From a virus (lineage: Duplodnaviria; Caudoviricetes): a stretch of DNA of 41,277 nt. Below the pieces are notes generated by a model. It searched no databases. It was not told where the DNA came from and saw only the letters and a list, made by a program, of their open reading frames with translations. Positions 1-41,277 of this stretch are shown here, piece after piece. The stretch spans positions 1 through 41,277 of IMG/VR virus record IMGVR_UViG_3300009095_000005, one strand, 5' to 3'. Positions within the stretch are counted from its first letter, which is position 1; every line of letters starts with the position of its first letter. Position numbers and translations under genes: made by a program.

Positions 1-63
1 CATGGTAGTGGCGGGGGCCAGCTTTGACGCCTTTGTCAGCAACGGGCTGAACGACCTGTCTGC
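1..63. repeat. 63-bp terminal direct repeat (circular assembly overlap) with 41215-41277
   Basis: catggtagtg...gacctgtctgc is identical at both ends, and an ORF reads through the junction. Confidence 0.97.
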
Positions 64-838
64 ATCGGAAGTAAACGCAGAAGTAGACACGGCGCTTGCC
101 GATTACGACGCACCGACGAAAGCAGAGTTGGATTTAGGACTGGCGGGGCTGAACGACATCAGCACCTCAGACGTAACAAACGCAATCACCGGCGAACTAG
201 GAAGCATAGCAGAAGCGGTATGGGATGAGGCCCTAAGTGGACACACCACAGCAGGCACCACAGGAAAGGCACTGTCGGATACCGAAAGTGCTGCAGGAAG
301 CACCCTGTCAGCAGTCAACGGACTGAACGACCTTTCCAGCGCAGAAGTGACAACCGCCTGCACATCGGCCCTCAACAGCTACGACCCACCTACGAAGGCA
401 GAACTGGACAGTGGTCTTTCCGGAATCACCGCCTCGATTGATCCAGAGGACGTAAAAACGGCTTTAACAGCCCAAGGCTACACAACCACCCGAGCAGCCA
501 AGCTAGACAACCTAGACGCCGCTGTAAGCTCTATAGGGGGCGCTGTAGGAGCTGGAGCAGTCGAATACACCACTGACGAGTTTCAGGACTCTCAGGGGAA
601 TCCTCTGCCCGGTGTGGACGTATGGGTGACAACCGACAAAGCAGGCAACCATGTAGTAGCAGGGGCTCTCCAGACAGACGTAACCGGGAAAGTGACGTTC
701 AATCTGGATGAAGGCGATTACTACCTGTGGGCACAAAAGCCGGGACGCATCTCATCGGTAAGCGCATTGGAATTTTCGGTGGCCGCATGGGGTGGGTGGA
801 CATCAACAGGCGACGACGAGGATTACGGAGACTTTTAA
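1..838 (+). CDS. C-terminal part of an origin-spanning virion protein (~370 aa total, starts at 40940); internal repeats and C-terminal Ig/prealbumin-like domain
   Basis: Repeat GLNDLS..EV.....AL..YD.PTKAELD.GL twice; 'QDSQGNPLPGVDVWV...QTDVTGKVTFNLDEGDYYLWAQKPG' resembles carboxypeptidase-regulatory-like domains. Confidence 0.75.
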   Translation, partial: MVVAGASFDAFVSNGLNDLSASEVNAEVDTALADYDAPTKAELDLGLAGLNDISTSDVTNAITGELGSIAEAVWDEALSGHTTAGTTGKALSDTESAAGSTLSAVNGLNDLSSAEVTTACTSALNSYDPPTKAELDSGLSGITASIDPEDVKTALTAQGYTTTRAAKLDNLDAAVSSIGGAVGAGAVEYTTDEFQDSQGNPLPGVDVWVTTDKAGNHVVAGALQTDVTGKVTFNLDEGDYYLWAQKPGRISSVSALEFSVAAWGGWTSTGDDEDYGDF

Positions 839-839
839 T

Positions 840-2741
840 ATGGCAGAAACCAAACGCATTTCACGCAGGAAGGGAACGACAGTAGCGGCAGCGACAGCAG
901 GCTTTGTCGAGGCAGAGCTGGGCGTGGACATCACGCAGAATAAGGTGCTAGTACACCTAGATGACAAGCTGTATTACCAAGACAAGACCTTCCCCACCAC
1001 CACAGCCCTTATCAGCTTCCTGAACACATTGGGCGGTAGAGTAGCCAGTGGAGAGGTGTTTACCACAGCAGGCAAGACCACAGAGGGCGACGGAGGGGGA
1101 GGTACATTCATCATCGAGGCCACAGGCACAGCTAATGGAGGCACTGTCATTGCGCTGGCTGATGGGCGGTATGCTCGAATGACCAACTGGACCGGGAATG
1201 TGCGGGTCTTTGGGGCCAAGGGCGACGGCGCTACGGATGACACCGCCGCAATACAGGCGGCTATAGACGCTGAGGATTACGTCTACATTCCAGCGGGCAG
1301 GTACAAGATCAGCGCCAAGATAACGCTAAAGAGTTTCGTGGAAGTTGAAGGCGCAGGACATGAGCAGACCCAGCTGTTTTGGGTAGGTGCGGAAGGGGGC
1401 ACCATGATGGGCATGACAGGAGCGCGCATCTACGGAGTAAAGCTTCATCGCTTTGGCCTGGACTGTGACGCTGTTGCTGATGTGGGACTTGATGAGGCGT
1501 GGATGAGCAACTGCACATTTGAGGATGTGTTTGTGCGGAAACCGGGAGAGATTGGCTTCTGGGTTCACAGTGGCCTCTATGATGGCGAGGGTTACACCTA
1601 TGTGGGCGCTCCCTGCTACTACAACCGGCACATTCAATGCCGAGTCTGGGCAGGGCCATCACTGGCTGCTGATGGAACTACAGGGTCTGGGGCTGTCGAG
1701 CTGACAGCTGCGGTATCTGATGGAGAAGTGACAGGGATTACAGTGGATATTGGAGGAACCTCCTACACCCTGGTTGATCCCGCCTACGTCATCATCATAG
1801 GAGACGGAGAGGGGGCCACGGCGGAAATCGCATCCGTTGATGGCGGTGGAACAATCACGGGTATCAACGTTACCTCTCCGGGTTCCGGTTACACTTGGGC
1901 TGTCGCTACAGTAGCCAAACGGGACTACACCAAGCTCTACTGCAAGTATGGCTTCCTGATTGCAGAGAACGGTAACGGACATGTCTTTGATCGCTGCAGC
2001 GCCGCTTGGGCTACCTTTGGGTTTGCCTTCGAGGGAGGCCAAGGGAGCGACATGATAGACCCAGAGGATGACGTAGCTAACCAGAATACCCTCATTGGAT
2101 GTTCCTCCGAAACCTCCTGCGTAGGAATCCTTTACAACGGGGAATACAACACGGTTATTGGTCACCGCATGGAAGGTGGAGCTATTGCCCACCTCTGGGG
2201 TAACAGCTCCCGCGCGCGGTATAATACGATAATCGGAACGACCTACTACACCTCGCCGCTTCTTCGCTATGGGAACGAGCCTTCGAGCAGCATGGGGAAT
2301 CAGGTCTTTGACTACTCAGCCCCAGATCCAAACTTAGGGGATGTGCTGGTAGATAACCTGACGCTCAACACCAGCACTGGCACAAAGAACATCAACCTCC
2401 ACACGGGAGCAAGTGTCGCAGCTATCAGGTTCGGCCTTAGTAACAACTTGCGGATGCTGTTGGCTGATGAGGCAACAGGATGCAATTTCCAAGCTTACTC
2501 GGGGAGCAACTTCAAAAACCTGATGCACCTAATCGCGCACACGGCGTCTACTCCCCCCATCATCAAAGCGGAAACAAATGCGGTCATGCAGGTGCCGCGT
2601 GGGACAACTGCCAATCGTCCTGATGTGTCTTCACTGAGCGGTGGCGACAAGCTCGGCGCGCACTACTTCGACACAACCTTGGGCAAGCCCATCTGGCACA
2701 ACGGCACCAACTGGGTCGATGCAACCGGAACGACTGTCTAA
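840..2741 (+). CDS. Tailspike / receptor-binding protein with pectate-lyase-3-like beta-helix
   Basis: NVRVFGAKGDGATDDTAAIQAAID..VYIPAGRY motif; C-terminal RP..G..YFDTTLGKPIWHNGTNWVDATG; ATG at 840 preferred to track start 792. Confidence 0.8.
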   Translation: MAETKRISRRKGTTVAAATAGFVEAELGVDITQNKVLVHLDDKLYYQDKTFPTTTALISFLNTLGGRVASGEVFTTAGKTTEGDGGGGTFIIEATGTANGGTVIALADGRYARMTNWTGNVRVFGAKGDGATDDTAAIQAAIDAEDYVYIPAGRYKISAKITLKSFVEVEGAGHEQTQLFWVGAEGGTMMGMTGARIYGVKLHRFGLDCDAVADVGLDEAWMSNCTFEDVFVRKPGEIGFWVHSGLYDGEGYTYVGAPCYYNRHIQCRVWAGPSLAADGTTGSGAVELTAAVSDGEVTGITVDIGGTSYTLVDPAYVIIIGDGEGATAEIASVDGGGTITGINVTSPGSGYTWAVATVAKRDYTKLYCKYGFLIAENGNGHVFDRCSAAWATFGFAFEGGQGSDMIDPEDDVANQNTLIGCSSETSCVGILYNGEYNTVIGHRMEGGAIAHLWGNSSRARYNTIIGTTYYTSPLLRYGNEPSSSMGNQVFDYSAPDPNLGDVLVDNLTLNTSTGTKNINLHTGASVAAIRFGLSNNLRMLLADEATGCNFQAYSGSNFKNLMHLIAHTASTPPIIKAETNAVMQVPRGTTANRPDVSSLSGGDKLGAHYFDTTLGKPIWHNGTNWVDATGTTV

Positions 2742-2744
2742 GCC

Positions 2745-2870
2745 ATGCTCAATCACTTAAAAACCTTCCTCTGGCCCAAAGACACCTTCAGCCGAGCAAT
2801 CGTGTTGATCGCCTACGCTATAGGTGCGGCGATTGTAGCAAGAGGCGTTTATGACCTGCTGACCATGTAA
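2745..2870 (+). CDS. 41-aa single-pass membrane peptide (below ORF-track cutoff)
   Basis: MLNHLKTFLWPKDTFSRAIVLIAYAIGAAIVARGVYDLLTM; fills the gap between two genes. Confidence 0.5.
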   Translation: MLNHLKTFLWPKDTFSRAIVLIAYAIGAAIVARGVYDLLTM

Positions 2871-2875
2871 CCTTT

Positions 2876-3490
2876 ATGCCATACGTACTACCACCAGCAG
2901 CATCACCAGACGCCTACGCCACAGTAACGTATGAGGACGTAGAAAAGGCGTTTGCGGCAAACATAGGGGTGGAATACACCCGACTGTTCTCAGCCGACCA
3001 AGAGCTGTTTAAGCAGTATGTAAAGCGCCACCTACGCCGGATATGGCGCTTCACCCACTGGCCTGAAGTCTTCGAGATACTAGCCAAGCCAGTCTCCGAC
3101 GATGGGGAGATAAGCGCCCTCTCTGACGTAGGCGACATTATGGGCATCTTCGACAGCGATCCCTGGTCCTCTGAAGCGCCCGTATCCTACCAGTACGACA
3201 TGGCCCCCGACTCCATACGGGTAATGGGGAACAGCGTGGCGAGTCCTGTATATTTACTCTCAAGAAAGAGGGTTCCCGACTTTGACACAGCAACCGACGA
3301 AGTATCTGCCCGGTTCTACAACTACCTTTCACTGGCCGCAGCCGCAGACTGGCTCATCCACGACGAGCAATTTGACAGGGGCAGGCAACTGAAGGCAGAG
3401 GCAGAAGAAGCGTTACTGGAGGAAGCCGAAGAACTGGAACGGCAGGAACAACAGACAAAAACCACCCGCATAAGGCTGTATTACCAATGA
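2876..3490 (+). CDS. Putative head-tail adaptor (tail tubular protein A-like)
   Basis: About 200 aa, W..WP motif, helical C-terminus, position upstream of the nozzle gene. Confidence 0.55.
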   Translation: MPYVLPPAASPDAYATVTYEDVEKAFAANIGVEYTRLFSADQELFKQYVKRHLRRIWRFTHWPEVFEILAKPVSDDGEISALSDVGDIMGIFDSDPWSSEAPVSYQYDMAPDSIRVMGNSVASPVYLLSRKRVPDFDTATDEVSARFYNYLSLAAAADWLIHDEQFDRGRQLKAEAEEALLEEAEELERQEQQTKTTRIRLYYQ

Positions 3491-3825
3491 GTGACCGCAC
3501 GATAGTAAGAAATTTCGAGAACGAGCTACTGCCAATCGTAGACTCCGCAGGGGCCGTAGTATCTGGAACAGAGGATACGGTAACAGCAGGGTCTACCGCC
3601 GCCGACCTCATCACGGACCTTCACGAAGAATGCCGGTATGTCTGGATCAGTGTTACCGTAAACAATGCCATCTTTAGACTAGGAGACGTTGCCAGCGCCA
3701 CAGAAGGAATGTTATGGACGGCAGGCACCAACCATGTCGTTCACCGCAGGGTAGCAGAGCAGTTGAGCGTTATTCGCTCAGGATCATCAGACGCCACAAT
3801 CTATGTGATGCAACTGACCCTCTAA
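3487..3825 (+). CDS. Small beta-rich virion protein
   Basis: ATGA-coupled to the adaptor; beta-strand-like sequence. Confidence 0.5.
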   Translation: MSDRTIVRNFENELLPIVDSAGAVVSGTEDTVTAGSTAADLITDLHEECRYVWISVTVNNAIFRLGDVASATEGMLWTAGTNHVVHRRVAEQLSVIRSGSSDATIYVMQLTL

Positions 3826-3829
3826 CCCA

Positions 3830-4177
3830 ATGACACAGGATGAAGGCAGCAAACTACGCCGTGGGGATAAAGTCTTCTACAACGACGGCAAGAGAAGCCT
3901 TCCCCTGTGTATGATGGTTGCCCAATCCCTGACAGACCAAGACGCCACTGCCACTGCTGACTACATACTGGTAAAGGAAAGACAAGGCACCCCGGTCTTC
4001 GACGTTCCCATAAGGTGTATTCACACCACAAGGGAAGAAGCATTATGGCAGATCACAAAGGAATCAGAGGAGCGGGCGCACGTAGCAAAGACGGAACTGA
4101 AACTGATGAGCGAACGAGCACACCAAGCCCGCAATGAGCTATTCGTAGAGCGTGCCAGAAAGGAGCTAGGCAAGTGA
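3830..4177 (+). CDS. Hypothetical protein, apparent paralog of 17093-17344
   Basis: MTQDEGSKLRRGDKVFY...IHTTREEAL versus MTSEEAKQLKPGDVVW...YHSEREAL. Confidence 0.6.
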   Translation: MTQDEGSKLRRGDKVFYNDGKRSLPLCMMVAQSLTDQDATATADYILVKERQGTPVFDVPIRCIHTTREEALWQITKESEERAHVAKTELKLMSERAHQARNELFVERARKELGK

Positions 4178-4178
4178 G

Positions 4179-4658
4179 ATGTTCGGCCTATTCGCTACCC
4201 TACTCTCCACCTTGGGCGCTACCGGCATGGGAAGCATCCTCAAGATCGTTGCCGGCATCATCGACTCAAGGGCTGCTGCCAACGAAGCAAGGGAGAAACG
4301 GGAGATGCTACGGGAAGCGCAATCCCGAGAGCTGGACATCCAATGGGCTGCTACGGTCTTTGGTGCGGATACTGAAAGCCAGCACTACGGCAGGGCTACT
4401 CGGCGCATTATCGCTATCATCGGGGTGTGTATCTTCGGCGCCATCGCAATCCCCTGCGCCTTCTTCCCATACGCAGAGATCATCACATTCAAGCTCCCCG
4501 AGCACACCCAACCACTACGACTACTTTGGGGCCTCATCACTTTTCCAAGCGGGAGCGATCCCACAGTCAGGATCACTTCTGGACACCTTGCCATTATGGC
4601 GCTCACCCAACTTGGACTGATATTCGGCTTCTACTTCACACCGGGCGGAAGGAAATGA
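4179..4658 (+). CDS. Membrane protein, holin-like
   Basis: N-terminal amphipathic/hydrophobic stretch, charged linker, two TM segments, C-terminal GFYF plus basic tail. Confidence 0.55.
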   Translation: MFGLFATLLSTLGATGMGSILKIVAGIIDSRAAANEAREKREMLREAQSRELDIQWAATVFGADTESQHYGRATRRIIAIIGVCIFGAIAIPCAFFPYAEIITFKLPEHTQPLRLLWGLITFPSGSDPTVRITSGHLAIMALTQLGLIFGFYFTPGGRK

Positions 4659-4849
4659 ACACAGACTCAATGAAAGCACTCATCGGATACTGCGCTTCCC
4701 TGACCTTTGGCGGGGTATCTCTACTCTCAGCCATACACTACGCCACCGGCCTTGTGGGTCTAATGGGTGCAATAATGGGCACGATAGGGGCCTACTACAC
4801 TTTCCGCATACAGCGCAGGCGATGGCTACACCCACAGAAAGGCAACTGA
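4655..4849 (+). CDS. 64-aa two-TM membrane protein, holin/antiholin-like
   Basis: MNTDSMKALIGYCASLTFGG...GAYYTFRIQRRRW; ATGA overlap with the previous gene. Confidence 0.55.
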   Translation: MNTDSMKALIGYCASLTFGGVSLLSAIHYATGLVGLMGAIMGTIGAYYTFRIQRRRWLHPQKGN

Positions 4850-6553
4850 ATGCCAGCGCCTTTGATAGATGGCGACCGGGGCTTTGTGGGGGTGGACCTG
4901 AGAACCGACCCTTCACTGCTAGGACCGACGATAGCGGCAGAGGCGAAGAACAAAGTATTCGTCAAGGGCATCGCAGAGACCCGTAAAGGGGTCTATACGG
5001 CCACCTGGGCCAACCAGGTAGGCGTGACCTTCCCCATTACCTTCCCTGCCGTTTTCGACGCGCCTACAGGCTGGAGGAACGTTTATCACACAATCTGGTT
5101 CCGCGACCCCAACCGCAGAAACTACATCCTGATAGCCTCCGACAAGGGAGTGTACCGAGTAAGCCCATCAGGGCAGATACGGATACGCACGCCAGAGGCC
5201 ATAGACGAAGCCTGCTACATGGTGCAGGTATTCGATGTGGTGCTCCTGTTCAGGGGCACACTCAAACAGCCGTGGAAGTGGGACGGCGATCCAGAGAACG
5301 ACTTTGAGCCGATAACGGAAATCGACAACAGCGATGCGAAATACTCTGCCAGCGGCACACTCCCGATACCCAACGCAACCCGCGCCATCGAGTATCAAAA
5401 CCGCCTCTGGGTACCAAGGGAAGACGAACTGCACGTCTCAGACATCTTCGATTACAGTCGTTACGATCCTATATACAGCCAGTTCTACATAGGGGAAGGG
5501 ACGGCAGACGACATCGTAGCCCTCTCCCCCTACGGCGACCGTAGCATGGTGATCTTCAAGGGCAGCAGCATTCACCTGCTCAGCAACCTCTATGGCGACT
5601 ACGCCACCAATGCCAGACTGGACGAAATCACAAGAGAACGCGGATGCGCCTCGCCGGACACCGTAGTCAACACCGGAGAAGACCTCTGGTTTCTCAGCTA
5701 CGATGGCGTCTATACCATACGGCAGGTCCTGGAGAACAAGCTGACTGGAAGCTCACAGCCAGTCTCAGAGGCCATACAGCCCTACATCGACCGCATCAAC
5801 TGGAGCCTCAAGGAGAGGTTCAAGGCCACCTACCACGACAACAAGTATTTCCTGAGCGTAGCCCTCGATGGCAGCAGCGTATGTGACACCCTGCTCGTCT
5901 ATGACTTCCTCAACCACAAGTGGGCAGGATACTGGACAAGCGGCTTCTTCGACATCGGCTATCTCGTAAGGTATCCAGTATCCGGCAAAACCCGCCTATT
6001 CGCTATAAACGCTACAGGCGTCAGCGACAAAGAAGGTGCGCTGATGATGCTGGACGAAGGATTCAGCGACGAAGTGCTGGGAGAGGAAGCGCAGATCAGC
6101 GACCTACTGCTGACACGGGGATACACCTACGGCGAAGCAGGCCACAAACGCTTCAAGAGAGCAGAGGTGCAGATAAGCACCTGGAACCCCACCTTCAGCA
6201 TCGAAGCCATCAGGGATGGGGTGAACGAGTCTGATACACTTGTCAGCAACGAGACAAAGGACAGGACGAAGTATTACCTAGCCAACCGGGATGATTACGA
6301 CACGACGAACACCAATGACGATCATGGTCAACCCTACAGGGAGGATTATTCAGTCCCACTCACCGGCAATCTATTTCTCGGTGACAACGGAATCAACTTC
6401 GACGCCCACCAAACCGCGACAGAACCATACGTCCTACGAGGAAGCGGAGAGTATCTTCAACTACGGATCACCAATACCCAAGGACGATGCTCAGTGAGAA
6501 AGACCACCCTCAGGGCCATGTCCATTGAGCAGCAGGTAAGGAGAAAAGTATGA
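4850..6553 (+). CDS. Tail nozzle / packaged-DNA stabilisation protein (P22 gp10 / T7 gp12-like beta-propeller)
   Basis: 567 aa; GF.G.D N-terminus; RGCASPDTVVNTGEDLWFLSYDGVY; LVYDFLNHKW; KRFKR motif. Confidence 0.75.
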   Translation: MPAPLIDGDRGFVGVDLRTDPSLLGPTIAAEAKNKVFVKGIAETRKGVYTATWANQVGVTFPITFPAVFDAPTGWRNVYHTIWFRDPNRRNYILIASDKGVYRVSPSGQIRIRTPEAIDEACYMVQVFDVVLLFRGTLKQPWKWDGDPENDFEPITEIDNSDAKYSASGTLPIPNATRAIEYQNRLWVPREDELHVSDIFDYSRYDPIYSQFYIGEGTADDIVALSPYGDRSMVIFKGSSIHLLSNLYGDYATNARLDEITRERGCASPDTVVNTGEDLWFLSYDGVYTIRQVLENKLTGSSQPVSEAIQPYIDRINWSLKERFKATYHDNKYFLSVALDGSSVCDTLLVYDFLNHKWAGYWTSGFFDIGYLVRYPVSGKTRLFAINATGVSDKEGALMMLDEGFSDEVLGEEAQISDLLLTRGYTYGEAGHKRFKRAEVQISTWNPTFSIEAIRDGVNESDTLVSNETKDRTKYYLANRDDYDTTNTNDDHGQPYREDYSVPLTGNLFLGDNGINFDAHQTATEPYVLRGSGEYLQLRITNTQGRCSVRKTTLRAMSIEQQVRRKV

Positions 6554-7125
6554 GCCGATTTCAAGTAGACAGCAGCAACGAACTGCCAAACCCCGCATCC
6601 ATCGAGGACTTCAACGCATGGGCCGAAAGCCTGAAGCCTACGGCAGATGTCGTGGACAGCGGGACGCTGGAAGTCAGCAGCGACAAGATACGGTGCAAGA
6701 CCGTCGTTCCGCGCTGGGTTACGGTGGAACTGGACTACGAAGACTTCAGTAAGGCGGCGCTGACCTCAGATGACGTAGAAGTGATCCAGTTGCCCGCAGG
6801 AGGCATCATTCACATGGTTTTGGTAGATGTGCCTACGGCCTTCACGAAAGCCGCTGAGGCAGCCTTTACGAGCACCCTTGTGCTCAATGTGGGAACAACC
6901 GCAGGAACCCCCACCGAGCTTATCAGTGGAGCCGACCTAAAGACCGCCACAACCACAGCCCCGGCAGAAGAATACTATTTAGCCAGCGGAAGCGCCAACG
7001 GACTACTCACCCGCAACGCACCCACCACCGTTATCTGTAACGCCGTAAGCGGAGCGACGGACAACTTGGACAAAGCAGAAGCGGGAGCAGTAAAGATTCA
7101 CCTCTACTACAGCGTTGTATCATGA
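6550..7125 (+). CDS. Virion jelly-roll/decoration-like protein
   Basis: LPAGGII..V.VDVPTAF...LNVG...G.VKIHLYY; resembles 39036-39503. Confidence 0.55.
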   Translation: MSRFQVDSSNELPNPASIEDFNAWAESLKPTADVVDSGTLEVSSDKIRCKTVVPRWVTVELDYEDFSKAALTSDDVEVIQLPAGGIIHMVLVDVPTAFTKAAEAAFTSTLVLNVGTTAGTPTELISGADLKTATTTAPAEEYYLASGSANGLLTRNAPTTVICNAVSGATDNLDKAEAGAVKIHLYYSVVS

Positions 7126-7706
7126 GCGGAGAAATAAGCATCAACCCCGGCAAAACCTTCGCAGCAGACGAAGTAGTCACCCTTTCCAAACTCAACCAGC
7201 TAGGCCGCCCGACAGCCCGAGTAGAGACCGGAGCTATTGGGACGCGGGAGCTGGCGGATGGTGGAGTGACGGTGGACAAGCTGGCAGATGGAGTAGCAAA
7301 CCAACTGGCGGCCAGTCTCACTCTGGGCAACAACGCCATCACCACGAACATGCTGGCTAACGAGGCGGTGACGCTGGATAAGATGGCCGATTGGGACGGT
7401 ATCACCAGCATAAGCTCATCGACCTTGGACATAGCCGATGGGCTAGTATTTAACTACAACTCAGCCGACCCTATTTTCATTTCAACGATCAACAATAAGG
7501 CTCACGCCGTTGGAAAGATCGTAACCATTCACTGCGCGGGAGCGGGCTATCTCGTTCTGGACGGAACCCTATTCCCTGATGGTGTTCTGCGAGAGGTCGA
7601 CACGAACGACATCATCCTGATAACCCCCCTCTACCCTACGGGACCATATTGGGCAGTAGTGAGGAAATGGGATAATTCAATGAATGACTTCATAGAAACT
7701 GACTAG
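7122..7706 (+). CDS. Short tail fibre-like protein
   Basis: VTLSKLNQLG N-terminus; repeats IGTRELADGG / VTVDKLADGV / ITTNMLANEA / VTLDKMAD. Confidence 0.6.
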   Translation: MSGEISINPGKTFAADEVVTLSKLNQLGRPTARVETGAIGTRELADGGVTVDKLADGVANQLAASLTLGNNAITTNMLANEAVTLDKMADWDGITSISSSTLDIADGLVFNYNSADPIFISTINNKAHAVGKIVTIHCAGAGYLVLDGTLFPDGVLREVDTNDIILITPLYPTGPYWAVVRKWDNSMNDFIETD

Positions 7707-7724
7707 CGCAGGAGCCTTTGTGTA

Positions 7725-8249
7725 ATGACTGACGCACCCGTAGCATTCCCTGCAATGGACCTGCTGGCGCAAATGAAGCCCGGCGACTCCATTGACATGC
7801 CCCACATCTCACAGGAGGAGATTGAGGAAATCGAATGCCTGATGCTGGAGCACACCACGCTAGGAGAGCAGGTTGTAGAGCCAGCGACGCCCACGCAGAA
7901 CCACTTTGCGCCCGGTATGTATGTTCGGGAGATGTTCATTCCCGCAGGCTCAATGTTGGTAGGTAAGGCGCACGTTCACGAACACCTGAACATCCTCCTA
8001 AGCGGGAGCATGTACGTCCGCATGGAAGACAAGCTACACTACTTCAAGGCCCCCTGCATCTTCAAGAGCGGGGTGGGAACGAAGAAAATAGGCTATCACC
8101 CCGAAGACACCCGATTTGCAACGGTGCATGTCAATGAGGACGACGAAACAGACATAACAATTTTAGAGGCCCGCTACGCCCTATCCTCAGAGAAGGTGGA
8201 AGCGTGTCGCAAGAGGCTAATGGAACGGCGCACACAGGAGGTAGAATGA
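7725..8249 (+). CDS. Cupin-fold protein
   Basis: HFAPGMYVREMFIPAGSMLVGKAHVHEHLNILLSG; start codon uncertain. Confidence 0.7.
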   Translation: MTDAPVAFPAMDLLAQMKPGDSIDMPHISQEEIEEIECLMLEHTTLGEQVVEPATPTQNHFAPGMYVREMFIPAGSMLVGKAHVHEHLNILLSGSMYVRMEDKLHYFKAPCIFKSGVGTKKIGYHPEDTRFATVHVNEDDETDITILEARYALSSEKVEACRKRLMERRTQEVE

Positions 8250-10222
8250 CTTGGTGGAATGCAGCAATGATCGCTGTGCAGGTAGGAGGCACACTCTTAC
8301 AGCGCGACGATAACAAGGATGCCGCTAGAGACGCTACCCCGGATGCTACCCGAGTCATAAACGACACCATCGCCGGGTATAACAACACCCGCCAAGGACG
8401 CGGTGGAGCAGCGCAGAACGACGCATTGGCTCTTATGGGGCTGCAAGACCTTGCGTTGACGGGAGGGCAGGCGCAAAACAAGGCGATGGCCGATCTAGAT
8501 GCGTGGTATCAGGCAGACCTGAGAACGCAGCGACAGCAGGCGACCAAGAACGGCAAGCTGGACCCGAACTTTCAGCCCATCGACAAAGCAACGTGGCTAC
8601 AGCAGAAGGCTCAGGATCACCCGGAAAACCCGGTGATTCAGGAATACATGCGCTCCACCTCTGCCATAGGGCAGCTAGAGGGCATAGCGCCACAGATTGA
8701 CGCAATCAATGCAGGGAGTAACCGCGCCCTACGCGAAGCAGACCTAGCAGACGCAGAAGCCAACGCAGGACGCTTTGGAGCGATAGACAGAGCTGCCAAC
8801 CCTGAACTGTATGGGCAGTTGGACAACCTACAACGCCCTGATGCAACGGCACAGAATTGGGCAGACCAGCAGATGCGCGGCAGCCTCGAAGGAGGTCCCG
8901 CACAGCTCAACCAAGACATTGCCAGCCTTGGAACGCCCAGCGCAATGGGGGCGCAGGCACAGAACCTTGCCATGCAAGGCGGGCAACTGGCAAACGCCCC
9001 AAGAGCGCAGTTTGACACCAAGGCCATAGGCGCACCCAGCTATGACTTCATCCAAGCCGATACACTGGCAAGACGACAGCCACAGCGGGCAGCGGATCAG
9101 GCATCGAACTTCCAAGGGACCATCGACCAGCTTGGGCAAGCCCGCAACGCCAGAGCACAAACCAGCCAGAGCAACCTACTACGCCAAGCCGAACAAAGCG
9201 CAGGGGCGCGACTGGCGAGTGGTGGAGCACTAGGAGCAGACGAGACCCGCAACATCCAGCAGGACGTTCGCGGAGCCTTTGCCGACCGGGGCATGGGGCG
9301 CAGCAACGCCAGCATCTTCTCTGAAGCGATGAACCTTGAAGGCGCACGCAGGCAGAGGCAGCTAGAGAACGAGAGCCAAGCCACGCAGATAGCGCAAGCG
9401 GGGGCTAGTGAGCGCATGGCGAACGCCGACCGTGGCACCAACGTAAGTCTGAGTAATGCCGACAGAGACATCTCCCGCCTTGGACTGCAAGGCAGCCTGA
9501 TAGGAGCGCAGGCCAACACAGCCTTATCACAGGCGCAGCAGAACGAACAGTTCCGCCAAGGGCAGATACAGAACCTCATGGGCATGGATCAGGCCCAGCG
9601 GGACCGGATGCTACAGCAATACAGCGCCGAGATGGGACTGTACGACCGCAACACAGACCTGAACTTCCGCATGGCCGACCAAGCCAACCAGGAACAACAG
9701 CGGCAGATCGGGAACCTTGCAAACCTAGACCAGCAGCAGCTACAGCGAGGTCTTGCCTCGCTAGGGATGGAGCAGAGTCAGTTTGGACTGAACCAAGGGG
9801 CGCTTCAGAACTACCAGCAGCAGCTTGCCCAACAGCAGGCGCAGGCAGTCTCCAGAGGACAGCTCAACTTTTCCAATGACCTCGCTCAACTAGGGGCATG
9901 GCAGAACATGAGGTAAGACCCGTGGGGCAGTCTCACAGCGCGACAGTCGCCAAACCAGAACCTCAACAGCCAGGCACTAGGAATGGCGCAACAAACGGCT
10001 ACGCCTAACTACATGGGCTTTGGCGATGTGAGCAGCCTGAATAACGCCCTGACCGCACAGCAAGCGCAGGTAATGATGGGATTGGCGGGGGCCAACAACG
10101 CAGCCACAGGAGGCGCACTGGGAGGCATAGGCGGCATCCTCGGAGGACTGGGTGGTGGTGGCGGCGGTGGCGGTGGAGGTATCTTCGACAAGATAGGTGG
10201 ATTCTTAGGAGGTATATTCTAA
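8246..10222 (+). CDS. Internal virion (ejection) protein interrupted by an in-frame TAA at 9914-9916
   Basis: Q/A/G-rich sequence; RBS ggagg before ATG 8246; frame stays open after the TAA and includes ORF 9983-10222 (Gly-rich C-terminus). Confidence 0.7.
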
Positions 10223-11019
10223 TGGCACGCTTTGACACAGGATCGCTTGGAAGTGTAAACACCGCACCGTGGGTCTCTGGCACGCAGACAATGGCTCAAG
10301 GGATGACGGCGTTTGGGCAGGCGTTCGGTGACATGCAACGGCGCAAGCAAGAGAAGGCCGAGAAGGAAGCCCGAGAGGCAGAGGCGGCCAAGTGGGTGCT
10401 GGCGTCGATGGAGAGTCAAGGATTAGAGGTTCCCCCTGAACTGGCAGCGAAAGCCGGAGAGAAGGGGAATGCAGGAGCCTTGCTAGACGCCCTTCCTGCG
10501 ATGATGAAGATGGCCGAGGAAAAGCGCCTCAGGGAAGAAGCCGAACAGAGCGCCCGCTACATGGAGTCGATCATCAAAGCAAATGACGCCAGAGAAGAAG
10601 CGAGGGCCAGAGAAGCAGCGGCTTTACAGGGGATTACCGCCTCTCCTTGGAGAGATGATGTGCCCCGTTCTGACCGCTACATAGGCGCAGGGGGCATGGA
10701 CCCACAGATGCTGGCAATCTTCATGGGGCAGGAACAGCCGCCGTGGCAACCGACGATTCAGGATGTAGGCGGCGTTCCGATGATTATGACCAGCCCGAGA
10801 AGCGCACAGGTGCTTAACAATGGCGGTTCACAAGGAACACCGAAGGAGTTTGAACAGCTTCTCATGAAACTGCGTGACCCAAATCTAACTCCTGAAGAAC
10901 GCCAGCATATAGAGGGACGCTTGATATATCTGCAAACGAAGAGCGGTGGTGGAGGTGGTGGAGGCGGGGGTGTTGTTGATCCACTGGAGCGAGCACGGCG
11001 GACGATAGAGGGACTATAA
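10222..11019 (+). CDS. Internal virion (ejection) protein
   Basis: Helical, Ala/Glu-rich; Gly tract; middle gene of the ejection trio. Confidence 0.6.
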   Translation: MARFDTGSLGSVNTAPWVSGTQTMAQGMTAFGQAFGDMQRRKQEKAEKEAREAEAAKWVLASMESQGLEVPPELAAKAGEKGNAGALLDALPAMMKMAEEKRLREEAEQSARYMESIIKANDAREEARAREAAALQGITASPWRDDVPRSDRYIGAGGMDPQMLAIFMGQEQPPWQPTIQDVGGVPMIMTSPRSAQVLNNGGSQGTPKEFEQLLMKLRDPNLTPEERQHIEGRLIYLQTKSGGGGGGGGGVVDPLERARRTIEGL

Positions 11020-11022
11020 TAA

Positions 11023-14000
11023 ATGGCAGGACTCCTACAAGCCTCCCCTTTAGAACGCGCTCGGGCTATGCCAGAGCTTGTGAAGCTCTATTGGGAAGGG
11101 CAAGGCGTGACGCCTTCTGTCTACGACCAACTCGACGATGAGACTAAAGCGAAGGGCAGGGAGAAGGCGCTGGCGTTTTACCGCGAGCAGCATCCCGACC
11201 TCTTCCAAGTAGAAGCGGTTCCAGCGAAACCCCTGAAAGTAGAGACACGGACAGGGCGCGTTCTTGAGGGCCAAAAGGCAGAAAGCTACCGCAAGCTCAT
11301 CAACCCCACTGCTGCTGTAGTGCAGGAGGCCACTGAACCGGTTTACAGGCCCCTTTTAGACGAGCCTACGGAGAGAGCCATAGAGTTCATCAAAGCGGAC
11401 GTTCTAAAGCCTTCTGACGTGCCTCGCGAAGAACTAGCAGACTACATCAGGCTTGTGCGTCTGGCCGCGCCCGAAAAGGCTGACGAATGGACCAAGCCCA
11501 TTAAGGACGAACTTGAGGCGGCAGGCATTGGGAAGAACCACTATAGCGCCAAGAGCTTCATCCGCAGTATGGGAGACGGGGTAGGCCCCATCAGCCCTAC
11601 CAAGTGGGCCGATAAAATCGCAGAGTTTCATGAGGCTGAACCAGACGAGAACTACGAGAAGTGGAAGCTGGTCTATGCTGATATAGATAAGGACATGCGC
11701 GAATGGGGCGCAGTGGGTGGCGTAGTAGCAGGCGGTGGCATAGGAGGTACAGCCATCAAGGGGCTACAACTGGCAGGCAAGACCTCCCTACTGGCCAACC
11801 TTGTAAGCGCAGGGGTAGTCGATGCAGCATACGCAGATGAGCTACCGGGCATCAGCGCACAACTGGCAGGGGTAGCACCAGATTCTACAGCAGGAAAGGT
11901 AATTACAGGGGCAGAGGGGATGTTCCTTGCGAGTATCTTCAACATCGGTCCCAAAGTGGTGAGGAAGATGATGGGCAAGCCTTGGAGCGAAGTCCCAGGG
12001 ATACTTTCAGAGGCAGGCATACCCAACGCGAAAGAGGCTTTAGGGAAGGCAGCTAACAGAGAAACACTCGACACCATAGCCGACGCCAAGGGGATACCAG
12101 CTGCTGACGGAGCGAAGAGCGCATACGTAGAGACCCGCCAGATGCTACAAGAGCCGTGGTGGGCAATGGACGATGCGTATGCGGCTATGGCAGAAGGAGC
12201 TGCCAAGCCAAAGAAGCCCTCCCTTCTGGCAGATCAGAAGCGGCAAGCGGATGCGGTGCTATCGAATGTTCGCGAGAAGTTTCAAGACCCTTGGGTAAGG
12301 ATCAAGCAGCTACGGGACCAGGAAGGAATCAAGTTTACAGACGCCACCGACCCCTACCTGTCAAAACGCCTCCTACAACCACAGATCAATGCTGTGCTTG
12401 AGGGGGTAAAAGACGAGTATGAGAGCGTTCTGAGAGACGTAGTAAAGTTTGAGCAGGGGGCAAAACTTCCACAGGGGCAAGCGTCCCAAATGGTCAACGA
12501 CTACCTGCACGCCAGACACGCACCAGAGCGCAACGCAGTGCATGGTGATGGCGCAGCAGGACTGACCAACGACGAAGCCAAAGAAATCCTGTTCAACCTC
12601 AACCAGCGGGCAGACTTCCCTGAGATAGACCGACTGGCAACGCGAGTGCAGAACATGAACAACCGGACGCTGGACATCCTGCGTTCGGGCGAGCTGATAG
12701 ACGAGGCCACCTACAACACACTCAGGGAGACTTACAAGCACCACGTTCCCCTAGCCCGCGTGATGGATGATGTTGAGGACATCACCGGCAGCTTGTTTGG
12801 AACAGGACCAGGGGCGAATGTCCAAAGCTCAGGACTGCGAAAGGCACATGGGTCAGACAGGGCGGTGCTGCCCATCATGGAGACGGTGGCGCAAAACCTG
12901 ACAACCGCCGTACGTCGCAGCCAGACCAACCTTTCCAACCTTACCAGCCTACGTTTCTTCCAGCAGAACAAGGAACAACTCGAAGGACTCTTTGAAGTCA
13001 GCAAGCCTAAGCCAATAGGCAAAGGATGGGCGGGTAACGTCCTCTATGAGCCAAAGCCCAAGGATGCGCTGGCAATGCGGCAGAACGGCAAAGAAGTCTA
13101 TCTACGCATCAAAGACCCGCAACTGGCAGCAGCCTTCCAGCATACTAACCGAGAAACCGCCAACCTCTTCCTGAAGGCAGGCATGGCCCTGCAACGCTAC
13201 AGGGGAGCAATCCTTACCCGCTTCAATCCAGAGTTCGCTCTGAGCAACAAGCTGAGGGACATGCAGGATTCGACGGCAAACATGCTGAAGGAGGTCAACG
13301 CATCCGAAGCCCGCAAGGTGACAACGGAAGCTCTGACAGACATGAAGAGCGTGTATCAGTTCTTGCGTGGACAGGACACCGAAGGCGCGAAGCTCTACCG
13401 GCAGATGATCGAGGACGGCGGTTCCGCAGGAGGTGTCGCCCTATCGACCACACAGAGCATTGTGGAAAGCCTGCGTAAGCTGGAGAAGACAGAACGGTCC
13501 TCATGGCGCCGCAAGATCAGGGCAGTGGACAACCTGTTCAACAGCTACAACCAACTCTTTGAAGACTCAACCCGCCTCTCTGCCTACAAGATCGCACTAC
13601 AGAACGGGAAGACCCGCAAGCAAGCGGCCCTGATAGCGCGAGACGCATCCTTTGACCCGCTACTAGTGGGCACACACGGCGAGGCACTGAAGGCCAGCTA
13701 CCTATTCTTCAACCCAGCCCTACAGAGCGCGAAGAACGCACTGAAGACCTACAGGAACCCCAAGCGACTAGGGATAGTGGCAGGAACGCTAGGTTCGGTT
13801 ATGTGGACAGCAGACACCATATCCCGCATGGTTGATCCCGACTACCGGACAAAGGTAGGCAACAGCGCCTCCCGCAACATTCCGATTGTTTACGGCAAAG
13901 AAGAAGACGGCTCGCTGAAATACTTTGCTATGCCCGTAGGATACGCTGCGCTACCACTGAAGCGCACCCTGGACTACATGCTAGGCATTGACGACGTAGG

Positions 14001-14904
14001 GCAGAAGGGAGTTGCCCACGCCGCAACGGAAGTAGCCGCAGCCTTCATCGACTCCTACAACCCAATGGGAGGCGGGGGCCATCCTCTTACCAGCTTTATC
14101 CCGACTCAGTTCTCAGTGATACCGGCAAGGGATATTACAAACCTACTGTCCAACAGAGACGGACTAGGAAACCCCATCCGGCCACCTTGGGAGGAAGCAG
14201 AGCACAAGGAGAACTACAGCAAGTATTACCGCTGGACGGCCAAGGAACCCATTGGACAAGCTGCCATAGCAACTGCTAAGAAGCTGGATAAGCTGGGCAT
14301 CGAGGTATCTCCAGAGGATCTTGTCTACACCTACGAAGCAGCTACCGGAGGCCCCGGCAAGATGGTAAGGCAGGCCATGAAGGCAGTGTCTTTGATCGCT
14401 ACAGGCAAGGGGCAGGTAGAGAAACGCGACATCCCATTTGTAGGACGATTCTTCAAAGAGGTTCCGGCAGAACTGGCAGAATACCGGCAGAACCAATCAT
14501 CTACCGTAGAAAGCGCCACAAAGCAGGAGAATACCCGCGTATCGGAGATGCGTAAGGATATGCAGAACCTCGCGGATGAACTGTTAGCTAACCCAGACGA
14601 TAGGGCAGCCCTATACCAAAGCGCACTAGACTCAGGCAGGCTGAATGCCGAATCGGCAACCTACCTGGAGGGGCACTGGAAGGAGCGCATGAAGGGGCTT
14701 ACGAAGGACGATAAGATGCTGCGAAGCCTTGGAGTTGCCAACATGGCCCGCGCCAAGGTGATCTACTACGATGTGCTGCCATCGCTCCCACAGGAAGAGT
14801 GGGTGCCATATCTCAGCGGTCTCATAAAGAAGGGTATAATCTCTGAGACGGTTGAGCAACAGCTTCAATTCCTACGGCAGCAGGATCAAGCACAGCAAAA
14901 CTAA
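11023..14904 (+). CDS. Large internal virion (DNA ejection) protein, LPD38-like C-terminal region
   Basis: 1293 aa; last late gene; motifs HVPLAR, NPEFALSNKLRD, EDSTRLSAY, YLFFNPALQ, IPFVGRF. Confidence 0.7.
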   Translation: MAGLLQASPLERARAMPELVKLYWEGQGVTPSVYDQLDDETKAKGREKALAFYREQHPDLFQVEAVPAKPLKVETRTGRVLEGQKAESYRKLINPTAAVVQEATEPVYRPLLDEPTERAIEFIKADVLKPSDVPREELADYIRLVRLAAPEKADEWTKPIKDELEAAGIGKNHYSAKSFIRSMGDGVGPISPTKWADKIAEFHEAEPDENYEKWKLVYADIDKDMREWGAVGGVVAGGGIGGTAIKGLQLAGKTSLLANLVSAGVVDAAYADELPGISAQLAGVAPDSTAGKVITGAEGMFLASIFNIGPKVVRKMMGKPWSEVPGILSEAGIPNAKEALGKAANRETLDTIADAKGIPAADGAKSAYVETRQMLQEPWWAMDDAYAAMAEGAAKPKKPSLLADQKRQADAVLSNVREKFQDPWVRIKQLRDQEGIKFTDATDPYLSKRLLQPQINAVLEGVKDEYESVLRDVVKFEQGAKLPQGQASQMVNDYLHARHAPERNAVHGDGAAGLTNDEAKEILFNLNQRADFPEIDRLATRVQNMNNRTLDILRSGELIDEATYNTLRETYKHHVPLARVMDDVEDITGSLFGTGPGANVQSSGLRKAHGSDRAVLPIMETVAQNLTTAVRRSQTNLSNLTSLRFFQQNKEQLEGLFEVSKPKPIGKGWAGNVLYEPKPKDALAMRQNGKEVYLRIKDPQLAAAFQHTNRETANLFLKAGMALQRYRGAILTRFNPEFALSNKLRDMQDSTANMLKEVNASEARKVTTEALTDMKSVYQFLRGQDTEGAKLYRQMIEDGGSAGGVALSTTQSIVESLRKLEKTERSSWRRKIRAVDNLFNSYNQLFEDSTRLSAYKIALQNGKTRKQAALIARDASFDPLLVGTHGEALKASYLFFNPALQSAKNALKTYRNPKRLGIVAGTLGSVMWTADTISRMVDPDYRTKVGNSASRNIPIVYGKEEDGSLKYFAMPVGYAALPLKRTLDYMLGIDDVGQKGVAHAATEVAAAFIDSYNPMGGGGHPLTSFIPTQFSVIPARDITNLLSNRDGLGNPIRPPWEEAEHKENYSKYYRWTAKEPIGQAAIATAKKLDKLGIEVSPEDLVYTYEAATGGPGKMVRQAMKAVSLIATGKGQVEKRDIPFVGRFFKEVPAELAEYRQNQSSTVESATKQENTRVSEMRKDMQNLADELLANPDDRAALYQSALDSGRLNAESATYLEGHWKERMKGLTKDDKMLRSLGVANMARAKVIYYDVLPSLPQEEWVPYLSGLIKKGIISETVEQQLQFLRQQDQAQQN

Positions 14905-15197
14905 TTTGCCTGATCCGGCGTTGGGGCACCCTGCTCCGCGCGCTTGTTGTTCCAGTAGTTCTTCACCAACTCGTCTGATGCCCAAAAAATAGGGATGGCG
15001 AACGGCATCCCATCAGACGCTCCCTTATAGACAAAGTAGGCGGGCTCGCCCTTGCGTGTCATGACTATCGCTCCTTCATCAGTCGCCACCACCTGGTAAG
15101 CAGGCAAGGAGTGGACGTATCTCCAGCCGATGAATGATCCCGCAACAACAGTGCAGGCGGCAAGTGCAAACCAAGACCAAGAGAGTAGTGTTTTCAT
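14901..15197 (-). CDS. Membrane-anchored protein, candidate superinfection exclusion
   Basis: N-terminal TM helix; opposite strand, downstream of the repressor. Confidence 0.55.
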   Translation of the reverse strand: MKTLLSWSWFALAACTVVAGSFIGWRYVHSLPAYQVVATDEGAIVMTRKGEPAYFVYKGASDGMPFAIPIFWASDELVKNYWNNKRAEQGAPTPDQAN

Positions 15198-15352
15198 GAT
15201 TTTGTCTTTCTGAATGGATTGCTGACTAGAAGTGAGACTCCGAGAGTCGCCAGAAAGAAGATGGGGTGAACGCCGTAAACGAAGCAGACCACGTAGAAGA
15301 CGGCGATAGCGACTAGGACAACGGCAGTATTGGAGAGTAGTTTCTTTTTCAT
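15194..15352 (-). CDS. 52-aa two-TM membrane peptide (below ORF-track cutoff)
   Basis: MKKKLLSNTAVVLVAIAVFYVVCFVYGVHPIFFLATLGVSLLVSNPFRKTKS; ATGA-coupled to 14901-15197. Confidence 0.55.
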   Translation of the reverse strand: MKKKLLSNTAVVLVAIAVFYVVCFVYGVHPIFFLATLGVSLLVSNPFRKTKS

Positions 15353-15459
15353 GGTTAGGAGTAATGTAGTTGAGTGTCGTTAATTGGCGCTTATTGGGTG
15401 AACAAATGTTTCACTTGGACTTGAAACTTTCATGCGATCTGCTTGTTATCGCACTTGCA

Positions 15460-15696
15460 ATGCCCCACAACCATCTCCGCTGTAAGCCCGCTTCCTTTTA
15501 CTACCGCAAATCCGTAAGAGAGTCGCGAACTCTCAACGGGACCAAGGCCCTGGCCTTGATGCTCGTGGATGAATTGGAACTTCTGAAAGAACAAGTGCGA
15601 TCATTGGGCGGCATCCCTGAGCGGATGTATGACGCCACTAGGATTGGTCCAGACGCTCGCGTAGAGGATGTCCAGCATGGCGAGCAAGTAGGTTAA
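15460..15696 (+). CDS. Hypothetical protein convergent with the repressor
   Basis: Open frame with helical LVDELELLKEQVRSLGG; start uncertain (track start 15370). Confidence 0.4.
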   Translation: MPHNHLRCKPASFYYRKSVRESRTLNGTKALALMLVDELELLKEQVRSLGGIPERMYDATRIGPDARVEDVQHGEQVG

Positions 15697-15953
15697 CTGC
15701 CCGTTCCGGCAGAGGTATCTCGAGATTGTTGAGGATTGCGGGGTATTCGGGAGCGATTCGTGGCCTCCTTTAAAATCTCGTCAACAGAGGCGTTATCGCC
15801 TGCCTCGTAAGCATCGACAGCCATCTCAAGTAATATACGTATCGCCTCCGAGCGATCCCGTAGTCGCATGGCGTCCTGTATCTTGCTCACTCTCTCCAGC
15901 AGTGAGTCTGGATAGCGGATGCTAAGTTGAGTCATTGGCTCTTTCGTCATCAC
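15693..15953 (-). CDS. Ribbon-helix-helix (CopG/Arc-like) putative immunity repressor
   Basis: TQLSIRYPDSLLERVSKI...DRSEAIRILLE; divergent from the early operon. Confidence 0.75.
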   Translation of the reverse strand: MMTKEPMTQLSIRYPDSLLERVSKIQDAMRLRDRSEAIRILLEMAVDAYEAGDNASVDEILKEATNRSRIPRNPQQSRDTSAGTGS

Positions 15954-16048
15954 ATCCCATCGTAATCCAAAAAATTACATCGCGGAAAGAATATTTTGTG
16001 TTGACTTAGTAACCCAACGAATCACAATGCATCCCAACACATCCATGA
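15951..16048. promoter_or_regulatory. Divergent promoters with 10-bp-period operator-like repeats
   Basis: + strand TTGACT(16001)-16 nt-CACAAT(16023); - strand -10 TACGAT (15959-15964); repeats gtaacccaac/gaatcacaat/gcatcccaac/acatccatga. Confidence 0.6.
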
Positions 16049-16224
16049 AGGACGACATCACCCAAACATCCGTAAAGATTCCGACTCATCTGCTAGAGCG
16101 CATCCAACGCATAGCAGATAGAGAGCATCGGTCTCGCAATGCACAGATAGTCTTTTTTTTGGACCAGATCACATCCCAATGGGATGCAACCACTGAATCA
16201 AAGGACTACCCCAATGGCAACTAA
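16045..16224 (+). CDS. Arc-like ribbon-helix-helix regulator (Cro position)
   Basis: QTSVKIPTHLLERIQRIADREHRSRNAQIVFFL matches the Arc family pattern. Confidence 0.8.
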   Translation: MKDDITQTSVKIPTHLLERIQRIADREHRSRNAQIVFFLDQITSQWDATTESKDYPNGN

Positions 16225-16528
16225 GGCACTACCTCAAGGAAGCTGTAACTTCCCTGTGAACATGCCGCGCGAAATGCGTAGGCAGTTGGGCCGTCTGGCA
16301 TTCGAGTCAGACATGAGCACAGGCGAATACATCCGCCGCCTGATCGAACCAGCGGTAAGGAACGGCATCATCTTTGCCAAGGCATCAGCCAAGGCATCAA
16401 TCATCGCCATCACCATCACCGGCTTTGCCGCTGTGTGCAATTACAGCCTCACCCCGAATCAAGACCTGCGCCGTGCACCCACAAGGATCGTAGCACGCGG
16501 GGTGCGCAAAGAAGTGGAGGCAGCATGA
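16214..16528 (+). CDS. RHH protein with a hydrophobic C-terminal segment
   Basis: NFPVNMPREMRRQLGRLAFESDMSTGEYIRRLI followed by SIIAITITGFAAVC. Confidence 0.65.
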   Translation: MATKALPQGSCNFPVNMPREMRRQLGRLAFESDMSTGEYIRRLIEPAVRNGIIFAKASAKASIIAITITGFAAVCNYSLTPNQDLRRAPTRIVARGVRKEVEAA

Positions 16529-16695
16529 GCTACCAATCCGACCCTTGGGACAAGATGCTTGCGGAAGAAGCGAAGGACCGCGCCCGCAAGAAGCGCCTCT
16601 CTCGCCGCGAGTGGTGGGAGATCATCTACACAACAACCATCCTGTTCGCCGTGTGCTACGGGATCATATTCGCCTTTCAACACATACTCCAATGA
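16525..16695 (+). CDS. Small membrane protein
   Basis: RBS ggagg; C-terminal TM helix. Confidence 0.6.
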   Translation: MSYQSDPWDKMLAEEAKDRARKKRLSRREWWEIIYTTTILFAVCYGIIFAFQHILQ

Positions 16696-17015
16696 GCACC
16701 GTAGCCTACCACAACGTAACTGACCTACAGGAAGTGGCAGACGAGAACGCCCCCCTGAGATTGATCCTGAAGGAACTGCAAGCGGTGAAGACGGAGCTAG
16801 TTGAACTGCGTGATGCAGTGAAGGGCCGCTACATCTCCCCCGAGATGAAGGCCGTGGATGCAGCTAAGGAATTAGTGATGAGTTCCCGGCGCTTCTGGAC
16901 CGAGATTGTTCACAAAAGACAGCTTTTAGAGCCGATACCGGGCAAGCCACAGTTCTTCAGGCGCAAGGATGTGATGCGCCTGAAGCAACTTTTGGCAAGC
17001 GACAGAGCCAAGTAG
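16692..17015 (+). CDS. Excisionase-like (MerR-type winged HTH) protein
   Basis: MKAVDAAKELVMSSRRFW...LLEP..GKPQFFRRKDV. Confidence 0.55.
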   Translation: MSTVAYHNVTDLQEVADENAPLRLILKELQAVKTELVELRDAVKGRYISPEMKAVDAAKELVMSSRRFWTEIVHKRQLLEPIPGKPQFFRRKDVMRLKQLLASDRAK

Positions 17016-17092
17016 TGACCGACGATAGCGACAAGAGAACGGCGGGCAGGGAGCCGACACCCTGCCCGCCACCAACAACCTCCTAGAAACCC

Positions 17093-17344
17093 ATGACCTC
17101 CGAAGAAGCCAAACAACTCAAGCCCGGTGATGTGGTGTGGCGTGTAACCCCGGTGCTAATCGTGGAGCAGATGGAAGTCGCACACCTAGACACGCTCTCA
17201 GATGGCACAGTCTTTATCCACTCTGTCCATGAATGCGCTGTAGATGCACTGGCATACCATTCTGAGCGGGAGGCATTACGGGCTGCTGAAGTGCTTATAG
17301 AGCAACGGTTGCGAGTGACCCGCCTGCGACTTCAAGACCTTTAA
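17093..17344 (+). CDS. Hypothetical protein
   Basis: LKPGDVVW motif; paralog of 3830-4177. Confidence 0.6.
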   Translation: MTSEEAKQLKPGDVVWRVTPVLIVEQMEVAHLDTLSDGTVFIHSVHECAVDALAYHSEREALRAAEVLIEQRLRVTRLRLQDL

Positions 17345-17720
17345 CCCGCCGGGAATCCGGCACTGTTCTTTACCATTTCTCTCTGCTTTGGAGACCCCGG
17401 CATGGTGCGGCGGGAGAGCCGCCGACTGGTTAATGGGGTATAGGGACCAATAGAAACACCGTGGGTCTCCAATCTCTTTGCTCACTAGCGGCGCAAACAA
17501 AGGCCCATCAAAGGCTACTAGTCGCGCCAGCCTGGCAAAGCAACTAACGCGGCGGTAATAGCCCCGCCCGACGCTTACGGCGCCGTATGGTGCACGAAGC
17601 GCCGCCCTAGTGAGCATCCCCTTTTCTCGTCTAACCTCACCCTCTGGGTGTGACAGCCGGGAGAGACCGGCACCAATTTCCACTGACCCACCAACCGCCC
17701 TACGGGGCGACAATTTCCAA
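17345..17720 (+). ncRNA. Candidate structured non-coding RNA region
   Basis: Stems ttggagaccc(17388)/gggtctccaa(17463) and tgctcactag-cggcgc(17479)/gcgccg-ctagtgagca(17599-17616), plus several hairpins; no credible sense ORF. Confidence 0.5.
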
Positions 17721-17734
17721 CCCTCTCTTTAGCT

Positions 17735-17929
17735 ATGACAACAGACAACGAAACAGAAGTCCTCAAGAGGGAGGCCAAGCTGCATGAGCTTGAACGCGAC
17801 AAGGAACGCTTTGAACGAGGCGAACGGACCTCACGCGCTCCTGTAGTCCTCACCATTAAAAGCAATGCGGACCTATTTAGGGATGCAGGGAGCATTCTTC
17901 AGCAGTTGATGGCGGGAGGTGCGCGATGA
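17735..17929 (+). CDS. Hypothetical protein
   Basis: Coupled to recT by ATGA overlap. Confidence 0.55.
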   Translation: MTTDNETEVLKREAKLHELERDKERFERGERTSRAPVVLTIKSNADLFRDAGSILQQLMAGGAR

Positions 17930-18588
17930 GCGACGAGGAACAACAACTCGACCTCACGCCAGCCCAACAGCAGGCGCCAGAGACCACTGAGCAGACCGCT
18001 TTGACTGTTCCTGATGCGGGACAAGTAGGAGCCTGGTGGACAACAGAGAAGGGCTTCGCGCTACTTCAGCGGCAAGCCCGCCTCTTATCGGAAAGCAAGC
18101 TGGTTCCAAAGGAATACCAGCGCAACCTGCCAGACTGCGTTATCGCCCTGTCGATGGCCTACCGCATGAACGCTGACCCGATGGCGGTCATGCAGAACCT
18201 CTACATTGTCCACGGCAAGCCTAGCTGGTCCTCTCAGTTCATCATTGCTGCAGTCAACTCCTGTGGCCGCTTCAACCCCTTACAGTTCGAGCTATGGGGA
18301 GAGGGCGACGACTTCTCATGCATGGCATGGGCGACTGCCAAGGTATCCAAGGAGCGTTATGAAGGCCCGCCGGTATCCATCGGCATGGCAAAGGATGAAG
18401 GGTGGTTCGGGAAGAACGGCAGCAAGTGGAAGACCATGCCGGAACTGATGCTGCGCTACCGGGCAGCAACCCTCTTTGGACGCCTCTACGCCCCTGAAAT
18501 CCTCATGGGTATCAAGACCTATGAGGAAGTCATAGACATAGGAGCGGAGGCTGTGAAACAAACGGAAACCCTAAAGCTGGAGGTTTGA
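17926..18588 (+). CDS. recT: RecT-like single-strand annealing protein
   Basis: SKLVPKEYQ..DCVIAL..DPMAVMQNLYIVHGKPSWSS; SKWKTMPELMLRYRA. Confidence 0.75.
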   Translation: MSDEEQQLDLTPAQQQAPETTEQTALTVPDAGQVGAWWTTEKGFALLQRQARLLSESKLVPKEYQRNLPDCVIALSMAYRMNADPMAVMQNLYIVHGKPSWSSQFIIAAVNSCGRFNPLQFELWGEGDDFSCMAWATAKVSKERYEGPPVSIGMAKDEGWFGKNGSKWKTMPELMLRYRAATLFGRLYAPEILMGIKTYEEVIDIGAEAVKQTETLKLEV

Positions 18589-18589
18589 T

Positions 18590-19477
18590 ATGACACCAAC
18601 ACCCTTCTCAAAACCCCACCAGACCGGCTGCATCATCGGAGAACCCAACGAGGTTTACCATGCAGACCCAGCCCTTAGCTGTTCGCAGCTCAAGGTATTC
18701 GCCAACCGGCCAAGGCTCTACAAGGCGCAGTATATCGACAAGACGTACCAACCCAAGCGCAGTGATGCCTTGGACATTGGTAGCGCCCTGCATGACCTGG
18801 TGCTGCTTGGCAGGGACCACTACACCAAGAGCTACGCCGTAGCACCCCACTGTGACCGCCGCACTAACAAGGGCAAAGAAGTATGGCAGGCGTTCTGTGA
18901 CGAGGCCAACGGCAAGACCGTCCTGAAGGATGAGGAAGCCGAGCAGGTAGAGCGCATGTCCGAAGGCATCCGAAGCCACATTGAAGCATCTGCAATCTTG
19001 CAAGGCGGTATGCCCGAGGTGACATGGCGCACACCTCAACTGAAGGGACTACCAATAGCCCTACAGTGCCGCACAGACCATCTGAAAGAAGCGGCAGGCT
19101 TCGGCTACACGGTAACGGATATAAAGACCGTCAGCAGCCTAGAAGGATTCTCCAAGACCATCGCAGACTACTCCTATCACATGCAGGCAGGGTTCTACCT
19201 CCTGACAATCGCAATCGTGATGGGAGGCAACGCCGATCTGGACAGCCTCTTTGACTACGTTGACGGCTGGCAGTTCATCGCCGTTGAAAAGCAGGAGCCT
19301 TATGAAGCAGCAGTCTTCACCCTTGCCCGCCATGCAATCGAACAGGGCGCACGCGAGGCCCTAGACTGCATCAAGCGTCTCTGCGGTTGTATCAACTCAG
19401 GTAAATGGCCGATGGCCTACCCTGACGTTCGCGCAATCGACCTACCAGCCTGGTATTACACGCGGGAGGTGGCATGA
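18590..19477 (+). CDS. RecE / exonuclease VIII-like PD-(D/E)XK nuclease (DUF3799-like)
   Basis: YHA..ALSCSQLK, GSALH, CRTD..DIKT, YHMQAGFY, FIAVEK. Confidence 0.85.
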   Translation: MTPTPFSKPHQTGCIIGEPNEVYHADPALSCSQLKVFANRPRLYKAQYIDKTYQPKRSDALDIGSALHDLVLLGRDHYTKSYAVAPHCDRRTNKGKEVWQAFCDEANGKTVLKDEEAEQVERMSEGIRSHIEASAILQGGMPEVTWRTPQLKGLPIALQCRTDHLKEAAGFGYTVTDIKTVSSLEGFSKTIADYSYHMQAGFYLLTIAIVMGGNADLDSLFDYVDGWQFIAVEKQEPYEAAVFTLARHAIEQGAREALDCIKRLCGCINSGKWPMAYPDVRAIDLPAWYYTREVA

Positions 19478-19734
19478 GTCCATCAGCCCTCTCTCTACCA
19501 GACCCCGCACCAGCGGCTATATCGGAAGCCCGCCTACTTGTTAAGGATGCAGTTGAGATATTGGAGGCCAAGACACGCTCAACAGCGCGTGTGGACACTC
19601 TATCTCCCGAAGGAAGACTCAGGGATACCGATGTGCCCGTACCATACTTCAATGAAGATCGCTTGTCTTCTGCTGAGTTGATATGGCTCCAACGGGCGCG
19701 GCGCTACCTGCAACGGACAGGAGGCAGGTTATGA
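19474..19734 (+). CDS. Hypothetical protein
   Basis: Coupled by ATGA overlaps on both sides. Confidence 0.55.
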   Translation: MSPSALSLPDPAPAAISEARLLVKDAVEILEAKTRSTARVDTLSPEGRLRDTDVPVPYFNEDRLSSAELIWLQRARRYLQRTGGRL

Positions 19735-20198
19735 GCACCCGCTATATCGGCATAGACCCAGGGGCCAGTGGTGGCGTCGCTATCCTGTTCGACCATCAGG
19801 CTTTAGCGTGGTCTCTCGGTAAGGAGGCAACCTTAGCGGAGATTATGACTGAGGCTGTCGAGATGGCCCGATGCTGCGACGACCACATCTGCGCGGTATT
19901 AGAGCAGGTGAACGCCTTCCCCGGCCAAGGAGTCAGCAGCTCCTTTAAGTTCGGGATGTCCTACGGGATGGCACAAGGCGTCTTAGAGGCCCTACAGATT
20001 CCCTACAAGCTCGTAAGGCCGCAGGAGTGGCAGAAGGGGATACCCAACCTGCCTAAGAAGAAGGACGGCGCTACAGCCCACAAGAGGGCGCTACGTGAAG
20101 AAGCCAAGCGCCGCTTCCCCCAATGCAAACCAACCTCTGCAACCGCTGATGCCCTTCTACTGGCTGATTGGTGCAGGCAACACTGGAGCGCGTCATGA
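19731..20198 (+). CDS. RuvC-like Holliday junction resolvase
   Basis: IGIDPGASGG, VLEQV, SSFKFG.SYG, PQEWQK, ADALLLA. Confidence 0.85.
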   Translation: MSTRYIGIDPGASGGVAILFDHQALAWSLGKEATLAEIMTEAVEMARCCDDHICAVLEQVNAFPGQGVSSSFKFGMSYGMAQGVLEALQIPYKLVRPQEWQKGIPNLPKKKDGATAHKRALREEAKRRFPQCKPTSATADALLLADWCRQHWSAS

Positions 20199-20497
20199 GC
20201 ACCCTCACCCATACAGAGAGAGTCATCGCAGCCTGTGCAGAGGCATGGGAGGTGGACATTGAGCAGCTGCTAGGGCGTAGCAGGGGAACCGTGTCGGTAT
20301 CTGACGCAAGGCACGCGGCCATGCACATACTCTCGACTCGCCACATGCGCTCAGGACCAGAGATAGAGGCGACGTTAAAGCGCCACCGCGTCTCTGTTCA
20401 TTACGGCAAGACCGCCGCGAGCGTGAGGCTTCAAAACGACAGGGTTTTCAGGCAACGCTACAACGCTGCGCTGGAGCTTATAGGAGGTGAACTCTAA
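20195..20497 (+). CDS. DnaA C-terminal (domain IV)-like HTH protein, copy 1
   Basis: VIAACAEAWEVDIEQLLGRSR..VSDARHAAMHIL..RHRVSVHYG. Confidence 0.7.
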   Translation: MSTLTHTERVIAACAEAWEVDIEQLLGRSRGTVSVSDARHAAMHILSTRHMRSGPEIEATLKRHRVSVHYGKTAASVRLQNDRVFRQRYNAALELIGGEL

Positions 20498-20799
20498 TGC
20501 CCGTCCAAGGATCATATACCAAGGTGGTATCTGCCGCTGCCAAGGCTTTTGAGGTGCCCTACTGGACGATCAAAAGCCCGCAGAAGCTCAAGCAGACAGT
20601 GTGGGACGCCAGAGCCGCCGCAGTCCACATCTTGCGGACCAAGCACGACCTGCTGTTCCGGGACATCGACATCATCATGCGCCGCAACAACTGCGCCAAG
20701 CACTCTGTAAAGCGTGCAGAGGCCTTGCTGGAGACAGACCCGGCATTCAAGCGCCGCTACAAGATGGCACTGGAACTCATCAACGAGGGGAGCAACTAG
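20497..20799 (+). CDS. DnaA C-terminal (domain IV)-like HTH protein, copy 2
   Basis: VVSAAAKAFEV..IKSPQK..VWDARAAAVHIL..HSVKR. Confidence 0.65.
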   Translation: MPVQGSYTKVVSAAAKAFEVPYWTIKSPQKLKQTVWDARAAAVHILRTKHDLLFRDIDIIMRRNNCAKHSVKRAEALLETDPAFKRRYKMALELINEGSN

Positions 20800-20802
20800 C
20801 CC

Positions 20803-21738
20803 GTGTCGAGCGAAGGCTACATCAAGTTATTCCGCTGCTTGGAGGATAGCCCTCTATGGCTGTCAGAGCCGTTCACCAGGGGGCAGGCATGGGTAGACCT
20901 GCTGATGCTCGCCAACCACAGGGAAGGCAGCACATGGAAGCGGGGAATCTTGATAAAGGTTCACAGGGGGCAGGTAGCAGCCAGCGAGAATGAGTTGGCC
21001 GACCGCTGGAAGTGGAGCCGGTCAAAGGTGCGGAATTTCCTGAAGTTACTGCAAAACGAACAGATGATAAGACAGCAGAAAAGCGCCGTAACTTCAACAA
21101 TATCAATCACTAACTACGATCGCTACCAACAGATAAGACAACAGACCATACAGCAGAAAGACATCTCGAAGACAACAGAAGAACAACAGAAGGACAACTC
21201 AGCCCTGCAAGGCTCTCAAGATCACGTGCTTACAGAGCCTAAGAATGGAAAGAATGTAAAGAAGGATAAGAATAGTACCCCCCAACCCCCAAAGGGGGAG
21301 CAAGGGACTTTGCTCTTGGATGCTGATGAGAGACGCAAAGCGGCGCTGCGGCTTAATGCCCTTTTCCGCCGCAAACCGTCTACCAAGTGGAGCGACAAGG
21401 AACGGCGAGCTATGCAGAAGATATGGCCGATTGATCCTGAAGACTTCGCACTCATTGAGCGATATTACACGACAGCAGAGTTTCGGCAGGGTGAGGACTA
21501 TCGCAGGCGAGACCTGCTAACCCTTCTGAACAACTGGCCGGGTGAAGTAGATCGGGCGCGGGCATGGAATTTAACACATACCCCGCGTAAGGCTTCTTCA
21601 GATGCCCCGCCTGTAGGCTGGCAGGCTGAAGTAGCACGCATCTACGAGGGCGCGACAAGCGAACCTCCTGAGTATTGGGAAGGCTTAGACCAATCCATCA
21701 AAGACGAGATACGGGAAAGGCTCAGAAATGCCTCTTAA
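20803..21738 (+). CDS. Replication initiator (lambda O-like)
   Basis: GYIKLFR..AWVDLLMLANH..RGQ..LADRWKWSRSKVRNFLKLL..I.NYDRYQ; low-complexity linker; upstream of DnaB. Confidence 0.8.
   Translation: MSSEGYIKLFRCLEDSPLWLSEPFTRGQAWVDLLMLANHREGSTWKRGILIKVHRGQVAASENELADRWKWSRSKVRNFLKLLQNEQMIRQQKSAVTSTISITNYDRYQQIRQQTIQQKDISKTTEEQQKDNSALQGSQDHVLTEPKNGKNVKKDKNSTPQPPKGEQGTLLLDADERRKAALRLNALFRRKPSTKWSDKERRAMQKIWPIDPEDFALIERYYTTAEFRQGEDYRRRDLLTLLNNWPGEVDRARAWNLTHTPRKASSDAPPVGWQAEVARIYEGATSEPPEYWEGLDQSIKDEIRERLRNAS
21068..21198. repeat. Iteron-like ACA(A/G)CAGA repeats, putative origin within the initiator gene
   Basis: ataagacagcagaa, ataagacaacagac, atacagcagaa, agacaacagaa, aacaacagaa. Confidence 0.55.
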
Positions 21739-23152
21739 AACGCCCGAGATCAATAGCGCGAGGGTGAACCTGTCTTTGACCCCTCCGACCAATCCTGAAG
21801 CAGAACAGGCGCTTCTAGCGTGCTGTATCCTCGCAGGCCGGGAAGCCATAGACGACTGCATCCTTCGCAAGCTCAAGGCAGAGGACTTAAGCGACCGCAG
21901 GCATCAGGTGTTGTGGCATGTGATAGAGGCCATGCACCGGGAAGGCTTGGAGGTGGAACTGCTGGGAGTGTTGGACCGATTGGGCAGCACCCTGGTAAGC
22001 AGCATCAAAGGCATGGAGCGTGCGCCAGACGCCACCAAGACAGCCCTGCAAGCGTGTGGAGGGATTGAGACCGTCAATAGCCTGACCTCCCTCATTGAAA
22101 GCACCATGCACACAACGCAGTGGCTTCGGATCGTGCAGGAGAAGGCCACCCTAAGACGCCTGACTGCCACCGCCGCACAGATCGCATACAAGTGCTGCGC
22201 GAGTGGTGGAGAGACCGCAGAGGACGTTCTGAGGGAGGCTACAGCCAGCATCATGAGCCTGGAACACTCCGCAGCCGGTGGGGTGAAGGACATGCGGCAA
22301 GGGGTAGCGGAAATGCACGACTACCTGACCACCCGAAATGAACGGGGGAACATGGGCATCGTGTGCAGCGGACTAGACCCACTGGACAAGATCACTGGAG
22401 GCATAGACCCCGGCGAGCTTGTTATCATCGCAGCCGACCCGAAAGCAGGAAAGACAGCCCTAGCCCTACGGTATGCGGAAAGCGCACTGTTCCCAGCCGA
22501 ACAAAGCAGGCGCGTAGGAGTGCTGCTGTTCAGCCTAGAAATGCAGGCAAGAGAGATCGCATTCCGCCTCATCTGTCAGCGCGGGATGATAAATATGGGC
22601 CTATTCTTCGAGGGATTCCCCGGCGAAGTAAGCCGATACGAGAGGCTACGTCCAGAGATCGAAGCAGCACCGCTATGGGTGGAGGAAAACAGTGACCTCA
22701 CCATCCACGACATAAGAGCCACCGCCCGGCGCCAGGTAGCAAGGCACCCTCAAATTCAGCTCATAATCGTTGACCACATGGGCTTGATCCGCAAGCGCGA
22801 CCCCCGCCAGCACATGCACGACGCCATGACGGAGATCACAAGGGACTGTAAACGCATGGCGAAGGAGCTTAACCGCGCAGTTCTGCTTCTCTGCCAGATG
22901 AACCGCAAGAACCGGCAGGGCCATCAAGACGAGGACGAGGACAGCTACACGCCGCCAAGCGCAGCCAACATCGAATACGGAGCGGGAGCCGAGCAGGACG
23001 CTAACAAGCTCATTTTGATAGGCCGCAAGAGCGTGAACAAACGGGAGATCATAGTTCCCTACCAACGCGCCGGAGGCTCAGGAAAGTTTGACCCGCTATG
23101 GACGCCTTGGTGTGCGCGTTTCGACAACCCCAAGAACAACCATTTGCCATGA
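21728..23152 (+). CDS. dnaB: DnaB-like replicative helicase (divergent motifs)
   Basis: EAEQALL N-domain; AADPKAGKT; FSLEM; IIVDH; KRMAKEL; EQDA. Confidence 0.9.
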   Translation: MPLKTPEINSARVNLSLTPPTNPEAEQALLACCILAGREAIDDCILRKLKAEDLSDRRHQVLWHVIEAMHREGLEVELLGVLDRLGSTLVSSIKGMERAPDATKTALQACGGIETVNSLTSLIESTMHTTQWLRIVQEKATLRRLTATAAQIAYKCCASGGETAEDVLREATASIMSLEHSAAGGVKDMRQGVAEMHDYLTTRNERGNMGIVCSGLDPLDKITGGIDPGELVIIAADPKAGKTALALRYAESALFPAEQSRRVGVLLFSLEMQAREIAFRLICQRGMINMGLFFEGFPGEVSRYERLRPEIEAAPLWVEENSDLTIHDIRATARRQVARHPQIQLIIVDHMGLIRKRDPRQHMHDAMTEITRDCKRMAKELNRAVLLLCQMNRKNRQGHQDEDEDSYTPPSAANIEYGAGAEQDANKLILIGRKSVNKREIIVPYQRAGGSGKFDPLWTPWCARFDNPKNNHLP

Positions 23153-23364
23153 CAACAACCATAGACACGCCCCGCCTGCTGGCGAAAGAGCAGGCCACCA
23201 TCGACGCCCTCTTGAGGGACAGTCACCCGCTTGTGCGGCAAGCCTACCAGCAGCTACGCAAGCTACGAGCCGACGAGGCCCGCACCTACTACCACTCCCT
23301 ACAGGAGAAGGACCAGCGCATAGCCCAACTGGAGCAGATGCTCACCGCCAACCTCACCCACTAA
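23149..23364 (+). CDS. Coiled-coil hypothetical protein
   Basis: ATGA overlap with dnaB. Confidence 0.55.
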   Translation: MTTTIDTPRLLAKEQATIDALLRDSHPLVRQAYQQLRKLRADEARTYYHSLQEKDQRIAQLEQMLTANLTH

Positions 23365-23411
23365 CCCACTGACCCCATGAGCAACGCCGCCGCAGCAATG
23401 GAGGGGGAGCA

Positions 23412-23588
23412 ATGAGCGCCTACGACCGCTGGCTAAACGAGGGGTTTGATGACAACCACCGAGACCGCTGCGACATTTGCGGCTACGGACCTTGTGAGTG
23501 CCCTCCTGACTTCGATGACGACGACTACGACGAACCCGACGAGGCCCTGATGTGGGGTGGAGTCGATGGACCTAAAGATCCTGACTGA
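23412..23588 (+). CDS. 58-aa acidic Cys-rich peptide (below ORF-track cutoff)
   Basis: RBS ggggag; MSAYDRWL...CDICGYGPCECPPDFDDDDYDE. Confidence 0.5.
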   Translation: MSAYDRWLNEGFDDNHRDRCDICGYGPCECPPDFDDDDYDEPDEALMWGGVDGPKDPD

Positions 23589-23589
23589 A

Positions 23590-23994
23590 ATGAAACACGA
23601 AGAATACGGCATCTGCTGGCGGTGTGAATGTGACGCCGACCTAATCAACACCGATAATGGCTTTGTCTGCCATGATTGCTCTCAATCCCTAGCCGATCCC
23701 GATGCGTGGGTAGAGACTACCGAGCGCCTGCCATATGTAGGTGAGCCTGTCTGGTATTTCTCCGAATGCTACGGAGTTTGGGACGGATATTTCAAGGGCA
23801 TAGAGGATGGCGAATGGGTTTTTGGAGGCCACGGCTGCGCTGGTGGCGAAGTATCACACTGGAAACCCCGCGAGTATGGCGACACCGACAAGCCAAAGCC
23901 GCCCTATGGGGTGATCTACCGGCGAGGAAGAAACGGACTTCTCTACCTTCATCGAATCCCCGGCGGCACAATCATCGAATCACCGCCTCGATGA
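23590..23994 (+). CDS. Zn-ribbon plus DUF551-like protein
   Basis: CWRC..CHDC; WVETTERLP..VSHWKP. Confidence 0.65.
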   Translation: MKHEEYGICWRCECDADLINTDNGFVCHDCSQSLADPDAWVETTERLPYVGEPVWYFSECYGVWDGYFKGIEDGEWVFGGHGCAGGEVSHWKPREYGDTDKPKPPYGVIYRRGRNGLLYLHRIPGGTIIESPPR

Positions 23995-24302
23995 AGCGCA
24001 GCTACATCAAACGCTCCACAAAGCCCTTGAAGCGCACGCCCATGAAGAAGGTAAGCACACGCCAAGCAAAGAGGCTGAGGACCTACAGGCAGCTCCGCAG
24101 GCTGTATCTGGACCAGCACCCGTTCTGTGAAGTCTGCAAGACCGCCCATGCCACTGACATTCATCACAAGGGAGATGGCGAGGGGCCAAAGCGGGGCAGC
24201 AACACGAACAAGGTAGAGCACTGGATGGCGGTTTGTCGTCCGTGCCATGACCGCATCGAGAACAACAAGTCATGGGCACGATCCCAAGGCTACCTGACCT
24301 AA
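23991..24302 (+). CDS. HNH endonuclease-like protein
   Basis: CEVC..DIHH..N..WMAVCRPCHDRI; basic N-terminus. Confidence 0.8.
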   Translation: MKRSYIKRSTKPLKRTPMKKVSTRQAKRLRTYRQLRRLYLDQHPFCEVCKTAHATDIHHKGDGEGPKRGSNTNKVEHWMAVCRPCHDRIENNKSWARSQGYLT

Positions 24303-24324
24303 CTTTTCTAACACCATAACTGCT

Positions 24325-24555
24325 ATGACAACAGAGACCAACAACGACGACCGCTGGCACAACCTGAAGAAAGACCCCAACGACCTGCCCAACGACGGCG
24401 ATAGGGTCTTGATCCACTACGACCGATGGAAACGGCCAGAGTGGGATGTCTGCACCTACGTAGCAGAGACACAGCAATGGAACGTGCCTCTGTATGGGTC
24501 CGTTGACCGCCCTGACCACTGGAGACACCTAGACACACCGGAGGAAGCACAATGA
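24325..24555 (+). CDS. DUF551-like protein
   Basis: WHNLKKDPNDLP..VLI..DHWRHL..P. Confidence 0.65.
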   Translation: MTTETNNDDRWHNLKKDPNDLPNDGDRVLIHYDRWKRPEWDVCTYVAETQQWNVPLYGSVDRPDHWRHLDTPEEAQ

Positions 24556-25415
24556 CCGCCAAAGAACTAAACTCGATAATCGTCGATCTGAAGCCTGACC
24601 AGTTGAAATATGGTCTGGAATTAGTCGTGGACTACCTCTGGGAACATGAGAAGCTCACCGCCACCCCAACAGTCAAGGAAAGCTTAACAGTTGCCCCCGA
24701 TCCCGGCGAAGGCTGGCGGCTGATCGACAAAGAGAGGGACACTCCGCAGGAAGGGGATGAGATGTGGGTAAAGCAGTGGCACGGTTGGTATGACAGGGGG
24801 TATCAACGTCAAACAGCGCCATTTGAAGAAGGCACTCACTACCGGCGCCGCGTTGAGGTGGCCACCAAAGAGCCTGAAATCGCCCCTCAGGCCGCTAAAA
24901 CAGAGGGAAGAGAGGTGGCCACCAAGCCAGCCATTCCCGCTGGCCTGCCCCCTCTGCCAGAGGGTGCTGTGGGACCGATGAAGGGTGGAACGTTCAAGGT
25001 GCCAGGCCCAAGGTTCGCTGGATGGTATTGGGAGAAGCGCTTTAGAGACTGGTTCCAGTCAAACGAGCTAGGAGGGAGTGAATCAGACTGCTACTACTGC
25101 TTTCCCGCAGACTCCGAGGTAGCACGGCTTAATGGGCTGGGGGAACCGGAACTGACGCTTGTATCAGAGGAACGGGACCGCCTTCTTAAACAATTGGCTG
25201 AACTGCGCGACTGGACGGCAGAACAGGACACGCGCCTAAAGCTCCAGCAAGACAAGATCGCCACCCTTACCAAGGAGCGGGATGCGTTGCGCGAAGAGCT
25301 AAATGCAGAGCGCATGCGGATCAAAGCCATCAGGGAGGCTATAGGCTCCTTCAACAACGTCATCCATATGACCAATGCCGCGAAGAAGGAGGCATCCAAT
25401 GACACCAGAGACTAA
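24552..25415 (+). CDS. Mosaic hypothetical protein with C-terminal coiled coil
   Basis: PGEGWRLI module; EVATK repeated; heptad-rich C-terminus. Confidence 0.65.
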   Translation: MTAKELNSIIVDLKPDQLKYGLELVVDYLWEHEKLTATPTVKESLTVAPDPGEGWRLIDKERDTPQEGDEMWVKQWHGWYDRGYQRQTAPFEEGTHYRRRVEVATKEPEIAPQAAKTEGREVATKPAIPAGLPPLPEGAVGPMKGGTFKVPGPRFAGWYWEKRFRDWFQSNELGGSESDCYYCFPADSEVARLNGLGEPELTLVSEERDRLLKQLAELRDWTAEQDTRLKLQQDKIATLTKERDALREELNAERMRIKAIREAIGSFNNVIHMTNAAKKEASNDTRD

Positions 25416-25638
25416 AGCAAAGGTAGTGGAGGCGCTGCGGCGGGGGCTGGAATGTGCAGCGATGGCAGGCTCGTGGCAGGATAAGAGGGACATTCGGGCA
25501 GCACTAGAGGCGCTAGAGAAGGAGGACATAGACGACTTTCTGAACTCCGCCAAGCCCCTCACCCCCGAAGACCTGGAAGAGTTTGGCCGCGAGAACCGCA
25601 AGATACTGGACCGCATCAAGAAGGAGGCCCTGTCATGA
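25399..25638 (+). CDS. Hypothetical protein
   Basis: RBS aggagg before ATG 25399. Confidence 0.55.
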   Translation: MTPETKAKVVEALRRGLECAAMAGSWQDKRDIRAALEALEKEDIDDFLNSAKPLTPEDLEEFGRENRKILDRIKKEALS

Positions 25639-25862
25639 GCGACATCCTGCCATGCCCATTCTGCGGCAAAACGACGGAGGACCGCGACCCTGACGCCTAC
25701 CTTCCCGCCGTGGAATTTGTCACATATGAGGACAAAGAGCAGCCGCTCATGCACTACGTCAAATGCAACTGGTGCGGAGGCACCGGCCCGCTCTCAGAGG
25801 ATCACATGGAGGCGATCACAATGTGGAATAAACCTGCGAGGGCTGAGGGGAAGGAGCCATGA
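25635..25862 (+). CDS. Lar-family (restriction alleviation) Zn-finger protein
   Basis: LPCPFCG..VKCNWCG..GP..EAITMWN. Confidence 0.75.
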   Translation: MSDILPCPFCGKTTEDRDPDAYLPAVEFVTYEDKEQPLMHYVKCNWCGGTGPLSEDHMEAITMWNKPARAEGKEP

Positions 25863-25970
25863 CCTGCCACTACTGCACCAACGAAGCAGAGACCACCTTT
25901 GCAAGGACTCCGTTTTGCTGGGAGTGTTTACGCCGGTTGTTTGACGAGACAGCCCCACCCCTTATCCGCC

Positions 25971-26255
25971 ATGACCACTGAGACAGCAAAGCCAGCCATA
26001 GAACAGTACGACAACGCCCTTAGATACATGGTCCCCTCCAGCAAGGGAGATAGCGTTTACCTGGTCGATCTAGGGGCATACGGAGGCAACGGAATGTGCG
26101 ACTGTCCCGACTTCCAGTGCAGGCACTCCCCTATACTGAAGACTGGCGCTAAACCAAACGACAAGCTACGCTGCAAGCATATCCGAGCAGCCAGGACGCA
26201 CCTGACAGACAGGATAATCAAACGACTACGCCACAATGCCAGCCAAGAAACCTGA
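25971..26255 (+). CDS. SWIM zinc-finger-like protein
   Basis: YLVDL..CDCPDF..CKHI. Confidence 0.7.
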   Translation: MTTETAKPAIEQYDNALRYMVPSSKGDSVYLVDLGAYGGNGMCDCPDFQCRHSPILKTGAKPNDKLRCKHIRAARTHLTDRIIKRLRHNASQET

Positions 26256-26724
26256 CACACAGCTAGACACCACAGATCGCTTCCCAAGAGAGTCATACTT
26301 CAAGAAGAAGCACCCTAAGACATACGACCGGGTGGTGGCGGAACTGGCGGCAGGCAAAGGCCCCTACACCGTAGCCAAAGAATTAGAGGTAGACGTAAGC
26401 ACCGTCTACCGCATCAGAGAGCGTGAACAGCTCAGCATCCAGACCACAAGGGAACGACTGGCAGAGTTATGGGGCATGGCGTCAGAGATGGGAGCAGAAC
26501 GGTTGGTAGAGGTATTAGCCGACAAAGAGAACGGACTGAAAGCCGCACAGATACCCATAGCAGCCGCTATAGCAATGGATAAGTGGACCCAGGCAACAGG
26601 AGGCGTTACCCATACCATACGCCATGAGAAAGCCCTGTCTCCCGAGGACATCAAGAACCTGATCGAGCAGGCAGCACAGACCAAGCAGGCAGAGGCCATA
26701 GACGTAGAGACAGAGGAACCCTAA
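26236..26724 (+). CDS. HTH protein, candidate terminase small subunit
   Basis: HTH PYTVAKELEVDVSTVYRI; helical core; C-terminal AIAMDK..GGVTHTIRHE..IDVE. Confidence 0.5.
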   Translation: MPAKKPDTQLDTTDRFPRESYFKKKHPKTYDRVVAELAAGKGPYTVAKELEVDVSTVYRIREREQLSIQTTRERLAELWGMASEMGAERLVEVLADKENGLKAAQIPIAAAIAMDKWTQATGGVTHTIRHEKALSPEDIKNLIEQAAQTKQAEAIDVETEEP

Positions 26725-26733
26725 CGCCCAACA

Positions 26734-26972
26734 TGCTACCTGCTGATACCACAACTCCCCGTAACCCCTGTTAGGTAAGGGAAACAGCTAGTCGATTGGA
26801 AATCGTGTGTGCCCCAAAAGGGCACCGAGGGTTCGAATCCCTCCCTCTCCGCTCTCTTCAAGCTAAATAGCGGGTCTTCGGCTACCTGAGACAAGTATCG
26901 CAGAAGACAGAAAACACCCAGTTTATGCCTTTTTACGTTGTGAAACGCTGAAAACTGATACCATCTGCTACC
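26734..26972. repeat. Integrase arm-type sites: paired TG(C/A)TACC repeats on each side of the core
   Basis: tgctacc 26734 and tgatacc 26744; tgatacc 26956 and tgctacc 26966; 10-bp period in both pairs. Confidence 0.75.
26793..26852 (+). other. attP core: 3' part of tRNA-Ser(GGA), not a full tRNA
   Basis: cga-TTGGAAA-tcgtg anticodon arm, long variable arm gtgccc-caaaa-gggcac, T arm gaggg-TTCGAAT-ccctc, acceptor strand cctctccg; D arm and 5' acceptor strand absent; integrase adjacent. Confidence 0.92.
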
Positions 26973-26974
26973 AA

Positions 26975-28114
26975 ATGGGGAGCATCGTAAAGGTAGAGGG
27001 TAGGGCTAAGCCGTGGAGAGTGTACTTTTACACGCCAGAGGGTCAGCGGACGACCAAACACTTCGCCAAGCGCATCGAGGCAGAGGAATGGGTGAAAGAG
27101 TTTGCCCGAGAACGTCACTGGCAAGACCTGAAAGTAACTAGCAACGAGCGGATGCTGATAGCAGAGTTGCGGGACGCCTGCGAACGATCCGGTATCAGCG
27201 TTGATACCGCCATGCGCGAGACCATTGACAAGGTAAAGGCGCAGGCACCCGAGGAGCTGCCCGTATGGGAGGCAAAGGAACGCTACCTGACAGACTGCGA
27301 GCGCCGGAACCTACGCCCCACCACCGTAGAAGGCTACAGAAGGGCCATAGAAACGTTTATAAGCCCCCTGGAAGGCGTCGTGAGTGACATCACAAGGGAA
27401 GACCTGCTGCAATGGCTTCTGAAGCGATACAGCAACGACACAACGCGCCACATAGCCCGCCGTTCCCTGCTGGCATGGCTAAGATGGTGTCAGTCTCACC
27501 GATACACCGCAGTCGATTGGTCCCGCCCCCTCACATGGAAAGAGACCCTATCGGACGAAACCAGAGTCGCGATCCTTCAACCCGCCCACATGGCAAAGCT
27601 ACTGCACAACGCACCACGCAAGATGCAGCCAGCCCTCGCCCTGATGGCATTCGCAGGCATCAGACCCGACGAGATAGCCGCCCGCACAACAAAGCCGGTG
27701 CTACTCTGGCAGGACATCGACACCCACCGCCGCATCATCCGCATACGTGGAGAGGTCAGCAAGACCCGACGTTACCGGGAACTGCACGAACTGCCCGAAA
27801 ACATATGGGTATGGATAGAAAAGACCCGCCCCCCTAAACAGGAAGCGGGTCGTGTTCTCTCAACTAGGTATAACGGGTTCAGGAGCGCCCTGCGGCACCT
27901 GGTCGGGACTCTGGACCTCCCCCCGCTGACAAAGGACGTTCTGCGCCATTCATTCGCCTCCTACGCATACCATACGCTAGGCATGGAGCACGCAATGGAG
28001 GCGATGGGGCACAGCAATGCAAAGACGTTCGCCAAGTACTATAAAGGAGCTGCCAGCCCTACCCTTGCGCGTCAGTGGTTCTCGATCCTGCCGGCAGACG
28101 CTCCCAAGCAGTAA
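26975..28114 (+). CDS. int: Tyrosine integrase
   Basis: AGIRPDE (R), SKT (K), DVLRHSFAS (xxxRH), MGHS, YY; N-terminal arm-binding domain. Confidence 0.95.
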   Translation: MGSIVKVEGRAKPWRVYFYTPEGQRTTKHFAKRIEAEEWVKEFARERHWQDLKVTSNERMLIAELRDACERSGISVDTAMRETIDKVKAQAPEELPVWEAKERYLTDCERRNLRPTTVEGYRRAIETFISPLEGVVSDITREDLLQWLLKRYSNDTTRHIARRSLLAWLRWCQSHRYTAVDWSRPLTWKETLSDETRVAILQPAHMAKLLHNAPRKMQPALALMAFAGIRPDEIAARTTKPVLLWQDIDTHRRIIRIRGEVSKTRRYRELHELPENIWVWIEKTRPPKQEAGRVLSTRYNGFRSALRHLVGTLDLPPLTKDVLRHSFASYAYHTLGMEHAMEAMGHSNAKTFAKYYKGAASPTLARQWFSILPADAPKQ

Positions 28115-28283
28115 CAATCAAGCTCCGCACTATCTCAGACTGTGGGGCATTGTAATGCGTTGCAAGCTCCTGCAACTGCTCATGGGTGCGCTCCCCTATC
28201 CTCAAGTTGAGGTTCTTCCTCGATAGCGCCCGAGGGTCGGGTTTCGGCCCCCGCTTCTTAGGCTTGCGTTCTGGTTCACTCAT
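28059..28283 (-). CDS. RHH protein with an AT-hook-like N-terminus
   Basis: KKRGPKP; NLNLRIGERTHEQLQELA..QSEIVRSLI; RBS gggag. Confidence 0.7.
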   Translation of the reverse strand: MSEPERKPKKRGPKPDPRALSRKNLNLRIGERTHEQLQELATHYNAPQSEIVRSLIVTAWERLPAGSRTTDAQG

Positions 28284-28340
28284 CGTAAGGTTCTCCCTGT
28301 TAAGTCGCGGCGTTGTGTAACGTCACGGTCTTGATTCCTC

Positions 28341-28377
28341 GCCCGGCTGGATTGGTCTCCAGCCGGGCATTTTCTTT
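28341..28377 (+). terminator. Intrinsic terminator downstream of int
   Basis: gcccggctgga-ttggtc-tccagccgggc followed by attttcttt. Confidence 0.6.
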
Positions 28378-28438
28378 AGTGCCGTGGCAAAGAAGCACTC
28401 TGGCTGTGGTGGGTTGTGATTTCGATGGTCATTGTCCC

Positions 28439-28861
28439 TCAACGATGCTCCCGCAGTTTTAGTGGGATGCCGTGGCGCTTTGCATAGCGGTAAACGGCAG
28501 TCGTTGATAGCCCGTCGGTCTGTGCTATGTCAGCCAACGTGCGCCCCGGCCATTCCGAGCGGCGGCGCTCGAGCGCGAGCTTTAGCTTTAGTCGCTCCTT
28601 GGGTTTCTTCCGGTCCCAGCGAAGCGCAGACACGATTGTGATCGCCCCTGTTTTCTCAGGATAGGACGGGCGGCGATGCCAGGAGCTTGCCGGGTCAGCC
28701 AGCCATGATTCTAGCGTTGACTGGCTCACGTGGAGCCGCCGGGCGGCCACCGCCTGGCTCACCTCGGCTGCCTCGATGGCTCGGCGCATCTGGCGCTGCC
28801 ACGAGCGAACGGCGTCTGGGTGAGGCCAGATGTGCTTGGCTAGTTGGCGGCCGCTTCCCAT
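28439..28861 (-). CDS. Double-HTH (XRE-like plus second HTH) protein
   Basis: SQAVAARRLHVSQSTLESW; TLADIAQTDGLSTTAVYRY; RBS ggagg. Confidence 0.7.
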   Translation of the reverse strand: MGSGRQLAKHIWPHPDAVRSWQRQMRRAIEAAEVSQAVAARRLHVSQSTLESWLADPASSWHRRPSYPEKTGAITIVSALRWDRKKPKERLKLKLALERRRSEWPGRTLADIAQTDGLSTTAVYRYAKRHGIPLKLREHR

Positions 28862-28887
28862 CGTTATTCCTCCGTTGTGTTAGTGGG

Positions 28888-29178
28888 TTACTGGTGTGCG
28901 GGCGTCAGATAAGCAGCCGCGACAGCCTCCGCAAACTCTGCGGGATCGCTGTTCACATGGCCGGGGACAGTCACTTGCCAGCGGTCGGCAACGTCGCCCC
29001 TCGAGCCGTCAGCCTTACGAGGCAGGAGCGTGACTTTCATTTCCTTCCCCTGCTGGCGTGCGCTACCATCAGCCACGATGGTTTCCGCACCAGGACGGAA
29101 TACCCTGAACGGGTGCGAGCCGCCGCCTTCGCTGGCGTATGCTTCAATCTGGTATCCGGTGTTAGTCGTGATCTTCAT
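28888..29178 (-). CDS. Hypothetical accessory protein
   Basis: Leader gaggaatcacgaacATG. Confidence 0.65.
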   Translation of the reverse strand: MKITTNTGYQIEAYASEGGGSHPFRVFRPGAETIVADGSARQQGKEMKVTLLPRKADGSRGDVADRWQVTVPGHVNSDPAEFAEAVAAAYLTPAHQ

Positions 29179-29216
29179 GTTCGTGATTCCTCAACTGTGT
29201 AAGTGTGGTGTGACAA

Positions 29217-29270
29217 GGCCACCGTGGCCCTGCGGTCAGCCCTCGCAAGTGGAGAGCTGAGGCAGGGTCA
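29217..29270 (-). ncRNA. Conserved long hairpin motif, copy 1
   Basis: UGACCCUGC-C-UCAGCUCUC-CACUUGC-GAGGGCUGA-CC-GCAGGGCCA..GGCC. Confidence 0.6.
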
Positions 29271-29274
29271 TCAG

Positions 29275-29511
29275 TCATCGATACAGCCCCCGGCGGTCAC
29301 ACTCTTCCTCTGTAAGCTGATAGTTGTCGCCGTAGCCGTCCGTGACCTTCTTGTATGACTCGGCAGTGATCTCGTAGACGTGGTCTAGGTCGGCATCGGT
29401 GACGTCCCAGTCAATCCAGTTTTTGGCGTCCTGAAGGGCGTCTTCCTTCGTTGTTCCTGTGCCAAATGCGCTACCGTCGAGGTGTGGAATGTATGCGTAG
29501 TATTTGCTCAT
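29275..29511 (-). CDS. Small acidic accessory protein
   Basis: AFGTGTTKEDALQDA; leader aggagttaagaccgATG. Confidence 0.7.
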   Translation of the reverse strand: MSKYYAYIPHLDGSAFGTGTTKEDALQDAKNWIDWDVTDADLDHVYEITAESYKKVTDGYGDNYQLTEEECDRRGLYR

Positions 29512-29540
29512 CGGTCTTAACTCCTAATCAATGTATTTGT

Positions 29541-29605
29541 GTGGCTAGTCTCGTCAGTGGAGCGGGAGCCACCCGCAACCAGACCGGCGCAAGGCCGGTT
29601 TCGAC
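29541..29605 (-). ncRNA. Type II hammerhead ribozyme with pseudoknot
   Basis: Minus strand GUC-GAAA-CCGGC(CUUGC)GCCGG-UC^-UGG..GCGGG(UGGCU)CCCGC.CCA-CUGACGA-GAC-U-AGCCAC: full catalytic core, three stems, loop I complementary to the 3' tail. Confidence 0.92.
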
Positions 29606-29607
29606 AT

Positions 29608-30003
29608 TCAATCCCACCAGAAGCGGGCCTCGATCATATGCAAGCCCCGATGCTCCCGAATCTCATGGCTGAACTCATCGGCATGGTAGCGCCGCGAGAG
29701 TCGCTTGAGTTGATACCCCGCCTCAATCACCGCAGCCGCATCAAACGCGCTCCCCTCATAGTAGATCACCAGCGAGCACTCATTGCCAACATACACCCGC
29801 CCGTTAAGCGTCGGCGTGCTGTCCAGAATAGCACCAGGAAGCGTCGCAATGTTATTAGGGATGTCATTATATGGATCGAAGCGGGTAAGCACTTCTGCGG
29901 CCTCCTGTCGTTCCAGTTGCACGCGAAACCCAAGGCATGAGCGCAGCAGCGCAAGTGTAGCGTCAACCTTGGAGATAGTGGGGATGGTCATTTGTCCGTT
30001 CAT
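29608..30003 (-). CDS. Hypothetical accessory protein
   Basis: Leader aaggaatcaagaccATG; C-terminal ADE..RFWWD. Confidence 0.7.
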   Translation of the reverse strand: MNGQMTIPTISKVDATLALLRSCLGFRVQLERQEAAEVLTRFDPYNDIPNNIATLPGAILDSTPTLNGRVYVGNECSLVIYYEGSAFDAAAVIEAGYQLKRLSRRYHADEFSHEIREHRGLHMIEARFWWD

Positions 30004-30028
30004 GGTCTTGATTCCTTTTGTGTTCGCT

Positions 30029-30084
30029 GGCCTTCATTGGCCCTGCATGGAGCCGCCACAGTGGGCAGCTCGGTGCAAGGTCAA
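30029..30084 (-). ncRNA. Conserved long hairpin motif, copy 2
   Basis: UUGACCUUGCA-CC-GAGCUGCC-CACUGU-GGCGGCUC-CA-UGCAGGGCCAA..GGCC. Confidence 0.6.
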
Positions 30085-30091
30085 GCGGGCA

Positions 30092-30433
30092 TCAGTCGTA
30101 AAGCCCCTCCTCCTCCTGCCGGATCAGGATAAGGTTTTCATAGTAACAGGACTGGCGCTTATCAGCAGCAAGCCGCTCCTGCCGTGTAACAACCCCGAGC
30201 CGCTCCGCACGACTGATGTCCATCTCACCAATAAAGCGGATCATCCGGGGCTGTTGCAGCGCCTCCCACAATGCCTTGCGCTCAAAGCGGTTCAGCGTGA
30301 ATGGTGCACCGATACGGTTTGCGCGCAAGAATTGTTCTAGCGTGCGTCCGTGGATATGGTTGCGGTATTCATACCGGGCTTGCGCCAGCGTGAAGCAGTG
30401 CTTGCGGCGTGTGGTCGTGGTCATGGTCTTCAT
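30092..30433 (-). CDS. First gene of the accessory operon (Arg-rich hypothetical)
   Basis: Leader gaggaagtaagaccaATG at 30433; track start 30577 runs through the promoter. Confidence 0.65.
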   Translation of the reverse strand: MKTMTTTTRRKHCFTLAQARYEYRNHIHGRTLEQFLRANRIGAPFTLNRFERKALWEALQQPRMIRFIGEMDISRAERLGVVTRQERLAADKRQSCYYENLILIRQEEEGLYD

Positions 30434-30484
30434 TGGTCTTACTTCCTCGCCAGCTTCCGGCGTCATTGCCTGCTGACAATCGAC

Positions 30485-30513
30485 ACTCAACCACACCCAC
30501 CAAACCCCGTCAA
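30485..30513 (-). promoter_or_regulatory. Sigma70-like promoter of the accessory operon
   Basis: TTGACG-17 nt-TTGAGT, TG just upstream of the -10, AT-rich UP-like tract. Confidence 0.6.
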
Positions 30514-30579
30514 CACATATTTTCGCTTTTTCCTCATTTTCCCCCGCAACCCGCATAAACAGCGGGACTTTGACCACTC

Positions 30580-31190
30580 AAAATTATATCCTTGACATCC
30601 ACAAAATACCACTGACTCTTTAGGCGAAGCCGAAGAATGAGGCAGAGCCGTCAAGGTAGCGGCGCAAGCCCTGCCGACTCTTACAAGCGTGAGCGCAGAG
30701 AGGCAGCAGCCAAGAGCTACCTGCACTCCACTACACCGCAAGGCATACAAGCGTAGCGATACAGGGACCACACCAGGTCAACCAGTAAGACAAGCAACCA
30801 ATCAGGGATAATAGACATCAACCCATCAGCATACGTTGATATGATCGATCCAATCGCTTTGTGCCTCCCTCAAAATTTAGACTTTGACTAATCAAAATAG
30901 ATCGACGAATATAAGCTCACGGTGAGTAATTTATCGTTGGCGAAAACATGCACACGCTTGCAAGACGACCCTAAGCCCAAGTGGATCAACGGGATAACAA
31001 CCCAATGCGTAGCTTTTCGAGAGGGGCACAGTGGCTATTATGTCTAATCCACACGCTTTCAACGCCCCAGGTGCCTCGATCATAGGGGGGAGGGGGTGCG
31101 CTTCGTGGGGGGCCTCCGAACCTCTAACTGATTACCGCGTTCACGAAGGAATGGGAAAACACACCTGATAACACTGTAAGGAGTAGAGAG
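30580..31190. other. Long non-coding region, candidate packaging/terminus region
   Basis: No credible ORF; ends in G-runs (31085-31112) where strand skew flips; upstream of the terL operon. Confidence 0.5.
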
Positions 31191-31925
31191 ATGGGAGAAG
31201 AGATGGCACAGAACATACGGGAAGACGGGATGGTGGAGAAGGTTGAGGGGATGGAGGGAGTGATGTGGGAGCAGGAGTTATTGAAGGCGTTGAAGATTGG
31301 GAAGAGCCAGTTGAGGACATTTCGGAGGGAGGAGTTGGAGAAGGGGGTAGATTGGTGGATGGAGTGCAAGACGGGGAAGAGGATGGCTGTTAGGTATTCT
31401 GAGGTTGGGGTGGAGAAGGTGCTGGGGGCGTATAAGAAGGGTGTTAGGAGCAGCAGTTTGGGGAAGGGGGAATATCGGACGAAGAAGGGGACGAGGACGA
31501 AGGTATTTGTTGAGGTTGGAGGGGTTGAGCATCATTTGCCGAAGACGAGTCCTGTTGTTGAGTTGGGGGATTGGGATTTTGGAGGGGGTGGTAAAAAGGA
31601 TACTACCGGCGAAGAGGGGGCGAAGGTGGAGTTGTTTATTGGTGTGGAGGGTGAAGCTGATTCCTCTGCGGAGTATGTGGCGGAAGAGACGATAGACGTG
31701 CGTGTGAGGCCGATTGCGTTGAGGGTTGGGAAGCTGTGTCCTAATGAGAGGCTGGTGATTGTTGTGGAGGACAGGGAGTATGGGGATGGGGAAGAGCTGG
31801 TGAGTGGGAGGATGGTATTGCCGCCTAGGATGAGGGGGTATCTAAGGAAGGTGGGACGGAGGGTGTGGGGGGTTAAGGAGGAAGAGGGGTTGTATACGTG
31901 GGGTCCTGGGCCAGAGGGGGTGTAA
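31191..31925 (+). CDS. Hypothetical G/E/V/K-rich protein, possible N-terminal HTH
   Basis: EQELLKALKIGKSQLRTFR..GVDW; extremely G-rich coding strand; start uncertain. Confidence 0.55.
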   Translation: MGEEMAQNIREDGMVEKVEGMEGVMWEQELLKALKIGKSQLRTFRREELEKGVDWWMECKTGKRMAVRYSEVGVEKVLGAYKKGVRSSSLGKGEYRTKKGTRTKVFVEVGGVEHHLPKTSPVVELGDWDFGGGGKKDTTGEEGAKVELFIGVEGEADSSAEYVAEETIDVRVRPIALRVGKLCPNERLVIVVEDREYGDGEELVSGRMVLPPRMRGYLRKVGRRVWGVKEEEGLYTWGPGPEGV

Positions 31926-31929
31926 CTTT

Positions 31930-32199
31930 ATGGAGACTACAATGACAGGGCAGAAAATAGTGCGTGTGATGGCTGAGTTTATCGGCGGTCCGGGTGAAGG
32001 GAAAACAATGTGGGTTCCCAAAGACACCAGTGCGCCGCGGTTATATGAGATTGTCGAGCATCAGCGGGGTGAATTCATGACGCCCCATCGCCTGATATGC
32101 CACGTTTACAAGCGCAAGAAATGGAATATCGAGGGTGTTAGCGGGTGGGAGTATGTGTATTGCAAAACCCGAGAGATGTGCGGCGAGGTGAAGCGATGA
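31930..32199 (+). CDS. Small GGP-motif protein, copy 1
   Basis: AEFIGGPGEGKT..YVY. Confidence 0.65.
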   Translation: METTMTGQKIVRVMAEFIGGPGEGKTMWVPKDTSAPRLYEIVEHQRGEFMTPHRLICHVYKRKKWNIEGVSGWEYVYCKTREMCGEVKR

Positions 32200-32429
32200 T
32201 AGTGCGCTTTATTGGTGGGCCAGCTGACGGGAAGACGCGTTGCATTGAGATCTTATCCCCGGAGTTGAGGATTCCGCTTCCTATGCCTCCGATTGACTTT
32301 GCGGATGAGTCTGTGGATGTCGGGGCGCAGGTCATAGAGACCGCAAGATACATCCTGCGCTGGGCTATGGATTATGAGCAGTCAGGGCGGCGCGAGCCAG
32401 TTTACGTCCATGAGTCGTTGTTGAAATAG
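32196..32429 (+). CDS. Small GGP-motif protein, copy 2
   Basis: VRFIGGPADGKT..YVH; ATGA overlap. Confidence 0.65.
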   Translation: MIVRFIGGPADGKTRCIEILSPELRIPLPMPPIDFADESVDVGAQVIETARYILRWAMDYEQSGRREPVYVHESLLK

Positions 32430-32440
32430 AAAGAAGTGGT

Positions 32441-32677
32441 GTGATGCGTAACTGGCTGGAAAACCCCGTAGAGAGTCCCACAGAGGCGCAGAGGCGTGTT
32501 TCTGTGCTGATGGAGGTGTTGTATGCGATGGAGCCTGGCAGGGTGTGGGGGCCGAAGGAGATTGGGGAGTGGTGTGGGTGTAAGGCGTATAGTGTTGAGC
32601 AGGCTACAGAGAGGGCGCTTGCGAAGGCTAGGCAGCAGGTGGTGAGACGTAACCCGAGATATTTACAGAGACGATGA
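32441..32677 (+). CDS. Sigma70 region-4-like HTH protein
   Basis: KEIGEWCGCKAYSVEQATERALAKAR. Confidence 0.6.
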   Translation: MMRNWLENPVESPTEAQRRVSVLMEVLYAMEPGRVWGPKEIGEWCGCKAYSVEQATERALAKARQQVVRRNPRYLQRR

Positions 32678-32904
32678 TAGATAAACTACAAGATGCGTTC
32701 AGGAAGGCATTAGAGCAGATTTCGGAGCAATATGGCCTCGATGCCGTTCAAGTCGTCTGGAGCCGTCAAGAGGGCACTAACACCTACTCGGGGTATGTTG
32801 GAATAGGAAACGCATACGCCAGAGAAGGTTTATGCAGATTGGTAGAGAGTCGGCTACGGCAGGATAACGAAGCTGCGTTTGTCGATGCAGACGAAGAAGA
32901 CTGA
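32674..32904 (+). CDS. Hypothetical protein upstream of terL
   Basis: Coupled on both sides; acidic tail. Confidence 0.6.
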   Translation: MIDKLQDAFRKALEQISEQYGLDAVQVVWSRQEGTNTYSGYVGIGNAYAREGLCRLVESRLRQDNEAAFVDADEED

Positions 32905-34529
32905 TGCCTGTTGAGTGGACACCGCACCCTGTATTCCCTGTTCCATCGCCCGAGCAGTTACGGGCTATGCCGTTGGAGGCTGTAGAGACCGTATGGAGGG
33001 AGAGGGAGAAGGCGATACGGCTGGAGCAGGAAGACCCTTATCGGTATGGGGTGGAGTTGGGGCATTGGGAAGAGACAGGGGAGTATCTTGCAAGTTATGA
33101 TGAATTGCTAATACTTGGCGGTAACAGGTCTGGAAAAACTGAGTGGGCCGCGAAGGCTGTTGTAAAGGCGTGTGTGGAGAACCCCAATACGCTGATATGG
33201 GCAATCTCTCAGAACAGCGACATCTCTATCGAGGTCCAGCAGAGGGCGGTTTACAAGTATATCCCTGCTGAGTGGAAGACGCTGGGGAAGGAGAAGAACG
33301 GGAAGGGGAACGTCAGCTTCTCTTGGAAGACCGGATTCACGAAAAACCGTGTGGTGTTCCCAAATGGGAGCGAGATCGTGTTCCGCCACTACTCGCAGTA
33401 TGAGAAAGACCCGACGAGCTTTGAGTCAGGGAAGGTGGGCGCCCCACCCTTGCAGAAGCTCAACTACCCCAACGTAGGGATATGGGGGGATGAGCTGATT
33501 CCGTATGAGCTGCTACAGACACTAAGGAAGCGGCTGGCGACCAACAACGCGAAGATCATCATCACCTTTACGCCGATTCAGGGGTATAACGACACGGTAA
33601 AGCACTACCTTACCGGGGCGAAGACGATCAAGAAGCGGTATGCGGAGTTAGTGGACAGGGAGGTGGAAGTCCTTCAAAAGCCACTTCGGAGCACGGCGAT
33701 CATTCTCTACTTCTGGACGCAGGACAACCCTTATGGGGGGTATGACCGGCTGGCGCGAGACCTGAAGTTTGAGAAGCAAGACGAGATCCTTTGCAGGGCC
33801 TATGGGATACCGACGCGGCAAATCAGCAACCGCTTCCCGAAGTTCAACCCGAACGTTAACGTCATAGCCCATGCAGACCTTCCGTTTGTGAAGGACAAGG
33901 GGTATCCAGTTACCCACTATCAGGTGATCGACCCAGGGCAAAACAAGCCGTGGGTGGTCTTGTGGATAGCGGTAGATGCGGCAGGAACATGGTGGGTGTA
34001 TGAGGAATTTCCAGATGTCAGTTACGGGGAGTGGGCAGACATGAGTAGAGGGGTGCGAGGTATGCCGGGAGAAGCGGCCAGACCGAACGGGTTTGGGATA
34101 GATGACTACGTGCAGACCTTCAGGGCCATAGAAGGCGACACAGAGGTCTTTGAGCGGCTTATAGACCCACGCATGGGAGCAGCCATTACCTCGGCCAAGG
34201 AAGGGACGACAAACATCATCCAAGAGCTAGAGGAAGCGGGGCTATCCATCATCCCTGCGCCGGGACTGGAGATCGAACACGGACTACAGGTGATCGACAA
34301 CCTCCTGAGCTACGACACGGACAAGCCGGTAAGCGCGATGAACCACCCGCGCATCTACATCTCCGACAAATGCCAGAACCTCATCTACTGCATGAGCGAG
34401 TACACGGGGAGGCTGGGCAAGGACGAGCCGACCAAGGACTTCATAGACTGCCTGCGCTATACTGCTGTGCATGGGATCGAGTTCGTTGATCCCGAAGCAT
34501 TGCAAGCAGTGAGCGTAAGCACATGGTAA
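32904..34529 (+). CDS. terL: Terminase large subunit
   Basis: Walker A GGNRSGKT; Walker B IWGDE; TFTP; nuclease IDPG..D..DCLRY. Confidence 0.93.
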   Translation: MPVEWTPHPVFPVPSPEQLRAMPLEAVETVWREREKAIRLEQEDPYRYGVELGHWEETGEYLASYDELLILGGNRSGKTEWAAKAVVKACVENPNTLIWAISQNSDISIEVQQRAVYKYIPAEWKTLGKEKNGKGNVSFSWKTGFTKNRVVFPNGSEIVFRHYSQYEKDPTSFESGKVGAPPLQKLNYPNVGIWGDELIPYELLQTLRKRLATNNAKIIITFTPIQGYNDTVKHYLTGAKTIKKRYAELVDREVEVLQKPLRSTAIILYFWTQDNPYGGYDRLARDLKFEKQDEILCRAYGIPTRQISNRFPKFNPNVNVIAHADLPFVKDKGYPVTHYQVIDPGQNKPWVVLWIAVDAAGTWWVYEEFPDVSYGEWADMSRGVRGMPGEAARPNGFGIDDYVQTFRAIEGDTEVFERLIDPRMGAAITSAKEGTTNIIQELEEAGLSIIPAPGLEIEHGLQVIDNLLSYDTDKPVSAMNHPRIYISDKCQNLIYCMSEYTGRLGKDEPTKDFIDCLRYTAVHGIEFVDPEALQAVSVSTW

Positions 34530-36628
34530 CAGAGACGAAGCCGCGCATCGTAGAAGGTGATGAGCCAGACGTAAAAGAACTGGCCTGCCGGTATGAGAAG
34601 ACCCTTGTTGACCTTGGCGAATGGGTTGAGCAGCAGCAGGAGAACTACGACGCCCGTTTCTGTTATTGGCCGGGGCAGCAAAAAGACCAACGCAAGAAAG
34701 GGACCAAGGCCAAGCCAGCGATACCGTGGGAAGGCGCGAGCGACCTTAGAACCTACGTCATTGACGAGATCATAGGGACAGACACAGACCTGTTGTGCAA
34801 TGCGGTGAGTCGGTCTCAGGTGACAGCGGTTCCCGTGGGCATGGACGATCACGGCAAGGCAAGGGCGGTCTCCATGTTCATGAAGTGGCTGGTGAAGTCA
34901 CAAATGGCGGAATTCGAGAGCGAAGTGGAACTCGCGGCGAACCGGCTGCTGCAAGACGGCATCGTCGCCATTGGCTGCTATTGGGAGCAGAAGACAGTCC
35001 AGACCAAGCGGGAGATAAGCATAGAGGAGATACCGCCAGAGATCGCGGAGTTTGTGCAAGACCCTGAGATGACTGGGGAAATTACAGACATGATGCAGCG
35101 GGTGTCGCCAGACCTGACAAGACGGCAAGCCCGCAAAATGGTGACAGAACTGCGCAACACCGGAAGGACATCTATCCCCCAGCCTACTGTCATATCGTCC
35201 CGGCCAGTCATACGGGCGCACGACCTTGTAGAAGAACTGATAATCCCCATCTATACGACCGACATCCAGTTAGCCCCCCACGTATTCAAGAACGAGTGGC
35301 TGACTAAGGAAGAACTCGAGTCGAAGGTCATTGACGAAGGATGGGATGAGGACGCGGTAGAGACGATCATCAAGACAGCGAAGACTGGACAGAGCCGCAG
35401 CCACGCACTCTACAACCGCCGGGACCATTCAGCGCACGAATGGAGGCGCGGATATGGCGTAGATACAGTCGAAGAACTCTACCATGTGGTGTGTGGATAC
35501 TATCGGGAAACCGATGTTAACAATTTACCAACAATTTATTATACCATTTTTTGTCCTGACGTAACGACGGACGCCAACAACAACAAAGTCGTCCTATATC
35601 ACGACATTCTACCCCTGAATCCGGTACGCTACCCCTTCGAGATCATCACGCGGGAGCGCACCAGCAGGCAGCTACTCTCCAGCAGAGGCATACCAGAGGT
35701 AGCATTTGCATGGCAGCGGGAAATGAAGTTCCAGCGCGACAGCCGGATTGACCGCACTACCCTTACTACTGTACCCCCAAGACGCCACCCTGTAGGAAGA
35801 CCCGTTCCAGAATGGGGCCCAGGTGCAGACATACCCGTTCGAAGGGCAGACGAATACGGCTACATCGAAATGATGAGCCCGATCGACCCAGGTTCCATTG
35901 AGGTAGAAGCCTCTCTGGACAAGGCGATGCGGCGGTATTTCGGGCACAGCTACGGGCCAGACACAGATGGACAGGAACTAAGGGTAAAGCAGCAGGCCAG
36001 AGTGAACCGCTTCCTCAGAGGGGTGCGCGGAGTCTTGCGACAAATCTGGTTCCTCTATCAGCAGTATGGGCCGGACGAAGAGTATTTCCGAGTGCTGGGG
36101 AGTCCCGATCCGCAGAAGTTTACCAAAGACGAAGCCAGCGGGAAGTATGACTTCTGGATAGAGTTCGACGTATCCTCCAACGACACGGAGGCAGAGCGCG
36201 AGAAGCTGAAGATCATCGGTGAAACGCTACAGGTGCATGACCGGACAGGGCGCAGTAATTGGGATGCGTTCTTGGAAATGTCGCTTGAGGCGCTTGATCC
36301 AACGGCGGTTGACCGACTCCTGTTGCCAAAGCAGGCAGCTACGGAGAAGGAGCAGAAGGAGTTCTCGGAGGACATGACGAAGATATGGGCGGGCATGGAC
36401 ATCGACGTTCGCCCGCCAGTCAACGCAGAGTTCCGCTTGCAGCTACTCCAGCAGTATCTACAAGGCAGCGAGACAATCCCGGCCACGGACGTACAGAACC
36501 GCTACAACACGGATGAAGCGTTCCGTAGTCGCATAGACAAGTATCAGCAGCAGCTTCAATTCATCATTCAACAGCGCCAGAACGCGGAGACAGGACGTTT
36601 AGGCGCACCACCGGGGAACATGAAGTGA
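34523..36628 (+). CDS. Portal protein
   Basis: 701 aa directly after terL; PWEGASD; SRGIPE; Q-rich C-terminus. Confidence 0.85.
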   Translation: MVTETKPRIVEGDEPDVKELACRYEKTLVDLGEWVEQQQENYDARFCYWPGQQKDQRKKGTKAKPAIPWEGASDLRTYVIDEIIGTDTDLLCNAVSRSQVTAVPVGMDDHGKARAVSMFMKWLVKSQMAEFESEVELAANRLLQDGIVAIGCYWEQKTVQTKREISIEEIPPEIAEFVQDPEMTGEITDMMQRVSPDLTRRQARKMVTELRNTGRTSIPQPTVISSRPVIRAHDLVEELIIPIYTTDIQLAPHVFKNEWLTKEELESKVIDEGWDEDAVETIIKTAKTGQSRSHALYNRRDHSAHEWRRGYGVDTVEELYHVVCGYYRETDVNNLPTIYYTIFCPDVTTDANNNKVVLYHDILPLNPVRYPFEIITRERTSRQLLSSRGIPEVAFAWQREMKFQRDSRIDRTTLTTVPPRRHPVGRPVPEWGPGADIPVRRADEYGYIEMMSPIDPGSIEVEASLDKAMRRYFGHSYGPDTDGQELRVKQQARVNRFLRGVRGVLRQIWFLYQQYGPDEEYFRVLGSPDPQKFTKDEASGKYDFWIEFDVSSNDTEAEREKLKIIGETLQVHDRTGRSNWDAFLEMSLEALDPTAVDRLLLPKQAATEKEQKEFSEDMTKIWAGMDIDVRPPVNAEFRLQLLQQYLQGSETIPATDVQNRYNTDEAFRSRIDKYQQQLQFIIQQRQNAETGRLGAPPGNMK

Positions 36629-36840
36629 ACGACATCATAGAGGCAGTAGAGAGACTGAAAGACCATCCCGACTTTATCACCTTCCTGACCTGCATACGAG
36701 AGTATCGGGAGCAGGCGATAGGGGATATGAAGCACGACAACTGCGTAAAGGAGCCTGCCATCATGGCGCGTAACCTTGGGTATGTGTGTGCGATGGACAC
36801 GATTTTAGAGACCGCAGACGCAGCATTGCAGCAAGAATAG
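36625..36840 (+). CDS. Small protein after portal
   Basis: GTGA overlap; L.DHPDF..FL helical pattern. Confidence 0.65.
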   Translation: MNDIIEAVERLKDHPDFITFLTCIREYREQAIGDMKHDNCVKEPAIMARNLGYVCAMDTILETADAALQQE

Positions 36841-36864
36841 GGTTATTGGAGTTATGGGTTAGTG

Positions 36865-36897
36865 AGGGCTGGTCCTGTGGTGGGGCCAGCCCTTTTT
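36865..36897 (+). terminator. Intrinsic terminator
   Basis: agggctggtcc..gggccagccct followed by tttt. Confidence 0.7.
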
Positions 36898-36951
36898 CGT
36901 ATGGCGGGCATCCTATACTGAAGCCACTCGAACCAAACAGTTCGTGGCGAT

Positions 36952-38037
36952 ATGGCATCAGAACCAAATGAGGGCACCGCACCGGCCCCCGATTCCCAAC
37001 AGGTTGCGGAACAGTTACCAAATTCAGTCGATTCCCTAGCTGCCTTTTTCGAGGCGCAGGAAACGGCCCGGCTGGCTCAGGAAGAGCCTGGAGACACAGG
37101 AGAAGAAGAGAGTCCCGAAGGAGAAACTGATGCGGAAGCCGCCACATCAGAAGACCCTGAAGGTTCCTCACTCGACGCCACTGACGAAGAGGAGTCTGAC
37201 GACTCTGAATCCGAGGAAGAGCAAGAGGACGAGGAAGACCCCGATCTTTCACAGTTCAAGGACAAGGCGAAGCGCAACATCCAGAAGCGCATCGACACCC
37301 TGACAGCGCGAGCGAAGACGGCTGAGGAAAAGGAAGCGCAACTGCAACGGAGGCTTGAAGAGCTTGAGAAGCGACTCAACCAGCCAGAGCAGAAGAGCAA
37401 CCGGCCTCAGAGCGTAGCCGAGCAAGTGGAAAGCGCGAACAGCGTTGACCAATTGCGAGAGATACAGGAGACGGCCAAGAACGCCCTTAAATGGGCGCGA
37501 AAGCACCTGCATCAAGAGGTAGTGGAAGTGGGTGACAAGGAGTTCACCCACGAGCAAATAGTGGCTATCTACGAAGGGGCTGAAGAAGCCTTGGAAAAGA
37601 TACCACAACGGGCGCAGCTACTTCAGCAAGCGCAGCAGGCAGAACAGCTCATCAGCACAGTGATGCCGGGTATCAACGACCCGAACTCACCGGAAGGGCA
37701 GTTCTACCAGGCCGCCGTCAACAGCACGCCACAAAGTAAAGCCTTCTTCAACAGCATCCCCAACGGGAAGTATCTTGTAGGGTGCATCCTCAAGGGGAAC
37801 GAAGTGCTACAGGCAGAGCTGAAAGGCAAGGGCCAGAAGCAGACGGATGCGCCGAAGGCAGAGCCAAAGCAACCGCCGATAGCCCCACGGCTACCCGGCG
37901 CAAGCCCCGGTGCAGCACAATCCCGACATGGCAGAAGCGAGTCCAAGGAGCGCGAGCTGCAAGTCCAGGAACTGACAAAAGGTGGGACACTCAGCGAAGA
38001 CCAACTGGCGGCGTACTTCCAAAAACAGTATAAGTAA
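36952..38037 (+). CDS. Capsid scaffolding protein
   Basis: Acidic N-terminus; IQKRIDTLTARAKTAEE coiled coil; precedes MCP. Confidence 0.8.
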   Translation: MASEPNEGTAPAPDSQQVAEQLPNSVDSLAAFFEAQETARLAQEEPGDTGEEESPEGETDAEAATSEDPEGSSLDATDEEESDDSESEEEQEDEEDPDLSQFKDKAKRNIQKRIDTLTARAKTAEEKEAQLQRRLEELEKRLNQPEQKSNRPQSVAEQVESANSVDQLREIQETAKNALKWARKHLHQEVVEVGDKEFTHEQIVAIYEGAEEALEKIPQRAQLLQQAQQAEQLISTVMPGINDPNSPEGQFYQAAVNSTPQSKAFFNSIPNGKYLVGCILKGNEVLQAELKGKGQKQTDAPKAEPKQPPIAPRLPGASPGAAQSRHGRSESKERELQVQELTKGGTLSEDQLAAYFQKQYK

Positions 38038-39014
38038 TGCCTAAAGCAACAAGTTACGATACAGTAGGGAATCGTGAGGATCTGACTGACATCATTTCAT
38101 TAGTCGCCCCCGAACGCACCCCTTTGTATTCTACGCTCCCCAAGAGCGCAGCGCCCAAGGCGCTTTATCAAGAGTGGCAGGTAGACGGCCTTGACGCCCC
38201 TACCTTCCCCGGCGTGGTGGATGGCACAGACCAGACCACCTTCGACAACAAGGCGAAGAACCGCGCCCGAGTCGGCAACCGCGTGCAGGAGTTCCGCGAG
38301 CCATACATGGTGACGCGACTCCAGCAGGACGTAGCCACCGCCGGAGTTCCAGACGAATACGGCAGAAGCAAGAGCCGCGCCGTGCTCGACCTGCGGCTGG
38401 ACATCGAAGCGTGCCTTGGTTCCGACCAAGACATTCAGGTGGGCAGCGGCAGTCAAGAGAGCAAGCTGCGTGCGCTTGGCAAGTGGATTGACTCGTCCAA
38501 CACCGACATTCCAGAAGTCGCCCGCACGCCATCAACCAGCATCGGAACGACCTCTTCACTGACAGAGACCACATTTAATGCGGTTCTCCAGTCGGCATAT
38601 GAGGCCAGCGGTTCGGCCAGCAACTACATGCTGTATGCCAACACCACGCTAAAGAAGAAGATCAGCGACTTCCATCGCGTGCAGGTAGATGCGAGCAACG
38701 CTCCGAACCCGTATCGTGTAAACGAGAACGGCAAGGAGAAGAGCGTCACCCTCTCTGTCATGAAGTATGACAGCGATTGGGGCATGGTTGACATCGTGAT
38801 TGACCTATTCCTTGGCCGTTCGTCTGGCGGACCGCTGGACTCGACCTCCAAGGAGCGCGGTTATCTCATCGCACCGGGAATGGTGTCCCTTGGGTACCTC
38901 CGCAACCCCGGCACAGAAGAGTTTGAGGATAAGGGCGGCGGTCGCAGGGGCATGGCCTCAGCGGTCCTCACCCTCGTCTGCAAGAACCCGCGTGGACTCG
39001 GCAAGTTCGCCTAA
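38037..39014 (+). CDS. Major capsid protein (DUF5309 / SU10-like HK97 fold)
   Basis: GNREDLTDII..PERTP..EWQVD.L..N.VQ.F..DIE..Y.SDWG. Confidence 0.88.
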   Translation: MPKATSYDTVGNREDLTDIISLVAPERTPLYSTLPKSAAPKALYQEWQVDGLDAPTFPGVVDGTDQTTFDNKAKNRARVGNRVQEFREPYMVTRLQQDVATAGVPDEYGRSKSRAVLDLRLDIEACLGSDQDIQVGSGSQESKLRALGKWIDSSNTDIPEVARTPSTSIGTTSSLTETTFNAVLQSAYEASGSASNYMLYANTTLKKKISDFHRVQVDASNAPNPYRVNENGKEKSVTLSVMKYDSDWGMVDIVIDLFLGRSSGGPLDSTSKERGYLIAPGMVSLGYLRNPGTEEFEDKGGGRRGMASAVLTLVCKNPRGLGKFA

Positions 39015-39035
39015 CTGGAAAGGAGAAGAACAATC

Positions 39036-39503
39036 ATGAAAGTAACACCTCTCTCAATCGAAGAAATGGCGAAGCACGGCTACACGCATATCGTGGAGCT
39101 GACGCACGAAGACCTGACTGAAGCCACCGCCGACACGGATCAAACGATTCAGGCGATCAGCGTAAAGGCAGGTCAGGCGGTGACGCAATGCGGCTTCTTC
39201 CTTGAAACACCATTCGAGGATGCCTCAGACGCGGCGCTGAACGACACCAAAATCAGCGTAGGCGATACGGACACAGACCGCTTCCTGACGGCAACGCAAG
39301 TCAATAAAAACGGCACTGAAGTGATTCATAGCATCACGGCCAACGCCGTTGATACGTTGCCATATGCGTTCCCCGCAGACGACACCATTGACATCACCGT
39401 CGAATCCATGTCTGCCAAGAGCCTTGTGAACATCGACACGGGCAAGGTCTTCATCGGCCTACGGATCGTGGACCTTGTGGCGCTTGCAGACGCACGCACG
39501 TAA
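39036..39503 (+). CDS. Capsid decoration/cement-like protein
   Basis: Directly after MCP; RBS aggag; beta-rich. Confidence 0.6.
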   Translation: MKVTPLSIEEMAKHGYTHIVELTHEDLTEATADTDQTIQAISVKAGQAVTQCGFFLETPFEDASDAALNDTKISVGDTDTDRFLTATQVNKNGTEVIHSITANAVDTLPYAFPADDTIDITVESMSAKSLVNIDTGKVFIGLRIVDLVALADART

Positions 39504-39534
39504 TTCCCCGTAAGGGTAGTCTCCCCAACTAAAC

Positions 39535-39573
39535 AGGGGTCAGTCGGCCTACCCCGGCTGGCCCCTTCACTTT
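39535..39573 (+). terminator. Hairpin / probable leaky terminator after capsid genes
   Basis: aggggtcagtcgg..ccggctggcccct followed by tcacttt. Confidence 0.5.
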
Positions 39574-39906
39574 ATGGAAGTATTCATACCAGAGTTTGAG
39601 GGCGAGAACGGAAGCGCCTACATGGATGCGCTTGAACGCGAGCTGAGGCTTGGGATCGAGCAAGAGAAAGTCAACTACGGGTTGAGACAGGCATTGATCC
39701 AAGACGAGCTAAGAGGGCAGCAGCTACGGACCAGAGAAGGGCTAGGGCAGTTGTCTATGGTGATCGACGCACGGACCTACTTTCGCTGGCACATGAAGGA
39801 ACCTGGGTGCTGGCAGGACAAGGGATTCGTTGAGCGATTCAAGAAGGACAACCCTGAGTGTGTGGCACCGCGTCCTGAGATGAAGACCACGGTGTTAGTG
39901 GGATGA
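39574..39906 (+). CDS. Hypothetical head-module protein
   Basis: ID..YFRW..GCW.D..F..F.KDNPE. Confidence 0.65.
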   Translation: MEVFIPEFEGENGSAYMDALERELRLGIEQEKVNYGLRQALIQDELRGQQLRTREGLGQLSMVIDARTYFRWHMKEPGCWQDKGFVERFKKDNPECVAPRPEMKTTVLVG

Positions 39907-40580
39907 GCTGCCGAACCGTACCATACTTGAGGCACAGGGCCTCCCTTGTGGGTGACGGAGGGGGAGGCTCGAATCCCTACTACGATGCGGGGGCAGACTT
40001 CTACTATGAGTTGTCAGATGCCATAGACAGCAACGGCGGGGCGAACCTCTCCAATACCAACAGTGTAGTATTTACGGGCACGGGGCGCTACGGCAATTGC
40101 GCAACCTTTGACGGAACAAACTACCTATGGGATAACACCAGCACAATTGGGCCAGCTTGGGTAGCGGCAGGCGGTCTTTACACGCTTGAAATGCATGTTC
40201 GGTTCCCCGCGCTGAATGTGGACTGTGGGCTGTTCAATTTTGTGAGCTTCCGCGACTGCGCATTCATCCGGGCGAGCGGCAACATCGAGATGCGGAGAGG
40301 GGATTTCAACGGCTCATCTGGTAGCTACGACACCCTGTCAGCCAACTTCTGGAGCGGGAAGAGTATCAACACTTGGTATAAGCTCACGTTCCAGACTGGA
40401 TATATTTCAGGGGGGCTGGGAATGCGCATGTATCTTGACGATGTGCTGCTTAACTCAAGCGATGCTGTCTCGCGGGTATCTACAGTGAGCACAGGCTTCA
40501 AGATGGGGACAATCGACGCCGGATCATTCCTCATGCGAGGCGATATTGACGAGGTTAAAATCATACTAGGAGCGCCATAA
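39903..40580 (+). CDS. LamG / concanavalin A-like virion protein
   Basis: G.YGNCATFDG..YL; YTLEMHV; NTWY; MYLDD; GDIDEVKI. Confidence 0.7.
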   Translation: MSCRTVPYLRHRASLVGDGGGGSNPYYDAGADFYYELSDAIDSNGGANLSNTNSVVFTGTGRYGNCATFDGTNYLWDNTSTIGPAWVAAGGLYTLEMHVRFPALNVDCGLFNFVSFRDCAFIRASGNIEMRRGDFNGSSGSYDTLSANFWSGKSINTWYKLTFQTGYISGGLGMRMYLDDVLLNSSDAVSRVSTVSTGFKMGTIDAGSFLMRGDIDEVKIILGAP

Positions 40581-40582
40581 CC

Positions 40583-40876
40583 ATGCCAACACACGAAGAA
40601 GTCCAAGCGGTCCTCAACCAGCACATCCTGCCCGTCGGCATGGCGATCAACGCCATGAACCAAGCTGTGGCGTCAGTGCTAGGAAAGTACGTGCAGCTCA
40701 TCATGGATGAGATACAGCACCCAGATGGGACTATCGGGGTGAATGCGCGGGGCATCTACACGCTCGGAAACGAGAAGATGCAGATACAGCTAAACAGCGA
40801 AACCCTCATGGCAATTGCGCAGGGGCAAACGCCGGAATGGACGCCACTGCAAACGGAACCAGAGGAACAGACATGA
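40583..40876 (+). CDS. Hypothetical protein
   Basis: RBS aggag; 97 aa. Confidence 0.55.
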   Translation: MPTHEEVQAVLNQHILPVGMAINAMNQAVASVLGKYVQLIMDEIQHPDGTIGVNARGIYTLGNEKMQIQLNSETLMAIAQGQTPEWTPLQTEPEEQT

Positions 40877-40939
40877 GAGCAGCAATAGCAGTGCTCATGC
40901 TGGCGGGGAGAGGGATGTAGAATGAGGGGGTAACAAGCG

Positions 40940-41277
40940 ATGATGTTTCTGAAGCAAAGTACGGCAGTCACAGTAGTAGTGGGTCCAGCGGTGGACAAAG
41001 CGGACGCCGTGACCTCAGAGACGGGCTTGTCACCCACTGTAAGGCTATCGAAGAACGGTGGGGCGTTTGCCAACCGTAACGACGCCACTGCCATCTCCCA
41101 CATGGAGAACGGGTATTACTCCGTTGTCTTGGACGCCACAGACACAGGGACAGCAGGGATACTGACGTTGACGGTAACGGATACGGACGAGCACCTGCAC
41201 ATACGTCAGGACTACATGGTAGTGGCGGGGGCCAGCTTTGACGCCTTTGTCAGCAACGGGCTGAACGACCTGTCTGC
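40940..41277 (+). CDS. N-terminal part of the origin-spanning virion protein (continues at 1-838)
   Basis: MMFLKQSTAVTVVVGPAVDKADAVTSETGLSPTVRLSKNGGAFA..NGYYSVVLDATDT; in frame with ATG 41216 (= position 2). Confidence 0.8.
   Translation, partial: MMFLKQSTAVTVVVGPAVDKADAVTSETGLSPTVRLSKNGGAFANRNDATAISHMENGYYSVVLDATDTGTAGILTLTVTDTDEHLHIRQDYMVVAGASFDAFVSNGLNDLS

Follow-up and report, generated by a model that had tools for sequence, protein, structure and literature searches.

Hammerhead and hairpin elements in the spacers of a phage accessory-gene operon

The purpose of the self-cleaving ribozymes that phages carry between small genes is still debated (PMC6765202). One phage operon pairs a ribozyme with a non-ribozyme element in neighboring slots, behind one promoter and with one shared leader. 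The operon lies in a 41,277-nt stretch of viral DNA, the whole of which we call the window (IMG/VR record IMGVR_UViG_3300009095_000005; Caudoviricetes). Our leading explanation, in which our confidence is about even, is that this is an accessory-gene operon with constant spacers and variable genes, whose transcript would be cut into hairpin-protected pieces: spacer S2 would cut itself and spacers S1 and S3 would be cut by RNase III. Both types of element are predicted to yield messages that are protected at each end. If the elements serve to produce capped units of one gene each, then either should be able to stand in for the other, and mutations in the second pairing partner of the hairpins should destabilize the downstream message. 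The spacers also mark where ORFan genes exchange in a phage of a little-studied host group, and they offer a route to collecting candidate host-interaction genes.

The operon and its phage

The features of the operon and its surroundings are as follows, with coordinates in the window.

30485..30513, minus strand: promoter-like site
30434..30450, minus strand: leader copy preceding gene 1
30092..30433, minus strand: gene 1, 113 aa
30026..30090, minus strand: S1 hairpin motif (interrupted hairpin 30038-30083; 3' arm 30038-30046; second partner 30026-30032)
30004..30025, minus strand: A/C tract and shared leader preceding gene 2
29608..30003, minus strand: gene 2, 131 aa, predicted to fold (Atlas pTM 0.84)
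29539..29606, minus strand: S2 type II hammerhead fold with a pseudoknot between loop I and the 3' tail; cut predicted after 29582 (GUC)
29512..29538, minus strand: A/C tract and leader variant preceding gene 3
29275..29511, minus strand: gene 3, 78 aa, acidic
29213..29270, minus strand: S3 hairpin motif (interrupted hairpin 29225-29270; 3' arm 29225-29233; 9-bp second partner 29213-29221)
29179..29212, minus strand: A/C tract and shared leader preceding gene 4
28888..29178, minus strand: gene 4, 96 aa
28862..28887, minus strand: S4, a short A/C tract and leader
28439..28861, minus strand: gene 5, 140 aa, two HTH stretches (Pfam)
28341..28368, plus strand: S5 hairpin, resembling an intrinsic terminator of the integrase mRNA; the operon strand lacks a U-tract
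28300..28340, minus strand: extra full leader copy, then an 8-codon micro-ORF; likely a cassette remnant
28059..28283, minus strand: gene 6, 74 aa, weakly RHH-like; antisense overlap with the 3' end of the integrase gene
26975..28114, plus strand: tyrosine integrase converging on the operon; matches phage integrases
26797..26853, minus strand: attP-like 3' part of tRNA-Ser(GGA)
17926..19477, plus strand: RecT-like annealase and RecE-like exonuclease (RecT, E 5.8e-74; exonuclease VIII, E 2e-56), candidate proteins for exchange at spacers that are short and shared

A preliminary description of this locus proposed that one promoter precedes six small genes. The six genes are present as minus-strand open reading frames. 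For gene 1, we chose the start (ATG at 30433) from its Shine-Dalgarno site; the ORF finder starts it at 30577 and the public gene call is 154 aa. The promoter is less clear: there is a TTGACG box, a 17-nt gap, and an extended TG, but the -10 box is weak (3/6) and a standard scan listed no promoters in 26500-31500. A looser custom pattern has a single match in the genome, at 30513, and the surrounding region (30443-30585) is conserved in one X2 contig from a related phage. The common leader is confined to this operon: with up to 4 mismatches allowed and both genome strands searched, all five matches fall within it. Also as described, S1, S2, and S3 each have a structured element after a stop codon, followed by an A/C tract (A+C content of the tracts, 0.68-0.82) and the leader. 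The proposal that the transcript is cut into single-gene messages needs to be narrowed, though. S4 is just 26 nt and has no structure, so genes 4 and 5 would remain joined, and in S5 there are two micro-ORFs and, on the plus strand, the likely terminator of the integrase gene. Therefore, only genes 1-3 would give single-gene messages.

Little is recognizable in the cargo, which by analogy probably consists of host-interaction genes; none of our results points to the host-takeover or anti-defense role that the preliminary description suggested. A database search found no homologues of genes 1-3 except themselves, and genes 1-4 match no family in Pfam, PHROGs, or NCBIfam at E 0.01. Comparing the structural model of gene 2 (pLDDT 64) with PDB and BFVD gave no similar fold at E 0.001, and the cargo has no match under E 0.06 in the loci that we fetched. 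A similarity between gene 3 and an Opitutales prophage gene (9/20 identities, E 0.002) is too weak to rely on. As for the two regulators that were thought to end the operon, gene 5 does have a double HTH (Pfam E 5.5e-05, below the cut-off), but the case for an RHH protein in gene 6 is weak (HicB, E 0.011; PHROG repressor, E 0.001).

The phage is temperate, with a likely host in the Verrucomicrobia (Verrucomicrobiota); we infer the host from an exact 53-nt match between the att site and a Puniceicoccaceae genome. Its capsid has three viral relatives (at 48-54%) and relatives in 8 of 401 Opitutales genomes. The module is missing from one relative (L123), the L191 and L194 stretches that we listed showed no operon of this kind, and L193 was compared by tblastn alone. 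Among 27 candidate viral stretches we found no relatives of the integrase, and the operon DNA has no match in 50,697 phage records.

Gene turnover at constant spacers

Contigs from relatives (X2, X3, and X4) retain S1, S2, and the leaders, and the flanking sequence differs. S1 is retained with other flanks in all three: X3 contig 10 matches 30000-30090 with unlike sequence on both sides, and X2 contig 6 has a third upstream flank. X4 contig 13 departs 8 nt inside gene 3. X2 contig 1 retains 29172-29194 (part of the tract and leader before gene 4), 28861-28887 (S4, between two unlike stretches), and 28326-28377, and it skips both of the intervening genes. X2 contig 8 has a different start downstream of the same promoter, and a version of gene 5 that is about 88% identical lies behind a different spacer in X2 and X4. 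These contigs are 150-1200 nt long, have a depth of 2-8, and come from a single study; the two joints have sides under 30 nt, a length that calls for caution.

So in short contigs from one study, the genes behave as the swappable units that had been proposed: the spacers are constant and the genes at their edges change. Fixed genes beside unconserved spacers, the pattern that was named beforehand as contrary evidence, is not what the relatives' contigs contain. We think it quite likely that a spacer plus leader is a shared block of 25-90 nt at which genes exchange. That pattern is visible in the contigs; the exchange itself would likely proceed via the phage's RecE/RecT pair. It had also been suggested that ribozyme and hairpin replace each other, but in the relatives' contigs there is no exchange of hammerhead for hairpin behind the same gene. 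A common processing role is plausible, given their position in the same slot and the same predicted hairpin-capped products.

The hammerhead and the hairpin motif

The core, stems, and pseudoknot of a type II hammerhead are complete in S2, which the preliminary description had named as a hammerhead. The core comprises CUGACGA, GAAA, and a GUC triplet at 29584-29582. Stem II has 3 bp, stem III has 5 bp, and stem I has 3 bp plus a 5-bp extension; loops cap both stem I and stem III, and stem II is open. The pseudoknot is a 6-nt complement that aligns to the pseudoknot letters of Rfam RF02276. A strict hammerhead descriptor matches only S2 on both strands of the 41-kb window, and the two indels in relatives' S2, read by hand, fall within loop III and next to the stop codon. 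From the intact core, we predict with confidence that S2 cuts itself at the site listed above. Its score against RF02276 is 26.9 bits (E 0.016), under the gathering score of 37. Hammerheads elsewhere occupy a like slot: among 29 distinct descriptor matches from 29 loci, most of which had been picked by the hammerhead pattern, all have a stop triplet (in any frame) at most 14 nt upstream and 27 have an SD-ATG within 50 nt. We also note that the RF02276 gathering score is a curation threshold, not a catalytic feature, and that the low-confidence columns of S2 are in the extended stem I.

S1 and S3 have related folds, in agreement with the claim that they carry two copies of one hairpin. Each is a G+C-rich hairpin of about 18 bp, interrupted by an internal loop and containing an A-C mismatch, and is more stable than shuffled sequence (S1, z -4.24, 0/200; S3, z -2.02, 9/200). 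Comparing the predicted folds by hand, we found three two-sided changes and one one-sided change that keep the pairing. The likeness in sequence is modest: the local score of 36 was reached by 32 of 5000 shuffled pairs, and although no tile of the window except S3 itself scores higher against S3 than S1 does (38), an unrelated tile reaches 35. Folding energy does not tell us the strand of the motif, since the plus-strand fold is the more stable one (-37/-38, against -33/-32 on the minus strand). Neither hairpin is among the 10 terminator-like sites on the two strands, with no U-tract after the stem, and no Rfam family matches the hairpin. A CUGAUGA ahead of S3 was considered as a hammerhead core and rejected: there is no GAAA, and the counterpart stretch ahead of S1 is not kept in relatives.

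The 3' arm of each hairpin has a second, downstream partner, with which it could form a different hairpin at the 5' end of a cut product. Few shuffled sequences equal this 5' hairpin (7/1000 for S1, 17/1000 for S3). In the same test, two spacers of the phage record G404 gave 21/1000 and 3/1000, with one spacer (G404a) chosen by a pattern that required part of the partner and the other (G404b) chosen by eye. For a long hairpin of another array (L133), the second partner is not significant (247/1000).

G404, where there is no match to RF02276, is the one candidate homologue that we accepted from searches elsewhere. It came from a later hairpin pattern, as locus L345, with at least 119 loci and at least 91 distinct matches, 25 of which were inspected; two other candidates (L308 and L248) were checked and not accepted. 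The first hairpin pattern also gave at least 119 loci, and none of the 45 best-folding ones that we inspected was in context. A second pattern gave three loci, none accepted; a further one gave six, one of which was G404 again and the other five of which were not accepted. A metagenome search gave 16 loci, two from the window's own contig and 14 others, none in context. We also built model R1, whose alignment mis-registers the inner stem of the hairpin. It scored G404a at 14.6 bits, lower than a match in a coding region (17.7 bits). It matched 4 of 37 family genomes (E 0.001-0.014), none motif-like, and gave weak matches in 15, 61, and 6 further sources; the best of these, L161 (18.9 bits), had itself entered via the metagenome hairpin pattern. 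Finally, of 33 loci with the leader pattern, none has an upstream hammerhead or motif by eye.

How the spacers might act

If our leading explanation is correct, a single transcript would run from near 30478 through the six genes towards the integrase. The hammerhead cut would give the gene-2 message a 3' end made of stem III, and the gene-3 message a 5' end made of stem I plus the pseudoknot. We tentatively suggest, with slightly less than even confidence, that the internal loop of the S1 and S3 hairpins is nicked on its 3' side to give hairpin-capped products. Host RNase III would be the enzyme; RNase III and RNase E/G are encoded in all five Opitutales genomes tested, including the att-matched one. 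The upstream message would keep an inner hairpin of 8-10 bp, and the freed arm would, by computed refolding, pair with its second partner as a 5'-terminal hairpin. The products would carry gene 1, gene 2, gene 3, and genes 4-5 (perhaps with 6); in every one, the A/C tract would be single-stranded and the leader that binds ribosomes would be the same. Internal loops can restrict RNase III to a single cut that leaves a protective 3' hairpin (PMC1540722).

Alternatively, S1 and S3 might remain uncut and be two-hairpin insulators or stabilizers, which we consider possible but rather unlikely. The ribosome ending the upstream gene would hold the 5' arm, the inner hairpin would block 3' exonucleases, and the second hairpin would hold the A/C tract and the leader free; through its 5' arm, the element may be coupled to upstream translation. 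Consistent with this, the motif's TGA serves as the stop codon in G404a and lies 7-11 nt past the stop codon in S3 and S1. In both uncut G404 spacers, the two-hairpin state is dominant (arm paired upstream, 0.02 and 0.21), and masking 12-15 nt after the stop moves S3 to that state (0.95) and S1 part-way (0.45-0.48), so a ribosome that is terminating could keep the long hairpin from forming. Also, the helices are short for RNase III: two helical turns, with an internal loop allowed, are typical of E. coli substrates. In the E. coli rules, the proximal and distal boxes should be permissive, and G-C pairs at some positions are inhibitory (PMC1540722). On the other hand, uncut S1 and S3 prefer the long hairpin (0.65 and 0.79), and the complementarity of the 5' arm to the 3' arm is kept in both copies in the window, with a U-G to C-G change. 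We are doubtful of a bolder reading, in which S1 and S3 are an undescribed cut-and-cap RNA module that phages use interchangeably with hammerheads, whether as a ribozyme of a new, protein-free class or as a ribosome-gated RNase III site. If gated, the terminating ribosome would toggle the RNA between a long hairpin that can be cut and a two-hairpin form that cannot, which would make processing depend on upstream translation.

It seems quite improbable that S1 and S3 are a new class of self-cleaving ribozyme, such as a three-way junction, that directly replaces the hammerhead. Their slot is hammerhead-like, as where twister sister, pistol, and hatchet were found (PMC6765202). A three-way junction in S1 is 2.1 kcal/mol above the minimum, and conservation in relatives begins at 30088-30090, just ahead of its outer helix. 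But in S3 the junction is 3.7 kcal/mol worse and in a different register, the conserved letters are nearly all paired, we see no conserved pseudoknot by eye, and no Rfam ribozyme matches S1 or S3 at E up to 10. Compared by eye with the consensus, folds of the HDV-like, twister, pistol, and twister-sister types did not fit.

Integron attC sites have the cores RYYYAAC and GTTRRRY and go with an IntI-type integrase. It would be very surprising to us if the hairpins were attC-like sites, folded as single-stranded DNA for the adjacent tyrosine recombinase. Hairpins do follow stop codons in a cassette-like array beside such a recombinase, they fold as DNA on either strand (about -15 kcal/mol), and structured motifs in consecutive spacers of gene arrays, a trait shared with integron attC arrays and the DUF1874 motif, can be attC sites (PMC5737381). 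Yet we see no attC core by eye in S1 or S3 and there is no Rfam match; the recombinase matches phage integrases and adjoins a tRNA attP; exchange points lie at spacer edges and in hairpin-free leaders; and the identical slot is taken by a hammerhead.

The claim that this is an undescribed system does not stand as a whole, as segmentation of prophage operons with variable genes by hammerheads was published in 2011. Perreault et al. described prophage hammerheads that flank single genes or short blocks whose identity is not constant, and proposed processing into single-gene mRNAs; three tandem arrangements were cleaved in vitro and one, flanking ardA, in vivo (PMC3088659). Our locus is similar in having a type II pseudoknotted hammerhead between small, variable phage genes near an integrase. 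Compared with those clustered hammerheads, it differs in having a single hammerhead with an uncatalogued hairpin in the two neighboring slots, a likely Verrucomicrobiota host, and exchange points at spacer edges. In T4-type phages, PeSL cassettes are likewise small conserved intergenic blocks that act as recombination points in variable regions and shuffle ORFan genes (Arbiol et al. 2010, PMC2839356). As described there, PeSLs are promoter and terminator units, whereas this genome has one promoter-like site, and S1-S4 have no terminators or U-tract and resemble processing elements. In the literature that we searched, titles and the openings of abstracts do not name the S1/S3 motif or an interchange of hammerhead and RNase III sites; the supplements of PMC3088659 and PMC5737381 could hold it. 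What is uncatalogued in the resources that we searched is just the hairpin motif, together with its two-partner design.

Phage T7 early mRNA has RNase III processing sites between its cistrons. Like those sites, S1 and S3 are intercistronic interrupted hairpins in which one cut would leave the upstream message with a hairpin that protects its 3' end. Unlike them, S1 and S3 are shorter (about 18 bp), G+C-rich, mixed with a ribozyme, and cleaved by prediction, and their second downstream partner would cap the 5' end.

The operon and its cargo

The locus is a real, well-formed phage accessory operon that is punctuated by a ribozyme. Its anatomy is directly observed: the six small genes of the preliminary description are present as minus-strand open reading frames (ORFs), numbered from the promoter end, and spacers S1 to S5 follow genes 1 to 5.

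30433 down to 28059, minus strand: six ORFs, converging on the integrase gene
30485-30513, minus strand: promoter-like site
28376-28432, minus strand: micro-ORF of 18 amino acids in S5, behind an SD
28300-28326, minus strand: micro-ORF of 8 amino acids in S5, behind a full leader copy
27823-27851, minus strand: terminator-like site
28341-28368, plus strand: terminator-like site

In the promoter-like site, the -35 box is good and an extended TG is present. The site is the only match in the genome to a looser custom promoter pattern, but its -10 box is weak (3/6) and the standard promoter scan listed nothing in the operon region. So the single promoter that had been proposed is only partly upheld. 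The shared leader stands: there are five occurrences with up to 4 mismatches, every one inside the operon. S4 is without structure, and S5 is of a different kind from S1-S3; its two micro-ORFs are likely remnants of deleted cassettes. Given the terminator-like sites, the integrase and operon transcripts would overlap in antisense for about 550 nt, which might possibly lead to retroregulation of the integrase.

Genes 1-3 have no homologue besides themselves, and genes 1-4 have no family match. The product of gene 2 is predicted to fold, yet it gave no named structural match. An anti-defence role of the cargo could be proposed only by analogy to ardA (in the available text of PMC3088659) and ardC in other arrays. 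As for the two terminal regulators that had been claimed, gene 5 does contain two HTH stretches, but the identification of gene 6 as an RHH protein is weak. Upstream of the operon promoter, at 30569-30583 and 30883-30897, we noticed an operator-like near-palindrome, TTTGAC-N4-TCAAAA. These are its only two copies in the genome (at most 1 mismatch), and they are candidate sites for the operon's HTH or RHH protein.

Hammerhead and hairpin spacers

S2 folds as a type II hammerhead and is complete: besides the core, it has all three stems and a 6-nt complement for the pseudoknot. It is the only match in the window to a strict type II descriptor, and although its Rfam score (26.9 bits, E = 0.016) is below the gathering score, we agree that this spacer contains a hammerhead fold.

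The hammerhead-punctuated layout is common and already known. A pattern derived from S2 found 25 viral loci, several of them with arrays; one (L129) has six hammerheads in successive spacers, each flanked by a stop codon and by an A/C tract and shared leader. Across 29 distinct descriptor matches at 29 loci, a stop triplet lies just upstream in all 29 (reading frames unchecked) and SD-ATG lies just downstream in 27, with the caveat that the descriptor overlooks some copies and may count others twice. Hammerheads above the cut-off occur in 2 of 151 Opitutales genomes. Genome G074 has a type II hammerhead directly 3' of an ArdC-type anti-restriction gene (L192, 7057-8045), and G039 has two prophage-like regions in which a small-gene operon converges on an integrase and the hammerhead is preceded by different genes in each. 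These regions of G039, an Opitutales genome (L362, 3300-6200, and L363, 4200-6650), also show repeated promoter-leader cassettes and a duplicated gene, and, by eye, 22 of the first 23 letters of the L362 hammerhead are the same as in S2. In the hammerhead arrays of L129, L133, and L137, single slots are filled by other, unclassified structured spacers.

What we have seen of Perreault et al. 2011 (PMC3088659) describes the same arrangement, with hammerheads beside variable prophage genes and mRNA segmentation proposed, and cleavage was demonstrated in their arrays. The earlier suggestion of an undescribed system is thus not supported. According to the consulted part of a 2019 review (PMC6765202), the purpose of such ribozymes is still to be defined.

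What seems new here is the spacer element in S1 and S3, which is uncatalogued and whose two-partner design offers a clear test. Both spacers fold into a hairpin of about 18 bp that is interrupted by an internal loop and contains an A-C mismatch (z = -4.24 for S1 and -2.02 for S3). With E up to 10 allowed, neither has a meaningful match in Rfam; the single model that S1 hits is for a eukaryotic miRNA (E = 3.4 and 8.6). The sequence likeness of the two is modest, being equalled by 32 of 5,000 shuffled pairs, so the claim that they are copies of one motif also depends on the shared fold and slot and on three pair changes, each two-sided and read by hand. Because folding energy favours the plus strand over the minus, the working strand is taken from position. 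Among the matches inspected from five pattern scans and model searches, there was one outside candidate, in the 62-kb phage record G404. It begins on a stop codon, with an A/C tract and SD-ATG after it, and the spacer that follows there is of like design. A model of the motif (R1) does not single it out, so the case for homology to the S1/S3 motif comes from its context.

The 3' arm of the long hairpin has an alternative partner, a strand further downstream, in S1, S3, and both G404 spacers. If the RNA is cut in silico on the 3' side of the internal loop, the upstream piece ends in a hairpin and the downstream piece starts with one. Computed hammerhead cleavage yields a product pair of this kind too. 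Shuffling the downstream 31-32 nt reached the 5' hairpin in 7 of 1,000 trials for S1, 17 for S3, and 21 and 3 for the G404 spacers (one of which, G404a, was partly selected for its second partner), as compared to 247 of 1,000 (27 nt) for a long hairpin in the L133 array.

Two side observations concern other sequences. Four virus records (L030, L043, L063, and L106) share a recurring conserved sequence, a chance find that is seemingly unrelated to the hairpin. Also, three gut metagenome contigs (L151, L154, and L159) have a perfect 18-bp inverted repeat nested in a longer imperfect one, and the L151 repeat has no Rfam match.

Gene turnover and proposed transcript processing

Short contigs of related phages are present in three runs of one study (X2-X4). 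Contig 10 of X3 matches window 30000-30090 except for 2 differences and 2 gaps, and both of its flanks are unlike the window. By eye, its upstream flank closes with TAG at the first base of the spacer, and its downstream flank is an open frame in which the difference sets in at the second codon. The upstream flank recurs in X4 contig 14, and X2 contig 6 has a third upstream flank. In X4 contig 13, the end of gene 2 and the hammerhead are retained, and the sequence departs from the window 8 nt into gene 3 (only 14 loose letters). X2 contig 1 has the leader of gene 4, S4, and the S5 hairpin but skips both intervening genes. Gene 5 is about 88% identical in X2 and X4 and lies behind a different spacer, and X2 contig 8 has the same promoter region with another start behind it. 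Thus, we observe that the spacers are retained as the genes around them are replaced and that the switch points lie at the edges of spacers, which is the turnover that had been anticipated. The evidence is direct though thin: the contigs have depths of 2-8, two joints have sides of under 30 nt, three ends are loose, and four pieces lie outside the matches listed. Nowhere among these contigs does a hammerhead take the place of a hairpin behind the same gene.

We propose that the spacers serve transcript processing; in this model, we infer the transcription, every cut, the enzyme, and the recombinase. S2 is predicted to cut itself, and S1 and S3 would likely be nicked once by the host's RNase III. 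Internal loops allow a single RNase III nick (PMC1540722, in the portion available), and RNase III and RNase E/G are encoded in 5 of 5 Opitutales genomes. Every product message would be protected at both ends. The expected products are g1, g2, g3, and g4-g5(-g6), so single-gene mRNAs, as proposed earlier, are predicted for the first three genes, but genes 4 and 5 would stay joined across the structureless S4. The same spacers would also offer short blocks of homology at which genes are exchanged, likely via RecE/RecT, much as the T4-type PeSLs do in the accessible text of PMC2839356.

The main rival is that S1 and S3 remain uncut and act as insulators or stabilisers, which we consider a real but lesser possibility. 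Uncut S1 and S3 do favour the long hairpin, while the G404 spacers favour the two-hairpin state. If the nucleotides under a terminating ribosome are masked, S3 fully and S1 partly shift to two hairpins. It seems improbable that S1 and S3 are a new ribozyme, and we give very little credence to an attC-like site.

The phage and its probable host

The 41,277-nt record has a 63-nt terminal repeat, so the assembly is probably circular and complete. Among its genes are those for an SU10-type capsid, a large terminase, DnaB, a RecT/RecE pair, and a tyrosine integrase. We found no close relative in the virus or phage collections that we searched. A 53-nt stretch adjoining the integrase has one exact match in the genome collection, the tRNA-Ser(GGA) gene of an uncultured Puniceicoccaceae genome. 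This stretch is therefore a putative attP core, and the host would belong to the Opitutales (Verrucomicrobiota). A related capsid gene is present in 8 of 401 Opitutales genomes.

The att-integrase-operon module (26236-31100) is bounded by an HTH gene, possibly the small terminase, and by a G-run at 31085, which may mark the start of packaging. If so, one end of the packaged DNA would carry the operon. The relative L123 (316-1037) has a like gene (23% identity) and the same G-run about 180 nt apart.
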